Shown here: positions 1 through 64,000 of the stretch, piece after piece
Position numbering within the stretch: position 1 is the first letter of the stretch
How the letters are laid out: every line of letters starts with the position of its first letter
From: Nitrospirota bacterium
GTDB taxonomy: Bacteria > Nitrospirota > UBA9217
Assembly: GCA_963751455.1 (NCBI GenBank)
Contig: CAVVUN010000012.1
Coordinates: 320,001 to 384,000 of the forward strand
Length of the DNA: 64,000 nucleotides
Direction: 5' to 3'
Made by a program: the position numbers and the translations under genes
Notes under the pieces: model-generated
The model's input: the letters and a program-made list of their open reading frames with translations, nothing else
Told to the model about the DNA's origin: nothing
The model's database searches: none

Positions 1-317
1 TGAACCCTTCTCTCTGTTGGAAGGCCATTGTCGTCCCATCCCATTGGATAAAATATATTTTTCCCGACCATTCTTTGATATCGAACGATGATATCAGTAT
101 GCGTGTAGCTAAATATATGACCGATATGAAGAGAACCTGAAACTGTTGGTGGCGGTGTATCGATTGCAAATGTTTCGGCACGTTTTTTCGAGGAATCGTA
201 TTTGAATATACCAAGCTCATCCCATAGCGCTTGATATTTTTTTTCAGCTGCTCTTGAATCGAAATGTTTTGGTAAGGTACTCGCATCAAATGAATTTCTA
301 TCGTTTTTAATTATCAT
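1..317 (-). CDS. valS: Valyl-tRNA synthetase, type-2 (archaeal/actinobacterial-like), 5' part; runs off the window edge
   Basis: Not in the ORF track. Manual translation from ATG 317 gives [20 protein letters not shown]...[56 protein letters not shown], with the HIGH motif and the DTPPPTVSG and [11 protein letters not shown] signatures. Confidence 0.93.
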
Positions 318-529
318 CTTTCAAAATCCTAAAACAACCCAAAGTAATAAATTTGCATTTGGCTGACAGTTAATTTTCAATTAAGCTTACATAGCTTAAA
401 ATTAAACATAATATGTAATTGAAAAATTGCGGATAGTAAGGAAAGAAGGAGTAGCCGAACCTAGTATCACTCTATCTAAAAAGGACTCTATTTAGATAAG
501 GCAGCGTTCTGCGGATATCATTTAAGGGC

Positions 530-559
530 ATTATAGTGATCTACACACTTGTTTGTCAA
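530..559 (-). promoter_or_regulatory. Sigma70-type promoter for valS
   Basis: Minus strand reads TTGACA (559-554), 18-nt spacer, TATAAT (535-530). Confidence 0.7.
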
Positions 560-774
560 GCGTTTATTTGCGGTGTTCGCGGGTCGCAAACATGCTGATC
601 TCGCCGGTATATCCCTAGCGGGAGGACTAGGTTCCCCGGCTTTGACGATATTTCCATTTACCCTGCGGATGGACCACTATGCAGAGGCATCTGTGAGAGA
701 ACTACGGGCTCGAGGTATCGCTAACGCTCGCTTCTTCTCAGAGATCGCTGCTCTTACCTAAGAAATCATCTTGC

Positions 775-941
775 GGAACAGCGAGGCTATAATGAAACTG
801 TTATACATCGCAATGTAAATCTCAAAGAAATGGACCATGCCGATCCATGACTGAAGTCGGCGCTGAGCGGTTTTACGATCTTATTTTAAGAAAGAACGCC
901 TGCGCTTTAAATCGAGTGGACATTTACACAAACTATTTACA
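775..941 (+). mobile_element. IS256-family remnant (decayed transposase C-terminus plus right end)
   Basis: Frame-broken translation NSEAIMKLLYIAM / ISKKWTMPIHD / KSALSGFTILF*ER matches the IS256 C-terminal motif (KKWTMPI.DW). It is followed by the end-like sequence TTTACACAAACTATTTACA (923-941). Confidence 0.8.
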
Positions 942-951
942 TGGCCGACTG

Positions 952-2871
952 TTATAACTTTCTCATTTCGCCGCCGAACATTTCCACAACCTTATTTACC
1001 AAAGCCGTCAGCGAGGGGTCGCGCGCTCCCATGATAAGCACGCAGTCTTCCGGTTTCGCATCGAGTTTTAATGTTTTCAATAACTCGTCTCGGCTGTTGA
1101 GGGCTTGCGCATTGAATGGCGCGGGACCAAGGCCGTTTATGATATCTTCCGAGGAAATATTTTTTTGCGCCGTGCCTCCCGCATAATAGATCGGGAGGAG
1201 ATAGAGTGAATCATTTGGCCGGAACGCGGCTCGAAAAGTTTCGATGTATTCGTCTTTCAAAAACCGTGTAGGGCCGAAGCCATGCGGCTGATATACGGCC
1301 AGGATGCGTCCGGAAAGGCCTCGGGCTGCCCGAACAACAGCCGCTATTTTTGCCGGATTATGGGCAAAGTCATCAACCACATGCACGTTCGCTTTTGTTG
1401 CGGTGACGGAAAATCGCCGGGCCACACCCTCATAATTTTTTACCGCATGCGCAAGGGCAGACGGCTCGCAAGCGAAATACTCGCATACGCAGAGCGCAGC
1501 GCACAGGTTTTCAAGATTGTGCTCTCCGGGAAGCGGCAGATGATACTCAGTGCCGCTCCTGAATAATTTGACCGAAGTCGGGAGGAGTTGCTCCCGGTCC
1601 GGCCGCCACGAACCCGAGCCGTTTCGGCCGAAGCGCACGGTTGCAGGAAGCGAAGCAAGGACCGGATCGTCGGCGTTGGAGGCCGTCCAGGAAGATTGCG
1701 AAGCCAGCGTTTTGAAGAGTTTCGCAATGTCCTCAATGCTTTTGTGGTCCTTGGAAACATTCAGGATGACCGATGCTTCCGGACGATATTTGACCACGGT
1801 TCCATCGCTTTCGTCCGCCTCCACTACCAGGAGCTCGGACCCGCCGCTGTATGCATTGCCGATAAGGCCCTGTTTTTCGAGCCTGCGCAGGCCCGCGCCG
1901 CTGATCAACGATGGCGACTTTCCGCATGCGGTCAGGAATTCGAATATCATAGCAGTAACCGTCGACTTGCCGCTTGTGCCGGCGACTGCAATGGTCTTTT
2001 TTAGTCCGATGAGAGCGCTCAGCAGATCAGAGCGATGGACGATGGGAATGCCGCGGCTGCGGGCGGCTACAATATCCGGATTCGATTCTTCTATGGCGGT
2101 TGAAACGCAAATGACATGGGTATCCGCACTCACACCGGAACCGTCCTGCTGAACGATGGAGCACCCGAGGCTTTCAAGCGATTGCCGGATCGGGGCGGTA
2201 TCCTCGCTTGCATGGAAACGATCGGAACCCGAGACCGTGATTCCCTGAAAGCGCAGGTATTGCGCGAGAGCGCTCATGCCGCTGCCGAAAACTCCGGTAA
2301 AATGAACGTTGCGGCATGGATGGCCGTTGATGACAATCGCGGGAGGATCGATATAGACCAGCGTACCTTCTCCGACGGTTTCAAACAGCCGGGTAATATC
2401 GAGATTGCGCATGCAGACGCACCCGTACGACAGGGGAGTTCCGATCAGGTCTTCTCTGCCGGTGCCGTGGATATAAATATAACGCTCATAGGAATCCACG
2501 CCCCCGCCCTTATTGATGCCCTCTTCAAGACCTTCGAGCCGCAGAATGCGGGTCAGGATGAGATTATCCCGGGTAAGACGGTGGTCCCAGTCGATGCCGG
2601 TATCCTCGCGGTCCGTGAAAATGCGACCTACGCGCGCGCCGGCTCCGAACTTTTCCCTGATCCGATGAAGACCGAGCGGCGTTTTGAGCGAGTTTTCCCG
2701 ATTGCCGATGCCGAAGCGGGAGGTCGAGGCGTCATATCGCTCGACGATGGTATCGTTCGAGCAGACAAGGAGCGTCTGTGTCTCGATGGATACGATGAGA
2801 AATAGATCGTGCGGGGCCGGTAAAAACTTCCGTATTTTTTCGTGAATACAGCGTAATCGGACTGTTTCCAT
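952..2871 (-). CDS. L,D-transpeptidase (YkuD-like) domain fused to a MurC/Mpl-family UDP-MurNAc ligase
   Basis: N-terminal KTPLG...IYIHGT...SYGCVCM (His/Cys catalytic motif). Downstream GVFGSGMSALA, VAGTSGKSTVT, VEADESDG and DDFAHNP are Mur ligase motifs. Confidence 0.9.
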   Translation of the reverse strand: METVRLRCIHEKIRKFLPAPHDLFLIVSIETQTLLVCSNDTIVERYDASTSRFGIGNRENSLKTPLGLHRIREKFGAGARVGRIFTDREDTGIDWDHRLTRDNLILTRILRLEGLEEGINKGGGVDSYERYIYIHGTGREDLIGTPLSYGCVCMRNLDITRLFETVGEGTLVYIDPPAIVINGHPCRNVHFTGVFGSGMSALAQYLRFQGITVSGSDRFHASEDTAPIRQSLESLGCSIVQQDGSGVSADTHVICVSTAIEESNPDIVAARSRGIPIVHRSDLLSALIGLKKTIAVAGTSGKSTVTAMIFEFLTACGKSPSLISGAGLRRLEKQGLIGNAYSGGSELLVVEADESDGTVVKYRPEASVILNVSKDHKSIEDIAKLFKTLASQSSWTASNADDPVLASLPATVRFGRNGSGSWRPDREQLLPTSVKLFRSGTEYHLPLPGEHNLENLCAALCVCEYFACEPSALAHAVKNYEGVARRFSVTATKANVHVVDDFAHNPAKIAAVVRAARGLSGRILAVYQPHGFGPTRFLKDEYIETFRAAFRPNDSLYLLPIYYAGGTAQKNISSEDIINGLGPAPFNAQALNSRDELLKTLKLDAKPEDCVLIMGARDPSLTALVNKVVEMFGGEMRKL

Positions 2872-2926
2872 AAGAAACTGCTGCTTTATCCTTTGTAAAA
2901 GTTTATTTCGAACGCTGTCCGGTTAT

Positions 2927-3090
2927 CCTGAAAAAAGCAGTTGGACACGGATAAAATCTGATCAACACGGATTTATAGGAAGTTACGAACAGTAATGGAT
3001 TCACCCAAAAGGCGAGATGGCTTTTTGCTCTATCACATTGTTTTGATCCGCTGTTTCCGTGTTCATCCGTGTTCAAATGCCGTTTTTAGG
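2927..3090. mobile_element. MITE family 1, copy A
   Basis: CCTGAAAA...TTTTAGG ends, long imperfect palindromic arms, central TCACC-loop-GGYGA hairpin, flanked by the direct repeat GTTAT (2922-2926 / 3091-3095). Confidence 0.8.
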
Positions 3091-3218
3091 GTTATAGATG
3101 CCTGGCACTAGTCTCCTTCGCAAAATACTGTATTTTAAAGAAAACGACAAGAGAAAAAAGAAGAGCTGCAGCGTTGTCAGCCTTGCAGGTTGAATGGATT
3201 CGGAGGCGGAATAAAAAA

Positions 3219-4139
3219 TTAATGCATAGAGACCAGGCCCGGTTGGCTACTGGCCTGCTCAGGTGAAACCGTCCGGACGCCCCCTGCACCGGGCCTTTGG
3301 AGCAAAGCGGCCGACTCGAGGTTAATGCCGATCTCGGCAAGCATCAGCGTGCTTCTCCATAAGCTGTTCCTGGAGCGCGCGCCGAGAACAGCGGTATAAA
3401 AGGGGCCCTTGTCCGTGTCGATCGCGCAAACGAAACAGTGCCGCGCATCACCCGTATAACCTGTTTTCCCGATGAAATTGTCCTTTTTCCAGAGCAGATC
3501 GTTCGAGTTCTCCACAACGATTACCCTCCCCGTGGAGGTCGTGACAATCCATATTTTTTTGGAGAGAATATCCTTTATGAGAGGATAAGCAAACGCGGCC
3601 TTCATAATGAGCGCAAGATCGCTTGCTGTCGTGTATTGTATCCCTTCAGGAAGGCCGGTTGCGTTTGCAAATAACGTTTTTTTCGTCCCGATATCTTTGG
3701 CTTTCCTGTTCATGAGCGCCACGAATTCCCGCTCCGTACCGGCGGCAGCCTCGGCAAGGGCGACTGCCGCGGAATTGATGGACTTCATAAGCGCAAGATG
3801 AAGAAGATCGGAAACAGCCATTTCTTCATCAAAATATATTTTCGGCGGAATGGTCTTGACCTTTGCGGCTTTTCTGCTGACCCTTACTTTGAGTGATGGC
3901 TCGAGCTGGTCGAGCACAACCATGGCGGTAACGAGCTTGACCGTGCTGGCGGGTGCGAGTTTTGCGTCGGGGTATTTTGAATAAACCACGGTGCCGGCGG
4001 AATCCATGAGCACGGCAGCCTCTGCCGGGATCGCGTTCCGCGGTTTAGCGGAGACCGCGGGTTCCCCTATGAGGAACAGGATTGAGAACGCAAAAGCAAG
4101 ACAGAGGTATTTAAACGCGGCCGCCCTAGAGATGTCCAT
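3219..4139 (-). CDS. D-alanyl-D-alanine carboxypeptidase (peptidase S11)
   Basis: Signal peptide; SxxK (ASTVK), SxN (SIN) and KTG motifs. Confidence 0.92.
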   Translation of the reverse strand: MDISRAAAFKYLCLAFAFSILFLIGEPAVSAKPRNAIPAEAAVLMDSAGTVVYSKYPDAKLAPASTVKLVTAMVVLDQLEPSLKVRVSRKAAKVKTIPPKIYFDEEMAVSDLLHLALMKSINSAAVALAEAAAGTEREFVALMNRKAKDIGTKKTLFANATGLPEGIQYTTASDLALIMKAAFAYPLIKDILSKKIWIVTTSTGRVIVVENSNDLLWKKDNFIGKTGYTGDARHCFVCAIDTDKGPFYTAVLGARSRNSLWRSTLMLAEIGINLESAALLQRPGAGGVRTVSPEQASSQPGLVSMH

Positions 4140-4332
4140 ATATAAAATAGCGAGATGAAGGAAATGCTTTAAATTGTAATTCTTTGTTCCTGCCCCGTAG
4201 GCGAGCCAATATTAAACCGAGAAGAGGACTTCGTCAAGAATATAGTTCAAGCAAGGATAGGGTGTAGTTGGGCGTGAGGCCGGGGAGATCGGGAAAAAAT
4301 CCGAGAACCGGTATGGATCGGATATGTGTGTT

Positions 4333-5208
4333 TTAAAGTGACCTGGATGATTTACGTTTTCTCGTCTTCGTGGCTTGTCTCTCTTCCGCTGTCTCCACTG
4401 ACGGAACAAAGTCAGGTTCAGATGTCAGATTGACCAGCACCGAGGTGCTTTTCCATAACTTTCTCCGGGAAGGCGCTCCGAGAACCGCGGCATAAACAAG
4501 TCCCTTCTCCGTTTCTATCGCCCCTACGAAGCAGTGTTGAGCCGTGTTCGTGAACCCCGTCTTTCCGCCAACCATGTCGTCTCTGTACCACAGCAGCGCA
4601 TCGGTGTTTCCAAAGCTTAATTTTCGTCCTTGAACCGTAGTGATGACTGCCGTTTTTTTGCCGATGATCTCCCGGATAAGCGGATAGGTAAGCGCCTTTT
4701 TCAGGATGGTCGTTAGATTGAGGGCTGTTGTATGCTGTTCCGTGCCGGGAAGCCCGGATGCGTTCCTGAAATCGGTGTCATTCGCCCCGATCTCCTGAGC
4801 TTTCCGGTTCATCACTACCACAAAATACTCTTCGGTTTGGCTTGTGGCTTCCGCCAAAGCAACGGCAGCAGCGTTGCTGGATTTCATTAAGGCGAGATGG
4901 AGCAGGTCGGATACGGTAACCTGGTCGCCTGCCTTAAGCCGCGGCCTCCCTGAACGCGTCCTTGCAGCAGTGCTGCTGACCGTCACGACGGCCGCCGGAT
5001 CCAGGCTATCCAGAGCTACCATGGCGGTCATCAGTTTTACGGTACTGGCGGGAGGCAGCTTTGTGGAGGCGTTTTTCGAGAACAGGATAGTGTCGTCGGC
5101 ACCAAGGATAACGCAAGCCTTCGCACGGATGGCCCTTGGCGAAAAAGAATAAGCAGGTCGGGCCAGGAAGAGAAACCCGATAATCACAAAAAATAAAATT
5201 CTTCTCAT
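4333..5208 (-). CDS. D-alanyl-D-alanine carboxypeptidase (peptidase S11), tandem paralogue
   Basis: ASTVK, SSN and GKTG motifs; signal peptide begins at MRRILFF (ATG 5208); basic C-terminal tail. Confidence 0.92.
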   Translation of the reverse strand: MRRILFFVIIGFLFLARPAYSFSPRAIRAKACVILGADDTILFSKNASTKLPPASTVKLMTAMVALDSLDPAAVVTVSSTAARTRSGRPRLKAGDQVTVSDLLHLALMKSSNAAAVALAEATSQTEEYFVVVMNRKAQEIGANDTDFRNASGLPGTEQHTTALNLTTILKKALTYPLIREIIGKKTAVITTVQGRKLSFGNTDALLWYRDDMVGGKTGFTNTAQHCFVGAIETEKGLVYAAVLGAPSRRKLWKSTSVLVNLTSEPDFVPSVETAEERQATKTRKRKSSRSL

Positions 5209-5349
5209 GCCCGGCCCCGGCCTCTTGAACTGCACGTTGTACGTTAAAGGTATTATATACAGGAGCCGGGATTTCTTTGTGTGATTTGCATCACCAAACT
5301 AACAATAATCGTCGCCATGGTGGACGCGCTTTCGCGGCTGTGGCTGCAA

Positions 5350-6315
5350 TCATCCTTTTCTGCCTGTCACGAGAACTGTTTCGCCGAGCGGCTTTGTCCT
5401 GATGCCCTTGAATCCCGCCTTTTCCAGCCATCCTTTAATTTCCTGAACCGTGTAAGACCGGCCGGCTGTTGTGTTGACCAGCATATTTACGGAGAAGAGG
5501 GCGCCGGGCACAGGATGGGCCCGGTCCTTTTCGAGCAAAAATTCCTGGATAACGATCCGGCCCATCGGGTTCATGGCATTGCGCGCCTTCTCGATAAGCG
5601 CCGTGCTTTCATCAATCGAAAGGGAGTGCACGATCTGGCTGATGAAGACCAGATCATAGCCGCTGCCGATGTTGTCGGTATGGAAATCTCCCGGGACGTA
5701 ATAAATATTCTTTACGCCCTGTTCGCTCCCGATCTCTTTCGCGATGGTAATTGTTTCGGGCAGGTCAAAGAGCGTAACGCTGATTTTTTTTCGCGCAAGT
5801 TCGATGCTGTACGTTCCGGGACCGCCGCCCAGATCGAGCGCCCTTATCACGCCTTTGAGGTCTATGGCCGCAATAACGCCTTTTGCCCGGAATACGGCAT
5901 TGTTATGCATGGCCCTGATAAATGATCCGTAGTCACGCACGCCTGACCGGTTCGGCAGACCGGTTTTGACGACTTCATCCAGGCCGGACCAGCTCTTCCA
6001 GAGGTTGTCGGCATGGCGCAGCATATCTCCCTGGTAAAGCGCGCTGTCCTTTACCAGAAACCGTTTAGCCGTCTCGGTATTCCGATATTTGCCGCCTGAT
6101 TTTCTGAGCAGCCCCAGGGAAGTAACGGCATCGAGCAGGACCTCCGTGGCCCTTGCATCAGCGGCAATGACGCCCGCAATTTCTCCCGCAGTCTTCGGAG
6201 ATTTCAGATAATCGAAAACCCGGTAATTGTTCGCAGTCAGAACCACGCGTGAAGCCCTGAACCCGCCCCAGAGTCTCGCAAATTCCTGATGCTGTTTCAA
6301 AAGGTCCTTGCTCAT
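5350..6315 (-). CDS. SAM-dependent O-methyltransferase with N-terminal dimerisation domain
   Basis: LDLGGGPG motif I, LFDLP, GDF; GGAGGAGG ribosome-binding site upstream. Confidence 0.9.
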   Translation of the reverse strand: MSKDLLKQHQEFARLWGGFRASRVVLTANNYRVFDYLKSPKTAGEIAGVIAADARATEVLLDAVTSLGLLRKSGGKYRNTETAKRFLVKDSALYQGDMLRHADNLWKSWSGLDEVVKTGLPNRSGVRDYGSFIRAMHNNAVFRAKGVIAAIDLKGVIRALDLGGGPGTYSIELARKKISVTLFDLPETITIAKEIGSEQGVKNIYYVPGDFHTDNIGSGYDLVFISQIVHSLSIDESTALIEKARNAMNPMGRIVIQEFLLEKDRAHPVPGALFSVNMLVNTTAGRSYTVQEIKGWLEKAGFKGIRTKPLGETVLVTGRKG

Positions 6316-6415
6316 AACATATTCCTCCTCCCGCAGAGTGATGGCTTATGATAGGCAAAAAGAATACGAAAGTCAAAGTGAATTCGAGTGAGCCTTGCGA
6401 GCGAATAAGATTTAT

Positions 6416-6592
6416 CCTAAAAAGAGCGATTGGGACGCAGATAAGATCGGATAAACGCGGATAAAAACTGGATAAAAAAATACTTCTGAAACTGAAAAAA
6501 GCTCACCCTTGTGGTGAAGCTACTTTACACCTGAATGTCCGGTTTTATCTGCGAAAATCTGCGTTCATCTGCGTCCAACTGCCGTTTTCAGG
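6416..6592. mobile_element. MITE family 1, copy B
   Basis: CCTAAAAA...TTTTCAGG ends, central TCACCCTTGTGGTGA, flanking direct repeat TTTAT (6411-6415 / 6593-6597). Confidence 0.8.
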
Positions 6593-6721
6593 TTTATTGG
6601 AAAAGCGGGTCCACGCGAAAAGCTGTACAAAAGATCAAGTGAGACTGCCGGCAGTTTCATCTCCTTATGGTAAAATTTATATAAAAGCTTCAGCAGGCTG
6701 TTTTTTCAGTTGAGGAATGCC

Positions 6722-7378
6722 ATGATCAATACCATTTCCGAACAACAAGTCGAGATACCTTCAGGCGGGATCGTCCTCGAAGGCGCGCTCGCGCTGCCCT
6801 CGCGGGCCCGCGCCGCCGTTATCTTTGCGCACGGCAGCGGAAGCAGCAGGCACAGCCCGCGAAACAGGTCCGTCGCGGACGTACTGCATCAGGCAGGCAT
6901 CGGCACGCTCCTTTTCGACCTTCTGACACACGCGGAGGACGTTGCCTATGCAAACCGTTTCGACATCGAGTTGCTCACTGAGCGCCTCATTGCCGCAACA
7001 GCCTGGATGCGAAGAGGGAAGTTGACGGGAAGCCTGAAGCTTGGTTACTTCGGGGCAAGCACGGGAAGCGCAGCTGCGCTCAGCGCGGCAGCGGAACTCG
7101 GGGAAGAGATCAAGGCCGTTGTGTCCCGCGGAGGCAGGCCGGACCTTGCCGGTGACGCCCTCGCGCGCGTAAAGGCGCCCGTGCTCCTTATCGTCGGCGG
7201 CAACGACTACCAGGTAATCAACCTTAACCGGCAGGCATATGCCATGATCCATGCTGAAAAAAAACTTGAGATCGTGCCTGGCGCGACGCATCTTTTTGAG
7301 GAACACGGCGCACTCGAGGCAGTTTCCCGAATAGCCGCGAACTGGTTTACGGTGCAGCTTATTGGCAAGAGCGGCTAA
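6722..7378 (+). CDS. Dienelactone-hydrolase-like alpha/beta hydrolase
   Basis: FAHGSGSSRHSPRN, GYFGASTG nucleophile elbow, SRGGRPDL, GATHLFEE. Confidence 0.88.
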   Translation: MINTISEQQVEIPSGGIVLEGALALPSRARAAVIFAHGSGSSRHSPRNRSVADVLHQAGIGTLLFDLLTHAEDVAYANRFDIELLTERLIAATAWMRRGKLTGSLKLGYFGASTGSAAALSAAAELGEEIKAVVSRGGRPDLAGDALARVKAPVLLIVGGNDYQVINLNRQAYAMIHAEKKLEIVPGATHLFEEHGALEAVSRIAANWFTVQLIGKSG

Positions 7379-7447
7379 GGATCGCAATAACATTCTTCCC
7401 GCCGCTCCGGCCTTGCAGTAAATATGTCGCTGTTCGAACCCGTTATT

Positions 7448-8284
7448 TTACGCCTTGATTACGAGCGGATATCTTCCGATCGGCTCGGCATCCGGTTCTC
7501 CGGGGACTTCGAATTTGGCGATTGTCCATTGTCCGCCAAAACCAAGTGCATGGGCAGCGAGTTGCAGATGGGCCATGGCAATTCCACAGTCAAGCAGGTG
7601 GTAGTCCTTGCCCTCTCTGCTCTGGCGTCTCTTTTTGTAAATCAGGACTTCGCTCCCGGTAAAGATAAAAAACCACGGCTGTTTATTCATCCATGACGGC
7701 GCCCAGCGGACTGCTTCGAGAAGGCGCGCAAGCAGCTCCTGGGCAAGGATGCCCGAAGGCAACTGCTCTCCATGGCTCTGCCAGAAAAAAATCTGATCGA
7801 TCGGTTTTCGCGTTGACGAACGGGCCATTGACCTGAGCGCACGGCTCACAAAGGTGGGACCGGCAGGCAGCCCGATCGGAGTGAGTGCAATCACGCGCCA
7901 GGAAGGATCCAGTCCGAGAAAAGAACGGAGCGAGGCCTCCTTGAACATAAGCCCGACCCAGCAGGTGCCGAGCCCCCTGCCGGTGGCGTCGAGGATCATC
8001 TGCTCGAACCGGAACCCTGCGTCTGTAAGATACCCGTCGCTTTCCCGTGAGGCAAGCACGATGTAATGCGGGGCGCGGATAGTCTTCCCGTAATCGCCGA
8101 TTACACCCTTGACCTCTTTGCCCATTTCTTCATGACGGTGAAGATAAAACCTCATTTCTGCGCCAGTGAGCGCCTCTGCCGCTTCTCCTGTTCGGCGGAC
8201 CTCTTCAAGAAGAGTCGCATCTGCAGGCTGCGGTTCATAGCTCCGCACTGCTGTGCGCCGGAAAATGGTTTCCAGAATCTCCAC
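7448..8284 (-). CDS. Nitroreductase-family protein (two domains)
   Basis: RTAVRSY, GLGTCWVG, WAPSWMNKQPW and DCGIAMAH motifs. Confidence 0.88.
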   Translation of the reverse strand: MEILETIFRRTAVRSYEPQPADATLLEEVRRTGEAAEALTGAEMRFYLHRHEEMGKEVKGVIGDYGKTIRAPHYIVLASRESDGYLTDAGFRFEQMILDATGRGLGTCWVGLMFKEASLRSFLGLDPSWRVIALTPIGLPAGPTFVSRALRSMARSSTRKPIDQIFFWQSHGEQLPSGILAQELLARLLEAVRWAPSWMNKQPWFFIFTGSEVLIYKKRRQSREGKDYHLLDCGIAMAHLQLAAHALGFGGQWTIAKFEVPGEPDAEPIGRYPLVIKA

Positions 8285-8332
8285 GTATTTATCCCCGTCT
8301 TCTCAAGAGAGAGGTCACTCGTTCAGCAAGTG

Positions 8333-8812
8333 CTAAAACTGATACCCCGCCTGAAGCAACACGTGACCCGTTGTGTCGCCGCTGCGCCGGCCTATTGCCG
8401 GAGTTATTCCTGCATTCCACCCGCTGCTCTGTATTCCCTTGAAAAGGTATACATACGAAATACCGGCCCCATAGATCGTGTGTGGATCTCGAAGAAAGTC
8501 CTTGAAACCAACCGGGCCGAGATAGACGCCAATGCCGTGGTTATTGCCGGACTTGGACAAGATGTCTGCGCGGATCCAGCCTGCGCCGACTCCGCAGGCG
8601 GCCTCCCAGCCTGAAAAGGAAGTATAACCCATTTCTGTGCAGCCGGCAGCAATGTATTGAAAATCGCTTTCACGCTGTAATCCGGCGTTGACCCCGATGC
8701 CCGCATAGAATGCTCCCAAACCTGCGCCGAAAGACATATCGTTATCGGACGCATTTGCGTGGAGCGAACAAAAAAGCAGCAATATCAAAATACAGGCTGA
8801 TTTTATTTTCAT
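8333..8812 (-). CDS. Small outer-membrane beta-barrel protein
   Basis: Signal peptide, Gly/aromatic-rich alternating strands, C-terminal GYQF. Confidence 0.7.
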   Translation of the reverse strand: MKIKSACILILLLFCSLHANASDNDMSFGAGLGAFYAGIGVNAGLQRESDFQYIAAGCTEMGYTSFSGWEAACGVGAGWIRADILSKSGNNHGIGVYLGPVGFKDFLRDPHTIYGAGISYVYLFKGIQSSGWNAGITPAIGRRSGDTTGHVLLQAGYQF

Positions 8813-8957
8813 AACTTACTCCTCTTCCTGCAGAGATCCATGAGAGAGCGCGTGAAACATTGATAGCGCGATTACTTTTAGCATATGTTCGAAAAGGGTG
8901 TCAATACCCAATACCCGGATCATCAGTACTGCCTCCTGAGAGAATACCCGGCCCAAC

Positions 8958-8990
8958 AAAAAAGCAGGTCCCCAAGGAACCTGCTTCTTT
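8958..8990 (-). terminator. Intrinsic terminator downstream of the dsrE-like gene
   Basis: Near-perfect stem AAGCAGGT/ACCTGCTT followed by a U6 run on the minus strand. Confidence 0.6.
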
Positions 8991-9112
8991 GCGAATGAAT
9001 CAATATGGCTTAAGCATAATAGAACCGGACATAGTTTACCGCCCGGCTTTAAACCCGCAAAAAGATTTTGCTGTTGCTTTTATCCGTGTTCAGCTGTGGT
9101 TAATAACAAATT

Positions 9113-9586
9113 CTATATGAACAAATTGATCTGCGCGTCCGATGCCGCATCGAGCCACGTCGCTGCGCCGCCGAACTCTACGCCGCTGACAATATCGGAC
9201 TGCTTGTAGCCCATTACATCCATGGTCATCTGGCAGGCGATAAGTTTCACCCCGCTCTCCTTCGCCATATCCAGAAGCTGGCCCACGGTCGCGACCCCGT
9301 GTTTGTTGAACATGGACTTCATCATGCCCGTTGCCATGGCTTCCATGCCCGGCAGGGACGCGATAAGTGTCGGAATCGGCACCGGCATCGGCATTGCCGG
9401 ATTCCCGAGAGGAGACACCTTCAACTTGCCCGTATTATCTTTTTTGATGATTTCAAGCCCGTAAAACGTGAAAAAGATCGTGACATCGACGTCCATGGCT
9501 GCTGCCGTAGTTGCCAGGATAAGCGGAGGATATGCCATGTCGAGCGAGCCCTTGGATGCGATGATCGTCATTTTTTTGTTTGCCAT
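9113..9586 (-). CDS. DsrE/DsrF/DrsH-like (DsrE2-type) sulfur-relay protein
   Basis: SKGSLDMAYPPLILA, IFFTFYGL, conserved Cys in IACQMTMDVM, C-terminal NLFI. Confidence 0.88.
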   Translation of the reverse strand: MANKKMTIIASKGSLDMAYPPLILATTAAAMDVDVTIFFTFYGLEIIKKDNTGKLKVSPLGNPAMPMPVPIPTLIASLPGMEAMATGMMKSMFNKHGVATVGQLLDMAKESGVKLIACQMTMDVMGYKQSDIVSGVEFGGAATWLDAASDAQINLFI

Positions 9587-9656
9587 GTATTTCTCCTTAA
9601 GTTTTGGCCCTCACCGAAGTTCGTGTGAATGCGGGCGAGGGATCTTTTGTTTGAGC

Positions 9657-10571
9657 CTACAGCTTGCCGCCCGCAGCCTGCGTCAATGCCTTCCGGATGG
9701 CCTCCGGACTCTTCATGATGTTCATGAAGCTGTTTTTCCCCATCATGGACAGGTCAGGAAAACTGATTGCTATGCGAAACCGGGCGTAGAGCGCATACAC
9801 TTTGTTGCCCGACACGAGTATTTCATACGGCAGATGAGCGGTGGACCGCAGTTCCTTGAAATCGATTTCGCTCATAATGAACTTGTCATCCCTGTACTTG
9901 TCCGCGTCCGTCGCGCCTTTCATCCCAACGCCGAACACTGCCTCTTTCTTTTCCGGAATGTCGATCCGGTAAATCCGCGTTACACCGCCCCGTCCCTGGG
10001 ATAGCCCGGTCTCAACAGCGGCGGCTGCCTCCTCGAAACTGCCGTATTCCGCAAGAACGCTCGGTTCGTCGAAATATTCCATGCCGAGCATGTAGTGATA
10101 GGAACGAAGTTTTTTAGCGGTCAGGCCCTTTGCGCCGAATTCCTCTTTTTTCCCGAGCGCAACAGCAAGCCGCGCTGCAACGCCTTCGAGGCGGGCCTGC
10201 ATTCTGTATGCATGGGCCATGTATATGGGGTTCGTATACGCCACCTGCACTTCGTCGTTCACCTTCGTGACCGACACCCGTACCGCTGCGCCGAATCCGC
10301 CATGCTCCGATCTGGCGGCATTGTTCTTCAATTCGTCGTCGGTTGCGACAATTACGACCGCTTCCGGGTACGGCGCATATTCTCCTGCTATCGTGAACCC
10401 CTGCGCGGTCAGAGCGGCTTTGACCAGAGAGACGTGCTCGCCGACCGTACCACGATTACGGGACCCGAGAACAAACGGCTTCAGAAGTGTTTCGTCGGCA
10501 GCGGACGCGCTTACGAAGCAGATCGTAAGAAGCGACATTGCGGCGAGCAATTTTCTCCATGATGTTTTCAT
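9657..10571 (-). CDS. Periplasmic protein, possibly two DUF302-like lobes
   Basis: Signal peptide; VAYTNPIYMAHAYRM, LRSYHYMLGMEYF, AHLPYEILV, FPDLSMMG. The ORF is solid; the fold call is inference. Confidence 0.7.
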   Translation of the reverse strand: MKTSWRKLLAAMSLLTICFVSASAADETLLKPFVLGSRNRGTVGEHVSLVKAALTAQGFTIAGEYAPYPEAVVIVATDDELKNNAARSEHGGFGAAVRVSVTKVNDEVQVAYTNPIYMAHAYRMQARLEGVAARLAVALGKKEEFGAKGLTAKKLRSYHYMLGMEYFDEPSVLAEYGSFEEAAAAVETGLSQGRGGVTRIYRIDIPEKKEAVFGVGMKGATDADKYRDDKFIMSEIDFKELRSTAHLPYEILVSGNKVYALYARFRIAISFPDLSMMGKNSFMNIMKSPEAIRKALTQAAGGKL

Positions 10572-10588
10572 AGTCCCTCCCTTTTCAG

Positions 10589-10624
10589 AACAAAAAGGGC
10601 TACTTATGCATAGCCCTTTTTGTT
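10589..10624. terminator. Hairpin/terminator between the porin gene and the next gene
   Basis: AACAAAAAGGGCTA - 8-nt loop - TAGCCCTTTTTGTT, a perfect 14-bp inverted repeat. Confidence 0.7.
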
Positions 10625-10650
10625 CGTTTCATCGTATAAAAACAAACCTG

Positions 10651-12129
10651 CTAAAACCGGTAGCTGTACATCACCTGTCCATTCGTCTGGCTGTGGCCCA
10701 CGACGACACCCTGGCCGTTGGCTACTTTCACCTCCGGAGCATACGTTACGGAGGCATCCACGCTCGACACCGTGCTCATCATGTATCCCGCGCCGATCAT
10801 ATAGTGGTTCTTTATGATTGCCGGGAAGAGCGGATTCATATAGTAGTCGGGAATGGGGTTTTTCGACAGGTTCGCTCCGACACGCAGCGTAAGATCGTTC
10901 GTTGCTTTATACCCTGCTCCGAGCATGAACACATTTTGATCCTTCCAGTTTTGGAACATCGTTGCATTCAACTCGGTGCCGGCAAAGCCGCCGGCGAGGC
11001 CGGGCTGCGTCGAGTCAGCAGTGAAGGTCATTTTGAAGTCCTTCATAACATCTTTCCAGTTAATCCACTTATAGTCGAATACGAGCATCAGTTTGTCGGT
11101 CGCCTGATAGGCAGTCCCCACACCGAGCATCTGCGGCCACTGGAAATCCTTGACTTTGATGTTCCCGCGTAAGGGAATGGTCATGGGTGCATAGGTGCCG
11201 CTCGGAGCTCCTCCCGCCGCAACACCTGTGTCGACGTTGGCGTTAAAGGTTACATTCGCGCCTGTGGCCTCAAGATCCCCCAAAGATGTCTTGCTGTGAT
11301 ATGCCGCGCCCACAGTAAGCGTGTCGCTTACCTTATAGACGCCGCCGATCTTCGCTGCAAAGCCGTTCCCTTTTGCCTTGCCGGTAAAATCGCTTGCATC
11401 GGAGAAATCAAAGCGGCCCCAGTTCACCGGATTGGCCGGATTAATCGTTCCGGCCGGCACCGCTCCTCCGCCGAACACAAAGCTTCCGAAGGTGTCCATC
11501 ATGCTGCCCGAAACAGTCCCGTAAGTCTGCGTCGAACCCGGAAAAGCGGCCATATCCAGAAATTGGGCCCCGGAAAGCGCCATCTTCAAATCCATGCTTG
11601 CCCAGACAAAATCAAGAGATCCGCCGATGCTTAAATTCTTGTTTACTTCATATGCAACCGGGAACAGGGCGCGTCCTACTCCGACTTCCGAGCGCACCTT
11701 TTCTCCTGAACCGGCAGCGAGGAACGAATTCGCATCATACTCATACTCGGTGCCCATGCCGCCCTGTGAGAATATGCCGACCCCGTAGGTGAACAGGCCG
11801 GACTTCCTCGCCCATCCCAGCGCCGGCATATAATAGGCATCACCGGATGATTTATCATCGGGCATTCCCGACATTTTTACCGTGATATCGGGACCGAGCA
11901 GGCCTACCGCAAGATCGAACCGATTCCCTTGCGGCATCAGACCGAGCGTCGCCGGATTGTTCATGACCGCGGCTGCGCCGTTGTCATAGGCCATTGAAGC
12001 ACCGCCCATGCCGGTCGCTATCGGGCCGTAGCCCTCAAGGTTCATGCCGTTTGTAGCGAAAGCCGGGACTGAAGCCACTGCAAATACAACGCTCAAACAC
12101 AACAGATACAATAAGAAACTCTTTTTCAT
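10651..12129 (-). CDS. FadL/OmpP1/TodX-family outer-membrane channel
   Basis: Signal peptide, hatch motif GMGGA...NNPA, amphipathic strands, C-terminal YRF. Confidence 0.9.
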   Translation of the reverse strand: MKKSFLLYLLCLSVVFAVASVPAFATNGMNLEGYGPIATGMGGASMAYDNGAAAVMNNPATLGLMPQGNRFDLAVGLLGPDITVKMSGMPDDKSSGDAYYMPALGWARKSGLFTYGVGIFSQGGMGTEYEYDANSFLAAGSGEKVRSEVGVGRALFPVAYEVNKNLSIGGSLDFVWASMDLKMALSGAQFLDMAAFPGSTQTYGTVSGSMMDTFGSFVFGGGAVPAGTINPANPVNWGRFDFSDASDFTGKAKGNGFAAKIGGVYKVSDTLTVGAAYHSKTSLGDLEATGANVTFNANVDTGVAAGGAPSGTYAPMTIPLRGNIKVKDFQWPQMLGVGTAYQATDKLMLVFDYKWINWKDVMKDFKMTFTADSTQPGLAGGFAGTELNATMFQNWKDQNVFMLGAGYKATNDLTLRVGANLSKNPIPDYYMNPLFPAIIKNHYMIGAGYMMSTVSSVDASVTYAPEVKVANGQGVVVGHSQTNGQVMYSYRF

Positions 12130-12171
12130 ATACTCCTCCTTTCCCCCTCCTCTTGATTTAAAAGTTTCGAT

Positions 12172-12190
12172 AGTCCTATAGTTATAGACT
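12172..12190. promoter_or_regulatory. Candidate operator palindrome between the divergent porin and LOG genes
   Basis: Imperfect inverted repeat AGTC-CTATA-GT-TATAG-ACT about 45 bp upstream of the porin start; regulator unknown. Confidence 0.3.
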
Positions 12191-12345
12191 TAACCGTATC
12201 ACTATATTCTAAACTTTGCAAGTAAATAATATGCGTACATACTAAACTACGCATTATCAGAACAATTAATAATTACAATATGATATGCTTAATAACGTCT
12301 TCACATAATAGCGAGTTCATACAATACAACAGGAGCTGACATTTC

Positions 12346-13380
12346 ATGAAACTCCACTTCAACAAGACAAACGGCCCACTGGATGAAGCTATCGACAGAT
12401 TGATAGACCTCTCGGGCGACATCCGACAGCCCGAATACGTCCGGGAAATGATACTGAGCGCTCTGAAGGCCGGCCAGGAGCAGAACGGCGACACCGGGGG
12501 GCTCAAACTGATGAACACCACGCTTAAGGAGATGCGGTTCACATCGAAGATATTTGCGCCCTACCGGAACGTCCGCAAGGTCACTGTCTTCGGCTCTGCC
12601 CGCATTCCTCCGGGCGAAGCGGTCTACGAGATGGCAAAACATTTCGGGAGGAAGCTGGCTGAAGAGGGCTATATGGTAATTACCGGCGGCGGGGGTGGCA
12701 TCATGCATGCCGCGCATGAAGGGGCCGGGTCCGAACACTCCTTCGGCGTGAACATCCGTCTGCCGTTCGAACAGAAGCCGAACCCGGTCATCGAAGGGAA
12801 CCCTCGCCTCATTATGTATAAATACTTTTTCAACAGGAAGGTCGCGTTCCTGAAAGAAGCCGACGCGGTCGCCCTTTTCCCCGGAGGATTCGGCACACTG
12901 GATGAAGCGATGGAAACCCTGACGCTCGTTCAGACCGGCAAACGGAATCCGCTTCCCCTTGTCCTTGTAGACAGCCCCTCCGGTTCCTATTGGTCCCATT
13001 TGATCGGCTTTATGAAAGCGGAGCTGTTCGCGCGCAAATATATCGGCGAGAGCGACTTCTCGCTGTTTGAAACGGTTACCTCCGTTGATGAAGCTGTTGC
13101 AATCATCAAGCGGTTTTACCGCCGCTACCACAGTCTTCGCTATGTGAACGGACAGCTTGTCGTGCGCCTGAGTTCAGAACTCGGCCCTGATGCGCTCAGG
13201 GAATTGAAGCACGCGTTTCAGGACATCCTGCTGCCTCATGGAGATATCGTCCCGACTGCGGCCTTGCCGCCGGAAGTAGAAGATAATGATTTTGTCGAAC
13301 TGCCCAGGCTGGCTATGGATTTCAACAGAAGGGATTTCGGGCGGCTGAAAAACTTTATCGATGCCGTAAACTCATTTTGA
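12346..13380 (+). CDS. LOG-family nucleotide monophosphate phosphoribohydrolase, long form
   Basis: VTVFGSAR, ITGGGGGIM, KYFFNRK and PGGFGTLDE motifs. Confidence 0.92.
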   Translation: MKLHFNKTNGPLDEAIDRLIDLSGDIRQPEYVREMILSALKAGQEQNGDTGGLKLMNTTLKEMRFTSKIFAPYRNVRKVTVFGSARIPPGEAVYEMAKHFGRKLAEEGYMVITGGGGGIMHAAHEGAGSEHSFGVNIRLPFEQKPNPVIEGNPRLIMYKYFFNRKVAFLKEADAVALFPGGFGTLDEAMETLTLVQTGKRNPLPLVLVDSPSGSYWSHLIGFMKAELFARKYIGESDFSLFETVTSVDEAVAIIKRFYRRYHSLRYVNGQLVVRLSSELGPDALRELKHAFQDILLPHGDIVPTAALPPEVEDNDFVELPRLAMDFNRRDFGRLKNFIDAVNSF

Positions 13381-13448
13381 CCATTCGTTTTTGTATGTAA
13401 TAAAATGCCACTTAGTTAAACTTTTATAAACGTACCACGCCCTGTCTC

Positions 13449-13476
13449 TTGACAATGCCTTTCCGAGTGATACCTT
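13449..13476 (+). promoter_or_regulatory. Possible sigma70 promoter
   Basis: TTGACA, 16-nt spacer ending in TGa, TACCTT (extended -10). Confidence 0.4.
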
Positions 13477-13641
13477 TATTATATGGCCTTTGGACATACT
13501 TGACAAAAATAAACGATTGCTGCGTTACATTAGTTTCAGAACGATATTAATTTTGTTACGTAGCCGGGGACTGAAGCTTATTAGTGAGGCTCCGGACAAA
13601 CTTCGTCCCGAGGACAGCAGATCGTTAAAGCGGAGGAAGAA

Positions 13642-14232
13642 ATGGCGGAACTTCGGGTTTCAGCATTGCTGCTTGCTGCAGGGTGGTCGGGCGAAACACG
13701 CACCGCAAAGCAGCGTCTTCGCGGGCAGAGAACCGCAATACGACAGCGTCTCGATTCTATAATGGCTGCAGGAATACGGGATACCGTTGTGGTCCTCAAC
13801 CGGGAGGCAGCCGGGTGCAGCAAGGACTTCCGGGGACTGCCCGTGCGTTTCGCGGTAGAAACCTCTGATGGATCCGAACTGACTGAATCCGTCAGGGCCG
13901 GGCTTCGCTGTCTCGGCGATTCCCCCACAGGCGTTCTTCTGTGCCGCATGGACCAGCCGCCCGCTTCTGCTGCCACAATGAGGAAACTCGCTCTTGACCA
14001 CTACTCTTTCTGCGGAAAAGTCATAATTCCGGTTTATCAGGGACAGCCCGGACATCCCGCCTTATTTCCCCGCCAGATCATCATTGAAACTCTTTCGGGC
14101 TTAAGTCTGCAAGATGTAATAAGGAAGGATTCGAGAAGGCTGCGGATGATCAGCTTGCCGGACGAAGCGGCGCTTTTCGACAGGGACATCCGTGAGGACT
14201 ATGAAAAGATGACGAAAAGAATTATGGCATAA
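13642..14232 (+). CDS. MocA/MobA-like NTP-transferase-family protein (divergent)
   Basis: LLLAAG start, DQP and GHPALF motifs; the SxRMG..K loop is degenerate. Confidence 0.75.
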   Translation: MAELRVSALLLAAGWSGETRTAKQRLRGQRTAIRQRLDSIMAAGIRDTVVVLNREAAGCSKDFRGLPVRFAVETSDGSELTESVRAGLRCLGDSPTGVLLCRMDQPPASAATMRKLALDHYSFCGKVIIPVYQGQPGHPALFPRQIIIETLSGLSLQDVIRKDSRRLRMISLPDEAALFDRDIREDYEKMTKRIMA

Positions 14233-14328
14233 TTTCGTTTCATGGGTCAGCAGGCCTGATCATGAACCCGAAAGGCTGTCAGGAAGTTCAAGATCATTTT
14301 TTTCCGCGGTCCTAGCCGAAAAACCATT

Positions 14329-14553
14329 CTATTTACAACCGCTGCAGGATGAGGATGAGCAGCTGCCGCAGCCAGAACTCCCGGATGCACCCTCCGATGA
14401 CCCGCCTGACGATCTTCCCATTCCGAAACGCGACATGCGCTTTTCAGTCTTCGGAGAACCGCATTTTTCGCAGAGGACTTCGGCCTTCGATCCGAAGACC
14501 AGTTTCTCGAAATCGGCTCGGCAGTTATGGCAATGATATTCGTAAATAGGCAT
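14329..14553 (-). CDS. FmdB-family zinc-ribbon regulatory protein
   Basis: MPIYEYHCHNC...CEKCGS and a Gly/Ser/Cys tail. Confidence 0.9.
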   Translation of the reverse strand: MPIYEYHCHNCRADFEKLVFGSKAEVLCEKCGSPKTEKRMSRFGMGRSSGGSSEGASGSSGCGSCSSSSCSGCK

Positions 14554-14574
14554 GATTTTAGATCACGATAGAAC

Positions 14575-14655
14575 CGATGGACGACCGTTCGCTTCGCTCA
14601 CTGGGAGGAGGGACGAATGAATCCTGCTTTTTCATCCCTCGTCCCTCGCCCCTCG
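14575..14655. repeat. 7-nt-period palindromic element with an inserted CCGTTCGCTTCGCTCACT mini-element
   Basis: GGAGGAGGGACGA opposite TCCCTCGTCCCTCGCCCCTCG. Confidence 0.5.
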
Positions 14656-14666
14656 GCTTCTCAGAT

Positions 14667-15314
14667 TTACTTCTTCTCCAGCTTCTTCCAGTCCGACAAG
14701 AACTTCTCGATCCCGATGTCGGTAAGCGGGTGCTTGAGCAGCTGGTCGATCACGCCGAACGGGATCGTGGCAATGTGTGCTCCCGCGAGGGCAGCATCCA
14801 CCACGTGGAGCGGGTTGCGGACACTGGCGACGATCACTTCAGTCGGGTAGCCGTAATTATCGAATATCGTCACAACCTGGCGCACGAGGTCCATTCCGTA
14901 GTGGCTGATGTCATCGAGCCTTCCGACAAAGGGGCTTACATATGCGGCGCCGACCTTGGCGGCGAGCAGGGCCTGCATCGGCGAAAATACGAGCGTCACG
15001 TTCACCTTGATTCCCTTTTCCGCAAGGACTTTCGTGGCCTTGAGGCCGTCCTTGGTCATCGGAAGCTTCACCACGATGTTCTTGTGGATCTTCGCGAGAT
15101 CCATGCCCTCGGCCACCATCTTGTCCGCCTCGAGGCTGACTGCCTCGGCGCTGATCGGGCCGTCAACGATTGAGCAGATTTCCGCGATTACCTGCTTGAA
15201 ATCTCTGCCCTCTTTGGCTATAAGCGACGGATTGGTGGTCACCCCGTCGACCACTCCGATGCTTGCAGCCTCCCGGATCTCTTTTACGTTTGCCGTGTCG
15301 ATAAAAAATTTCAT
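14667..15314 (-). CDS. tal: Transaldolase (small, Fsa/TalC type)
   Basis: [15 protein letters not shown], Schiff-base Lys in [24 protein letters not shown]. Confidence 0.93.
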
Positions 15315-15353
15315 GCTTTATCCTTTCAATAAGTAAAATGATGCATTGCTCAG

Positions 15354-15427
15354 AGATTCAAGATGCATGATCCATGATGCAGGATATCGTTGCGGTCTTT
15401 TATCGTGCATCCTGCATCGTGCATCGT
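15354..15427. repeat. 7-nt-period palindromic intergenic element
   Basis: (a/t)GATGCA-like units repeated about four times, then complementary TGCATC(c/g) units three times. Confidence 0.65.
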
Positions 15428-16648
15428 TTATTCTTTGGCATTGCAGATGGCTTCTTCCAGGATCTGGATGGGGTGAACAACCCTTACATCGGATCCCGCC
15501 CGTCTCAGCCCTTCCCCTATCTGCATTCTGCAGCCCGGGCATCCCGTAGCGACCACCGCTGCACCCGTTCTTATGATGCTTTTTGCCTTTTCTTCCGCCA
15601 TGCTGTCTGAGAGCTCCGGGTGGCTCACGCGCATGACTCCTCCAAAACCACAGCAGCGGTCCGCGTTATCCATCTCAATGAGCGTGAGCCCCGGCACTTT
15701 GCGCAGCACGTCCCTGACTACCGATGACAGACCCTGGCCCCTGCCGAGATGGCACGGCTCGTGGAGAGTGATGTTTCCGTGGATGGGACCGAGGGTGAGT
15801 TTTACAAGCTCGGATGAAAGGAATTCATGGATGTCGAGCACCGGGATCGTCTTCGTATGCGCGAGCAGTTTAGGATATTCCCTCTTAAAAGTCAAGCCGC
15901 AGGAGGCGCATGCCGTAACAACCACATCAGCGCCCAACCGCGAAAAAACTGCATTGTTCCAGGCGGCGACTTCTTCGGCGCCCCTCCGGTCGCCCAGCGA
16001 AAGCAGCGGTCTGCCGCAGCACTTGAGCTCATCGGGAACGACGACTTCGTAGCCCGCGGCGTTGAGAACCGAAATCGCCGACTCCCCTATATCGGTTTGA
16101 AAGTAATTTATCGCGCAGCCCGGGAAAAAAGCCGCTGTACCTCCGGGTATTTTTTTCCCTTCGCATTCAGATGTTCTCGGATTCTGAACTTTGAACTGTG
16201 AACGCAGTTGCCCTCCTGTTTCATACTTCGAATAATGAAGCGCTATCGGTGCGAGCCATGCGGCCGCCCGGAACAGAGCCGGGCGCTTTACGATTCCGGA
16301 GAGCAGGCTTCCGATGATTCCCGGCCCGCATTCCGCGATCGCCTGTTCTTTCGCGGCCTGGATAATCTCGGTTACCTTAACGCCCCCCGGACAGGAATCT
16401 TCGCAGGCCAGGCAGGTCGTGCATGTTGCGAGCCTGTCCCTGAAAATTTCCGAAACAGCCAGCCGACCGTCGAGCACAGCCTTGACCAGGGCTATGCGCC
16501 CGCGGGCAGAGAGCGATTCCTCCCGCGAGGCCAGGAATGAAGGACACACGGAGCGGCACGTGCCGCACTTGACGCAGCGCTCAATGTCGGCGCGGTATTC
16601 GTGGAACTGCGATAGGGTAATGACCGGGAAATGAGAGGCCTGTTTCAT
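15428..16648 (-). CDS. GlcF/HdrD-like Fe-S protein (two 4Fe-4S motifs and two CCG domains)
   Basis: CVKCGTCRSVCP, CTTCLACEDSCP and CCG motifs. Start set at ATG 16648, which overlaps the upstream stop (ATGA). Confidence 0.9.
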   Translation of the reverse strand: MKQASHFPVITLSQFHEYRADIERCVKCGTCRSVCPSFLASREESLSARGRIALVKAVLDGRLAVSEIFRDRLATCTTCLACEDSCPGGVKVTEIIQAAKEQAIAECGPGIIGSLLSGIVKRPALFRAAAWLAPIALHYSKYETGGQLRSQFKVQNPRTSECEGKKIPGGTAAFFPGCAINYFQTDIGESAISVLNAAGYEVVVPDELKCCGRPLLSLGDRRGAEEVAAWNNAVFSRLGADVVVTACASCGLTFKREYPKLLAHTKTIPVLDIHEFLSSELVKLTLGPIHGNITLHEPCHLGRGQGLSSVVRDVLRKVPGLTLIEMDNADRCCGFGGVMRVSHPELSDSMAEEKAKSIIRTGAAVVATGCPGCRMQIGEGLRRAGSDVRVVHPIQILEEAICNAKE

Positions 16649-17277
16649 GGCAGAATAGTCACCGGCGTGCCAAGGGTCACGACTTCGTAGATTTCGTCGA
16701 CGTCCGCGTTCGATAGAGCGATGCAGCCGTCGGTCCAGTTGATAGTAGAATAGTAGTGGGGCGCGACGGACGGATCGAGCATGCGGCCGTGGATGCCGAT
16801 CGCCCCGCCGATGCGTGTGCCCCACGGCGGCAGCTGACGCTCTTCGATTGCTTTTTTAATCAATGCGTATTCGCCGGGCGTTATCAATTTGTTCTGAAGA
16901 CCGTATTCGGCGTGCTTGAGGCCGGGATAGCTCAGGCCCATGAATTTGTAGAACCGCTTGCTGTGATTCATACTGCAGATATAGAACTCGCCTTCAGGCG
17001 TCCTCTTGTCTCCTGCCCTTTGCTTGTCGCCGTCACGGAAACCCTTGCCGAATGCCGACCGGTAGGTCTTGACCGGCGTTTCCCCCTTATAGAGCGTCAA
17101 GGTATACTGCGACTTCCAGATTACAAGACTGACTGGCCCGCTTCCCGCTGAGACGAGTGTGGCGAAGGTGGACGGCTTTTGTACGGGGGTATCCGGCAGA
17201 GGCGACAGACAGACAACCAGCAGCAAGGAAGCGAGGAGCCTGAGGGCTATAAATATATGTGAGTGAATGCACGCCAT
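16645..17277 (-). CDS. Exported L,D-transpeptidase/carboxypeptidase (YkuD family)
   Basis: GDKRTPEG, LSYP, IGIHG...WTDGCIAL; N-terminal hydrophobic segment. Confidence 0.9.
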   Translation of the reverse strand: MACIHSHIFIALRLLASLLLVVCLSPLPDTPVQKPSTFATLVSAGSGPVSLVIWKSQYTLTLYKGETPVKTYRSAFGKGFRDGDKQRAGDKRTPEGEFYICSMNHSKRFYKFMGLSYPGLKHAEYGLQNKLITPGEYALIKKAIEERQLPPWGTRIGGAIGIHGRMLDPSVAPHYYSTINWTDGCIALSNADVDEIYEVVTLGTPVTILP

Positions 17278-17291
17278 TGTTCCATCGACGT

Positions 17292-17552
17292 TCAGCGAAC
17301 GTTTCGTTCTTCGTACCGCTGAGCGCATGCCTCACTGCAAAAGGAATGGACTTTGCCTCGTACCCTCCGGTTTATTGCCCGGTCCTTGACGACGTAGGTA
17401 CGGCACTCGGGGTCGAGCACCATTTCTTCGCCCTTGATCCGCGCCGGGCCCCGATCCTTTTCATGGTACGACTTCATGGCCGAAACGACAACCGTTTTGA
17501 CCGCATAATAAATGAAGACAACGGCGATGAATATAACAAGATTTCTCATCAT
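17292..17552 (-). CDS. Small membrane-anchored YHS/TRASH-domain protein
   Basis: N-terminal TM helix; DPECRTYV...HSFCSEAC. Confidence 0.8.
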   Translation of the reverse strand: MMRNLVIFIAVVFIYYAVKTVVVSAMKSYHEKDRGPARIKGEEMVLDPECRTYVVKDRAINRRVRGKVHSFCSEACAQRYEERNVR

Positions 17553-17589
17553 TTCCTTTTAGTCCCGGTTCTCGCCGGAGGCGCATTTC

Positions 17590-19149
17590 CTAATGCCTGA
17601 AGTGCCTCATCCGGGTCATTACCATGGCAATGCCGTGCTCATCAGCGGCCTTGATGACCTCTTCGTCCTTAAGTGAACCGCCCGGCTGGATCACGGCTGT
17701 CACGCCGGACCTGGCGGCCTCATCAAGGCCGTCCCTGAAGGGGAAAAAGGCATCAGATGCGAGCACGCTGCCGGCAAGCGGCGACCTGGCCTTCATCACC
17801 GCAATCCGCACTGAGTCAAGACGGCTCATCTGTCCGGCCCCGATGCCGATCGTCCGATCCTTTGCCGTAAAGACGATTGCATTCGATTTCACGTGCTTGC
17901 ACACCTTCCAGGCAAAAGCGAGCGCCTCGTACTCGTCATCCGTGGGCTTCCTTCTGGTCGCCACGTCGAGCGCCCGAATGTCGTTAAGCCGCCCCATATC
18001 CCGGTCCTGGTAGATCAGACCGCCCACGATTTTTTTCAGGTCCATACCCTCGGGCTTTCCCGTTACACTGGGACCGATATCAAGGACCCTTACGTCTTTC
18101 TTTCGCTGAAGCTCCTCGCGGGCATCAGGAGCAAAGCCCGGAGCGGCTACGACTTCGACAAACGTTTCCGTTAGTTCCCTGGCCGTATCAATTTCGACAA
18201 TGCGGTTGAAGGCGATCACGCCCCCGAAAGCGGAAACCGGATCGCAGTCGCGCGCCTTACGGTACGCATCAACGAGGGTCTTTGCCGTGGCGGCCCCGCA
18301 TGGGTTGTTGTGCTTCACAATAACGGCGGCGGTCTCTTCATACTCCTTTACCAGTTCAAGCGCGCTGTTCGCGTCCAGAAAATTGTTGAACGACATCTCC
18401 TTGCCCTGGAGCTGCTTCGCGCCCGATATCGACGGTTCCTTGCGCCCGAATTCGCGGTAGAAGGCCGCCTGCTGGTGAGGATTCTCCCCATACCGGAGGT
18501 TCTGCACCTTTTCGAGTTGGAGCGTGAGGATGTTCGGAAACCTTGTCTTTTCATCGGCCGGGACCTGGCCGTCCAGCCATGCCGAGATTGCGCTGTCATA
18601 CCGCGCCGTATGCAGGAAAACGGTCCTGCAGAGCTCAAAGCGCGTCTTTGCCGAAACTTCGCCGCTCTTCTTTATTTCCAGCAGCACGCGTTCGTAATCA
18701 CGGGGCGACACGACAACTGCGACATCAGTGTAGTTCTTCGCCGCGGAGCGCAGCATCGTCGGGCCGCCGATATCGATATTCTCGATCGCATCTTCGAGCG
18801 AACACCCGGGTTTGGCGACTGTCTGTTCAAAAGGATAGAGGTTCACCACAACAAGATCGATGGGTTCAATGCCGTGCGCTTTCATCTGCTTCACGTGTTC
18901 GGGATTGCTCCGCCTGCCGAGCAGCCCGCCGTGAACTTTCGGGTGCAGCGTCTTTACCCTGCCGTCCAGCATTTCGGGAAAACCGGTAAATTCGGAAACG
19001 TCCTTTACCTTGACGCCGCCGTCTCTTAAAAGTTTTGCGGTGCCGCCCGTCGACAGGATCTCGATTCCCAGCTCTGAAAGAGCTCTGGCAAAATCGAGAA
19101 TGCCTTCTTTATGAGAAACACTGATGAGTGCGCGCGTCACTTTGGCCAT
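17590..19149 (-). CDS. purH: Bifunctional AICAR transformylase / IMP cyclohydrolase
   Basis: RALISV, GRVKTLHP, IDIGGP, LRYGENPHQ, KHNNPCG, SDAFFPF, RHFRH. Confidence 0.98.
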   Translation of the reverse strand: MAKVTRALISVSHKEGILDFARALSELGIEILSTGGTAKLLRDGGVKVKDVSEFTGFPEMLDGRVKTLHPKVHGGLLGRRSNPEHVKQMKAHGIEPIDLVVVNLYPFEQTVAKPGCSLEDAIENIDIGGPTMLRSAAKNYTDVAVVVSPRDYERVLLEIKKSGEVSAKTRFELCRTVFLHTARYDSAISAWLDGQVPADEKTRFPNILTLQLEKVQNLRYGENPHQQAAFYREFGRKEPSISGAKQLQGKEMSFNNFLDANSALELVKEYEETAAVIVKHNNPCGAATAKTLVDAYRKARDCDPVSAFGGVIAFNRIVEIDTARELTETFVEVVAAPGFAPDAREELQRKKDVRVLDIGPSVTGKPEGMDLKKIVGGLIYQDRDMGRLNDIRALDVATRRKPTDDEYEALAFAWKVCKHVKSNAIVFTAKDRTIGIGAGQMSRLDSVRIAVMKARSPLAGSVLASDAFFPFRDGLDEAARSGVTAVIQPGGSLKDEEVIKAADEHGIAMVMTRMRHFRH

Positions 19150-19193
19150 GACAGAGCCTCCCGGAAAAAAATCAATTTTTGTTCGATATATAG

Positions 19194-19279
19194 CCGCAGA
19201 TTACGCAGATTACGCCGATAAAAAACCAGGCCTGTTTTATTTATTTCTTAAAATCTGCGAGCATCTGCGAAATCTGCGG
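19194..19279. repeat. 9-nt-period palindromic element
   Basis: CCGCAGATTACGCAGATTACGCCGAT ... ATCTGCGAGCATCTGCGAAATCTGCGG. Confidence 0.7.
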
Positions 19280-19403
19280 ATGAATTGCTTTGCTTAATAT
19301 TCCGTTTCGAGAATGATAACAGGCACATCCGTAAATTGAAATAGTAACCGAAAACAATAATAGATGTCAATTAATTACAGCGCCAAAATAGTAAGACTGC
19401 CTT

Positions 19404-20774
19404 TCACCCCACGACATTATACTCCCGCACGCGAAACCGCGCTCCAAGCTCCTCAGCGATCGTGCGGCAGGCATCAACGTCCACATCCGGAAGCGATACG
19501 ACCGTGGCAGTAACGTCCGGAATATGCTTTTTGGCTTCGCGGATGAAGTCTTTGACCGCCTCGTACGTATCAGGGCCGAATGTGGGCTGACTTATCCTGG
19601 CGTAGATTTCTTTGTTCTGTGCGTTCAGACTGATGCTCACCGCGTCGACCAACCCCGACAGTTCCGGCAGGATATTGCGCTTATAAATCAGGTTCGCGTG
19701 TCCGTTCGTGTCGATACGGACCCTGCCGCCGTTCCGCTTTACCTCGGCGGCAACGGTCTTGACCACATCCAGCCTCAGGAGCGGCTCGCCGTATCCACAG
19801 AATACTATTTCGGCATACCGGCGAGGGTCTCCTATCTCCCTGATCAGGTCTTCGGCAGCCGGCTCCGTTCCGAGGCGGAGGTTGTGACCTTTTACGAAAT
19901 CCGTGTTGTAGCGGACACAGAAGGTGCAGGCAGCCGTGCAGCGGTTCGTGATGTTGAGGTAAAGCGAGTTCCGAATGGGATAGGTTATTCTCCCTGCTTC
20001 GGGGACGGCACCGATCCCGAAGAGCTGCATCGCGTTAAAGGTCGTAATCCTGGCAACATCGTCGACGGAGAGGCCCTTGATCCTTGCAACTTCCTCCGCG
20101 GTATGGCGAACGAACGCAGGCTCATTCCGCCTGCCGCGAACAGGCTGCGGCGCGAGATACGGCGAATCCGTTTCTATCAGCATGTGCTCAATCGGGATCT
20201 GGCGCACCACTTCGCGCAGCGATTCCGCCTTGGGAAAGGTTACGGGGCCGGCGATCGAAATTGAAAAACCCATCTCGATCACCTTTTTCGCCATGGCCGC
20301 GTCCCCCGAGAAGCAGTGCATCACGCCTCCCAGGTCCGGGGACCATTCTTCGGACAGGATCCGGATGGTGTCCTCATGCGCCTCGCGGTCATGGATGATG
20401 ACCGGCAGGTCCAACTCCCGCGCCTCGCGCAGCATGTCGCGGAATTTTATCTTCTGGTCGGACCGCGGCGAATTCTCGTAGTGGTAGTCCAGGCCTATCT
20501 CGCCGTATGCAACCACCTTTTTGTGCTGCGCAAAGTGCCTGATGATGCCGTACGCGGGATGCAGGATGTCTTTGACTTCATGCGGGTGAATGCCGATCGC
20601 GGCGTAAATAAAATCGTATTTCTCGGCCAGGAGAACGGCATCGCGGCTGGACTCCACCGTCGTCCCGATCGTGACGATATACTCTACACCGGCCTCACGG
20701 GCCCGCTGTATCACTTCGTCCCGGTCGTCGTTGAATTCACGCATCTCCAGGTGCGCGTGAGTGTCAATTAACAT
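19404..20774 (-). CDS. tatD: TatD DNase fused to a TatD-associated radical SAM domain
   Basis: DTHAH, GIHPH, GEIGLD and ETDSPY, then YLNITNRCTAACTFC (CxxxCxxC) and FCGYGEP. Confidence 0.93.
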   Translation of the reverse strand: MLIDTHAHLEMREFNDDRDEVIQRAREAGVEYIVTIGTTVESSRDAVLLAEKYDFIYAAIGIHPHEVKDILHPAYGIIRHFAQHKKVVAYGEIGLDYHYENSPRSDQKIKFRDMLREARELDLPVIIHDREAHEDTIRILSEEWSPDLGGVMHCFSGDAAMAKKVIEMGFSISIAGPVTFPKAESLREVVRQIPIEHMLIETDSPYLAPQPVRGRRNEPAFVRHTAEEVARIKGLSVDDVARITTFNAMQLFGIGAVPEAGRITYPIRNSLYLNITNRCTAACTFCVRYNTDFVKGHNLRLGTEPAAEDLIREIGDPRRYAEIVFCGYGEPLLRLDVVKTVAAEVKRNGGRVRIDTNGHANLIYKRNILPELSGLVDAVSISLNAQNKEIYARISQPTFGPDTYEAVKDFIREAKKHIPDVTATVVSLPDVDVDACRTIAEELGARFRVREYNVVG

Positions 20775-20816
20775 GATTTCAACCCGCCTTACAGATCCAA
20801 AAGCAAAAAAAGATCA

Positions 20817-21246
20817 GCCACTGATTATCACTGATAGCACGGATAAAAACGAATTATCCTAACCCGGACAAGCCGGAACCAAAACCGTTGAACCTGAAAA
20901 CGGCATTTGGACGCAGATGAACGCGGATAACCGCGGATCAAACAAAAGAATTTTTAGAGAAATAAATTTACCCGCAGGGTGACTGCTTTTACGATATAAG
21001 AACGTTTTTTTATTCGACCTTATCTGCGTTTATCGATTTTTCTGCGTCCCAAATGCTTTTTTTAGGTTGAACCGCCAAGGCGCAATGGTCGCGAGGAAAG
21101 CTCAAACCAAATACTGGATTTTTAATATCAAAAACGTTTTCCGGTTTCCTCGCGTCCCTCGCGTCTTCGCGGTAAATATTTTCTTGGGTCCTTTTTGAGA
21201 AGATTTTCACTCGTAACTGACTGAATTCATCCGTGTAATCCGTGGC
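20817..21246. mobile_element. Nested stack of four small palindromic elements
   Basis: Outer 9-nt-period hairpin (20817-21246) contains TAACCCGGACAAGCCGGAACC...ACTCGTAAC (20860-21217). That contains the hairpin TTGAACCGCC...CGCGGTAAA (21067-21176), whose left end was hit by a MITE at 20893-21066. Confidence 0.7.
20893..21066. mobile_element. MITE family 1, copy E
   Basis: CCTGAAAA...TTTTAGG ends; perfect TTGAA duplication (20888-20892 / 21067-21071). Confidence 0.82.
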
Positions 21247-21280
21247 AAAAATAAGGATCCTGATTCTATTCCGCATTCCG

Positions 21281-21321
21281 CCTGCGCCCAGCGATACGAG
21301 TGCTTGCGCGAGTGCAGGGTG
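21281..21321 (+). repeat. 41-44 bp mini-element (family 2), copy 1
   Basis: CCTGCGCCCAGCGATACGAGTGCTTGCGCGAGTGCAGGGTG; homologues at 57662-57705 and 52523-52609. Confidence 0.7.
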
Positions 21322-21349
21322 CATCCGCAATAAAGCGCGAAGCGCGTTC

Positions 21350-23359
21350 TTACTTCACTCTGCTTCCCGGCTTTACATCGCGGTCGAACGTGGCAACCCC
21401 GAGCAGCTCTCCGCTGCTCCCGGCCAGGAGCATGCCCTGCGACTCGATCCCCATGAGCTTCGCGGGCTTCAGATTGGCGACCAGCACCACGCTTTTGCCC
21501 AGCAGTTCTTCCGGGGCGTAGCTCTTGCCGATGCCGGCGACCACCTGCCGGGTTTCGGTACCGACATCGACCTTCAGCTTGATCAGCTTCTCGGATTTTT
21601 CCACCCGCTCGGCGGAGAGTATCTTCCCGACGCGCAGATCGACTTTCATGAAATCCTCTATCCCGATAAGCTCGGGCAGCGCCGTCTTCGGCGCCTCCGC
21701 TGCAGCGGTTTTCTCCGGTTCCGGACTCGTTTTCTCCACTTTTTTCTCCTTTGGCTTGCCTTTCTCCGCGGCCGGCGCAGGCCCCTGTTTTCTGTCTTCT
21801 TTTTCTATCCGCGGGAAAAGCTGGGCCCCGGGCTGAATCGAGGAGCCTTCAACGAGTTTTCCCCAGCCTTGCTCCTCGTTCATGCGGCATGAACCAATTA
21901 GTTTAGCCGCCCCTATAGCATTCCATATCTTTTGAGAAGTGGACGGCATGACCGGGTAAAGGAAGAGCGCGATCAACCTGAGCGATTCGGAAAGATTATA
22001 GAGAACACTTCCGAGCCGGGCCATATCATTGTTCTTTGCGAGGGCCCAGGGTGCGTTCTCCTCGACATAGCGGTTCGCGCGGGTGACGAGCGACCATACG
22101 TCCTGGAGGTATTTGGTAAAGGCCAGCGACGACAAGTCCTCGCTAATCCTCGCCGGAATGGATGCAGCAGTTTCCCGCAGCTCCCGGTCAAATGGCTGAT
22201 CCGTACTGCTCCGGGGGATCTTGCCGTCAAAATATTTGCCGATCATCGTCATGACGCGGGACAACAGGTTGCCCAGGTCATTCGCAAGCTCCGTATTGAA
22301 CCGGGTCACAAAGGTCTCGGTCGAGAAATCGCCGTCGAGGCCGAAGGGCACTTCGCGCAGCACAAAATACCGGAACGCGTCGGCGCCGTACGTATCGACA
22401 ACCTCGTTCGGGTCGATGACATTGCCGAGCGACTTGGACATTTTTTTCCCGTCCCTGGTCCACCAGCCATGGGCAAAAATATTGCCGGGTAGCGAAAGGC
22501 CGAGCGCCATCAGCATCGTGGACCAGTAAACAGCATGAGTCGTCAAAATATCTTTTCCGACAAGATGATGGTTCGCAGGCCACCAAAACCGGTCCCTCTG
22601 CATCGGATACTCCGTGCCGGTAACTTCGGGGCTCAGGTATCGGGTTGCGGAATAATAATTTACGAGCGCATCGAACCAGACATACGTGACAAAGTTCCGG
22701 TCAAAAGGTATTTCGATGCCCCATGAAAGCCTTGCCTTGGGGCGACTGATGCACAGGTCGCCCAGTTTCTGGGATTTCAGAAAACCGAGGACTTCGTTGC
22801 GGCGGCTTTCAGGAAGGATATAATTCGGATTATCCATGATATGCTGGACAAGCCGGTTCTGATATTTGCTCATCAGGAAAAAGTAATTGTCTTCGGAGAT
22901 CCGCTCCACCGGCCTTCCGCACTCCGGGCACTTTCCGTCCACGATCTCCTTCTCGGTCCAGAAGCGCTCGTCAGGAGTGCAGTACCAGCCTTCGTAGGTC
23001 CGCCGTTCTATCTCGCCTTTGTCGTAGAGTTTCTGGAGAAGCTCCTGAACGACAAGAATATGCTCAGCATCAGTAGTGCGGATAAAGTTATCGTGTGTTA
23101 TGTCGAGTTTTTTCCACAGCCGCTGGAAATTAACAGTCATGCTGTCGGCATGCGCCATCGGACTGAGCCCCCGCTCCTGGGCGGCTTTTTCGACCTTCTG
23201 GCCGTGCTCATCCGTGCCTGTCAGAAAGAACACCGGGTCGCCCAGCAGACGGTGATAGCGCGCAAGCGTGTCCGCCGCAATCGTGGTGTAGGCGTGGCCG
23301 ATGTGAGGCACGTCGTTAACGTAGTAAATGGGCGTTGTTATGTAGAATTTAGCGGCCAT
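21350..23359 (-). CDS. metG: Methionyl-tRNA synthetase with C-terminal tRNA-binding domain
   Basis: YYVNDVPHIGH, GTDEHG, YVWFDAL, KMSKS and a C-terminal OB fold (ESQGMLL). Confidence 0.98.
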   Translation of the reverse strand: MAAKFYITTPIYYVNDVPHIGHAYTTIAADTLARYHRLLGDPVFFLTGTDEHGQKVEKAAQERGLSPMAHADSMTVNFQRLWKKLDITHDNFIRTTDAEHILVVQELLQKLYDKGEIERRTYEGWYCTPDERFWTEKEIVDGKCPECGRPVERISEDNYFFLMSKYQNRLVQHIMDNPNYILPESRRNEVLGFLKSQKLGDLCISRPKARLSWGIEIPFDRNFVTYVWFDALVNYYSATRYLSPEVTGTEYPMQRDRFWWPANHHLVGKDILTTHAVYWSTMLMALGLSLPGNIFAHGWWTRDGKKMSKSLGNVIDPNEVVDTYGADAFRYFVLREVPFGLDGDFSTETFVTRFNTELANDLGNLLSRVMTMIGKYFDGKIPRSSTDQPFDRELRETAASIPARISEDLSSLAFTKYLQDVWSLVTRANRYVEENAPWALAKNNDMARLGSVLYNLSESLRLIALFLYPVMPSTSQKIWNAIGAAKLIGSCRMNEEQGWGKLVEGSSIQPGAQLFPRIEKEDRKQGPAPAAEKGKPKEKKVEKTSPEPEKTAAAEAPKTALPELIGIEDFMKVDLRVGKILSAERVEKSEKLIKLKVDVGTETRQVVAGIGKSYAPEELLGKSVVLVANLKPAKLMGIESQGMLLAGSSGELLGVATFDRDVKPGSRVK

Positions 23360-23381
23360 GATTTACGGTATAAAATAATTT

Positions 23382-23467
23382 ACCACGAAGGCAGAGTCAG
23401 GAACGCGATTTTTCATGCTGAAGCCGGGTTGTAATATCTGGTTTCGCGGACTTCTGTGCTTCGTGGT
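23382..23467. repeat. Palindromic intergenic element
   Basis: ACCACGAAGGCAGAGTC ... GACTTCTGTGCTTCGTGGT. A half element (23520-23550) and (CTTTGCA)x3 (23564-23584) follow. Confidence 0.55.
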
Positions 23468-23591
23468 CCGATTCCCAAATGTTCAATTTTTATTGGAACA
23501 GGCATTACGTCGTCGCCGGTTCTTCGTGACTTTCGTGCACTCCATGGTCCAATCACAGTTTCACTTTGCACTTTGCACTTTGCAATATGTT

Positions 23592-24893
23592 TTACGTAGT
23601 CGCCGGCGCTCCACCGTTTCCCTGGGGCGGCTTGTTTTCGCCGCCCGGCTGACCCTTCTTCTTTCGCCGCCAGAAACGACGCCTTTTCTTCTTACTACTC
23701 TGCTTCTCGCCTTCCTGCTGCACCTGGGGGGCTTTCTGCTGCTGGGCCTGCTGTCCTTCAACCGCGGGCTGCTGCGGCTCGGCCGGCCGGTCAGGGCGGG
23801 CTTGCATCTTTTTATCCTGGTTCTTCTCCTGCGGGTTCTTTTGCTGATGGCTCTTCTGCTGCTGATTTTTTTCTGGATGGATTTTTTCCAGTTGGTTCTT
23901 TTTCTTCTCCGGCCTTGCGCTGTCTTTCAGCGCTGCTTCTTTCTGTTTGTCATGCCGCTGCTCGTGATGTCTTCGGTCCTCCTGCCGCTTCCTGTCGTCG
24001 GCGGTACGCCGCTCTTCGGCATCCCTGCGTTCCTGGTGAATACGCCGCTCCTCCTCGTCCTTCTTTTCCTTTACGACCGCATCACGCATGTCCGCGACGT
24101 CCTTTTTGATCTGGTCGTACATCTCATATTCATAGGAGAGGCAGCAGAGCAACCTGCCGCATACGCCGGAAATTTTCGCCGGATTCAGCACCATGTCCTG
24201 TTTTTTGGCCATTCTGATCGAGACCGGCTCGAAGTTCTTCAGAAATGACGAGCAGCAGAGTTCCCTCCCGCAGGGACCGAAACCGCCTATCATGCGCGCA
24301 ACGTCCCGCACGCCGATCTGCCGCATTTCGATGCGGCTTTTGAGCTTGAATGCGAGGTCCTTCACCATCTCGCGAAAATCGATCCTCGTCTCCGAAAAGA
24401 AATAGAACGTCGCCCGGGAAGCGTCAAATGAGTATTCCACCCGGATCAGCTTCATCGGCAGCTCGCGCTCCGCGACGATGTCCTGCGCGATCGTGAACGC
24501 TTCCGCTTCACGGACCCGGTTCTTTTCTTCCCTGGCGATATCGTCGCCGGTGGCCTTCCGAAGCACCTTCCGGGACCCTTTCGGCGGATGGATTCTCGAG
24601 GCCGCTTCCGGGGACGCTTTCTTTTCCGCTTCGTCAATATCCATCTCGACGCCGTCGGGTATTTCTTCAACAGGGGCTGCGGCAACGACCGGTTCGTCGG
24701 ATTCCCGGACTTTTCTTACGCGGACGACCTGCGCGATCCCGGCGCCCCGCTCCGAATCGACAATCACCCTGTCGCCGACGCTCAGTTCGATGCCGTTGGA
24801 ATCGAAATCATAGACCTTCCAGTTTTCCCGGAATCGAACTCCCGCGATTTTCTTTTGATTCTCTATTATATGTATATGCGCTGTCTCTTCCAT
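23592..24893 (-). CDS. ricT: RicT/YaaT (PSP1) family protein with a long charged C-terminal tail
   Basis: RIDFRE, RIEMRQIGVRD, GPCGRELCC, KISGVCGRLLCCLSYE; usual position between holB and metG. Confidence 0.9.
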   Translation of the reverse strand: MEETAHIHIIENQKKIAGVRFRENWKVYDFDSNGIELSVGDRVIVDSERGAGIAQVVRVRKVRESDEPVVAAAPVEEIPDGVEMDIDEAEKKASPEAASRIHPPKGSRKVLRKATGDDIAREEKNRVREAEAFTIAQDIVAERELPMKLIRVEYSFDASRATFYFFSETRIDFREMVKDLAFKLKSRIEMRQIGVRDVARMIGGFGPCGRELCCSSFLKNFEPVSIRMAKKQDMVLNPAKISGVCGRLLCCLSYEYEMYDQIKKDVADMRDAVVKEKKDEEERRIHQERRDAEERRTADDRKRQEDRRHHEQRHDKQKEAALKDSARPEKKKNQLEKIHPEKNQQQKSHQQKNPQEKNQDKKMQARPDRPAEPQQPAVEGQQAQQQKAPQVQQEGEKQSSKKKRRRFWRRKKKGQPGGENKPPQGNGGAPATT

Positions 24894-25013
24894 AGTATTT
24901 AGTCGTTTCTAATAGAAATTTCTATTTTTTGCGTCTTCGTCCTTTGTGTGAAAACCTGTCAATATTCGATCGTCTCGCAAAACTCAACATAATCTATAAA
25001 ATCATTGTTTGTA

Positions 25014-25988
25014 TTATCCTCTTCCCAGTTTCAGGAGCAGATTCTCGGCAACGAGTTGAGCGCTGACACGCCTGTCCAGCAGGCGCCTGCTGTTGGTAAA
25101 CAGATCGATTTGCGCGAGCATCCGGCCGAGCGGGATGTGTTCCGTCCACTGCCGGTATGCGTCCGCGCCATCCGGATAAACCAGCAGCTGCTGGTCGCCG
25201 GTTTTTTGAAAGACCATCGCGTCGCGCAGCCGTTCAACGCCGATATCCAGGAACCGTTCGAGCCGCTCCCGGTCCCTTGAGAGCGCCTCGGACTGTACCA
25301 GTATGTCTCCGGGGCTCATTGTTTCCAGCCCGGACCAGAGGGCGGCAAGCTCCGCCCGCGCGGTTTTTTCCTCTGCGGCGTTCATCTCGAGCGCGCGGCC
25401 CATGCTGCCCTGCGCAAGCGCGGCCAGAAACCGGCCGTCTTCCTCGGAAAACCCCCGGCTTACGAGCGCCTTCGCGAGAATATGCCGGGGAAGCGGAAGA
25501 AAAGTCAGCTCCTGGCACCGCGACCTGATGGTCGGCAGCAGGCTCTGGGGCATTGCGCTGACGAGAATTATACAGGCGTCGCCCGGCGGTTCTTCCAGCG
25601 TTTTTAAAAAAGCGTTTGCCGAAGCTGCATTCATGCAGTCGGCGTCATCGACAATCAGGATTTTTTTCGCACCCTGAAAGGGCCTGAGCGAGAGCTCGGC
25701 CTGGACCTGTCTGATCTGGTCAATCTTGATCTCGGCGCCGTCCGGTCCCAGCGTGTGCACGTCCGGGTGGCCGCCAGCGGCGATCATCCTGCACGATGTG
25801 CATTCGCCGCACCCGTCTTCCCCGTGAGGGTTTGCGCAGTTCACGGCAGCGGACAGCGCAAGCGCCGTCATCCTCTTGCCGATGCCCTCGTCACCGGAGA
25901 ACAGGTAGGCATGGGCAAGCGTTTTATTCGCCACCGTCCTCTTCAGGATGCTGATGGGCCGGTCATGACCGATGATAGTGTTGAACAT
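25014..25988 (-). CDS. holB: DNA polymerase III delta' subunit
   Basis: HAYLFSG, CGECTSC zinc module, HPD, ANAFLKTLEEPP, PTIRSRCQ. Confidence 0.96.
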   Translation of the reverse strand: MFNTIIGHDRPISILKRTVANKTLAHAYLFSGDEGIGKRMTALALSAAVNCANPHGEDGCGECTSCRMIAAGGHPDVHTLGPDGAEIKIDQIRQVQAELSLRPFQGAKKILIVDDADCMNAASANAFLKTLEEPPGDACIILVSAMPQSLLPTIRSRCQELTFLPLPRHILAKALVSRGFSEEDGRFLAALAQGSMGRALEMNAAEEKTARAELAALWSGLETMSPGDILVQSEALSRDRERLERFLDIGVERLRDAMVFQKTGDQQLLVYPDGADAYRQWTEHIPLGRMLAQIDLFTNSRRLLDRRVSAQLVAENLLLKLGRG

Positions 25989-26027
25989 AGCGGGTTTAAA
26001 ATTTGATAGATTCGGAAGTCAAGATTT

Positions 26028-26098
26028 GCCACAGAGCACACAGAGAGCACGACGTAAGGCTTTGATTCTCTCTCTGAGTCCTCTGCGACCTCTGTGGC
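26028..26098. repeat. 9-nt-period palindromic element
   Basis: GCCACAGAGCACACAGAGAG ... CTCTGAGTCCTCTGCGACCTCTGTGGC. Confidence 0.65.
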
Positions 26099-26177
26099 TA
26101 AAAAAGACTTTTACGATTTATCAATCATTCTATTCTTCATGTCCTCTGCCTGCGTCCTAAAATTAACAGTAGAATTT

Positions 26178-26837
26178 TTACTTCGTGGCCCGAACGGCGT
26201 CGCCCAGCGCCTCATCAATTATCCTGCGAATGCTCCGCTGTATTTCGTCCGGTGAGAACGAGGCGGGCACAACCCGAAAGCGCCCGGGTTCCTGCCGCGC
26301 CAGCGCAAGATACCCTTCCCGCACGCGCTCATGAAATGCAATGTCTTCGTTCTCGAAACGGGCTTCTGCCTGAAGCCCGCTGGTTTTGTTTCTTCCCCGC
26401 GCACGCAAAAGTCCGGCTGCCGCATCCAGGTCCAGCAGTATCGTCAGATCCGGCCTTAACCCGGCGGTCACCATTCTGTCCAGGGATCCAATCATGCCGA
26501 TGTCCAGGCCCCGGCCATGCCCCTGGTAGGCGAGCGTCGCATCAGAGAAGCGATCGCACAACACGACATCCCCGGCCGACAGCGCCGGTCCTATAAGTTC
26601 TTCAAGATGCTGAGCGCGGGCAGCCGCGTACAGGAGCAGTTCGGCTTTCGGCGCAAGCATCTTGTTGTCCGGATCAAGCAGGATCTTCCTGATCTGGTCT
26701 CCGATGTCGGTACCGCCGGGCTCCCGCGTAAGCGTTACGGCTTTTCGCAGGCCCGTCAGGTAATTGGCGTACAATACGATCTGCGTGGATTTGCCGGATC
26801 CCTCAATTCCCTCGAAGGTGATGAAGACTCCCTTCAT
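26178..26837 (-). CDS. tmk: Thymidylate kinase
   Basis: FITFEGIEGSGKSTQ, TREPGGT, CDRF, AYQG. Confidence 0.97.
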   Translation of the reverse strand: MKGVFITFEGIEGSGKSTQIVLYANYLTGLRKAVTLTREPGGTDIGDQIRKILLDPDNKMLAPKAELLLYAAARAQHLEELIGPALSAGDVVLCDRFSDATLAYQGHGRGLDIGMIGSLDRMVTAGLRPDLTILLDLDAAAGLLRARGRNKTSGLQAEARFENEDIAFHERVREGYLALARQEPGRFRVVPASFSPDEIQRSIRRIIDEALGDAVRATK

Positions 26838-28736
26838 TTATTTGAGTTCTCCCCCGGCGTCACCCGCCGCTTTGAGCGCGGGATTCGAGGTGTACAGGAC
26901 AACCTGGGTCTTGGCGCCTAAAGCCCGGAGGACCTGGCAGGCAGCCTGCTGGCGTACCGGATCAAAACCGGCGAGCGGGTCATCGAGGATGAACGGCAGT
27001 CTCCGTTTTCCCGCCAAGGCTTCGATCAGCCCGGTCCTCAGACAGAAATAAATAACATCCCGCGTGCCGTGGCTCAAGTCTTCGAAATGAACGACGGAGT
27101 CGTCCTTCGCATGAACGACCGGAGATCCTTCATGCCCCGCCTCGACACGAACGTACCTTCCGCCCGTTATCGCCGCCAGGTTTCGCTGCGCGGCAGCCTC
27201 GACAGCTGCGATCAGCGTATCCATCTCTATACCGCCGATGCGGCTCGCGGTGGCGAGCTCGGCCAGAATTCCCGCATGAGCCGCAGCAGGCGGCGCAATA
27301 ACCATGACGTCTTCGGAAAGCTCCGGTCCTGCACCGCGTTCCGGCGCGCCTGTCGCGACGGCCAGTTCCGTTTCCAAACGCTCGATATCCTGCCGGAGGC
27401 TGTAGGCGTCGACTGCATCGTTTGCCAGGGCTGCGGCATTTTTTTCCAGGTCCATTACTTCCTGCTGCATCTGTTCATACCGGGTTTGGAGTTCTTCCCG
27501 GGTGGCATCCCCGAGAATGCGTTCCCTCTGGCCTGTCAGGTCCTCTTGCAGCGATAAGAAATACCGGTAGTTCCCGGCCTTGTCTTCCAGTTCGGACGTC
27601 GTGGAAGACCCGGTTGCCTTCATGCATTCAAGAATGGCTGCTCCACCCTGTTCAAAGCTCTTTTCCGTGCCCGAGAGGTCCGCCTCCAGGATCTTGACCT
27701 CATTGACGATCAGCTTTCGCTGGGCATTTTTCCGCGAGCCGTTATACCACGCGATGGCGATCAGAAACAGGGAAAACAGTATCCCGATCGGAAAATATTC
27801 CGCGGGGATCAAGGTGGGAAGAAACAGTCCGATCGCAAGCGATGCGGCCCCTGCCAGGGCGCCGACGAGAAATAACTTGTCGGACAGGAGTGAGTACACG
27901 GGCATTTCGTCCAGCTGGTTTTGCAGTCCTTCTATCTCCTGGGTCAACTTATCGGTTTCAGCCATTTTCTGGCCCTGGCGCATTTCATGTTCTTTTATAA
28001 GATCGTTCAGGTTTTCGGGAAGCGTCTCGCATCCCTTGAGAGCCGCGAACTGCGACTGGAGGTCTTCCCGCCGCGCCTGTATTTCTTCGAGAGAGTCCAG
28101 CTTCTTTCGCAGTTCCTCGAGCTTCAGTTTGGCGGCATGAGCGCGATAGTCTGCATCGGCCGCTTCCTCCGCCTTCCGGAGCGCTTCCCGACGTTCCGCG
28201 ATCCGGGCCTCGAGTGGTGCGGTTGAGTTTCTTTGCGCCGGCTTCGTCACGACCGGGCGGACGGAAGCAGTAATGGCGCGGTTCACGGACCGCCCGCGCA
28301 ACCCGTTGTAGTGGTCGCGGCGCAGGATAAATAACTTCGTAAACTCCTCTTCGGTAATGCCGGCAGTCAAACTGCCCATGAATTGGATGGTGTTGTCCCA
28401 GTCCTTATACAGGAGACTGAAATCCTTGGTTTCGGGATTGTACTTCGAGAGGTTGACCGCGCATTTCGAGAAGTCCTCGATCACACGGTAATAGGCGCCA
28501 TCGTCGGAGAACGCGACCAGCGCCGCCCGCGAAGCGTCGGGCGTGTATTTCGACAGGAGGCCCGCTGTGACCGCGGGATCGCTGATCGGGAAAAGCAGGC
28601 GGACGATCGTGTCCGCGGACGAAGTCTTTCCCGATTCGTTTCCGGCGGCAATGAAATTGAATCCGCCCTGAAATCTCAGGCGGGAAAGTTCACGGATGCC
28701 GCGCACTCCCTGCATCACAAGCTCCACAAGGAACAT
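26838..28736 (-). CDS. SMC/Rad50/YhaN-like coiled-coil ATPase with two central TM helices
   Basis: Walker A-like GNESGKT, long coiled coils, signature LSHGTRD, Walker B PFILDDP; hydrophobic hairpin in mid-protein. Confidence 0.8.
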   Translation of the reverse strand: MFLVELVMQGVRGIRELSRLRFQGGFNFIAAGNESGKTSSADTIVRLLFPISDPAVTAGLLSKYTPDASRAALVAFSDDGAYYRVIEDFSKCAVNLSKYNPETKDFSLLYKDWDNTIQFMGSLTAGITEEEFTKLFILRRDHYNGLRGRSVNRAITASVRPVVTKPAQRNSTAPLEARIAERREALRKAEEAADADYRAHAAKLKLEELRKKLDSLEEIQARREDLQSQFAALKGCETLPENLNDLIKEHEMRQGQKMAETDKLTQEIEGLQNQLDEMPVYSLLSDKLFLVGALAGAASLAIGLFLPTLIPAEYFPIGILFSLFLIAIAWYNGSRKNAQRKLIVNEVKILEADLSGTEKSFEQGGAAILECMKATGSSTTSELEDKAGNYRYFLSLQEDLTGQRERILGDATREELQTRYEQMQQEVMDLEKNAAALANDAVDAYSLRQDIERLETELAVATGAPERGAGPELSEDVMVIAPPAAAHAGILAELATASRIGGIEMDTLIAAVEAAAQRNLAAITGGRYVRVEAGHEGSPVVHAKDDSVVHFEDLSHGTRDVIYFCLRTGLIEALAGKRRLPFILDDPLAGFDPVRQQAACQVLRALGAKTQVVLYTSNPALKAAGDAGGELK

Positions 28737-28868
28737 AAAGGCCTCCTTTCCTGGTAAATCCGCGAAATCGGAAAGCGCAACTGCAACCGCCGATTAACGG
28801 CTCTGGTAATCGTAACAGCTTGATACTATAGCTCAAGTAGCCGTAAGTTGCAACAGGGAAAACCGTGT

Positions 28869-30389
28869 CTAGAGCCGTTCCAGGGCCTTTTTAAGCGCCT
28901 CCGCCTTCTGGAGGGTTTCGAGATACTCGCTCCGGGGGTCGGAATCCGCGACAATGCCGGCGCCGACCTGTATGAAGGCCAGCCCGTCTTTTATTACGAA
29001 CGTCCTTATGATGATGTTCAGGTCCATGTCACCAGCGTTCGAAATATAGCCGATCGAACCCGTATACGGCCCGCGTGCTACCGGCTCCAGTTCGTCGATT
29101 ATCTCCATGCACCTTACTTTCGGCACCCCCGTGATCGTGCCTCCGGGAAAGACTGCGCGCACGACATCGAAAGCATCCATCCCCTTTGCCAGATCGCCCC
29201 GCACGTTCGAGACGATGTGGATGACGTGCGAGTAATCCTCGACCACCATCATTTCATCGACCCGCACCGACCCGTACTCGCACACCTTTCCCAGATCATT
29301 CCGCTCCAGGTCGAGCAGCATTATGTGCTCCGCGCGCTCTTTTTCATTCATCAGAAGCTCGGCCGAAAGTTTGTCTGTCTCGGCCCGGTCCCTGCCCCGG
29401 CGCCGGGTGCCCGCTATCGGCCGGGTATCGACGGCGCCGTTAACGAGTCGGACAAGACGCTCCGGGGAAGAACTGACGAGCTGCAGGTCCCCGAAGTCGA
29501 GGTAAGCGGCAAAAGGGGAAGGATTGATTTCGCGGAGTACGCGGTAAAGCCGCAGAGGGTCGGAATCGTGCAGCTCGACCGAAAGGCGCTGAGACAGGTT
29601 TGCCTGGTAGATGTCGCCGGCCGCGATGTATTCCTTGCAGCGCAAAACCATGGACTCGAACACCCCGCCCGTAATGTTCGGCTCAAGCGAGGCAGCCGCG
29701 CTTTTTCCGGCGGCCGCGGACAGGGGGGTATCTTTTTCCGCGGCTACGGCTGCGCTGATTTCCGCGATCTTTTGCGTTGCCCCGTCATAGAGACGGCCAC
29801 CCTCGGTCTTCTCCATCCTGCGGAAACCCATCTCCTGCTCCCGGGCGCCCGGGTTCACGATCACCCATATTTTTTGCTGGATGTGGTCGAATGCTATGAC
29901 AAAGTCCACAAATACAAAATACGACTCGGGAATATCCAAATCGCGTACGGCATTCCGGGGGATTTGTTCGAACTGGCGGACAAAGTCATAGGAAAAGAAC
30001 CCGAGTGCGCCGCCGGTAAACGGCGGAAGGCCGGGCACGCGCTCTGTTCTATAGTTTGACATCAGCTCACGGAGCTTGACCAGAGGTTTTCGGCGCATCG
30101 AGGCGCGTCTGCCGAACTTTCCCTCGGGCGTGGCCGGCAAATGCAGTTCGACCGTATCTGCGTGAGACCGGAATATGAGATAAGGACCTGCAGTTACATA
30201 GGAATATCTGCCGATTTTGTCGTTCACGCGCGCACTCTCGAGCAGCATGGGATACCCTTGCGTACGGACGGCTTCGAGGGCCATAAACGGCGTCACGCCG
30301 CTCGCTTCCAGCTCAACGGAAACGGGAAGGATCTTGCCGGATTGCAGTGATCGGACAAATTCGTCTTTTAAGGGCCGGACTGTTTTCAT
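28869..30389 (-). CDS. Chorismate-binding enzyme, component I (PabB/TrpE family)
   Basis: LLESA, GDIYQAN, NPSPF, SSSPE, PIAGT, EHIMLLDLERND, FPGGTITGVPK, GAGIV. PabB versus TrpE not resolved; start uncertain (30389 or 30425). Confidence 0.9.
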   Translation of the reverse strand: MKTVRPLKDEFVRSLQSGKILPVSVELEASGVTPFMALEAVRTQGYPMLLESARVNDKIGRYSYVTAGPYLIFRSHADTVELHLPATPEGKFGRRASMRRKPLVKLRELMSNYRTERVPGLPPFTGGALGFFSYDFVRQFEQIPRNAVRDLDIPESYFVFVDFVIAFDHIQQKIWVIVNPGAREQEMGFRRMEKTEGGRLYDGATQKIAEISAAVAAEKDTPLSAAAGKSAAASLEPNITGGVFESMVLRCKEYIAAGDIYQANLSQRLSVELHDSDPLRLYRVLREINPSPFAAYLDFGDLQLVSSSPERLVRLVNGAVDTRPIAGTRRRGRDRAETDKLSAELLMNEKERAEHIMLLDLERNDLGKVCEYGSVRVDEMMVVEDYSHVIHIVSNVRGDLAKGMDAFDVVRAVFPGGTITGVPKVRCMEIIDELEPVARGPYTGSIGYISNAGDMDLNIIIRTFVIKDGLAFIQVGAGIVADSDPRSEYLETLQKAEALKKALERL

Positions 30390-30538
30390 TATAAAAGATG
30401 TTTGTTGCTCATCGCGGCGAGTCAAGCTTCCAGGTTGACCTGAAATGCGGGCGCGCCGCTTATCAATAAAGACAAAATTTTAAAGGCAATTCCCCGGCAG
30501 GTCAAGATAATTCTCGAAAATTATCAGTGGTGCTTTTA

Positions 30539-30547
30539 TGCTATAAT
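30539..30547 (+). promoter_or_regulatory. Extended -10 promoter for ncRNA 1
   Basis: TGcTATAAT, a perfect extended -10, about 40 nt upstream of the structured region. Confidence 0.65.
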
Positions 30548-30565
30548 AAATTTATAGATTATTTA

Positions 30566-30577
30566 GATCTTTGAAAG
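30566..30577 (+). promoter_or_regulatory. boxA-like antitermination element
   Basis: GATCTTTGAAAG, about 20 nt after the -10, resembles the rrn-leader boxA form (G)A/TTCTTTGAAA. Confidence 0.45.
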
Positions 30578-30587
30578 ATTAATCAGT

Positions 30588-30882
30588 GAGGGCGTTGCCG
30601 AACCAACACCCAATAGGTGAACGTTCTAAACCCGTTTACAAGGGCGATAAGCGCCGACAACCGTTTCCTGCAACCGTGCAGAAAGACCGCAGTTCGGGCC
30701 TTTCTCTCTTTTGCAGGGTTTCGGTAAAACGGAAGTGCCAAAAGCTCGAAGTCCGGGTATGAGGGCAAAAGACGCAAGCTTCACAAGGTCCGCATGGCGG
30801 AGCAGCAGAAGCAGGTCTGATACCCGTTACTCAGCCGGGCTGAACGGAAGTTTAAAGAGATGGTTCGCTGGCAACGCCTTTT
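30588..30882 (+). ncRNA. Unidentified large structured RNA 1 (~295 nt)
   Basis: Fourteen mutually compatible helices found by eye, closed by GGCGTTGCC (30591-99) / GGCAACGCC (30870-78). Promoter upstream; no credible ORF. Confidence 0.75.
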
Positions 30883-30948
30883 ATAATTACAGAACGTGCT
30901 GCGCAGTTGGAATTAAAAAAACCGGAAAGGGTCGGTCAGAGCACTCGC

Positions 30949-30977
30949 TTGACAACCTTTTTTTGGGGTGCTATATA
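30949..30977 (+). promoter_or_regulatory. Sigma70 promoter for ncRNA 2
   Basis: TTGACA, 17-nt spacer ending in TGc, TATATA. Confidence 0.7.
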
Positions 30978-30994
30978 AAGACAAAGATCAAAAT

Positions 30995-31302
30995 GTTAAT
31001 CCAGCCCTTCGGAGGGTTGGATTAGCGAGGCGTTGCCGGGCCGTATTTTATTATCCGTTGAGAACTTCAAGCGTCGGCTTCTCCTGGTTTTTGATGTGAA
31101 GGCCATGTCGGTCGTGAGACCTTCTGGTTTCATGTTGAGGGCTTCGAAAAGTCCGAAGAGGCTGAAACTCCCTGGCCGGTGAATGATCAATGCAAACATT
31201 CTGCATTGGAATCGCGCAAGCGATTTCTGTGAAGAGTGATCATTGAACTTTCTCTGGTTCAACGATGCTATAAAATACGCGCCTTGGAAACGCCTTTTTT
31301 TT
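30995..31302 (+). ncRNA. Unidentified large structured RNA 2 (5' hairpin plus ~270-nt core)
   Basis: 14-bp hairpin at 30995-31026. Core closed by AGGCGTT/AACGCCT, CGTATTTTA/TAAAATACG and CGTTGA/TCAACG. GUGA and GCAA tetraloops, many G-U pairs on the + strand, ends in U8. Confidence 0.75.
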
Positions 31303-31352
31303 ATAAAACCCGCTGGCTTTAAGCAATCAGCAGTAAGTGATACCATGGTTGC

Positions 31353-31925
31353 TTAAAAATAATAATGAATCCCCGCCTCAATTGAAACAGTATCTCCGTC
31401 GACATCAGGGTCCAGTGAAAAAGAAAATCCGTTTATTTCTATCTCGTCATACCGAATAAACCGGTAAATGAAACCGAGATTCAACGCCATATTTCTGTTC
31501 AAAAATCGCTCGAGTCCTGCGCCGAAATTCCATCCGCTGCCTTTCAGAGTCGTATCTGCTCCTTCAAAGGGATTATACTCGTCCAAAGAGTAGGACCCCA
31601 GGCCGAACAGAAAGTAGAACTGGTTGGGATCCACAACAGGGGACACAAAAACACGAAGATCGAGGGTGAACCCGTTGAAATCGGCGCTCCCGAATCCGGG
31701 GTCAGTATCCTCGTGATTGGAACCCATAAAGGCGCCTTCAAGCGCGACCTGGCCGAAATCATAACCGAATTTGAATTGAAGCCCTGTTCCTGCGTCGAGA
31801 TAATCGATATCCGAACTGCGGGGATTGTTAAAGACCAGCCCGGCGCCCACATACGGTCCTTCGTCGGCAGATGCAGGACTCAAACAGAGCAGTATGATCA
31901 GTGCTGATAAAGACAGAATCTTCAT
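31353..31925 (-). CDS. Outer-membrane beta-barrel (OmpA-like 8-strand) protein
   Basis: Signal peptide, GPYVGAG, FGYDF, NFGAG, C-terminal HYYF. Confidence 0.82.
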   Translation of the reverse strand: MKILSLSALIILLCLSPASADEGPYVGAGLVFNNPRSSDIDYLDAGTGLQFKFGYDFGQVALEGAFMGSNHEDTDPGFGSADFNGFTLDLRVFVSPVVDPNQFYFLFGLGSYSLDEYNPFEGADTTLKGSGWNFGAGLERFLNRNMALNLGFIYRFIRYDEIEINGFSFSLDPDVDGDTVSIEAGIHYYF

Positions 31926-31997
31926 GGGTTCCCTCCGCGGAATGGCTTTTATCTAAGTATAGCGCGGAGGTTTTGGATTAAAACCTAAAGCAAATTT

Positions 31998-32080
31998 TCA
32001 CACAAAGACACCAAGACACAAAGTTGAATGTGCATTTTGACTCTAATCTTTTCCTTTGTGTGCTTCGCTGCTTCGTGTGA
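31998..32080. repeat. Palindromic intergenic element
   Basis: TCACACAAAGACACCAAGACACAAAG ... CTTTGTGTGCTTCGCTGCTTCGTGTGA. Confidence 0.6.
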
Positions 32081-32187
32081 GATGCTCTGTTTTTTTCTTT
32101 TCGTTTTGCTTCAGTCAAAACTGCCGCCCTGCAGCCTGACCTGCATTTTTTTCTGTATAAATCAGCGAAAATTTACTATACTGTCGC

Positions 32188-32418
32188 ATGGCCAAAATCA
32201 ATGCGCTCCGAAAGACCGCACGAGAATGCGCAACATGGAATGGACACAAACTCAGCCGGTTTTCTCCGGCTATGATTTACTCTAACGGAAAACGAGTATC
32301 ATTCGCCAGTTGTCTAAAATGCGGCGTGATGGCAGTGGTGGATACTCAACCGCTGCCCAACGACATTGATATCAGCGGGTCCGCCGTAGCCATAAACTGC
32401 AAAAGGCGCAAAGAATGA
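32188..32418 (+). CDS. Small hypothetical protein with His/Cys (possible Zn) ligands
   Basis: 76 aa; GH...CLKCG...C; ends 23 bp upstream of the R-M gene on the same strand. Confidence 0.6.
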   Translation: MAKINALRKTARECATWNGHKLSRFSPAMIYSNGKRVSFASCLKCGVMAVVDTQPLPNDIDISGSAVAINCKRRKE

Positions 32419-32441
32419 ATTCTAACGCGGGAGACTGATTA

Positions 32442-35400
32442 GTGGCTGATATTCAGTCGTTCAGGAAAAACGTTCAGTCGTTAGTCGCAAAATTCGAGCA
32501 GGACAGAAACCATCACTGCTCAAAAGGCTATCCTGAAGCGCAGCTCCGCGTTGATTTCCTGAACCCGTTCTTCAATGCGCTCGGCTGGGACCTCGAAAAC
32601 CAGTCCAACAAACCGCCCCATGAACGAAACGTAATCGTCGAGCTTTCTCCTGAAACCACCCTCCGTCCTGATTACAATTTCCGAATAAACGGGGACACAA
32701 AATTCTTCGTTGAAGCAAAAGCGCCCTGGGTGCCGCTTGACGACGTGAACCACATTATGCAGGCAAAGACCTATGCCTGGTCCACCAAGGAGGTGTTCTT
32801 CGTAATTCTCACCGACTTCGAAGAGTTCAAGCTCTTCGATGCTTCTCTCAAGCCCAATCCCAAATATCCTCAGCGAAGGCCTTCTTTACGAATTCAAGTA
32901 TACTGACTTATCTTGATAATATCGAGAAGCTTTGGGAGCTTTCCAGGGAACGTGTGGAACAAGGATCGCTGGAAGCCCTGCTGCCCCGAGACCCGAAAAG
33001 CAAGCGACTAAGAATTCCGCCCGACAAGTCATTCCTCGAAGATCTGACCGCATGGCGCACAGAACTTGCCAAGGACATTCACAAGCGCAATCCGGAAATC
33101 GATGTCCATGTACTGAACGATGTTGTCCAGAAGCTTCTTGACCGCATCATCTTCATCCGCATAGCCGAGGACCGGAAGAGCAGACCGGAGCGCGAACTGT
33201 GGGAGATCGTGGCGCAATGGAAGGAAGAGGGCAAGCGCAAATCCATTATGCCCGCGCTCATCGATCTTTTCCGAGAGGTGAACGACGACCTGAACGGCGA
33301 CATCTTCAAGCCCCATGCCTGCGAGAGCGCGGCCGTCGATTCTGAAATCCTCGCGGACATCATCGATAATCTCTATTTCCCGAAAACGCGGTACCGGTTT
33401 GATGCAATCGGCGTGGAACTGCTGGGAAGCATATACGAGCGCTATCTCGGCAGCACAATCCGCGTCACACCAAAACAGGTCAAGGTAGAGGAAAAGCCGG
33501 AAGTAAAGAAAGCGGGCGGCGTTTTTTATACTCCGAAGTTCATTGTCAATTACATAGTCAAGAACACCGTCGGCAAACTTATCGAAGGCAAATCCCCGAA
33601 GCAGATCGAGAAAATAAAAATACTAGATCCGGCTTGCGGCTCCGGATCGTTTCTTCTAGGCGCATATCAATATCTCATTGATTATCATCTCAAGTATTAC
33701 CGTGACCATCCCAAAGACGCTCAAACCCTCTTTCTCGATATCTATGCAAAAGTAAACCCCGAAGACCTCGCCCTGCCACTTAAGGAAAAGGCGAAGATTC
33801 TGCGGAACAACATCTTCGGCGTGGACATCGATCCCCAGGCAGTCGAGATCACAATGATGAGCCTGTATCTCAAAGCACTTGAGGGCGAACGAGGCCTTCT
33901 GCCCCGAAAACAGCACCTTCTCCCATCTCTCACAAATAACATCAAATGCGGCAACAGCCTGATCGGATACGACATCTTCGATGCCCCCGACCAATATTCA
34001 TTATTATCCGTCATTCCAGCGAAGAATTTCGGCGAGCTCAGTCGAGGCGCTGGAATCCAGGGTTCTGGATCCGGATCAAGTCCGGGATGACAAAACAGGA
34101 ACAATGGTCAGACGAAGACCGCGCCCGTATCAACCCCTTCGACTGGACATCCAAATCCACCGGTTTCGGCGACATCCTGGAATCCGGCGGCTTCGACGCC
34201 GTAATCGGCAATCCGCCGTATGTAAGGCAGGAACTCCTCGGCGATTTCAAGAATTACTTCCAGCAGCATTATGAAGTCCTATCACGGGACGGCTGATCTC
34301 TACGCCTACTTCATTGAAAAGGGTGTTTCGCTCCTCAAAAAGGACGGCCTCTTCAGTTATATCGTTGCCAATAAGTGGATGCGCGCAAATTATGGCGAGT
34401 CACTGCGGAAGTGGATGAAGAAGCAGCGAATCGAAGAGATTACTGACTTCGGCGATTTACCGGTATTTGAAAATGCAACAACCTATCCCTGTATTGTGCG
34501 GATTCGGAAAGGAAATGCGGCCATAAAGTTTTCAGCTACGCAGGTGAAGACACTGGATTTCGCTAATCTTGCAGACTATGTTTCTGAACAATGTTATCGC
34601 AGTCAATAGAGCGGCTCTATCGGACGGCGGATGGGCATTAGTGGACGAGCAGTCACAAGCTTTATTGAATAAATTGCAAGCCATTGGAAAACCGCTAGGC
34701 GATTATGTTCAAGGTAAAATCTATCGTGGAGTACTGACAGGGCTTAACGAAGCCTTTGTGATCGATTCCGAGACCAAAAAGAAGCTTATAAAAGAAGACC
34801 GAAAAAGCTCAGAATTGATTAAACCCTTTCTGCTCGGGCGCGATGTAAAACGGTATGAATCGTCGAATGGCAACAATTATTTAATCTTCACTCGACGTGG
34901 TGTTGATATTAAGAAATATCCGGCCATCGAGGAACATCTATTGCCGTTCAAAAAAAGGCTTATGCCGAAACCGGCCGATTGGAAAGGCGGCGATTGGCCC
35001 GGACGTAAGCCAGGGCCTTATAAATGGTATGAAATCCAAGACACGATTGATTACTATGAAGAGTTTGAAAAGCCAAAGATCATGTGGCCCGAGATTGCGG
35101 GCAGTGCTCGGTTTGCCTACGACGATACCGGCTATTACGCGAACAATAAAGTCTTTATTATTCCAGACGGATCAAAATATTTGCTCGGTTTATTAAATTC
35201 TTCCCTCCTCCGTTTCTTTATCGAAAACAACTGCACAGACCTACAAGGCAATAGCTATAACTTTTCGGGTATATTCGTCAGCAGGACACCGATCCGCACC
35301 ATCGACTTGAATGACCCAACTGAAAAAGCAATTCATGACAAGCTCGTTTCCCTCGTAGATCGTATGCTTGACCTCCATAAAAAGAAAGCCGCTCTTCCTC

Positions 35401-35519
35401 CGTCCGCCGAACGCGAAAAAATCGAACGCGAGATCGCTGTGACGGATGAAAATATCGATGAAATTGTTTATAGGTTGTATGGGATTACGAAAGAAGAACG
35501 TAGAATCATAGGAGAGTAG
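32442..35519 (+). pseudogene. Type IIG (Eco57I-like) fused restriction-modification enzyme, broken by about five single-base indels
   Basis: PD..EAK nuclease (RPDY...VEAK), FYTP, ILDPACGSGSFL (motif I), IGNPPYV (motif IV), TaqI-like C-terminal TRD. Frame changes near 32872, 32909, 34071, 34278 and 34597; these may be assembly errors. Confidence 0.9.
34010..34091. repeat. REP/RPE-like palindrome inside the R-M coding sequence
   Basis: GTCATTCCAGCG...CGCTGGAATCCAG...CTGGATCCGGATCAAGTCCGGGATGAC, with the nested hairpin TTCGGCGAGCTCAGTCGAG (34028-34046). Confidence 0.8.
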
Positions 35520-35521
35520 CA

Positions 35522-36202
35522 GTGGATTATGACATTCCCGATGAAGAGGATCGTAAGTATAGAGATTTTGAAGAATACAATCTGCGTAAAAAATACGATC
35601 AATATTTAAAGCTGGCAAAGACAGAAAAAGAGATGCAAGTTTTTTTTGAAATTAACCCCATTTTTTTGCCAGGGCTTTACGATAGACACAACGGTCCGCT
35701 TGGTGATGTCGTAATCTCTAAGCTTGGACTAGCAGAGGAATATGAAACGGACTTCGCCTTTCTTTCAATTGATTCCGCAAGAATACAAATAACATTAATC
35801 GAAATAGAATCGCCTCGGTTAAAGATTTTTCGTAATTCCGATCATCATTTTACGTCTACCTTTAACAAGGCCATGCAGCAGATGCGCGATTGGATTGAGT
35901 GGGTACAAACTCATCAGGCCCATTTAAAAGAAGTGTTAAGAGATGTTTATTTTGGAAGTGTTTTTAGAAATCAGCATGTCATGACGAAGGTTATCGTTGT
36001 CGCAGGAAGAAGAAAAGATGTTGAGCGAAATTCTATCAGGGAAAAAAGATGGGCTGGCTTGAATGCATCTATTGCAAATAACGAAGTCGTAACTTACGAT
36101 CATCTTGCATATGGAATGGTCCCGTCTTTTTACCTTTTGAAAAATCTAATTTGCAGGCCTAAAAGATACGTGATGCAGACTCTGAGGCATATAAGATTTT
36201 AA
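35522..36202 (+). CDS. Shedu (SduA/DUF4263)-like nuclease
   Basis: E..Q.FF..NP, TDF, LIEIESP, AMQQ..DW, VVAGRR, VTYDHL. Confidence 0.78.
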   Translation: MDYDIPDEEDRKYRDFEEYNLRKKYDQYLKLAKTEKEMQVFFEINPIFLPGLYDRHNGPLGDVVISKLGLAEEYETDFAFLSIDSARIQITLIEIESPRLKIFRNSDHHFTSTFNKAMQQMRDWIEWVQTHQAHLKEVLRDVYFGSVFRNQHVMTKVIVVAGRRKDVERNSIREKRWAGLNASIANNEVVTYDHLAYGMVPSFYLLKNLICRPKRYVMQTLRHIRF

Positions 36203-36215
36203 GACAGAAGGATAA

Positions 36216-39200
36216 ATGAAGAAATTTCAATGGAAGCGGTTTTGGTGTCCGCCTGAAGGAAAAGCAAGGTTTGATAAGTCAGGATATTTAACTGATGCCG
36301 ACGGACCATACGCAAAATATTTAAACCCTGATGTTGTTTCTTTTGAAAAAATAAAAAATGTCCCTTGCTTGATTCTGTTAGGAGAACCGGGGATCGGTAA
36401 GTCACAAACTATTCAGGATGAACAAAAAATTATAATAAAGGAAAAGGTATCTGACGAAAATATCATTGTTGCAGTCAATTTGAAGGAATATGGTAGCGAA
36501 GATCGATTAAAAAAAGATCTCTTCGAGTCAAAAGTTTGGAGAGAATTTATTGCAAACAAAAAGAAGCTGCACTTGTTTCTTGATAGCTTGGACGAAGTAC
36601 GTCTTCGAATTCCTCATGTATCCTCTTTAATCTTGTCTGGGTTAAAAGAAGCTCCAATTGAGCGTATTTCATTTAGGATAACATGTCGATCAGCGGAATG
36701 GCCGTGGAGTTTTAAGGAAGGCCTGGAGTCATTATGGCATAAAGACGCCGTTAAAGTATTTGAGCTTATGCCTTTAAGGCTAACTGATGTCCAAGAAGCA
36801 GCTTGTCAATTAAAAATTGATGTTGAAGCGTTTATTCAAGCTGTGAATGAAAAAAAGGCTGGCGCACTGGCGGCAAAGCCTGTAACCTTAAAATTTTTTC
36901 TCAATATCTTTAAGAAAGACGGTCATCTGCCAGATTCGCAAATTGAGTTATATGAGAAAGGTTGTCTGCATTTATGTGAAGATCCTGATCTTGAACGCCG
37001 GGAAAAGAGGCAACTAAGCAAGAGATATGCCGGTCATCTAAATAATAAACAGCGTCTTAATATTGCATCAAGAATAGCGGCTGCTCTGACATACAGCAAC
37101 TATTACGCTGTTTACAAAGATATCGACGAAGGCAACATCCCCGATGATTGCATCTGCCTTGATGATCTGACATCTGGAAAAGAGAAAAATGATTCTGATT
37201 TGTTCGACATTAGAGTTGATTCAATCCAAGAAACATTGAGAACGGGATTGTTTAATTCACGTGGCGCTCAGATGATGGGCTTTGCACATCAAACTTTTCT
37301 CGAGTTTCTGGCGGCCCGTTACATCAAAGACGCTCCTATTGAGCAAATTAGATCTTTACTGAGTCATCCGCATGATAATGGCAGACTGGTACCGCAATTA
37401 CATGAAACAGCCGCCTGGATCTCTCAGCAGAGGCAGGATGTCTTGTCTTGGATCGTATCGATTGAACCAGAAATCTTACTGAGAAGCGATGTCTCAAAAG
37501 AAGATGTTAAAACCAAGGAAATAATTGTATCCGCACTGCTCGACAGATTTCTGTCGCAGGAGTTGTTAGATGACCGAATCTTCCGAGATCATTATAGTAA
37601 ACTGAATCATCCAAATCTTTTTAAACAGCTCGAACCAATTATTCCTAATAAAGCACTACCGAGAGAGGCACGTTTTGTTGCAATTCAAATTGCCAAAGCT
37701 TGTAATTGCAGGCATGTTCAACGTATTTTGGCAAATGTGGCTCTTGATTCATCCGAAGATTACTATATTCGCTTAAAAGCAGCAGATGCTACCTGGTCAA
37801 TAAACGACGATGAAGTAAGAATAATTCTTGAACCTCTAGCGGAAGGTAGAGCAGGTGATGACCCAGATAGCGGTTTACGTGCTTATGGTTTTCGATGCAT
37901 GTGGCCGAAACATTGGACGCCAATAAAACTATTATCCAATATTATTAACCCTCCAGAAGAACTCATAGGCGGGGCTTGCAATGCCTTCCTGGAACACGAA
38001 TTTATTCCTCAATTACCAGCTATAGATTGGTCTAACGACCTTCCCGCAGCATTAGCGATCGTAAAAAACTGGTCCGTTCGAGAACGACGAGGTGAACTCC
38101 TTGGAACAATTTCTGATGGAATAATTATTTCTGCATGGAAGTTAGTTCCGAAGTTGGAAATAATGCAAGGACTCGCAGAATTAATTCTGGAAAGGTTAAA
38201 AACTGATCAGCCCATCATGTATGGGCAGGACGGTAAACACTTAAGTAATGATGAGTTAAAGCGCCATGCATTTATAGGTTTTTTAATTGAAAAATTCGAT
38301 TTTGGTGAGAGATCAATCGATCACTTTATTTATGGTGAAACACCGCTGATTTTAAGGCCAGATTTTCCCTGGTTACTTCAACAATTATCAATTTGTTCAG
38401 CAGAACGGAAGCGGATTTGGGCTCATTGCATAATGGGCACCTTAAGAGACGACCATCCTGTTTCATGGATTAGCGATTTTCTTGACCTTCGACTACGAGA
38501 GCCGATCCTCCAAGAGATGTACCATGTATTTTGGCCTCTTGATTCAGACATCAGTAAAAATGCAAAGAATAGCTATTTGAGGGCGCTCTATTGGCAAAAT
38601 CGCCATAGCAAGGAGGAAGTCAGAGATAAAAGATCGCTTTACGAAGTAGTTGCGACTGAGATAGAAGCCATGAAATCAGATAGCATTGATCACTGGCACA
38701 ATATTACCTTTAATGTATCAGCAGACCGGGAAAAAGGTATTCTTGACTGGCCCGTAAATATAGTAGACACGATAGGATGGAAAACATTAGAAGATATAAC
38801 ACAGCAGCAAATCAGAGAAGCTGCGTTAATGTTTTTAAAAAATTATGTGCCGGAAAATACTTCATGGTTCGGAACGGGGCGTCATAATTGGGAGATCGCC
38901 TCTACATATTTGGCAATAGAACTAATAGCCGGTGATCAAGCGAAGGTTAACGCGATACCGAATGAAGCATGGCGCCGATTTATTCCATACATGATAGATT
39001 CTCCATTAAGTAACGATAGCACAACTCGCTGTTTGTTTTTGAGAATAGCCTTAGAAAAGGCCCCAGCTGATACTCAGAATTATTTCGTGCGATTTATAGA
39101 CCGTGAGAACGAACGTCATGGCTGCATATTCTTTATAAATCAATATCAAGATTGTTGGCCGGACGAATTTACACGTCCGTTTATGGAGAAGCTAGCTTCA

Positions 39201-40400
39201 AAAACGCTGAAGCCCGGAAGTTTCCGTAGTCTAATTGAATTTTCTATAAAAAAAGGATTCGTCGGTGTAGAAGATCTACTTGTTAGCACTGTTATGGGAA
39301 ATCATGAAGATCAATCCCAAGAGCTTATAGCCGAAGCTGCCGCATCACTCTTGGTGTTTTATCAGAACAAACATTGGGATCTATTGTGGGGAATTATTCA
39401 AAATCAGAATGCCTTATCCCAAAAAATTGTTGAAAATATTTTTTCTAATCAGACAAGTGACTGGAAATTTGTCGACAAATTAGCTGAAGATGCGCTGGTA
39501 AGTCTGTATCTATTTCTCTCCCATAATGGCATCTTTACAGATCAACCTGCCTCTGGGAATGACATTACGCCTCTCATGAGGATCGTGGAAATTCGAAAGG
39601 TATTGCTTATGGCTTTAGTTAGGAGAGGAACAAGCAAAGCTTGCGAATCAATAAAATTACTAATGGAGAAGTTGCCGCAAGAGCGAGATGCAATTATTTG
39701 GAAGTTAAGAGAGGCTCAGGAAAACACATTGAGAAAAACATGGCGACCTCCAACGCCATCTCAGATAATAAAGCTTTTACAGCGCGAAGATAGAAGATAT
39801 GTTGAAAATGAAGAGCAATTGCTTTCAGCGATTATTGAATCACTGCAAAGGTTCCAGGAGTTTAGCCAAGGAGAGTTGACGCCTGTCGAGCGTCTGTGGA
39901 TTTATGAGGGAGGAGGGCATAAGAGACATAATTTTAAGCCAAGAGATGAAGAGAGCCTTTCTGATGAAATTGCACTCTGGTTAAAGCAGGATATCGGACC
40001 ATCGAAAGGAGTGATTATAAATCGAGAGGTCCAACCACGGCGAGGTCAAAAAACGGATATATATGTAAGCGCTGTAAATGCAGGTCACAAAAACGGCGAT
40101 GAAGAAATTCTAGAAGTCGTCATTGAAGTTAAAGGATGCTGGAACGTCGAAGTATTATCGGCCATGGAAGTTCAATTGCTGAATGAGTATATGATTCAAA
40201 ATAAAATAAAAAAAGGTGTGTACTTGATCGGCTGGTTTTTATGCGACAAGTGGAAGCAATCTGATTATAGAAAGGCACAAACTCCACCATTATCTTTGCT
40301 CAATTTTAAAGCAGAGATGGCATTACAGGGCAGTGCTCTTAATAAAAGATACGACAACTTTTATATTTCTCCCGTAATTTTAGATTTAACACTTCAGTGA
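36216..40400 (+). CDS. Large STAND/NACHT NTPase with helical repeats and a C-terminal PD-(D/E)xK nuclease-like domain
   Basis: Walker A GEPGIGKS, Walker B LFLDSLDE, ITCR sensor, FAHQTFLEFLAA winged-helix motif; C-terminal E..LSD, INREV, KTDI, VIEVKG. AT-rich. Confidence 0.85.
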   Translation: MKKFQWKRFWCPPEGKARFDKSGYLTDADGPYAKYLNPDVVSFEKIKNVPCLILLGEPGIGKSQTIQDEQKIIIKEKVSDENIIVAVNLKEYGSEDRLKKDLFESKVWREFIANKKKLHLFLDSLDEVRLRIPHVSSLILSGLKEAPIERISFRITCRSAEWPWSFKEGLESLWHKDAVKVFELMPLRLTDVQEAACQLKIDVEAFIQAVNEKKAGALAAKPVTLKFFLNIFKKDGHLPDSQIELYEKGCLHLCEDPDLERREKRQLSKRYAGHLNNKQRLNIASRIAAALTYSNYYAVYKDIDEGNIPDDCICLDDLTSGKEKNDSDLFDIRVDSIQETLRTGLFNSRGAQMMGFAHQTFLEFLAARYIKDAPIEQIRSLLSHPHDNGRLVPQLHETAAWISQQRQDVLSWIVSIEPEILLRSDVSKEDVKTKEIIVSALLDRFLSQELLDDRIFRDHYSKLNHPNLFKQLEPIIPNKALPREARFVAIQIAKACNCRHVQRILANVALDSSEDYYIRLKAADATWSINDDEVRIILEPLAEGRAGDDPDSGLRAYGFRCMWPKHWTPIKLLSNIINPPEELIGGACNAFLEHEFIPQLPAIDWSNDLPAALAIVKNWSVRERRGELLGTISDGIIISAWKLVPKLEIMQGLAELILERLKTDQPIMYGQDGKHLSNDELKRHAFIGFLIEKFDFGERSIDHFIYGETPLILRPDFPWLLQQLSICSAERKRIWAHCIMGTLRDDHPVSWISDFLDLRLREPILQEMYHVFWPLDSDISKNAKNSYLRALYWQNRHSKEEVRDKRSLYEVVATEIEAMKSDSIDHWHNITFNVSADREKGILDWPVNIVDTIGWKTLEDITQQQIREAALMFLKNYVPENTSWFGTGRHNWEIASTYLAIELIAGDQAKVNAIPNEAWRRFIPYMIDSPLSNDSTTRCLFLRIALEKAPADTQNYFVRFIDRENERHGCIFFINQYQDCWPDEFTRPFMEKLASKTLKPGSFRSLIEFSIKKGFVGVEDLLVSTVMGNHEDQSQELIAEAAASLLVFYQNKHWDLLWGIIQNQNALSQKIVENIFSNQTSDWKFVDKLAEDALVSLYLFLSHNGIFTDQPASGNDITPLMRIVEIRKVLLMALVRRGTSKACESIKLLMEKLPQERDAIIWKLREAQENTLRKTWRPPTPSQIIKLLQREDRRYVENEEQLLSAIIESLQRFQEFSQGELTPVERLWIYEGGGHKRHNFKPRDEESLSDEIALWLKQDIGPSKGVIINREVQPRRGQKTDIYVSAVNAGHKNGDEEILEVVIEVKGCWNVEVLSAMEVQLLNEYMIQNKIKKGVYLIGWFLCDKWKQSDYRKAQTPPLSLLNFKAEMALQGSALNKRYDNFYISPVILDLTLQ

Positions 40401-40428
40401 AAAACTTGATTCGAGAAGACAAAAGACA

Positions 40429-40971
40429 ATGAGAATATTTAAATCAGAAATGTTATTAGCAGATCCACTTAATGATGTTGCGAGAAGGACCAGGCGGGCT
40501 CTTATGACGTTTTGTTGTATTAGTATTATAGCTACACAGATGGGTTTAATGCCACAAGAAATTCAAAATTTAGGGATAAAATTTACAGATGCGAACAGAG
40601 AAGCGTTTTTCACTCTTATGACGGTCGCTATATTATATTTGGGTCTATCTTTCATGCTTTATTCATTTAGTGATTTTATTAATTGGTATTTAACGAATGT
40701 AAAGCCTCATTACCACTTACAGTATGAAGAAGAAAAAGGCCTTGTTCGAACAGCGATTGAAATGAATAAAACAAGTGAGACTAAAAGTGTTCATGAAATG
40801 CACGACAAGCTGAATAAAGAGATTGAGCAACAGGTTCAGATCAAGATGAATAAAATATTGATATGTTCATTACCGTTAGTTCTTATCCGGGTTGTAATAG
40901 ACATTTTATTTCCGATTGCTTTGGCCGTATATTCCACTTATAAAATGATTGGTAACGCTAAGTGGAGCTAA
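40429..40971 (+). CDS. Hypothetical membrane protein (about three TM segments)
   Basis: Hydrophobic segments at about aa 25-42, 58-85 and 143-170; AT-rich; 28 bp after the NTPase gene. Confidence 0.7.
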   Translation: MRIFKSEMLLADPLNDVARRTRRALMTFCCISIIATQMGLMPQEIQNLGIKFTDANREAFFTLMTVAILYLGLSFMLYSFSDFINWYLTNVKPHYHLQYEEEKGLVRTAIEMNKTSETKSVHEMHDKLNKEIEQQVQIKMNKILICSLPLVLIRVVIDILFPIALAVYSTYKMIGNAKWS

Positions 40972-41369
40972 TCTGCAAGCCTTGGATTTGATTGCTGCGA
41001 GGTAGTTGGGTGCGTTCGTTTTTATCTTTTCTTGATGAGATCCATTTATGGTAGATAAATTAAAAAAGGAGATCTGGTCCAATGGAAAACTGCAGCGCGA
41101 GGTCAGAGGCGAGTTAAGGAAGGTAAAGTTTTCGCTATAGTCCCTCCTGGCACTCACCTGCCGAAGCTGTTGAATTGGCTGGGCAGAGCGCAAGACACGA
41201 TGTTCAAGTCAGATTTGAATTAATGTTTTCTCATTTTGAGTATTGGACGCGAAAAGATATATCGTATTTAATACGAGTCGATGATAACGAGACGACTCCA
41301 ATGCCTAAGTTATATTGGCCTCGCGCGACATGGCTAAAAAAGTTACATTAGCCGATTCCCTCTAAACTT

Positions 41370-41441
41370 TTTGATGGGTTTCGGTGGACAGAGCAGCGGT
41401 TTCCTAAACCGCGTGCCGGGTGTTCGAGTCATCACCAGGAA
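41370..41441 (+). pseudogene. Decayed tRNA-Arg(CCT) fragment
   Basis: D-loop GTGGACAGAGC, perfect anticodon arm GCGGT-TTCCTAA-ACCGC (CCT at 41403-05), T-arm GGGTG-TTCGAGT-CATCA. The acceptor stem is disrupted and there is no CCA. Confidence 0.75.
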
Positions 41442-41575
41442 GATAAAATATAGAATTTCAGTTTACCGATAGGATTAAACGACGCAGATTGTTTCTGGTT
41501 GTCGAGTGACACCCAAACTATGGCGGTAAAATATAAAGAGGAAGCCAATCCATCGCCTCCAGGGAGATCGATGCC

Positions 41576-42106
41576 ATGAGCGGTATATCCCAGGTAATCG
41601 CAATGATCAATCAATTGGAAGAAGATGGCATCATCGAGCGTTACGCTATCGGGGGAGCGGTGGGCGCAACCTTCTACCTTGAGCCTGTCGCAACGCTTGA
41701 TGTCGACATATTCGTGGTGTTCCGACCGGAGGCTGGACGAAGTCTGGTGAGTCTCCAACCGATCTTCGACTACCTTACGACCCGTGGCGGCGTCATCGAG
41801 GGCGAATATGTCATCATCGCCGGATGGCCCGTGCAATTTCTCCCGCTCACGACCCCGCTGGTCGAGGAGGCGCTCGCTGATGCCGTCACGGTGCAAGTGG
41901 AGGGAATGCCTGCGCGGGTGTTCACCGCCGAGCACCTTGCTGCCGTCGCGCTCCAGACCGGCAGGCCCAAGGACAAGGCGCGTTTGCTTCAGTTTGTCGA
42001 GTCCGGCGCGATCGAAGCCGGTCATTTCCAGGCTATCCTTGCCCGGCATGGGCTCGACAAGCGATGGCGGGAGTTTGAACGGACGTTCCTATCGGGTGCG
42101 AAATGA
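41576..42106 (+). CDS. Nucleotidyltransferase-fold protein (candidate toxin-antitoxin component)
   Basis: YAIGGAVG...ATLDVDIF (GG...DxD), C-terminal RPKD. Confidence 0.75.
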   Translation: MSGISQVIAMINQLEEDGIIERYAIGGAVGATFYLEPVATLDVDIFVVFRPEAGRSLVSLQPIFDYLTTRGGVIEGEYVIIAGWPVQFLPLTTPLVEEALADAVTVQVEGMPARVFTAEHLAAVALQTGRPKDKARLLQFVESGAIEAGHFQAILARHGLDKRWREFERTFLSGAK

Positions 42107-42327
42107 CCTTTGATCTCAAACGAATGCTTGAAAGCAAAAAAGCGCTGCGCCTAAAACTCGCCGCTCGCCCTCTGGCGGAGAAGCTCGCCATGCTCGACGC
42201 TCTGCGCGAACGCACGCTTGCGATCCGCGAGGCAGCCGGATCCATGCGTCATCCCGCCGTGCGTGAGGCCCCGGAAAAATATCGGACCGGACAAAATACG
42301 GGGGGAAAACGTCGCGCTGAGAAATAA
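42103..42327 (+). CDS. Small basic helical hypothetical protein coupled to the nucleotidyltransferase
   Basis: ATGA overlap with the upstream stop; SK..R..LA..P..EK helical pattern. Confidence 0.65.
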   Translation: MTFDLKRMLESKKALRLKLAARPLAEKLAMLDALRERTLAIREAAGSMRHPAVREAPEKYRTGQNTGGKRRAEK

Positions 42328-42389
42328 CAATGAGACTTGACGCAGGACAGATGTGAGACGTTCGAATGGCTAGCCTAAAGGAGCCTCTC

Positions 42390-42852
42390 GTGACTGAGGG
42401 TTTTATCCCGCCCCATGGCGGTTACCAGAAGCTGCTCTCCTACCAGAAGGCAGAGATCGTGTACGACGCTACGGTATATTTTGTGACCGCTTTATCGACA
42501 AGCGCAGCCGCACTCATGATCAGATGATCCAGGCTGCCCGGTCAGGCAAGCAAAACATTATTGAAGGCAGTATGGCTTCCGCAACATCCAAAGAAACCGA
42601 GATTAAACTCACGAACGTGGCCCGGGCCAGCCTGGAAGAGCTGTTGGCAGACTACCGAGATTTCCTGCGGACGCGCAAACTGGCAATCTGGGACAAGGGC
42701 GGGCTGCCAATACCATCATCTGCCTTATTCACCAAGCCAACTCTCTGCTGGACCAGCAACTGCGAAGTCTCGAAGCTGCCTTTCTCAAGGAAGGCGGTCT
42801 ACGAGAGCGCATGACTCGAGCTCGTCTGGAAGCAAGGAAGAAGGACCGCTAA
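42390..42852 (+). pseudogene. Four-helix-bundle (23S IVS-protein-like) suffix-domain gene, disrupted
   Basis: HGGYQKLLSYQKA..YDAT / RTHDQMIQAARSGKQNIIEG...VARASLEELLADY / ANTIICLIHQAN.LLDQQ..FLKEGGLRERMTRAR. Frameshift at about 42480 and a frame-changing junction after WDK (about 42700). Confidence 0.82.
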
Positions 42853-42958
42853 TGGTTCAATTCAGATAACATTTGGAAACTTCCTCCGCTATTAGCCTCG
42901 AACCCGTGGCCCAATCTGCCGCCTACTAAACACAGTGCTAAAATTAAACCATGCGAAC

Positions 42959-43006
42959 CAGCTATCGGCTATCAGCGTACTGCTTATTGCTGACAGCCGA
43001 CAACTG
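42959..43006. repeat. 7-nt-period palindromic element
   Basis: CAGCTATCGGCTATCAGC ... GCTGACAGCCGACAACTG. Confidence 0.6.
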
Positions 43007-43023
43007 AACTTACGGAGGTTGCC

Positions 43024-44019
43024 ATGACAACCATGAAATACCGCAAACTCGGAAAATCGGGATTGGAGGTGCCGGCCATCGGTTTGGGCTGCATGGGCAT
43101 GAGTGAATTCTATGCCGGGGCATCGGACAATGATTCTCTCGAGACCATTCGGCGCGCAATCGAGCTCGGCATCACCTTCCTCGATACCGCGGACATGTAT
43201 GGACCTTTCAAAAACGAGGAACTGGTGGGCAGGGCCATCAAGGGGAGAAGAGACCGGATCATACTCGCAACCAAATTCGGGAACGTACGCGGAGCGGACG
43301 GGAGTTTCCAGGGCATCAGCGGAAGGCCCGAGTACGTGAGAAAAGCCTGCGATACTTCGCTCAAACGGCTCGGTACGGATTATATTGATCTCTATTACCA
43401 GCACCGCGTGGACCGGGCTGTCCCGATCGAGGAGACAGTCGGGACCATGGGGGCGCTCGTTCGCGAAGGAAAGGTGCGCTTTATCGGGCTGTCCGAAGCG
43501 GCGCCCGAGACGATGAGGAGAGCCAATAGAGTGCATCCCGTGACCGCTCTCCAGACCGAATACTCCCTGTGGAGCCGCGACCCAGAAGACGAGATACTGC
43601 CGACCGTGCGCGAACTCGGGATCGGGTTCGTTGCGTACAGCCCTCTCGGCAGGGGCTTCTTGACCGGCCGTTTTAAAAAAGTGGAAGATATCCCGGAGGG
43701 CGACTATCGCAGGCAATCGCCGAGGTTCCAGGGCGAGAACTTCAGGAGAAATCTCGAACTCGTGGAGCGGGTGCGTGAGATTGCAGGCGAAAAGAACGTA
43801 AAGCCTTCACAGCTTGCGCTTGCATGGGTGCTCGCCCAGGGCAACGACATCGTTCCGATTCCGGGAACCACGAGGCGGGCACATCTTGAAGAGAATATGC
43901 AGGCGCTCCAAATCGTGCTTACAACCGATGACCTGGCCCGGATAGACGAGGCGGCTCCCCACGGAGCTGCCGCAGGAATGCGGTACTCCGAGGAAGGCAT
44001 GAAGACGGTAAACGGTTAG
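43024..44019 (+). CDS. Aldo/keto reductase
   Basis: [39 protein letters not shown]. Confidence 0.95.
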
Positions 44020-44043
44020 CACAGCGGTCCATAAGGGAGAAAA

Positions 44044-44310
44044 ATGATTCCCATAATTCTGGTTGTTATTGTAGTCGTGATTGTTGCGCTTTTTTCCGTG
44101 CAGAACGCAATGCCGGTCGCCATCTCGTTTCTTGTCTGGCATTTCGATGCGTCTCTTGCAATAATCGCGCTGCTGTTTTTCCTGGCCGGCATGATTGCCG
44201 GTATAGGCCTGTTGTTCTGGACACGAATGCGGCGAACAGCAGCAAAAAAGAAAAGCGAACTTGCCCGGAAGCAGCCGGTCAGCGGGAAACCGGAGGATTT
44301 ACCCGGTTAG
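44044..44310 (+). CDS. LapA/DUF1049-family small membrane protein
   Basis: Two TM helices with the FSVQN..V...FL.W motif and a basic tail. Confidence 0.82.
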   Translation: MIPIILVVIVVVIVALFSVQNAMPVAISFLVWHFDASLAIIALLFFLAGMIAGIGLLFWTRMRRTAAKKKSELARKQPVSGKPEDLPG

Positions 44311-44371
44311 AGAAAGCACCTGTTTTCCCTCGGTGTAAAAACAAAAGCGCGAAGGAGCGAGGCATTGTGTG

Positions 44372-46567
44372 CTACATGCTCCTTGCGGCGAGTTCGTTAA
44401 ATTCCTCTGCAGGCAGAGGCTTGCTGAAAATAAAACCTTGGATTTCATCGCAATTGCTGGACCGCAGAAAGGCCAGCTGTTCGGCGGTCTCCACCCCTTC
44501 CGCGGTCACTCGAAGCTGCAAATTATGCGTCATGGCAATCATGGCATTCACGATGGCTCTGTCATTCTGATCCGTTGCAAGGTCCTTTACAAATGACCTG
44601 TCCATCTTGATCTTTTGAATCGGCAGCCTTCTTAAATGGCTCAAGGAAGTATACCCCGCGCCGAAATCATCTATCGTGAATCTGATGCCCCTTTCAGCCA
44701 ATCTGTTCAGGTTATTCGTGGTAAGGTCGATATTGTGCATAACAGTGTTTTCGGTTAATTCGAGCTCAAGCAGTCCGGGGTCCAACCCGACTTCCTTCAC
44801 TATCTGCAGGACTCTTTCTATGAAATCTTTTTGCTGAAATTTTCGCGCAGAAAGGTTCACGGTTACGCTGAGATTGGGATACCCGGATTCCTTCCATGCC
44901 TTTGCCTGTGCACAGGCGGCTTGCAATACCCACTCGTCAAGAGACGTTATGAATCCGGTCTCTTCAGCAAGGGGGATGAATTGTGCCGGCGCAAGCAGCC
45001 CTAACTCGGGATGTCTCCACCGCACCAGCGCCTCTGCCGAAACTATCCGCCTGCTCTCAATATCCATCTGGGGCTGATAGTACAGCACCAGTTCCCCTAG
45101 CTCTATCGCCTGGTGGAGCCTGTCTTCCATGATTGTCCTTTCAAATCCTCTCACCTGAAGGACGTGGTTATAAAATTGATAATTGTTCCTCCCCGCTTCC
45201 TTTGCATTGTACATGGCGGTATCGGCATTCTTGAGAAGCGTTTCCGCATTTTCTCCATCACCGGGATACAGGCTGATGCCGATGCTCGTAGTCACATGAA
45301 GATCGATGCCCCCGATCTCGAAAGGCCCCTTAAAGACCGATATGATCTTTTCCGCAATAGTTGCGGCATGCTCGGCATGAGCCATATCGGCAAGCAGGAT
45401 GTTAAACTCATCTCCTCCCATGCGGGCAACGGTGTCCGATTCACGCACGCACGTTTTCAGCCTCTCCGATACCGCTTTCAGCAAATGATCGCCGGTAGTG
45501 TGGCCGAGCGTATCGTTGATGATTTTGAAACGGTCGAGGTCCAAAAACATCGTCGCCAGCAGTTTGTGGTTCCGGCGGGCCTGGGCAAGCTCAAGGTTCA
45601 GATGGTCAATGAACAGCGTACGATTCGGCAAGCCGGTCAGCGCATCGTGATACGCCTGGTATTTAATGGCATCCTCCAGCTTTTTGCGCTCCGTAATGTC
45701 CCTCACGATGGCCCACATGCCTGCAGGGAAGCCTTTTTCATCTCTAATAATCCACTTCTTTATGGAAACGGGAAACCTGGCTCCGTCCTTTCTGCGGTAT
45801 TCCTTCTCGTATTCCTCCGAGTACCCTTGTGAGAATATCCGGCTATTAATGAAGATTTCCCTTTCCCGCCAGGGCGCCGGAGTGATATCCTCATAGGAGG
45901 CCCATTTGATTTCATCCCGGGTATAGCCGAGCATGTCGAGATATCGTTGATTGCACTCGAGAACTCTCTCTTTCAAATCGGTCATCACAATGCCGTCACT
46001 GATGGTATCGTAGAGGTTCCGAAGCTTCTTTTCAGAACGCGTTAGCGCAGCTTCGGCTTTTTTACGCTCGGAAATTTCGGACGTGAGCGAGCTGTTGAGC
46101 CGTGTCAATTCCGCGGTCCTTTCCTGAACACGCTGCTCCAGTTCGGCATACGCCCTGTGCAATCTTTCCTGCGCCGTTCTCCGGTCGGCCCGTTCCCTGG
46201 CCTCTAAAAAGGCCCGCCTTACCGCCGGTCCGAGTCTCTCCAGGCGGTCCTTGAGAACGTAATCAGTGGCCCCCTTTTTGACCATCTCGATTGCGAAATC
46301 TTCTCCAATTGCTCCGGACACGAAAATGAACGGCACGTCGGGGCGCTTCCGCGCGGCCAATGCAAGAGCAGTGAGGCCGTCGAACCCGGGAAGGGAGTAA
46401 TCTGCGAGGATAAGGTCGAAGCCGCCTGTCTCCAGAGACTGGATAAAATCTTCTTTCGTGAGCGCGCGCGCTATCTCGCAGCGAATTCCGTCCTCCTCGA
46501 GTCTCGCCTCAATAAGCTCTGAATCAAGAAGATTGTCTTCCAGGTGCAGGATGCCCAGTTTTTTCAT
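44372..46567 (-). CDS. REC-PAS-GGDEF-EAL diguanylate cyclase/phosphodiesterase
   Basis: HLEDN / LADY receiver, PAS, RMGGDEF, EALVRW, IDDFGAG, AEGVE. Confidence 0.95.
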   Translation of the reverse strand: MKKLGILHLEDNLLDSELIEARLEEDGIRCEIARALTKEDFIQSLETGGFDLILADYSLPGFDGLTALALAARKRPDVPFIFVSGAIGEDFAIEMVKKGATDYVLKDRLERLGPAVRRAFLEARERADRRTAQERLHRAYAELEQRVQERTAELTRLNSSLTSEISERKKAEAALTRSEKKLRNLYDTISDGIVMTDLKERVLECNQRYLDMLGYTRDEIKWASYEDITPAPWREREIFINSRIFSQGYSEEYEKEYRRKDGARFPVSIKKWIIRDEKGFPAGMWAIVRDITERKKLEDAIKYQAYHDALTGLPNRTLFIDHLNLELAQARRNHKLLATMFLDLDRFKIINDTLGHTTGDHLLKAVSERLKTCVRESDTVARMGGDEFNILLADMAHAEHAATIAEKIISVFKGPFEIGGIDLHVTTSIGISLYPGDGENAETLLKNADTAMYNAKEAGRNNYQFYNHVLQVRGFERTIMEDRLHQAIELGELVLYYQPQMDIESRRIVSAEALVRWRHPELGLLAPAQFIPLAEETGFITSLDEWVLQAACAQAKAWKESGYPNLSVTVNLSARKFQQKDFIERVLQIVKEVGLDPGLLELELTENTVMHNIDLTTNNLNRLAERGIRFTIDDFGAGYTSLSHLRRLPIQKIKMDRSFVKDLATDQNDRAIVNAMIAMTHNLQLRVTAEGVETAEQLAFLRSSNCDEIQGFIFSKPLPAEEFNELAARSM

Positions 46568-46580
46568 CTCTTGCTTTTGT

Positions 46581-46744
46581 CCTTAAAAGAGCAGTTGGAC
46601 ACGGATAAAATCTGATTAGCACGGATTTACAGAAACTTACAAGCACAATATGAAATTCACCCAAAAGGTGAGACGTTTGTGAATTCTATCGCATTGTTTC
46701 ATCCGCTGTTTCTGTGATCATCCGTGTCCAATGCCTTATTTAGG
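46581..46744. mobile_element. MITE family 1, copy C (supplies the stop codon of the upstream response regulator)
   Basis: Closely similar to copy A; flanks TTTGT / TTTAT; overlaps 46736-46744 of the CDS. Confidence 0.8.
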
Positions 46745-47197
46745 TTTATCCTTCTTCAACGCAGTAGGCGGCGGTTCGTTTATTACAGCCCAGAATACGC
46801 CGAGTTCCTTGACCGCCCGGGCAAATTCCTGAAAGTCGACGGGCTTGACGACGTATGCATTTACTCCCAGCCGGTAGCTTTCGACAAGATCCCGTTCCTC
46901 GCGCGAAGAGGTAAGCACCACGACAGGGATAAACTTTAACTGCTCGTCCTCTTTTATGGTTTTCAGCACCTCGACGCCGTCCACTCGAGGGAGCTTGAGA
47001 TCTAAAAGAACCACGGCCGGGTTTCCCTCCTCACGTCCAGCAAATTCACTGCGCCGAAAAAGATAGTCGAGGGCTTCAACACCGTCCCTTGCCACAACGA
47101 CTTCGTTTGCGAGATTGTATTCACTCAGTCCGTCCAGCACCATCTCGACATCGTTCGGGTTGTCTTCAACCAGTAAAATGCGTCTCAACTCCATCAT
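46736..47197 (-). CDS. Single-domain response regulator (Rcp1-like)
   Basis: LLVEDN, LLDLKLP, LTSS, YVVKP, FW motif. Confidence 0.93.
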   Translation of the reverse strand: MMELRRILLVEDNPNDVEMVLDGLSEYNLANEVVVARDGVEALDYLFRRSEFAGREEGNPAVVLLDLKLPRVDGVEVLKTIKEDEQLKFIPVVVLTSSREERDLVESYRLGVNAYVVKPVDFQEFARAVKELGVFWAVINEPPPTALKKDKPK

Positions 47198-49149
47198 GAC
47201 GTATGCCTCCTCTGTTTCGGCAGCGAAAAATAGAACGTTGCGCCTTCACCGAGAACGCCGTCCCCCCACGTCCTGCCGCCGTGGCGATGAATTATACGTT
47301 TCACATTTGCGAGCCCGACGCCGGTCCCCTCGAACTCTTCCGGCCTGTGCAGGCGCTGGAAGAGGCCGAAGAGCTTCTCCTTATATTTCATGTCGAAACC
47401 CACGCCGTTGTCCTTTACATGAAAAATATATTCCGCTGCGCTGTCCTCCGCTCCTATTTCAATTATAGACTTGGTCCGGTCACGGGTGAATTTGAGCGCA
47501 TTTGAAATGAGGTTCGTCCATACCAGACGCAAAAGAGCGGGATCGCCCACAACATGGGGAAGCGTATTTATTTCCCAGGATACTTTTCTTCCTTTTGTTT
47601 CATCGCTCAGCTCGTTGATCACGTCTCTGGCCAAAGTATTCGAATCCACCTCTTCGCGTTTCATTTCGACGCGGCCCGCGCGGGAAAAGCCGAGAAGGTC
47701 ATCTATCAGCCGGCCCATCTGGCCGGCCGCGCCGGAAATAACGTCGAGGTAGTGCCTGCTCTTTTCATCCAGATCTTTTCCGGTCCTTTTATTCAGCATT
47801 TCGATGAACCCGGCCAGATGCCTGAGCGGCGCACGCAGGTCGTGCGAGACGGAATATGAAAAAGCTTCGAGTTCCGCATTCGCCGCCTGGAGTTGTGCGA
47901 CATGGCGCTTCAACTCCTCATTGAGCGCCGTTATCTGCTCCTCGGCTCTCTTCCGGCTGGTGACATCGATGCTCACCCCGATTATGCGTTCCCGATGACC
48001 CCCGGAATGCGAGATCATCCGCCCGCGCGACTCCATCCAGCGCATTTCACCCTCGCGGCCGGGGAAGAGAAATTCCCACTGTTCCTCTTCCCTGCCCGAG
48101 TGCATCCATTCCTTGAAGAACCTGTCCAACCGCTGGGCGTCCTGGGGAGCGACGCGCTTCATCCAGCCCTCATAGTTGCCTTCGAAGGCGCCCGGGGCAA
48201 GACCGAAAAACTCCTCCAACTGCTCGCTCCAGACAATTCTGCCGCTGGCCAGATCCCAGTCGAACACGCCTATGTGCCCCGCCTTCTGGGCAAGGGCCAA
48301 CCTCTCTTCGCTCTCCCGAAGAGCGCTTTGAGCTCGTTTCAGGTGATTGATGCTTTCCATAAGCTGAACATTCGTTCGTCGAAGCGCCTCTGTCCGTTCC
48401 CGTACCCGTTCTTCGAGCTTGTCACGGGCTTCACGCAGGGAATTTACGGATTCCCACTCAAAAACTTTCAGGATGCGCGTGATGGTAAAAAATGATATTA
48501 CTGCGCACATGGTGCGAAGGAGCTGGACCGGGACGCCTGTGCCTGCGAAAAAAGCCTTTGTATTAAAAATCGATGCAGGGAAGAACTCTGCTTCCGGAAC
48601 AATAACGCCCGCCAGAAAACCGTAAACAAGGAAAGTGCCTATAGTCACTTTTATATTTCGCACTGTGCCTGTTTGCCGTTCTTCGCGTATTTGCGGTATT
48701 TGCAGAAACAGGCCATAGCACGCCAAAAGTATGCCCGGAATTCCCAACAGGTAACGGGCTCCTATTTCACCCATTAAGAGCACTTGGCCGCTGGCGCCGG
48801 TAAATGCAGCCCAGGCTATGATCACTATAACCGGAAGGGCTTTCATGGCTCCCTGCGCCGGTTTTTTCTCCATTATTGCTTTTGTTCCAAACAGAACCAG
48901 GAAGTAAAAAGAAACCGGCAGGATAATAAATCGAACCATTTTGAGGATTGATGCAGCATCGGGGTGGATAACGATGAACATATCGAGCCATTCGTTAATG
49001 CCGTGAAATATGCCGAACCAGCCTATCAGTTCGATGTTTTCTGCCAGCCTGAATTTGCTGTTTTCTCTGGGATACAGCAATATGGTGGTCCCCAGAATAA
49101 AAAAAGACAAACCATAAATAAAAAACATGAATGGATAATAGGAAGACAT
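47194..49149 (-). CDS. Membrane sensor histidine kinase (multi-TM domain, PAS, HisKA, HATPase)
   Basis: About seven TM segments; SHDLRAPL, NLISNALK, DNGVG, GTGVGL. Confidence 0.93.
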   Translation of the reverse strand: MSSYYPFMFFIYGLSFFILGTTILLYPRENSKFRLAENIELIGWFGIFHGINEWLDMFIVIHPDAASILKMVRFIILPVSFYFLVLFGTKAIMEKKPAQGAMKALPVIVIIAWAAFTGASGQVLLMGEIGARYLLGIPGILLACYGLFLQIPQIREERQTGTVRNIKVTIGTFLVYGFLAGVIVPEAEFFPASIFNTKAFFAGTGVPVQLLRTMCAVISFFTITRILKVFEWESVNSLREARDKLEERVRERTEALRRTNVQLMESINHLKRAQSALRESEERLALAQKAGHIGVFDWDLASGRIVWSEQLEEFFGLAPGAFEGNYEGWMKRVAPQDAQRLDRFFKEWMHSGREEEQWEFLFPGREGEMRWMESRGRMISHSGGHRERIIGVSIDVTSRKRAEEQITALNEELKRHVAQLQAANAELEAFSYSVSHDLRAPLRHLAGFIEMLNKRTGKDLDEKSRHYLDVISGAAGQMGRLIDDLLGFSRAGRVEMKREEVDSNTLARDVINELSDETKGRKVSWEINTLPHVVGDPALLRLVWTNLISNALKFTRDRTKSIIEIGAEDSAAEYIFHVKDNGVGFDMKYKEKLFGLFQRLHRPEEFEGTGVGLANVKRIIHRHGGRTWGDGVLGEGATFYFSLPKQRRHTS

Positions 49150-49663
49150 AGCGGCCCGTTAAAATATAAACATCGTGACAAACCGGATCCATATGCGGCA
49201 AAAGGGAGGACGTTATTCAGGATACAAGACTTATACAGTAGATAAATGAGGATGCGTCATAGGCCCTGGCCTTTGTCGCAATTAATTCTGCTTCTGAAGC
49301 CTTACTCGTCAGTGATTACAACAGCGCTTTCTTCAAATATAGCACCTCAGGCCGTCTTGCGGGCGGTCATGGTAGTGTTGAGAGTTCGGAGTGCGGATTA
49401 CGGAATGTAAAGAAGCCGACTGGGGGATTGAGAAGCGATGGCGTGACGCGGGGAGTTATTAAGTCATTCGCGGGTAAGCCATTCGGTTCGAAGTTTGAAA
49501 GGTAATTTAATGCACCGAGCAGCAACAGTGCCCGGATTGTTGAGAACGGGACGGCCCTTTCGAGCGACCGCTGCAGGCCTCTCCTGCAAAACGCTCTGTA
49601 ATCATCTTTCAGAAGCGACAGACGCGAGAGACCTGCATATGCAATAGAAAAGTCGCGGAGGGT

Positions 49664-50074
49664 TTATTCGTTCGTCGAGGCCATCAGCCGTTCCCTGTCC
49701 TTGAACAGCATGTCGCATTTATTGGCATAGAGCTTCAGCACGATTCCCTTGCCGAATGTGTTGTGATTTACAATCTCGCCCACGCGGTATTTTGTGGACA
49801 TGCTGTAATCACGCTCTTTTCCTTTTGCCGCTGCAAGGCCGGTCTCCCATATGATCGCGGCTGCCGCTTCTTCTCCGGCGGCGTTTTTCGCTCTCGGCTT
49901 CCGGACCTTTACAGGGTCGGCCGGGTTCCGGTATTTGTGCAAGCCGCCGCAGGTTTTGCATCTCACTTTCCCGATCGCGTCTCCATCCATAGTCATGATG
50001 GTATGATCGAGATTCACTTTGCATTTCCCGCAATACGACTCGATATTTTTACCTGCTGAATTTTTTTCGGGCAT
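49664..50074 (-). CDS. Hypothetical protein: Cys/His zinc ribbon plus Tudor/SH3-like C-terminus
   Basis: CGKC..H..CKTC..H; YRVGEIVNHNTFGKGIV; GAGGAGG ribosome-binding site. Confidence 0.8.
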   Translation of the reverse strand: MPEKNSAGKNIESYCGKCKVNLDHTIMTMDGDAIGKVRCKTCGGLHKYRNPADPVKVRKPRAKNAAGEEAAAAIIWETGLAAAKGKERDYSMSTKYRVGEIVNHNTFGKGIVLKLYANKCDMLFKDRERLMASTNE

Positions 50075-50291
50075 ACTACCTCCTCATTTACTATCAGTAA
50101 TATTTAATGACGAACGTCTGTCCTGTGAAATCGGTCGGAGAGAGGAATAATTCGGAAATGTCTGAATAACGCTTCTCTGGGATACAGTCACTATACACCA
50201 TGCCGCACAAAAAAGCTTTAACTCTTTTAGCATAGCGGAAGGATGCATTATCCCCTGTTTCCGGAAGCTCGACGAAGGGATGATGCACTAT

Positions 50292-52448
50292 CTACCGGGA
50301 CAAGACCAGTTTCCTGAATTCTTCCGCGGGCAGCGCCTCGCTGAACAGGAACCCCTGCACCTCGTCGCAATCGGTCGACCGGATGAACTCCATCTGCTCC
50401 TCGGTTTCGACGCCCTCGGCGATCACTTTCATTTTCATGGTGTGGGCCATTGCGGTAACGGCATCTATTATGGCGCGGTCGTCCGCATCCGTCGCGATAT
50501 CATGGATAAAGGATTTATCGATCTTGAGCCGCTGGATCGGCAGGCGCTTGAGGTGGTTCAGTGATGAATAGCCGGTGCCGAAGTCGTCGATGGAAACATG
50601 GACGCCCATATTCGCCAATTCCCGCAATTGTCCTGCGGTTCGCTCTATGCTGCTCATTGCCATGCTTTCGGTTATTTCGAGGTCCAGGCAATAGGCGGGA
50701 GTGCCGGTTTCCCTGAGGATATTCGAAATCTTGGCCACAAGGTCCGCGCTCTGGAACTGTCGCGCTGACACATTTACCGTATAGCACAGGTACGGCGGTC
50801 CGGCGGCCTGCCACACTCTGATTTGTCCGCATACTGTCCGGAGCACCCATTCATCTAAAGTCGTAATAAAACCGATCTCCTCTGCCAGCGGGATAAAACG
50901 TTCCGGAAGGAGCATTCCCAATTCCGGATGCTGCCAGCGTACCAGCGCTTCAGCGCAAATGATCTTTCCGGTTCTGACATCGATCTGCGGCTGGTAATGG
51001 ACCACCAGCTCTCCGCGCTCGAGCGTCCGTCGGAGGCTGTTTTCAAGAATTATCCTCTCCACGGTGGAGGTATTCATCGCCGGGTCGTAAAACTGAAAGT
51101 TGTCCCCGCCTTGCTCCTTCACATGGTATAACGCGATATCGGCATTCTTCAGGAGCAGTTCGGCATATTCACCGTCGTTCGGAAAGATGCTGATGCCGAT
51201 GCTCATGGTAACGTGAAGGGTATGGCCCCCGAGGGAAAAAGGCCGGCCGAAGGGCTCCAGGATCTTTCCGGCCACGTCCGCTATGTCTTCAGGGCGGGCA
51301 AGATCCGTAAGGAGGATATTGAACTCGTCGCCTCCGATGCGGGCGATCGTATCCGATTTCCTGATTTCTCTTTTCAGCCTGGAGGCCGCCTCTCTCAGCA
51401 GGGCATCACCAACATCGTGTCCGAGCGTGTCATTAATGCTTTTGAACCGGTCGAGGTCGAGAAAGAATACGGCCAGCTTCGCATTGCGACGGCGGGCCTG
51501 GGCAAGCTCAAGGTTCAGGCGGTCCATGAACAGCATCCGGTTGGCAAGACCGGTGAGTACATCATGATACGCCTGATATGTGATCGCCTCTTCCGCTCTT
51601 TTCCGCTCGACGACTTCCGTCTGAAGCGCCTCGTTCGACTTTCCGAGTTCAGCGGTCCGCTGCTGGAGGTCTCCGACCATTTTATTGAAGGATGCAGCCA
51701 GATCGCCGACTTCATCGCGCGAACGGACTTCCACCCGGTAATCGAGGTCGCCTTGTGCGATCCTCCCGGTTGCATTTCGCAATTTAATCAGCGGGCCTGA
51801 AAGGGTCCGGGAAAAAAATACACCTATAAGGACAGTGAGCAACGCTATGAAAATGGCCCAGAGCACCGCTATCTTCAGAAAAGTATCCATGAAATCTTGC
51901 CAGATCTGGAGCATCGTCTTGTCCTGACGGGCGATGGCCCTGTTCAAAGGTGCGTCGGAAAAAATGATCTCTCCATAGCCCGCAGTGTATTCCTCAATCC
52001 CTATCAGGAACACAACGCGGCGCCCGGCCGGCACCTTCTCGATCATGATCGGCGCCGACTTGAGCGCTTTCGGGTCAAGCTTGAGCTTCGTTCCGTACGA
52101 AGTGTTCTCCCAGGTGCCGTCCGTGAGCACTTTGCCGGATGCATCGGCTATGCTTGCGGAAACAATCGGCATACCTCTCCGCAAATCCTTGAGCAAAAGA
52201 GTGATGCGCTCAATATCCAGCTCGTAGAGAGGCGTGAAGAGCTCCCTTCTCAGGTATTCGGCAAGGTTGAACATCGTGTTTTGCTGGACCGCCTCAAAGT
52301 TCTCCGCTGTGCCCTCTCGCAGTCTCGTACTCAGGTAATTGGCATTTCGTGAAATAGCGATAATGGCCGTCAGCATCACGGTTGAAAGGATAATGAAGCT
52401 TACCGCGCTGAACCAGAGAGCGTATTTCTTGCTGAGGCTTAGTGTCAT
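50292..52448 (-). CDS. Membrane HAMP-GGDEF-EAL protein with a periplasmic sensor domain
   Basis: Two TM helices, HAMP (DEVGDLAASFN), IGGDEF, EALVRW, DDFGTG. Confidence 0.94.
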   Translation of the reverse strand: MTLSLSKKYALWFSAVSFIILSTVMLTAIIAISRNANYLSTRLREGTAENFEAVQQNTMFNLAEYLRRELFTPLYELDIERITLLLKDLRRGMPIVSASIADASGKVLTDGTWENTSYGTKLKLDPKALKSAPIMIEKVPAGRRVVFLIGIEEYTAGYGEIIFSDAPLNRAIARQDKTMLQIWQDFMDTFLKIAVLWAIFIALLTVLIGVFFSRTLSGPLIKLRNATGRIAQGDLDYRVEVRSRDEVGDLAASFNKMVGDLQQRTAELGKSNEALQTEVVERKRAEEAITYQAYHDVLTGLANRMLFMDRLNLELAQARRRNAKLAVFFLDLDRFKSINDTLGHDVGDALLREAASRLKREIRKSDTIARIGGDEFNILLTDLARPEDIADVAGKILEPFGRPFSLGGHTLHVTMSIGISIFPNDGEYAELLLKNADIALYHVKEQGGDNFQFYDPAMNTSTVERIILENSLRRTLERGELVVHYQPQIDVRTGKIICAEALVRWQHPELGMLLPERFIPLAEEIGFITTLDEWVLRTVCGQIRVWQAAGPPYLCYTVNVSARQFQSADLVAKISNILRETGTPAYCLDLEITESMAMSSIERTAGQLRELANMGVHVSIDDFGTGYSSLNHLKRLPIQRLKIDKSFIHDIATDADDRAIIDAVTAMAHTMKMKVIAEGVETEEQMEFIRSTDCDEVQGFLFSEALPAEEFRKLVLSR

Positions 52449-52486
52449 GTCCGGGCCATGCGCTCCTTACTTCAATAACTTATTAA

Positions 52487-52733
52487 CTTTAAAACGGCAT
52501 TTGGACACGGATAAACGCGGAACGCCCTACACTCGCGCATGCGCACAGCCTGCATTCGCGCTTTGCACTCATAAGCGCTGGCCGCAGGCTCGTAATCGTT
52601 GGGTGCAGGCCGACGGATAAAACAATACGGAAGAACAAAAAACATCTCATCTTTTGGGTGAATCTCACTATGCTTGTATGTTTCCAGAAATCCGTGTTAA
52701 TCGGATTTTATCCGTGTCCAACGGCTCTTCAGG
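52487..52733. mobile_element. MITE family 1, copy D (inverted), carrying two nested mini-elements
   Basis: Reverse-complement similarity to copies A and C; flanks ATTAA / ATTAT; insertion at 52523-52609. Confidence 0.75.
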
Positions 52734-52750
52734 ATTATCTGTGTTAATAG

Positions 52751-53638
52751 CTACTCCAGGGCGCTCATAAGTTCCTCGACATATCTGAGAGATTGGCGGT
52801 CGCTGTCCGACAGGGGCTCGATTTTTTGAATGCCGGCCGCTTTTTTCAAAAGCTTATTTCCTTCAGGGTCGCGGTCCATTTCTATAAAGGCCGATGAGGC
52901 GGCCTTGCTTAATTCAACCGGCATGGCCGGATGAAAGGAGACAATGAACCTGGGCGCCGGCTTTGTCTCATGGATCACTCTGAGCTCGCGTTTCACGCCC
53001 TCGGCAAGTTCATTCCAGTCGTCGGAGCTGAACGCGCCTGCGTCGGCTTTTTCCTGGATGACCCAGAATGCCTGGTTCGTCTCTTCCCCTGCAAAAACGT
53101 AGCGCACCGATGCAGCGTCGTTTCCTTTTTCATCCATCGGCAGCACGGATATGCCCCTCCGCCCGAGGTCCGCCTTGGGGAGTAAATAGGCAGAGGTCGA
53201 TTTGGGGTCTTCAAACACGATGGTCTTTCCCCGTAAGTCGCTTAACTGCCTGATCGGGCTGTCGTTTTTTACGAAAATCACGCTGGAATATTCCCTGTTT
53301 CCTTTCTTCCATACAAGCAGAGAAGGTTTCATCCCCGCCTCCTTCATCATTTCAATCGTTGAAAAAGCGCTTTCAAAAACGACATCAACCTCCTTCTTCC
53401 GTATCTTGTCGAGCATTTGGTCTACATTCTTTGCTACCACGATCTTTCCACTCGTTATCCCGAACTTGTTCAGGCGCTTTGCCGTGTACTCCGCGAGAGG
53501 AGCGTATTCCTTGATCCTTCCGACAGGCTTATCGCTGATTAATCCGAGCCTGAATTGTTTTCCCTGTGCAATGGCGGAAGGGAATGCAATAAGCAGCAGC
53601 ATGAAGACGAGGATGGATTTTTTCGTCAACGTAAGCAT
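52751..53638 (-). CDS. PhnD-like phosphate/phosphite/phosphonate-binding periplasmic protein
   Basis: Signal peptide from ATG 53638; Y.SVIFV..DSPI..L.DLRGK, STSAY..P. Confidence 0.85.
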   Translation of the reverse strand: MLTLTKKSILVFMLLLIAFPSAIAQGKQFRLGLISDKPVGRIKEYAPLAEYTAKRLNKFGITSGKIVVAKNVDQMLDKIRKKEVDVVFESAFSTIEMMKEAGMKPSLLVWKKGNREYSSVIFVKNDSPIRQLSDLRGKTIVFEDPKSTSAYLLPKADLGRRGISVLPMDEKGNDAASVRYVFAGEETNQAFWVIQEKADAGAFSSDDWNELAEGVKRELRVIHETKPAPRFIVSFHPAMPVELSKAASSAFIEMDRDPEGNKLLKKAAGIQKIEPLSDSDRQSLRYVEELMSALE

Positions 53639-53672
53639 ATGACCTCCTTGAACAGGTAATGAGCAAGGCGAT

Positions 53673-53878
53673 GCCACAAAAACCCAGACAGAAAGAAAAA
53701 ATTTATTGCTGCTCCGGTTTACAACCAACAGCAACCCATCCCCCTCTCCGTCTCCCCCTTGAAGGGGGAGATATAATTACACCCCCTCCCCTTCAAGGGG
53801 AGGGATGGGGTGGGGATGGGAAAAGAACTCATGTCTTTACTACAGCAATTTTTCTTCGTATTTTCGCGGCTTCGTGGC
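53673..53878. repeat. Palindromic element with a nested GC-rich REP-like double hairpin (53735-53820)
   Basis: Outer GCCACAAAA...TTCGTGGC; inner CCCATCCCC...TCCCCCTTGAAGGGGGA...CTCCCCTTCAAGGGGAG...GGGGATGGG. Confidence 0.65.
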
Positions 53879-53888
53879 ATAAAAAATC

Positions 53889-55187
53889 TTAAAAATATAT
53901 CTGCATCATCACCTGGTGAATTTTCCTGGTCCTGTCGTTTACCGTTTCCGCGACGCCGGCGTCGAAGCGCGTACTGACGTAGTTATACGACCACTTGATG
54001 CTGTGCTTTGAGAGGTAGTGGTTGAACCCGGCAGTCCAGGTCCTCTCTTCAGTGCCGCTGCTTCCGGCATTCTGGATCGCGTCATGATCGAATATCTCAT
54101 AACGCGCGGCTGGTTCGAGCATGCCATTCAATATCTTAACGGGCAGAAGAAAGCCCAGTTGAGCATAAAAGCCTTTCGGCTCTTCGGTATTTTTGTAGCT
54201 GAATTCCTTCCTAAAGCTTACATACTCTATCCCGCCGGTGAAAGTCCCGGCTGCGGTCTTGTACCTTGTCGCCAGGTCGGCGCCTACGAGCCTGCTGTCG
54301 GCGGCTGCGTCCGCAGCTGCCGTTGTATATTTGACGTTATTCAGAATGCCTGCATTCATACCCACACTGAAGTGATTTTCCTCGCCGATCCCGGTATCGT
54401 CCTTTTTCTTCTCGACAAACGGCGATATCTCCAGTCTTCCGATATAGGCATTGCCCCAGGCATTTTTCTGCACGTCATCAGCATCCGGGTCCAGGTTCTC
54501 GACCGCGTCAAGGTTGTTGGCACCGTCGCCGAAGGCCATGTAATATCTGATCCGCCCGGCAGATAGATCGCCGTGGACCTGGACCTGCGCTTGCTGGTAA
54601 TCTCCCAGCGAGTCTTTTGCCGCCTCTGTCGAGACGGGCCGTTCAATGAGCAGCTGCCGGGAGGATGAAGTCAGCGAGACTCTTGAGAAGGGCAGTTTGT
54701 GCTTGCCGATTTTCAGCGCAAATTCATCCGCAAATATCCAATCCGCATACAGGTACCGAAGTTCGACCTCGTTACTCGGATCTTCCCGTTCGCCGCCTCT
54801 GAAGTCCTGGTCAGCCCGGTCTGCATCGAGAGTGAGGTTAATCTCCATTTCCTTGCCCACGGGCAGACTGCCGAGCTTCTTTTCGATCTCAAGCCTCGCC
54901 CGCCTGAGGAAGAGATCACTTTCTGTCTTATAGTTCGCCTCATCACCGACCAGCAGGTCGCCGTAATCAAGCCGGACCTGCGCCCGAACGTTCATATCGA
55001 AAGGCGCCTTCTGCTTCTCTTTCTTCGTGTCCGGCACAAGCTCTTTCGCTTCGTTTCTGCTGATCACCCCTTTTTCGACCAGTTTATCGATGAGCGCATC
55101 ACGGCCCGGTTCAGGTGTTTCAGCGAATGACCATTGGGTAAACGAAGCAACAATCATTATGAAAGCCGCGAGTACAATCGCAATCAT
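53889..55187 (-). CDS. Anion-selective porin (OprO/OprP-like)
   Basis: AGGAGG ribosome-binding site, signal peptide, L.EKGVIS..E N-terminal segment, LRRARL, G..KLPFS, ARYE, C-terminal QIYF. Confidence 0.8.
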   Translation of the reverse strand: MIAIVLAAFIMIVASFTQWSFAETPEPGRDALIDKLVEKGVISRNEAKELVPDTKKEKQKAPFDMNVRAQVRLDYGDLLVGDEANYKTESDLFLRRARLEIEKKLGSLPVGKEMEINLTLDADRADQDFRGGEREDPSNEVELRYLYADWIFADEFALKIGKHKLPFSRVSLTSSSRQLLIERPVSTEAAKDSLGDYQQAQVQVHGDLSAGRIRYYMAFGDGANNLDAVENLDPDADDVQKNAWGNAYIGRLEISPFVEKKKDDTGIGEENHFSVGMNAGILNNVKYTTAAADAAADSRLVGADLATRYKTAAGTFTGGIEYVSFRKEFSYKNTEEPKGFYAQLGFLLPVKILNGMLEPAARYEIFDHDAIQNAGSSGTEERTWTAGFNHYLSKHSIKWSYNYVSTRFDAGVAETVNDRTRKIHQVMMQIYF

Positions 55188-55365
55188 GAGTGCACCTCCT
55201 ACCAAAGTTAAATGCTGAGCAATTAACGGAATTCAGGTCATATCATAAACATATCAAACCACTCGATTGAAGGCTGAAAGGAAGGGATATGTGACGGCTT
55301 CTTTGGTCCCAAAATAGCGTAACGAAAATGCGGGAATTTGAGTGATTCAGGGTTTTTAACGAACT

Positions 55366-57549
55366 TTATGCCGCCTTTGTGATTAGTTCTCGGAACTTCT
55401 CCGCAGGCAGCGGCCTGCTGAACAGATATCCCTGCGCCTCGTCGCAGTCGGCGGAACGAAGGAAGGCGAGCTGCTCCTCGGTCTCCACTCCCTCGGCGAC
55501 CGTTTTTATTCCCATCTTGCGCGCCATCGAAGTGACCGCGCTGATGATCGCCCGGTCGTCGGGGTCATTCACGATGTCCTGGATGAACGATTTATCGATT
55601 TTGATACGCTCTATCGGCAGTTTCTTGAGATAGTTGAGCGACGAATAGCCCGTCCCGAAGTCGTCGATCGAGACATGCACACCCATGTCCCGAAGCTCCC
55701 GCAGTTGAGATGCCGTCTGCCCGACATCGCCCATGGCAGTGCTTTCCGTCACCTCCAGGTCGAGGCAGTCCGGCTCCATGCCGGTTTCCTTCAAGATCGC
55801 CGCTATCCTGTATACGAGGTCCGGTTTTTCGAACTGGCGCGCGGAGAGATTTACCGTAACACAAACCGGAGCCAGGTCCGAATCGATCCAGGACCTGACC
55901 TGGGCGCACACGGTCTTCAAGACCCATTCGTCTATTTCCGTGATGAAGCCTGTGTCTTCCGCCTGGGCAAGGAACCGGTCCGGCGTGAGGAATCCCTTTT
56001 CCGGGTGCTGCCATCTGACCAGCGCTTCGGCGCATATCATCCGCCTATTTTGAATGTCGACCTGAGGCTGGTAATAGATGACCAGTTCCCCCATGGCTAT
56101 ACTTCTGCGCAGCATGTTTTCAAACCGCATGCGTTCAAGGGACCTGACATTGATGGCCGAATTGTAGAACCGGAAGGTGTTCCTTCCGCTTTCCTTTGCG
56201 TGGTACATGGCGATATCGGCATATCTGAGCAGCGTATCGATTTCCGTGCTGTCGTCGGGATAGACGCTGATGCCTATGCTCGTGGTCACATTCAGCTCAT
56301 TCCCGGAGATCGAGAAGGGTGACCGGAAACGCCTGATTATTTTTTGCGCGATATCGCTGACGTCTTCCGGACGGGCGATATCGGCGAGAATGATGTTGAA
56401 CTCGTCCCCGCCGATCCTTGCTACGGTGTCCGATGCGCGGACTGTTTCCCTGAACATGCCTGCGGCCTGTTTCAGCAACTCGTCCCCGACATCATGGCCC
56501 AACGTGTCGTTGATTTCCTTGAACCGGTCCAGGTCCAGAAACAAAATCGCAAGCTTCCTTCGGTTCCGGCGAGCCTGCGCAAGCTCAAGATCGGCAATAT
56601 CTCTGAACAGCCGCCGGTTCGGAAGCCCGGTCAGCGTATCGTGATGGGCCAGATGCCTGATCTCCTCTTCCATCCGTTTGCGTTCGGTGATGTCCCGCAC
56701 GATGCCTATCGAGTGCCATTTCTCTTTAATCTTCAACGCAGCCAGCGAAAGCTCAACGGGAAATGCCGTGCCGTCTTTTCTTATTGCCTCAATTTCATAT
56801 AGCGCCCCTACATACGGCCCCTCTCCCGTTACCCTGAATACCTCAAAGCCTTTTTTATAAGATTCCCTGAGGTGCTCGGGCACGACCAGCAGGTGCATGT
56901 ATTCGCCCAGGGCCTCGCCGGAAGTATATCCGAACAGCTTCGTTGCCGCCTCATTCCAGAATGAGACCTTCCCGTCGTCATCCATGATGATGACCGCATC
57001 CGGCGCGGTCGCGGCAATGCCGCGGAACCTGTATTCGCTTTCGCTCAGCGCCTCTTCCGCCTGCTTGCGCTCGGAAACATCGCGGATGACGGCCATGACG
57101 ACAATATCGTCCCCGGCTTTCAGAGGTCCGAGGGCGATATCCACGGAGAATTCGCTTCCATCCTTTTTTCTGCCGTAAAGCTCCAGCCCCGTGCCCATCG
57201 GCCGGATACGGGGCCCGGACATATACTTCCTGCGATGCTCTTCGTGTATTTCCCTGAAGCGTTCCGGCAAAAGGATTTCATGATGGAGATCCGTCAATTC
57301 GTTCCTGGAATAGCCGAATAATTTCTCAGCCTGTTTATTGACCCTGATGATCTCGCCGCCCCGCCCGACAACGATGATGGCATCAGGAGCGAATTCGAAT
57401 AGTCCTTCGAACATTGCCCTGGTCCGGGTGAGTTCCTCCTGGTACTTCCTTTTGTCCTCCTCGGACCGTTCCAACTCAGTAATTCGGGAACGCAGCTCGG
57501 TCAGGTCCCTTATAAGCTGCTCTTTCGTAACATCTTCAGGTTCTTTCAT
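55366..57549 (-). CDS. PAS-PAS-GGDEF-EAL protein
   Basis: APDAII PAS with the RPMG.GLEL.GR (FixL-like) segment, a second PAS, IGGDEF, EALVRW, DDFGTG. Start set at ATG 57549. Confidence 0.94.
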   Translation of the reverse strand: MKEPEDVTKEQLIRDLTELRSRITELERSEEDKRKYQEELTRTRAMFEGLFEFAPDAIIVVGRGGEIIRVNKQAEKLFGYSRNELTDLHHEILLPERFREIHEEHRRKYMSGPRIRPMGTGLELYGRKKDGSEFSVDIALGPLKAGDDIVVMAVIRDVSERKQAEEALSESEYRFRGIAATAPDAVIIMDDDGKVSFWNEAATKLFGYTSGEALGEYMHLLVVPEHLRESYKKGFEVFRVTGEGPYVGALYEIEAIRKDGTAFPVELSLAALKIKEKWHSIGIVRDITERKRMEEEIRHLAHHDTLTGLPNRRLFRDIADLELAQARRNRRKLAILFLDLDRFKEINDTLGHDVGDELLKQAAGMFRETVRASDTVARIGGDEFNIILADIARPEDVSDIAQKIIRRFRSPFSISGNELNVTTSIGISVYPDDSTEIDTLLRYADIAMYHAKESGRNTFRFYNSAINVRSLERMRFENMLRRSIAMGELVIYYQPQVDIQNRRMICAEALVRWQHPEKGFLTPDRFLAQAEDTGFITEIDEWVLKTVCAQVRSWIDSDLAPVCVTVNLSARQFEKPDLVYRIAAILKETGMEPDCLDLEVTESTAMGDVGQTASQLRELRDMGVHVSIDDFGTGYSSLNYLKKLPIERIKIDKSFIQDIVNDPDDRAIISAVTSMARKMGIKTVAEGVETEEQLAFLRSADCDEAQGYLFSRPLPAEKFRELITKAA

Positions 57550-57561
57550 GTGGACCTCTGT

Positions 57562-57729
57562 GAGCAAAGAGCATGGCGCAGAGCGCAAAGGGTTAAAACG
57601 CTATGCGCCATGCGCTATGCAGGTTGCTCCCTCATCCCTCCACTCCGCAATCCGCACTCCGCCTGCACCCAGCGTTTACGAGTGCGTAAGCGCGAGAGCA
57701 GGGTGTGAGGGATTCCGCACTCCGCACTC
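57562..57729. repeat. Cluster of 7-nt-period repeats with a family-2 mini-element (57662-57705)
   Basis: GAGCATGGCGCAGAGCGCA...CGCTATGCGCCATGCGCTATGC hairpin; (CTCCGCA)n run interrupted by CCTGCACCCAGCG...GCAGGGTG. Confidence 0.65.
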
Positions 57730-60700
57730 ACTTCACCAGTTCCCGGAATTTATCCGCCGGCACCGGCCTGCTGAACAGAAACCCCTGCGCCTCATCGCAG
57801 TCAGAATCCAGCAGGAAGGCAAGCTGCTCCTCGGTCTCCACTCCCTCGGCGACGGTCTTGATCCCCATCCTGTGCGCCATGCAGGTAACCGCGTCTGATG
57901 ATCGCCCGGTCATCCTGGTCCGTCACGATGTCGCGAATGAACGATTTATCTATCTTGAGCCGCTCAATCGGCAGTTTCTTGAGGTAATTGAGCGACGAAT
58001 AACCCGTCCCGAAGTCATCGATCGAAATATGCACTCCCATCTCCTGCAGTTCCCGGAGTTGAGACGCGCTTTGCTCGACATTGCTCATGGCCGTGCTTTC
58101 CGTAACCTCCAGGTCCAGGCAATGCGGCGACATGCCGGTTTCCTGAAGGATTGTCGATATCATATTCACCAGTTCCGCGCTTTGGAACTGGCGACTGGAT
58201 AGGTTCACGGTAACGCATACGGAATCGAGACCCGAGTCCTTCCAGGCCCTGGCCTGCGTGCATGCCGTCCTGAGTACCCACTCGTCTATCGACGTTACGA
58301 ACCCGGTCTCCTCGGCAAGCGGCATGAAGTCTTTCGGCTCAAGAAGCCCTCTGTCCGGGTGGTTCCATCGCACCAGCGCTTCAGCGTAGCGTATTTTTTT
58401 CGACTTGATGTCGATCTGGGGCTGATACAGTACGGAAAGTTCCCCCCGCTTGATTGTCTGGCGCAGCCAGCTTTCAAGCTTCATGTGCTCAAGCGAATGC
58501 ATATTGATGGAAGGATTATAGAACCGGAACGTGTTCCTGCCGCTTTCCTTTCGCATGATACATGGCGATATCGGCGTACCGGAGCAGCGTCTCTGATATC
58601 GTCGCTGTCGTCCGGGTAAATGCTGATGCCGATGCTGGTCGTGGTATGCAGCTCATGGCCATCCAGCATAATCGGCTCCCGAAGGGAACGACAATGATTT
58701 TCTGCGCGATATCGCTGACATCTTCCGCGCGGGCGATGTCGGAGAGGATCATATTGAATTCATCACCTCCGATCCTGGCGACCGTGTCGGCTTCACGGAT
58801 CGTTCTCCTGAACCTCCGCGCGACTTCCTTCAGCAGCCGTCGCCGGCCTCGTGGCCCAGCGTATCGTTGACCTCCTTGAAGCGGTCGAGATCGAGAAAGA
58901 GCGCGGCCAGTTTGCTTCTGTTCCTGCGCGCCTGCTGCGAGTTCGACCTTGAGGATATCAGTGAAGAGCCGCCTGTTCGGCAAACCGGTCAGTGCATCGT
59001 GATGGGCCAGGTGCCGGATCTCTTCTTCCATCCGCTTGCGTTCGGTAATGTCCCTGAAAGTCACCACGGCGCCGACGATTGCGGCCCCCTCGTAAATAGA
59101 CGTGGTCGTGTATTCAACGGGGACAGCGGTCCCGTCCTTTCGCCAGAACACTTCATCTTTCACCTGCCGGGACATGCCGTCCCTCGCGGTTTTATAGATA
59201 TTGCATTCATCCTCGGGATAGGGACTCCCATCGGCCCTGGTATGGTGCCAGACCGTATGGCTGTGTTTTCCCATAAGCTCAGCCGGGAGCATAGCCGAGC
59301 ATCCGCGCCCCGGCGCTGTTCGCGAGAATATGGTTGCCCAAGCTGTCCATCCCGAAAATACCGTCGCCCGCGGATTCCAGGATCAGCTCCGTTTGACGGG
59401 TCATTTTCGAGAGCTCCTGCTCTGCCTGTTTTCGTTCCGAAATGTCCCGTACGATCGCAAGCAGCCGGACGTTGCCGCCAATGACCGCGCGTTTCAGGTT
59501 GACCTCGACCCAAAACAACTCCCCGTTCTTCCTTTTGGCCAGCCATTCGAAAAGCTGCGGATCGCCCTCGACGGCGCGCCGGATCCATTTCATCGAGTCC
59601 TGCCGGGAATACCCCGGCGACCCGGCACTGAGAGCTTCCACGTCCATACGCGTCGCCTCTTCGGACGAATATCCGTACATTTCGGACATCTTCCGGTTTA
59701 CCGCGATAATGGCCCCGGTCTGTATATCATGGATGAAAATAGCGTCGTTGGCCGTGTTGAAGATAGAGCGGTAATTTTCTTCCGATTTTTTCAGCGACTC
59801 CTCGACCTGCTTGCGCTCGGTGATATCCTGGGCAAAACCATAGACTTTTGCCACTGCGCCTGCGGGATCACGGACATACCGCCCGCGCGCCCTGACGATT
59901 CTGACCTCGCCCGTGTCCTGGCGTATGATACGATGTTCGATATCGTAGGGCCTCACTCCTTTGCGCACGTCGTCGAAGGCCTGCTCGATGGCCGGACGGT
60001 CATCCGTGTGGGCAATCTGAAGCAGCTCATCCGGGGTCAGCGTGCGCTTCAGACAACCATGTATAGCCAGCCACTCATCCGAGAAGGTCCACTCGTTTGT
60101 GACGAGGTCCCATTCCCATGCGCCGGAATGCGACAGTTTCTCGGCCTCAGACAGCAGCGTCTGGGTCCTCCGCAGGTCCTCCTCAGCGCGCTTGCGCTCG
60201 GAAATGTCCCGCACAATGCCGACCGCGCACCATTTGCCTTTTAATTTCAATGCAGCCAGGGAGAGCTCTACCGGAAATTCCGTCCCATCTTTTCTTATTG
60301 CCTCGATCTCGTATACCTTTCCAATAAACGGACCCTCCCCCGTGGTTCGGAATGCTTCAAACCCTTTTTTAAAAGCATCGATATGGCGCTCGGGCATGAT
60401 AAAAGAATGCAGGTACTTGCCGGAAATTTCCTCATTCGTATACCCGAACATCCTGGTTGCCGCGTCATTCCAGAAGGAAACATCTCCGTCGTTATCGATC
60501 AGGACAACCGCATCCAGCGCCGTCGAAGCAATCCTGTGAAGCCGCGCCTCGCTCTCTCTCAAAGCCTCTTCCGCCCGCTTGCGCTCGATGGCGTAGCGAA
60601 TGGACCGGAGTAGAAGACCGCTTTCAATCTCCCCCTTGAGCAGGTAGTCCTGCGCTCCGAGCGACAGCGCCTCCGCGGCAATTTTTTCGTCGGCATATCC

Positions 60701-60976
60701 GGTCAGAACAACAACGGGAAGATTCGGCGCCTGGCTCTGAATCTTCCGGAAGGTTTCGATGCCGCTGCTGTCGGGCAGTCCCAGATCCAGAAGCACCGCA
60801 TCGAACCGCTGCGCCCCCAGCAGCTTCAAGCCGGATGACAGCCGGTCGGCGGTATGGAGGAAACAAGGTTCTTCGCACTCAGACATCATTTCGCGGAACA
60901 ATTCGATGTCTGCAAAATTGTCTTCAATAAGAAGAACGCTGACAATTGGTTCCGTTGGCATCATACGCTCCGTCAT
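57728..60976 (-). pseudogene. REC-(PAS)x4-GGDEF-EAL gene broken by multiple frameshifts in its 3' half
   Basis: ORFs 59279-60988, 58516-59292, 57801-58556 and 57728-57913 carry consecutive domains. At least six frame changes between 57890 and 59295; these may be sequencing indels. Confidence 0.88.
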
Positions 60977-61422
60977 TTGGGCCTGCACGGCAGCTTGACC
61001 ACCGTGAGCCAGAAATCTTCTATCGATCTCACCACCTTCATGAACTGATCGAAACGGACCGGCTTCGTGACATAGCAGTTGGCATGCAATGTATAGGACC
61101 TGCAGATGTCCTCCTCTTCCTTCGAACTGGTCAGGATGACCACGGGAATTGCCTGCAGGTTCGGGTCGGTCTTTATTTCCTGGAGCACTTCTCTGCCGCT
61201 CTTTTTCGGAAGATTCAAATCCAGCAGAATAAGGTCCGGGGAGGGCGCTTCTGAAAAATTATCCTGACCCTTGAGAAACTTCATTGCCTGGACCCCGTCC
61301 GGGACGACATGGAGGTTATTACATACTTTGCCGTCACTCATGGCTTCTTTGACGAGATCAACGTCTCCCGGGTTGTCCTCTACGAGAAGAATGTCGATTG
61401 GTTTTATATTGCAAATGTCCAT
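60973..61422 (-). CDS. Single-domain response regulator (Rcp1-like)
   Basis: LLVEDN, LLDLNLP, LTSS, YVTKP, DFW. Confidence 0.93.
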
Positions 61423-61476
61423 GTCCTATGTCTCCTTTTGCGTACCTGCTCAGCTCCATTCTAAAGGATGAACAAA

Positions 61477-61586
61477 TTTACCGCGAAGGCGCGAGGAACG
61501 CGAAGGACGTCAAAAACAAAAGAGCTTTTGGTTTTAATTCAGGCCCCCAGGCTTTCCTTCGCGACCTTTGCGTCCTCGCGGTTCAA
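61477..61586. repeat. 9-nt-period palindromic element, inverted homologue of 21067-21176
   Basis: TTTACCGCGAAGGCGCGAGGAACGCGAAGGA ... TCCTTCGCGACCTTTGCGTCCTCGCGGTTCAA. Confidence 0.72.
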
Positions 61587-61702
61587 GCTTTTGATTCGGA
61601 GGTCATTCTGTCGCCCAAAGACAAGGTGAATAGTTACTTCTTTGTGATCTTTGCGGCTCCGTGTGATAAATGTTTTTTTACGTTGTAATCAATATGTATT
61701 TC

Positions 61703-64000
61703 TCACATCTTCCTTTCCGGCAAAGTAAAATAGAATGTGGCCCCTTCGCCGGGAATTGATTCAACCCAGATGCGGCCATGATGGCGCTCCACGATTCTTT
61801 TGCACAAGGCGAGTCCTATGCCCGTTCCGGAGTATTCCCCTCGGGTATGAAGACGCTGGAAGATCTGGAATATGCGGTCGAAGTGTTCCGGTTCGATGCC
61901 TATCCCGTTGTCCCGGATTGAGAAGACCCACGCGCGTCCCTCTCTTTTTGCCGCAACGTGCACCAAGGGAGGAGTGTCCGGCTTTCGGTACTTGACGCTA
62001 TTGCCGATGAGGTTCTGAAATAATTGTATAAGCTGGGTCTCATCGCCCGGGAGCGTGGGCAGCTCGTCCCTGGTGATCGCGGTCTTGCTTTCCTGAATAG
62101 AAGTCGTGAGATTGGAAACCGCCAGGGAAAATACCTTATTGAGCTCCACCGGTCCGAACTCGGCCCCGCGCCGGGCAATGCGTGAATAGGCAAGCAGTCC
62201 TTCGATAAGCTTCTGCATCCGTTCCGCGCCGTCCACGGCATAGTGGATGTATTTATCAGCCTTTCCATCCAGCCTGCCTTTGTACTTCTCTTCTAGAAGC
62301 TGGACATAACTCGCGACCATCCTCAAAGGTTCCTGCAGATCATGGGACGCAACATAGGCGAACTGCTCAAGCTCCCTGTTGGAGCGCGCCAGGTCCGCAA
62401 GCAGCCGCTCCCGCTCCTCCTCGGCACGCTTTCGCTCGGTAATGTCCTGTACGAGCGACAAAACGGAGACCATCTGCCCTTTGGCATCGAGCAAGATAGA
62501 GTTATACCACACGCACTCAATTACGGCACCCGACTTCGTGTAGTTGCGGTTGGAGGATACGACCGTGCGTTCCTTGCCGCTGGTCAGCCTCTCCATGGTG
62601 CGGTTAACGATGGGAATGTCGTCCTCGTATATCATGCGCAGATCCATAATAAGCTTGCCCACAGTCTCAGCGGCGCTCCAGCCGAACATCTTTTCCGCTT
62701 CACCTGCCCAGCGCGTGACGTTGAAATCCGCGTCCCACTCGACAACCGCCATCGGCGAGTTCTCAACATGAAATCGCAGCCGCTGCTCGCTGTCACGAAG
62801 AGCTTCCTCAGCTCGTTTTCGTTCTGTGATGACGTCGAATACGGCCACGAAGAATTCTTTTTCCGGACTGTACACTAAGATGGAGAACCACATCTTCAGC
62901 GTCTCGACGAACATTTCGAATCTCTCGGGTTTGCCGGTAAGGGACACTCTGCCGTAAATCTCAAAAAGTTCCAGATCGGCCTCCCGGATACCCGGTATAA
63001 CCTCTGTAACTCTCTTCCCTGCGACATTTTTCAAACCCGTCAGCGTTTCGAATGCATGATTGACCGAGAGATAGATGAAGTCCTTTGGTTTTCCATTCTC
63101 GAAGATCATCTTGCAGTAGGCATATCCTTCGATCATATTCTCGAATAATCCGCGGTACCGTTCCTCGCTTTTCCGTAATGCCTCCTCCGCACGTTTGCGC
63201 TCGGTGATGTCCTGCACCATACCCGCAGACCTGATGATCCTGTCTGTTTCGTCCCTGGCATGCTCGCATTTTTCATGGACGTACCGTATTTCTCCGGTAG
63301 ATTTCCGCACGACCCGGTGCTCGATCTCGTAGGTATTTCTTCCATCCCGCAGCGATCCGGAATACGCTTCGTCCACCGCCGCGCGATCATCAGGGTGCAC
63401 CGCCTCAAGAAAAGCTTCATAGGTTGCATCGAATTCCCGGGGCTGCAATCCGAAAATCCGGTAAACTTCATCAGACCAGGTAAGAACGTTGTTGACGACG
63501 TCGAGTTCCCAGCTTCCGAGGTGGGCAATCTCCTGTGACCTCTTCAAGCGGTTCTCGCTCTCGCGCAGAATCTCCTCCGCTTTCTTGCGATCGGTGACGT
63601 CGACGGTAATTCCAAGGAGAGCAGTTATTTCCCCCGCATTGTCATATAACGGGACCCCATGCGTGTTTAACCATAGTTTCTTTCCCTTCAGGCCGACAGC
63701 CTCAAACTCGAGTGTTCCCGCCCCGCCTCGGAAAACTTTTTTGGTGAGGTTTATAAAGGCGGACCTGTACAGAGAGGAAACCAGGGGATAAATGCTTTTC
63801 CCCTGGACCTGGCCAGGGCCGTCTGCTTCAATTATCTTAAGCCCTGCACGGTTCATTTTCAGCAGGGTGCCGTCTTCAGCCACGAGCTTCACGCAGGCAG
63901 GCGCATTTTCTATAATCGTTTCGAGCTCTCTTTCGCTCTGCTTCAATGCATCTTCCATCATCCTGCGGGCCGCAATCTCGCCTTCAAGATCGCGGTAAGA
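61703..64000 (-). CDS. Multi-PAS histidine kinase (5' end lies outside the window)
   Basis: Four PAS/PAC blocks, ASHDLQEPL, NLIGN, DNGIG, GTGIGL; the frame stays open to the window edge. Confidence 0.94.
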   Translation of the reverse strand, partial: SYRDLEGEIAARRMMEDALKQSERELETIIENAPACVKLVAEDGTLLKMNRAGLKIIEADGPGQVQGKSIYPLVSSLYRSAFINLTKKVFRGGAGTLEFEAVGLKGKKLWLNTHGVPLYDNAGEITALLGITVDVTDRKKAEEILRESENRLKRSQEIAHLGSWELDVVNNVLTWSDEVYRIFGLQPREFDATYEAFLEAVHPDDRAAVDEAYSGSLRDGRNTYEIEHRVVRKSTGEIRYVHEKCEHARDETDRIIRSAGMVQDITERKRAEEALRKSEERYRGLFENMIEGYAYCKMIFENGKPKDFIYLSVNHAFETLTGLKNVAGKRVTEVIPGIREADLELFEIYGRVSLTGKPERFEMFVETLKMWFSILVYSPEKEFFVAVFDVITERKRAEEALRDSEQRLRFHVENSPMAVVEWDADFNVTRWAGEAEKMFGWSAAETVGKLIMDLRMIYEDDIPIVNRTMERLTSGKERTVVSSNRNYTKSGAVIECVWYNSILLDAKGQMVSVLSLVQDITERKRAEEERERLLADLARSNRELEQFAYVASHDLQEPLRMVASYVQLLEEKYKGRLDGKADKYIHYAVDGAERMQKLIEGLLAYSRIARRGAEFGPVELNKVFSLAVSNLTTSIQESKTAITRDELPTLPGDETQLIQLFQNLIGNSVKYRKPDTPPLVHVAAKREGRAWVFSIRDNGIGIEPEHFDRIFQIFQRLHTRGEYSGTGIGLALCKRIVERHHGRIWVESIPGEGATFYFTLPERKM

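Follow-up and report, generated by a model that had tools for sequence, protein, structure and literature searches.

Large conserved RNAs are few in bacteria, and most of those that are understood do something central. OLE, ROOL, GOLLD and smtA (Soda Lake) are all large structured bacterial non-coding RNAs whose function is unknown or partly known (PMC12286853 and PMC11109978, in the parts available), and smtA is confined to one lineage (PMC11109978, same part). The raiA motif RNA (RF03072; ModT) is a stand-alone, trans-acting RNA and likewise a function orphan; its 5' and 3' ends are closed by a remarkably conserved helix P1, and its peripheral stems are dispensable (PMC12968392, available part). 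Among RNAs that bind RNA polymerase, Ms1 is about 300 nt long and abundant, and CoRP is restricted to a genus and was missed by structure searches (PMC11077062, available part).

A further point of reference is the leader of rRNA operons. In enterobacterial rRNA leaders boxA and boxC are separated by 18–19 nt, and in the model the exit channel retains boxC until the trailer appears. Altered boxA–boxC spacing has only modest effects, and the bound factors probably block intrinsic termination as well (PMC10250234, available part). A boxA consensus was given in a survey which, in the part available, left non-coding RNAs aside (PMC5725501).

Here we analyzed two adjacent units, U1 and U2, in a stretch of 64,000 nucleotides from a Nitrospirota bacterium, referred to as the window. 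They belong to a real, conserved family of stand-alone RNA genes with their own promoters and two architectures, called type A and type B, and this RNA lies outside every catalogued family. We found no description of it in the open literature, including the main text of PMC11109978, which in the part available makes no mention of Nitrospir*; a prior listing is possible in the supplements of PMC5737381 and PMC11109978 and in subscription papers, since these were outside the scope of the search.

Two paralogous RNA genes in the window

A sequence-only reading of the window had placed two structured units side by side, and both were confirmed by the sequence at the positions claimed for them (see table). 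U1 begins with GAGGGCGTTGCCG at 30588 and ends with GGCAACGCC followed by T4 and ATAA, finishing near 30886. U2 begins with GAGGCGTTGCCG at 31027 and ends with GGAAACGCC followed by T8 and ATAA. The exact 9-mer GGCGTTGCC occurs three times in the window, always within U1 or U2. As that reading had it, the ends of each unit pair: the predicted folds were matched in quality by 1 of 200 shuffles for U1 (z -3.3) and by none of 200 for U2 (z -6.3).

Features of the U1/U2 region, in positions of the window
Feature	Position	Strand	Basis and remarks
pabB/trpE-like chorismate-binding gene, divergent from U1	28869..30425	-	Pfam PF00425 and PF04715; marker of the conserved type A locus
Extended -10 promoter of U1 (TGn-TATAAT), TGCTATAAT	30539..30547	+	sequence; no recognisable -35
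boxA-like element in U1 leader (GATCTTTGA), predicted NusB/NusE site	30566..30574	+	motif match
U1, type A RNA gene, 294 nt	30589..30882	+	predicted fold; covariance-model scores
U1 closing helix P1	30590-30599/30870-30879	+	predicted fold
U1 hairpin P2	30607-30619	+	predicted fold
U1 conserved arm 2 tip (P11/P12 hairpin)	30778..30812	+	covarying pairs; match to a relative's 70-nt metatranscriptome contig
U2 promoter: -35 TTGACA, 17-nt spacer, TG + TATATA	30949..30977	+	sequence; failed consensus scan
Leader hairpin immediately before U2	30997..31024	+	self-complementary sequence
U2, type B paralogue, 272 nt (31027-31298) plus U8 tail	31027..31302	+	predicted fold; HMM; RNA-library contig
U2 closing helix P1	31028-31037/31286-31295	+	predicted fold; U2 has neither hairpin P2 nor boxA
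Outer-membrane beta-barrel gene, convergent, outside the system	31353..31925	-	PF13505; downstream gene differs among relatives

Some features attributed to the units from the letters alone had to be qualified. They had been called ORF-free, but short ORFs of 64–116 aa overlap U1 and U2; in 95 homologues, on the other hand, the ORF starts are scattered over many positions and the alignments have indels of any length. A near-consensus sigma70 promoter had been assigned to each unit. The promoters are indeed separate, but that of U1 is an extended -10 element lacking a recognisable -35 box, and that of U2, near consensus as TTGACA-17-TATATA, lacks the final T of the -10 box and was not flagged by a consensus scan. 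The next gene is convergent, as noted before, so that no gene follows on the same strand, and the claimed lack of tmRNA, RNase P and tRNA hallmarks was borne out: there was no ARAGORN call or signature motif on the units, the genome's tmRNA and RNase P motif being located on contig C15.

The interiors of the units had been described as folding extensively yet differing in sequence. Both do fold, but they are not unrelated: judged by sequence, U1 and U2 are paralogues of one family of Y-shaped RNAs of about 230–340 nt and are homologous along their whole length. Their global identity is 51%, with an alignment score above that of all 200 shuffles. A profile HMM made from five other divergent copies, with U1 and U2 excluded, matched U2 over its full length (E 1.3e-13) and also matched U1 (E 7.4e-10). 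The covariance model R1, built without U2, recovered U2 at full length with 29 bits, and the type B model R2, built without U1, scored U1 at 49 bits. With R1, a model that includes it, U1 reached 177.6 bits and ranked 95th of 96 type A matches. U1 is a divergent or degenerate member, having lost the usual AAGUUGA loop of arm 1 and with a U-tail that is short (5 of 8). A tree of 65 copies places type A, including U1, on one side of a branch with 100/99 support; U2, which joins by a long branch at a place that is not exactly sure and is read only as outside type A, is therefore apparently not a recent duplicate of U1.

The term tandem pair holds for the adjacency of U1 and U2 but is too narrow for the family, which is class-wide and has five copies in this genome: U1, U2, two others on contig C12 and one on C15. 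Three of them besides U2 are of type B. Behind the fifth copy (contig C15; L278:4525-5007) lies a darP ribosome-maturation gene that has a promoter of its own, a single instance.

Several side observations were made in the window and the genome. The U1 leader around boxA (30561-30573) and the U2 leader (30982-30994) form a 13-nt inverted repeat with 92% complementarity, which would allow pairing between the U2 leader and the boxA of U1; this may also be due to chance. The hairpin before U2 is absent from the leaders of the other copies listed. A restriction-modification gene at 32442-35519 (HSDR_N, N6 methylase and TaqI_C domains) is spread over four consecutive ORFs and thus seems to be broken or to contain frameshifts. 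Next come a Shedu SduA gene (35522-36202) and an ORF of 1394 aa, with a tRNA-Arg nearby at 41367; the region 32442-36202 together with the 1394-aa ORF looks like a defence island. ARAGORN called two tRNA-SeC genes, on contigs C1 and C13, and the copy on the small contig C13 looks atypical.

Fold, distribution and expression

The consensus structure consists of P1 with a short 3' bulge, P1b, a small P2 hairpin, a P3/P4 stem, a three-way junction and two long irregular arms, and the same parts plus the U-tail make up the predicted fold of U1. A covarying fold of the family is supported. In an alignment of 37 type A sequences, pairing is seen in 91.4% of the cells and both sides change in 37 of 69 pairs. 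Shuffles gave 20, with none of 500 reaching 37, and sliding the structure gave 14–18. In 22 type B sequences both sides change in 26 of 52 pairs, as compared to 13 in the control. These controls are lenient, since the structure was derived from the same sequences, being drawn on a family member, which gives it an advantage over slid controls, and the kin are related and not independent. Covariation, a check named in the sequence-only reading, thus exceeds the controls for both types.

The closing helix behaves differently from the arms. P1 reads GGCG(U/C)UGC / GCA(A/G)CGCC in 130 of 136 distinct copies, an invariance that is partly built into the search patterns and extraction rules; ten copies obtained from a whole-genome model search have the same P1 5' strand. 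Three type A copies had been dropped from the type B list before any counting, and the truncated copy L010:1-239 was left out. P1 does not covary, six of its nine pairs being without any variation, and its pairing therefore rests on wobble changes and folding. P1 is kept while other parts can be lost: U2 is devoid of P2, and variants of 235–255 nt are devoid of arm P7, the outer half of arm 1.

The RNA might also work independently of protein, like raiA, ROOL or GOLLD, as a compact or multimeric particle or as a catalyst, with P1 conserved for internal tertiary contacts. The resemblance to the closing helix and dispensable stems of raiA, the conserved unpaired nucleotides at the junctions and the lack of a linked partner gene all fit such an RNA. 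However, no pseudoknot or long-range pair was prominent among the 90 pairs with the highest mutual information in 94 type A copies (effective sequence number 52). A candidate pseudoknot between the P7 loop and P4 is complementary but does not covary (5.30 vs 5.29 shuffled) and was rejected, and few positions beyond P1 are invariant across types A and B. We consider a protein-independent RNA unlikely, although far from negligible.

Another possibility, that of a base-pairing small RNA, a CsrA/Hfq sponge or a cis-acting leader, is suggested by a conserved 7-nt loop in type A. Tandem or multi-copy paralogues are moreover common in base-pairing and sponge RNAs, as in RsmXYZ, OmrA/B and GlmY/Z. But the RNA is mostly paired, and neither U1 nor type B has kept the loop. 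GGA motifs number only three in U1 and two in U2, for which reason a CsrB/Rsm sponge was dismissed. Against a cis-acting leader, the downstream genes vary in identity and orientation among relatives, and the pabB promoter is located between U1 and pabB. All three variants of this idea appear highly improbable to us.

Within the genomes searched the RNA is confined to one class of Nitrospirota, and its host bacteria appear to be uncultured. R2 finds it in 63 of 64 genomes of the class to which the window belongs, in all 19 genera and in each of the 32 high-quality genomes. Copy number ranges from one to five, with 2–5 copies in 23 of the 64 genomes. In phylum-wide samples searched with R1 and R2 all 27 family genomes were matched, and 123 other Nitrospirota genomes yielded no full-length match with either model and one weak partial match with each. 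A 5'-end pattern scan over 56 of the 64 parts of the species collection returned 121 loci; 37 have a full-length profile match, all of them with Nitrospirota-type titles, and the other 84 match the short pattern only. Among metagenomes, 64 of 70 pattern loci were true family members. In viruses, where two of three scans covered 8/64 and 45/64 parts, none of 261 pattern-matched loci had a profile match above 8.4 bits, and blastn found none in plasmids and phages. A search of 151 genomes of another phylum, run without a positive control, gave no matches.

The RNA family is probably expressed, and it appears well expressed in one sediment metatranscriptome; signs of transcription, for which the sequence-only reading had suggested looking, were found in metatranscriptome contigs. 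These contigs come from one study and were found through this sequence, so they show presence in an RNA library and not strand, ends or level. Support for transcription of U2 itself is a single contig of metatranscriptome X2, 155 nt long with one mismatch, located at 31127-31281 at a depth of 5.6; the flanks in the window are uncovered, and uncovered parts are uninformative. At a relative's type A locus (L002) all 24 X2 contigs fall into 4 of 30 bins, which are those holding the RNA. The main contigs reach depths of 1,358–4,896, and the 26 remaining bins, including pabB, are empty. One X2 contig begins inside boxA, indicating that some molecules at least carry the leader. Runs X1, X3 and X4 may be DNA and were left out of this evidence.

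Two gene architectures

In most of the relative loci listed, with few exceptions, type A is arranged head-to-head with pabB. Of 92 type A copies, 90 have an extended -10 element (at least 5 of 7 positions) 43–100 nt ahead of P1. Between promoter and helix lies boxA, which was detected in 91 of 92 type A leaders as compared to 0 of 40 in type B; a pattern somewhat stricter than this one turns up by chance in 0.6% of windows of 60 nt. Its end is located 16–23 nt before P1 in 78 of the 91 copies. The same motif is present after the 16S rRNA promoters and in the 16S–23S spacer of this genome, which also encodes NusB. These are features of a Nus-factor (boxA) transcription unit, and binding of NusB/NusE is predicted from the motif.

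The 3' ends differ as well. At least six U within 8 nt after P1 were found in 83 of 87 type A copies vs 18 of 39 type B copies, R1 itself including four terminal U. The distribution of separate hairpin terminators is reversed, with 14 of 87 in type A vs 31 of 39 in type B, as scored by a crude terminator finder that gave 0 of 38 in shuffled controls. Of 34 type B copies scored, 23 have a -10 box 6–9 nt ahead of P1, so that transcription would start at the helix. U2 is exceptional among type B in having a U8 tail and no separate terminator.

Three further observations concern boxA and the rRNA leader. The SRP RNA gene (contig C3 near 410490) is preceded by a boxA-like GTTCTTTAA. A boxA-like motif lies within 80 nt of only 1 of 53 tRNA genes in this genome. 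The 8-mer AATAGGTG in P2 of U1 (30611-30619) is also found after boxA in the 16S leader (contig C2), where it could pair with the 16S trailer; its occurrence in both places may be chance or a trace of an origin from an rRNA leader.

Most type B copies are scattered among unrelated genes, with a few in tandem behind type A, and the 49 proteins encoded beside them revealed no shared neighbour gene. Fourteen type B copies from several genera are 67–92% identical, with homology extending about 95 nt upstream and past the terminator. Dispersal and homology beyond both ends would suit a selfish or mobile element, either MITE-like or a self-amplifying RNA, with P1, which shows little covariation, as the terminal inverted repeat serving as recognition site. 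Type A, by contrast, occupies one syntenic locus and has its promoter and boxA outside the repeat. The copies per genome are few, and target-site duplications, which the sequence-only reading had associated with MITEs, do not exceed 4 nt in any of 136 copies; a MITE or non-autonomous transposon was rejected on these two grounds. Only one transposase and no reverse transcriptase were found among the 49 neighbours, and the viral, plasmid and phage searches yielded nothing. We disfavour a mobile element and regard it as very unlikely. A retron msr-msd or enzyme-linked guide RNA was discarded too, there being no reverse transcriptase or nuclease among the 49 type B neighbours or beside U1 and U2.

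In the type B cassettes L331, L329, L328, L332, L333, L330, L337, L318 and L316 a conserved TAAAGTACTAAC-like element is located about 95 nt upstream of P1, and a conserved word is also found after the terminator; the element is a possible regulator site. Two type B copies adjoin a prismane (hcp-like) gene.

Proposed role and comparison with known RNAs

The proposal of paralogous, separately promoted, trans-acting structured RNAs with a common closing stem, made from the letters alone, is supported. As the best explanation we tentatively favour, at somewhat less than even confidence and in keeping with the protein-scaffold alternative of that reading, that U1 and U2 are paralogous genes of a class-wide, Y-shaped, stable scaffold or decoy RNA of about 300 bases that acts in trans, P1 being predicted to dock one shared protein. 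For type A, RNA polymerase would acquire Nus factors at boxA, as it does on rRNA operons, and would keep the P1 5' strand at its exit channel in a boxC-like manner. P1 would close once its 3' strand emerges, and P1 plus the U-tract would end transcription. Type B would mostly start at P1, free of boxA, and use a separate terminator; such copies may be differently regulated versions of, or competitors for, the same partner. A function is proposed for P1 because it is the sole element that all variants keep, even those in which termination and leader removal can do without it.

Several points weigh against this scaffold reading. P1 itself does not covary, U1 is degenerate with its short U-tail, the evidence for expression comes from contigs of one study, and changes of boxA–boxC spacing had only modest effects. 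The anti-termination attributed to the bound factors (PMC10250234, available part) sits uneasily with termination at P1 plus U under a Nus complex. In addition no binding partner was found: KhpA/B, tried as a candidate, was not found in this genome, nor was Ro60/Rsr (TROVE, PF05731), although the genome is 100% complete, and with it the idea of a bacterial Y RNA, prompted by a GCCGAA motif, was abandoned. The neighbouring SMC-like protein was likewise rejected as a partner: 26 of 27 family genomes encode it, but so do sister lineages, in which 8 loci around it have no RNA match. This 632-aa SMC/AAA_23-like protein (26838-28736) has a central hydrophobic stretch and is encoded between pabB and tmk; in sister lineages it is patchy and found near glmU/glmS-like genes.

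A wider interpretation, which we put forward as doubtful, is that the family represents a new class of stable housekeeping RNA: a non-ribosomal gene made and folded by an rRNA-type Nus complex, with a P1 that would both terminate and dock a protein and with paralogues that would share the dock and swap the arms of a class-unique modular RNP. Natural variants, in which P2 and arm P7 are dispensable and P1, P4 and the junction are not, indicate where experiments could best be aimed. The contrast of types A and B offers a natural test, outside rRNA operons, of boxA-bound Nus factors delivering a 5' strand to its 3' partner.

Rfam 15 gave no matches at the gathering score in the window, in line with the novelty supposed by the sequence-only reading, and at E up to 10 only chance matches (E 1.2–5.8) were obtained in the region and 13 homologous loci. 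That reading had suggested a 6S/Ms1-like role at RNA polymerase, and a lineage-specific polymerase-binding RNA like Ms1 or CoRP would fit a size near that of Ms1, the paired ends, the apparent abundance and, as for CoRP, the lineage restriction (PMC11077062, available part). However, 6S RNA (RF00013) is not on the units; the canonical 6S RNA of this genome is encoded on contig C2 (106 bits, the sole match at E up to 1), and in the available part of PMC11077062 there is one type of abundant polymerase-binding RNA per species tested. Neither the window nor the 13 homologous loci had a 6S or Ms1 match at E up to 10, and the consensus shows a Y with two long arms in place of a large central bubble. 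The suggestion thus fares poorly, and we judge such a role improbable.

Other resemblances are partial. The large (Alu-type) SRP RNA has a similar length, a Y-like outline and a hairpin near the 5' end, but there is no SRP match on the units, and the helix-8 motif is not conserved in arm 2, whose internal loop varies. An ordinary SRP RNA is located elsewhere in each of 15 family genomes searched, here on contig C3, and a split SRP was rejected as the SRP model matches in the class resemble those elsewhere in the phylum. Base-pairing with rRNA was also rejected, 11 conserved words yielding only scattered 7–8-mers in the rRNA operon. Mimicry of tRNA-Cys was considered because the first four pairs and the next U resemble its acceptor stem, but a T-arm and CCA are lacking, and in type B the U is variable.

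With OLE, ROOL, GOLLD and smtA the family shares the character of a large structured RNA and, with smtA, confinement to one lineage. It differs in having no Rfam match and no linked partner gene found, in being shorter than ROOL and GOLLD and in its absence from the phage collections searched. The likeness to raiA, of which this genome has no match at E up to 1, is one of design and not of sequence in P1. While raiA has two pseudoknots, none was detected here, and the KhpA/B that binds raiA was not found. The family is set apart further by its single Nitrospirota class, its paralogues and the boxA leader of type A. In this last respect it resembles the rRNA operon leader: type A carries the same boxA as the 16S leader and spacer of this genome, and the 5' strand of P1 is located at about the distance of boxC. 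In contrast to the rRNA leader, the RNA enclosed is about 300 nt, the sequence of the closing helix is conserved and the helix probably stays in the product, and type B copies have no boxA.

Follow-up and report, generated by a model that had tools for sequence, protein, structure and literature searches.

An uncatalogued family of Y-shaped RNAs across a class of Nitrospirota, with a candidate accessory paralogue beside a boxA-led copy

Several described RNAs come close to the element treated here. 6S RNA is the product of a free-standing sigma70-type gene, is present class-wide, and has a closing stem and an irregular rod with an A-rich bubble, within about 180 nt. Ms1 and CoRP of Actinomycetota are lineage-restricted and abundant, with their own promoter and terminator; Ms1 is one long hairpin of 304 nt whose central bubble matters to polymerase binding, and CoRP is a precedent for lineage-specific polymerase-binding RNAs of other sizes (PMC4191392 and PMC11077062). 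OLE, the raiA motif, ROOL and GOLLD are large, covarying and abundant RNAs whose function is open (PMC12286853). The leaders of rRNA operons load NusB and S10, and the boxA of B. subtilis binds NusB (PMC13753749).

The family described below shares with 6S RNA the free-standing gene, the closing stem, the irregular rod and class-wide presence, but it is Y-shaped, about 300 nt long, and without the A-rich rod bubble or an Rfam match. It is like Ms1 and CoRP in being lineage-restricted and apparently abundant with a promoter and terminator of its own, and like Ms1 in length, but it forms a covarying Y in which a paired rod leads to two arms, is multicopy, and has a boxA leader in its type 1. It resembles OLE, the raiA motif, ROOL and GOLLD in size, covariation, apparent abundance and open function; unlike for these, our searches found no Rfam match, pseudoknot, phage link or tRNA-island link, and placed the family in one Nitrospirota class only. 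Type 1 shares with the rRNA operon leader the boxA motif, but boxA is here followed by a 300-nt RNA without rRNA-operon similarity. RNA 2, the copy at the centre of this report, itself has no boxA, unlike type 1 and the rRNA leader. Read-through into it from the neighbouring RNA 1 is possible, since RNA 1 ends in only U4.

Within the window (the whole stretch of 64,000 nucleotides that was analysed) the interval 30949-31302 falls in 930 bp of intergenic DNA, flanked on one side by a divergent trpE/pabB-like gene and on the other by a convergent outer-membrane beta-barrel-like gene (Table 1). The latter is a singleton among the neighbours of the family, and no conserved neighbour. RNA 2 does not stand alone: it has ends in common with RNA 1, and the preliminary description missed that the two belong as paralogues to one class-wide family. 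The first 35 or so bases of its interval are, judging from sequence, promoter and not RNA, with the RNA predicted to start near 30984. A consensus scan passed over this promoter because the last base of its -10 element is off-consensus. RNA 1 is probably the weightier gene of the pair (30539-30882, + strand). Further along the + strand, at 32442-35519, a restriction-modification-like methyltransferase gene lies in several pieces with frame changes, by decay or assembly error, and further probable accessory genes follow it.

Table 1. Features of the RNA 1/RNA 2 locus, in positions of the window
Feature	Position	Strand	Remarks
trpE/pabB-like gene, divergent neighbour fixing the core locus	28869..30425	-	NCBIfam TIGR00564, E 1e-145
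RNA 1 extended -10 promoter, TG-c-TATAAT	30539..30547	+	from sequence
boxA-like antitermination signal 5' of RNA 1	30566..30577	+	
RNA 1, type 1 core copy of the family of RNA 2	30591..30878	+	
Predicted sigma70-type promoter of RNA 2	30949..30977	+	TTGACA, 17-nt spacer, extended -10 TG-c-TATATA
5' leader hairpin of RNA 2, 14 bp	30995..31026	+	-22.1 kcal/mol
RNA 2 core, type 2 member	31028..31295	+	P1, paired rod, junction, two arms
RNA 2 closing stem P1	31028-34/31289-95	+	
RNA 2 paired rod	31042-51/31270-79; 31056-61/31259-64	+	
Arm 1 of RNA 2	31062..31170	+	irregular unbranched long hairpin, GGUC-GUGA-GACC cap (family-guided fold)
Arm 2 of RNA 2	31174..31258	+	pair probabilities 0.81-1.0; family topology
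U8 tail, likely 3' end of RNA 2	31295..31302	+	directly after closing stem
116-aa antisense ORF, judged non-gene	30996..31346	-	no NCBIfam match
Outer-membrane beta-barrel-like gene, convergent	31353..31925	-	weak TIGR04565 match

The + strand of the interval folds to -137.3 kcal/mol (z -6.46 against shuffles), and the - strand likewise folds better than chance (z -4.83). The + strand preference claimed earlier holds for the core, at -110.8 versus -89.5 kcal/mol and with 18 G-U pairs versus 6. Every motif listed in the preliminary description is present in the sequence, and several of the proposed structures are borne out by folding: the leader hairpin, the U8 tail, the GAAUCGC-GCAA-GCGAUUU hairpin (pair probability 1.0), and the rod helices AGGCGUU/AACGCCU, CGUAUUUUAU/AUAAAAUACG and CGUUGA/UCAACG, with mean pair probabilities of 0.92, 0.99 and 0.89, respectively. 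The domain 2 helices AAUGAUCA/UGAUCAUU and AAUGCA/UGCAUU are not borne out, having probability 0.0 and a cost of 10.5 kcal/mol; the ensemble instead contains UCAAUG/CAUUGA (0.99) and CAUUCU/AGAGUG (0.96). These helices, together with GGCCGG/CUGGUU and the GCAA-capped hairpin, make up arm 2, for which the minimum-energy fold is the family fold; column counts among close relatives suffer from alignment slips and leave the earlier and the family pairing unseparated. GGGCUU-CGAA-AAGUCC reaches a probability of 0.57 and six close relatives retain just one or two of its six pairs; for a competing helix, UCG-GCUU/AAGU-CGA, 6 of 7 sequences retain 7 of 7 pairs. Both the helix rich in G-U pairs and GGUC-GUGA-GACC agree with the family fold but have a probability of only 0.04-0.05 in the single-sequence ensemble. 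For arm 1 as a whole the family fold lies 5.5 kcal/mol above the minimum-energy alternative, and relatives retain the family helix. The "branched domains" are both long arms without branches.

Most members have a small side hairpin, P2, which is missing from RNA 2 and also from a relative (L383). RNA 2's leader hairpin occurs once in the genome and was not found 5' of six metagenome relatives. The base make-up is unusual, with 29% U versus 16-19% in relatives, and the z of -7.1 is the strongest of its group. RNA 2 is the most diverged member of the family and sits in the longest-branch group of the tree.

The family was reached via RNA 1; RNA 2 alone gave, in a BLAST-type search of 63 relatives, two short matches, of which one was real and the other spurious. 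A DNA search with RNA 1 matched in 19 of 36 family genomes. A sequence model built from 24 copies placed the family in 62 of the 63 relatives, often with several copies per genome; these relatives and the present genome, 64 genomes together, are the whole Nitrospirota class searched. The present genome has five copies, two in the window and the others at C12:189064, C12:197398 and C15:1188375. The fifth copy (G000:C15:1188127-1188375, - strand) is shorter, at about 250 nt, with promoter and terminator intact.

Loci fetched for a subset of the matches yielded 89 distinct copies, 58 of type 1 and 31 of type 2, with three relabelled and the fifth copy excluded. Type labels were first assigned with the boxA motif, and the tree independently separates the types at 100/100. 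RNA 2 groups with a type 2 copy of genome G011 that lies 1.3 kb behind a type 1 copy. With RNA 2 left out of the training set, an HMM of 29 copies, mostly of type 2, matched it end to end (48.2 bits, E 2.3e-12 genome-wide); the type 1 HMM gave 5.1 bits and an HMM of all 88 other members 13.4 bits (E 0.062). All six loci from a metagenome scan are real type 2 relatives, two of them near-identical, and because four of the six have a type 1 copy directly upstream, the type 1-type 2 tandem is conserved. Other arrangements are found as well. Genome G001 (L037, G001:C90) has a tandem in which two copies of type 1 are joined by one of type 2, with a further type 2 copy about 7 kb on, and in G002 (L038, G002:C67) a second type 1 copy, without boxA, lies 3 kb from the first.

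This is an uncatalogued family of large structured bacterial RNA, real and new. Searches of Rfam 15 with the window and eight homologue loci gave chance-level weak matches only, at both gathering and E-value thresholds; two of them, in L229, fall at its terminator. OLE, raiA, GOLLD and ROOL are presumably included in Rfam 15. A pattern scan of 7 of 64 parts of a named genome collection returned 3 real loci among 120, all titled Nitrospirota or Nitrospiria, and with this scope it excludes other phyla only thinly. Other Nitrospirota families gave marginal partial matches in 3 of 114 and 1 of 114 genomes. Two further phyla, chosen via loci titled Acidobacteriota and Geobacteraceae (151 genomes each), gave 7 and 2 partial matches of at most 22.7 bits, and the closing stem was in none of ten weak loci of this kind on re-examination. 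Neither literature searches nor a look for relevant terms in the main texts of two survey papers (10.64898/2026.10.21.760802 and PMC11109978) turned up a description, and the supplements of these could list it.

Both types have a common outline of closing stem P1, side hairpin P2, paired rod, junction, and two unbranched arms of about 85-110 nt. For the covariance analysis proposed in the preliminary description the 31 type 2 copies were used: 84.1% of their cells are paired, and both sides vary at 56 of 86 pairs, counts that lean towards the fold because the structure was drawn by eye from those sequences, and in which relatedness inflates the two-sided changes (P7 and P8a corrected, P5a dropped). 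In controls on the same copies none of 500 shuffles equalled these figures, and slid controls paired 35-41%. By a strand-swap test, 11 of 17 helices show better pairing inside one molecule than across molecules (p<=0.004), the p-values being void for P5a and P7, which were mis-placed, and for P8a, which overlapped P3. Column-level mutual information was dominated by relatedness and uninformative. P1 is the most invariant part across the 89 members, and since it hardly varies it is conserved in sequence as well as in pairing. Of the two strands, the + strand gives the better fold for 43 of 58 copies of type 1 and 28 of 31 of type 2. Paired changes, the strand-swap test and the strand preference uphold the earlier view that a structured RNA is read from the + strand and that selection acts on the RNA itself.

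The types differ at their tips. GNRA loops make up 42 of 66 predicted tetraloops in type 2 and 1 of 68 in type 1. At the tip of arm 1 (e.g. L002:1410-1425), 37 of 58 type 1 copies have an AAGUUGA-type 7-nt loop that is absent from type 2, a candidate for a type-specific contact. The alignments contain no visible conserved pseudoknot or kissing pair. A sarcin-ricin-like loop in arm 2 is complete, with both halves, in no more than 9 of 58 copies of type 1 and in none of the 31 of type 2, and neither rRNA-operon similarity nor anti-Shine-Dalgarno content is conserved.

Gene layout also separates the types. In 56 of 58 loci type 1 has the divergent trpE/pabB neighbour, 52 directly and 4 when read through an overlapping opposite-strand ORF. 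An extended -10 is found in 56 of 58 and a U-rich tail in all 58. About 25 nt 5' of the closing stem, between promoter and RNA, 57 of 58 carry the boxA-like motif, which predicts a boxA-led transcript. The motif of RNA 1 matches the B. subtilis boxA consensus, a near-identical motif (2 of 12 bases differ) lies about 120 nt 5' of both 16S genes of the present genome, and NusB is encoded there. Type 2 copies are scattered promoter-RNA-terminator cassettes of variable copy number. Only 1 of the 30 with enough flank has boxA, and most begin at the stem; 24 of 30 have an extended -10, 19 of 30 a U-rich tail and 23 of 30 a separate terminator hairpin. No partner protein gene was found beside type 2 copies, whose neighbours are heterogeneous (100 of 126 ORFs scanned).

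Expression data come from assembled contigs. Metatranscriptome X2 contains a 155-nt contig that maps, with one mismatch, to 31127-31281 inside RNA 2 (depth 5.6, a low signal), some sign of the transcript that the preliminary description had expected on the + strand, although the contig carries no strand. At the type 1 locus L160 of G006, contigs cover 1474-1754 of 3,313 bases, that is the RNA gene only (3 of 30 bins, main-piece depths of 1,358-4,896), in one library, without strand or true level and with reads from a near relative. The empty flanks are a weak hint only, because contigs cannot rank genes. Type 1 RNA is apparently very abundant. For RNA 1 of the present genome, X2 supplied no more than a 38-nt piece, which came from a relative. 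At L160 the contig of the abundant type 1 RNA starts at boxA (L160:1474), with adapter before it, about 30 nt 5' of the stem; this start downstream of the predicted one is a weak hint of 5' processing. Runs X1, X3 and X4 resemble DNA, and a contig of X1 (30936-31177) takes in the promoter.

Coding explanations were rejected. The antisense 116-aa ORF, whose conservation and translation the preliminary description had named as a refuting outcome, is not conserved: tblastn against homologous loci gave best non-self E values of 0.28 and 0.08, and antisense frames are open in 4 of 58 type 1 and 7 of 31 type 2 copies, where shuffles expect 8.6 and 6.2, with unrelated peptides. No sense ORF is common to the family beyond close relatives. 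Neither candidate thus has a conserved frame or protein similarity. Known RNAs were likewise set aside. SRP RNA, RNase P RNA and tmRNA have no match in the window and are all elsewhere in the genome; for Y RNA and for a CsrB/RsmZ-type sponge, the protein partners Ro60 (TROVE, PF05731) and CsrA (PF02599) each have 0 matches in the genome.

RNA 2 is a stand-alone non-coding RNA gene, an accessory paralogue of the class-wide Y-shaped family of about 300 nt. It likely acts as a stable scaffold or sink that binds protein by its shape (probability about 0.5), rather than as a messenger, by antisense regulation or by mimicking a promoter. Shape-based binding is suggested because the RNA is nearly fully paired, closed at its ends and apparently abundant, and because the types have no single-stranded targeting sequence in common. 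Type 1 would be made by an rRNA-like, Nus-loaded polymerase that aids its folding, and its 5' and 3' ends would pair into a closing stem whose near-invariance suggests that a protein or nuclease recognises it by sequence. Purine-rich internal loops would be displayed on the arms, along with GNRA tips for packing in type 2. RNA 2 and other type 2 copies, each with its own promoter, would raise the dose or be expressed under particular conditions.

Two alternatives to this scaffold or sink concern polymerase. The suggestion that an AT-rich bulged rod mimics promoter DNA in the manner of 6S RNA is unlikely: unpaired runs in the rod of RNA 2 reach at most 1 and 2 nt, and a rod run of at least 10 nt is found in 5 of the 89 members but in 5 of 6 true 6S RNAs from this lineage (a cruder whole-molecule bubble measure did not separate the two, so that an arm may yet hold a bubble). 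RF00013 finds nothing in the window and matches the genome just once, at C2:350970 on another contig; 5 of 5 relatives, like the present genome, carry a canonical 6S gene. Binding of core or holoenzyme as by Ms1 or CoRP, storing or titrating polymerase alongside canonical 6S, draws on the Ms1-like length, the CoRP precedent, the apparent abundance and the long irregular duplexes. It is nevertheless rather unlikely, given a rod without the bubble on which Ms1 depends, a Y instead of a single hairpin, the 6S RNA already present and the absence of an Rfam match. That the RNA builds an RNA-only particle or oligomer through GNRA tips and A-rich loops has precedent in OLE, ROOL and GOLLD (PMC12286853), and would suit the type 2 tetraloops and the missing protein gene link; with GNRA so rare in type 1 and no conserved pseudoknot or kissing pair in the alignments it is improbable.

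Other alternatives concern the standing of type 2. These copies, RNA 2 included, could be selfish or hitch-hiking cassettes that arose from a functional type 1 gene and spread while conferring no benefit. Copy number varies and sites are scattered, and in 21 of 21 pairs compared, a 13-copy subclade spanning five genera (L209, L211-L216, L218-L221, L223, L227) shows greater similarity between genomes (79-90%) than type 1 does (61-81%); about 90 nt upstream and 75 nt downstream are common to most of its copies, and horizontal spread of a small cassette is possible for it. RNA 2, however, belongs to a different branch, which is kept beside type 1 in G011 and in the four metagenome tandems. Flank homology of type 2, judged by eye, fades raggedly without terminal repeats or sharp ends, Pfam matches to reverse transcriptase or integrase number 0 in 100 neighbouring ORFs and to transposase 2 in 23 loci, and the family had no match in plasmid and phage collections and no real locus among 120 viral pattern matches, which together leave the selfish reading quite improbable. 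Decay of RNA 2 into a duplicate that no longer works would account for the long branch, the atypical base make-up, the lost P2 and the weak arm 1, and is very improbable beside an intact promoter and U tail, the strong folding z, the absence of P2 in L383 too, and an RNA-library contig inside the gene.

The class may tentatively be credited with an extra housekeeping RNA beyond 6S, SRP, RNase P and tmRNA, made by the rRNA antitermination machinery and very abundant, and with a mobile accessory paralogue that crosses genera as a cassette. Large, well-conserved bacterial RNAs are rare and mostly have open functions, and the present family is near-universal in its class. Its two subtypes with differing expression signals are a built-in comparison, and about 300 nt with a defined fold is amenable to probing, cryo-EM and pull-down, though the hosts appear uncultured. 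The type 1 boxA leader would take rRNA-type antitermination past the rRNA, suhB and CRISPR cases of PMC13753749, and the tentative picture of a housekeeping RNA, if true, would add an unrecognised category of structural RNAs that are transcribed like rRNA.
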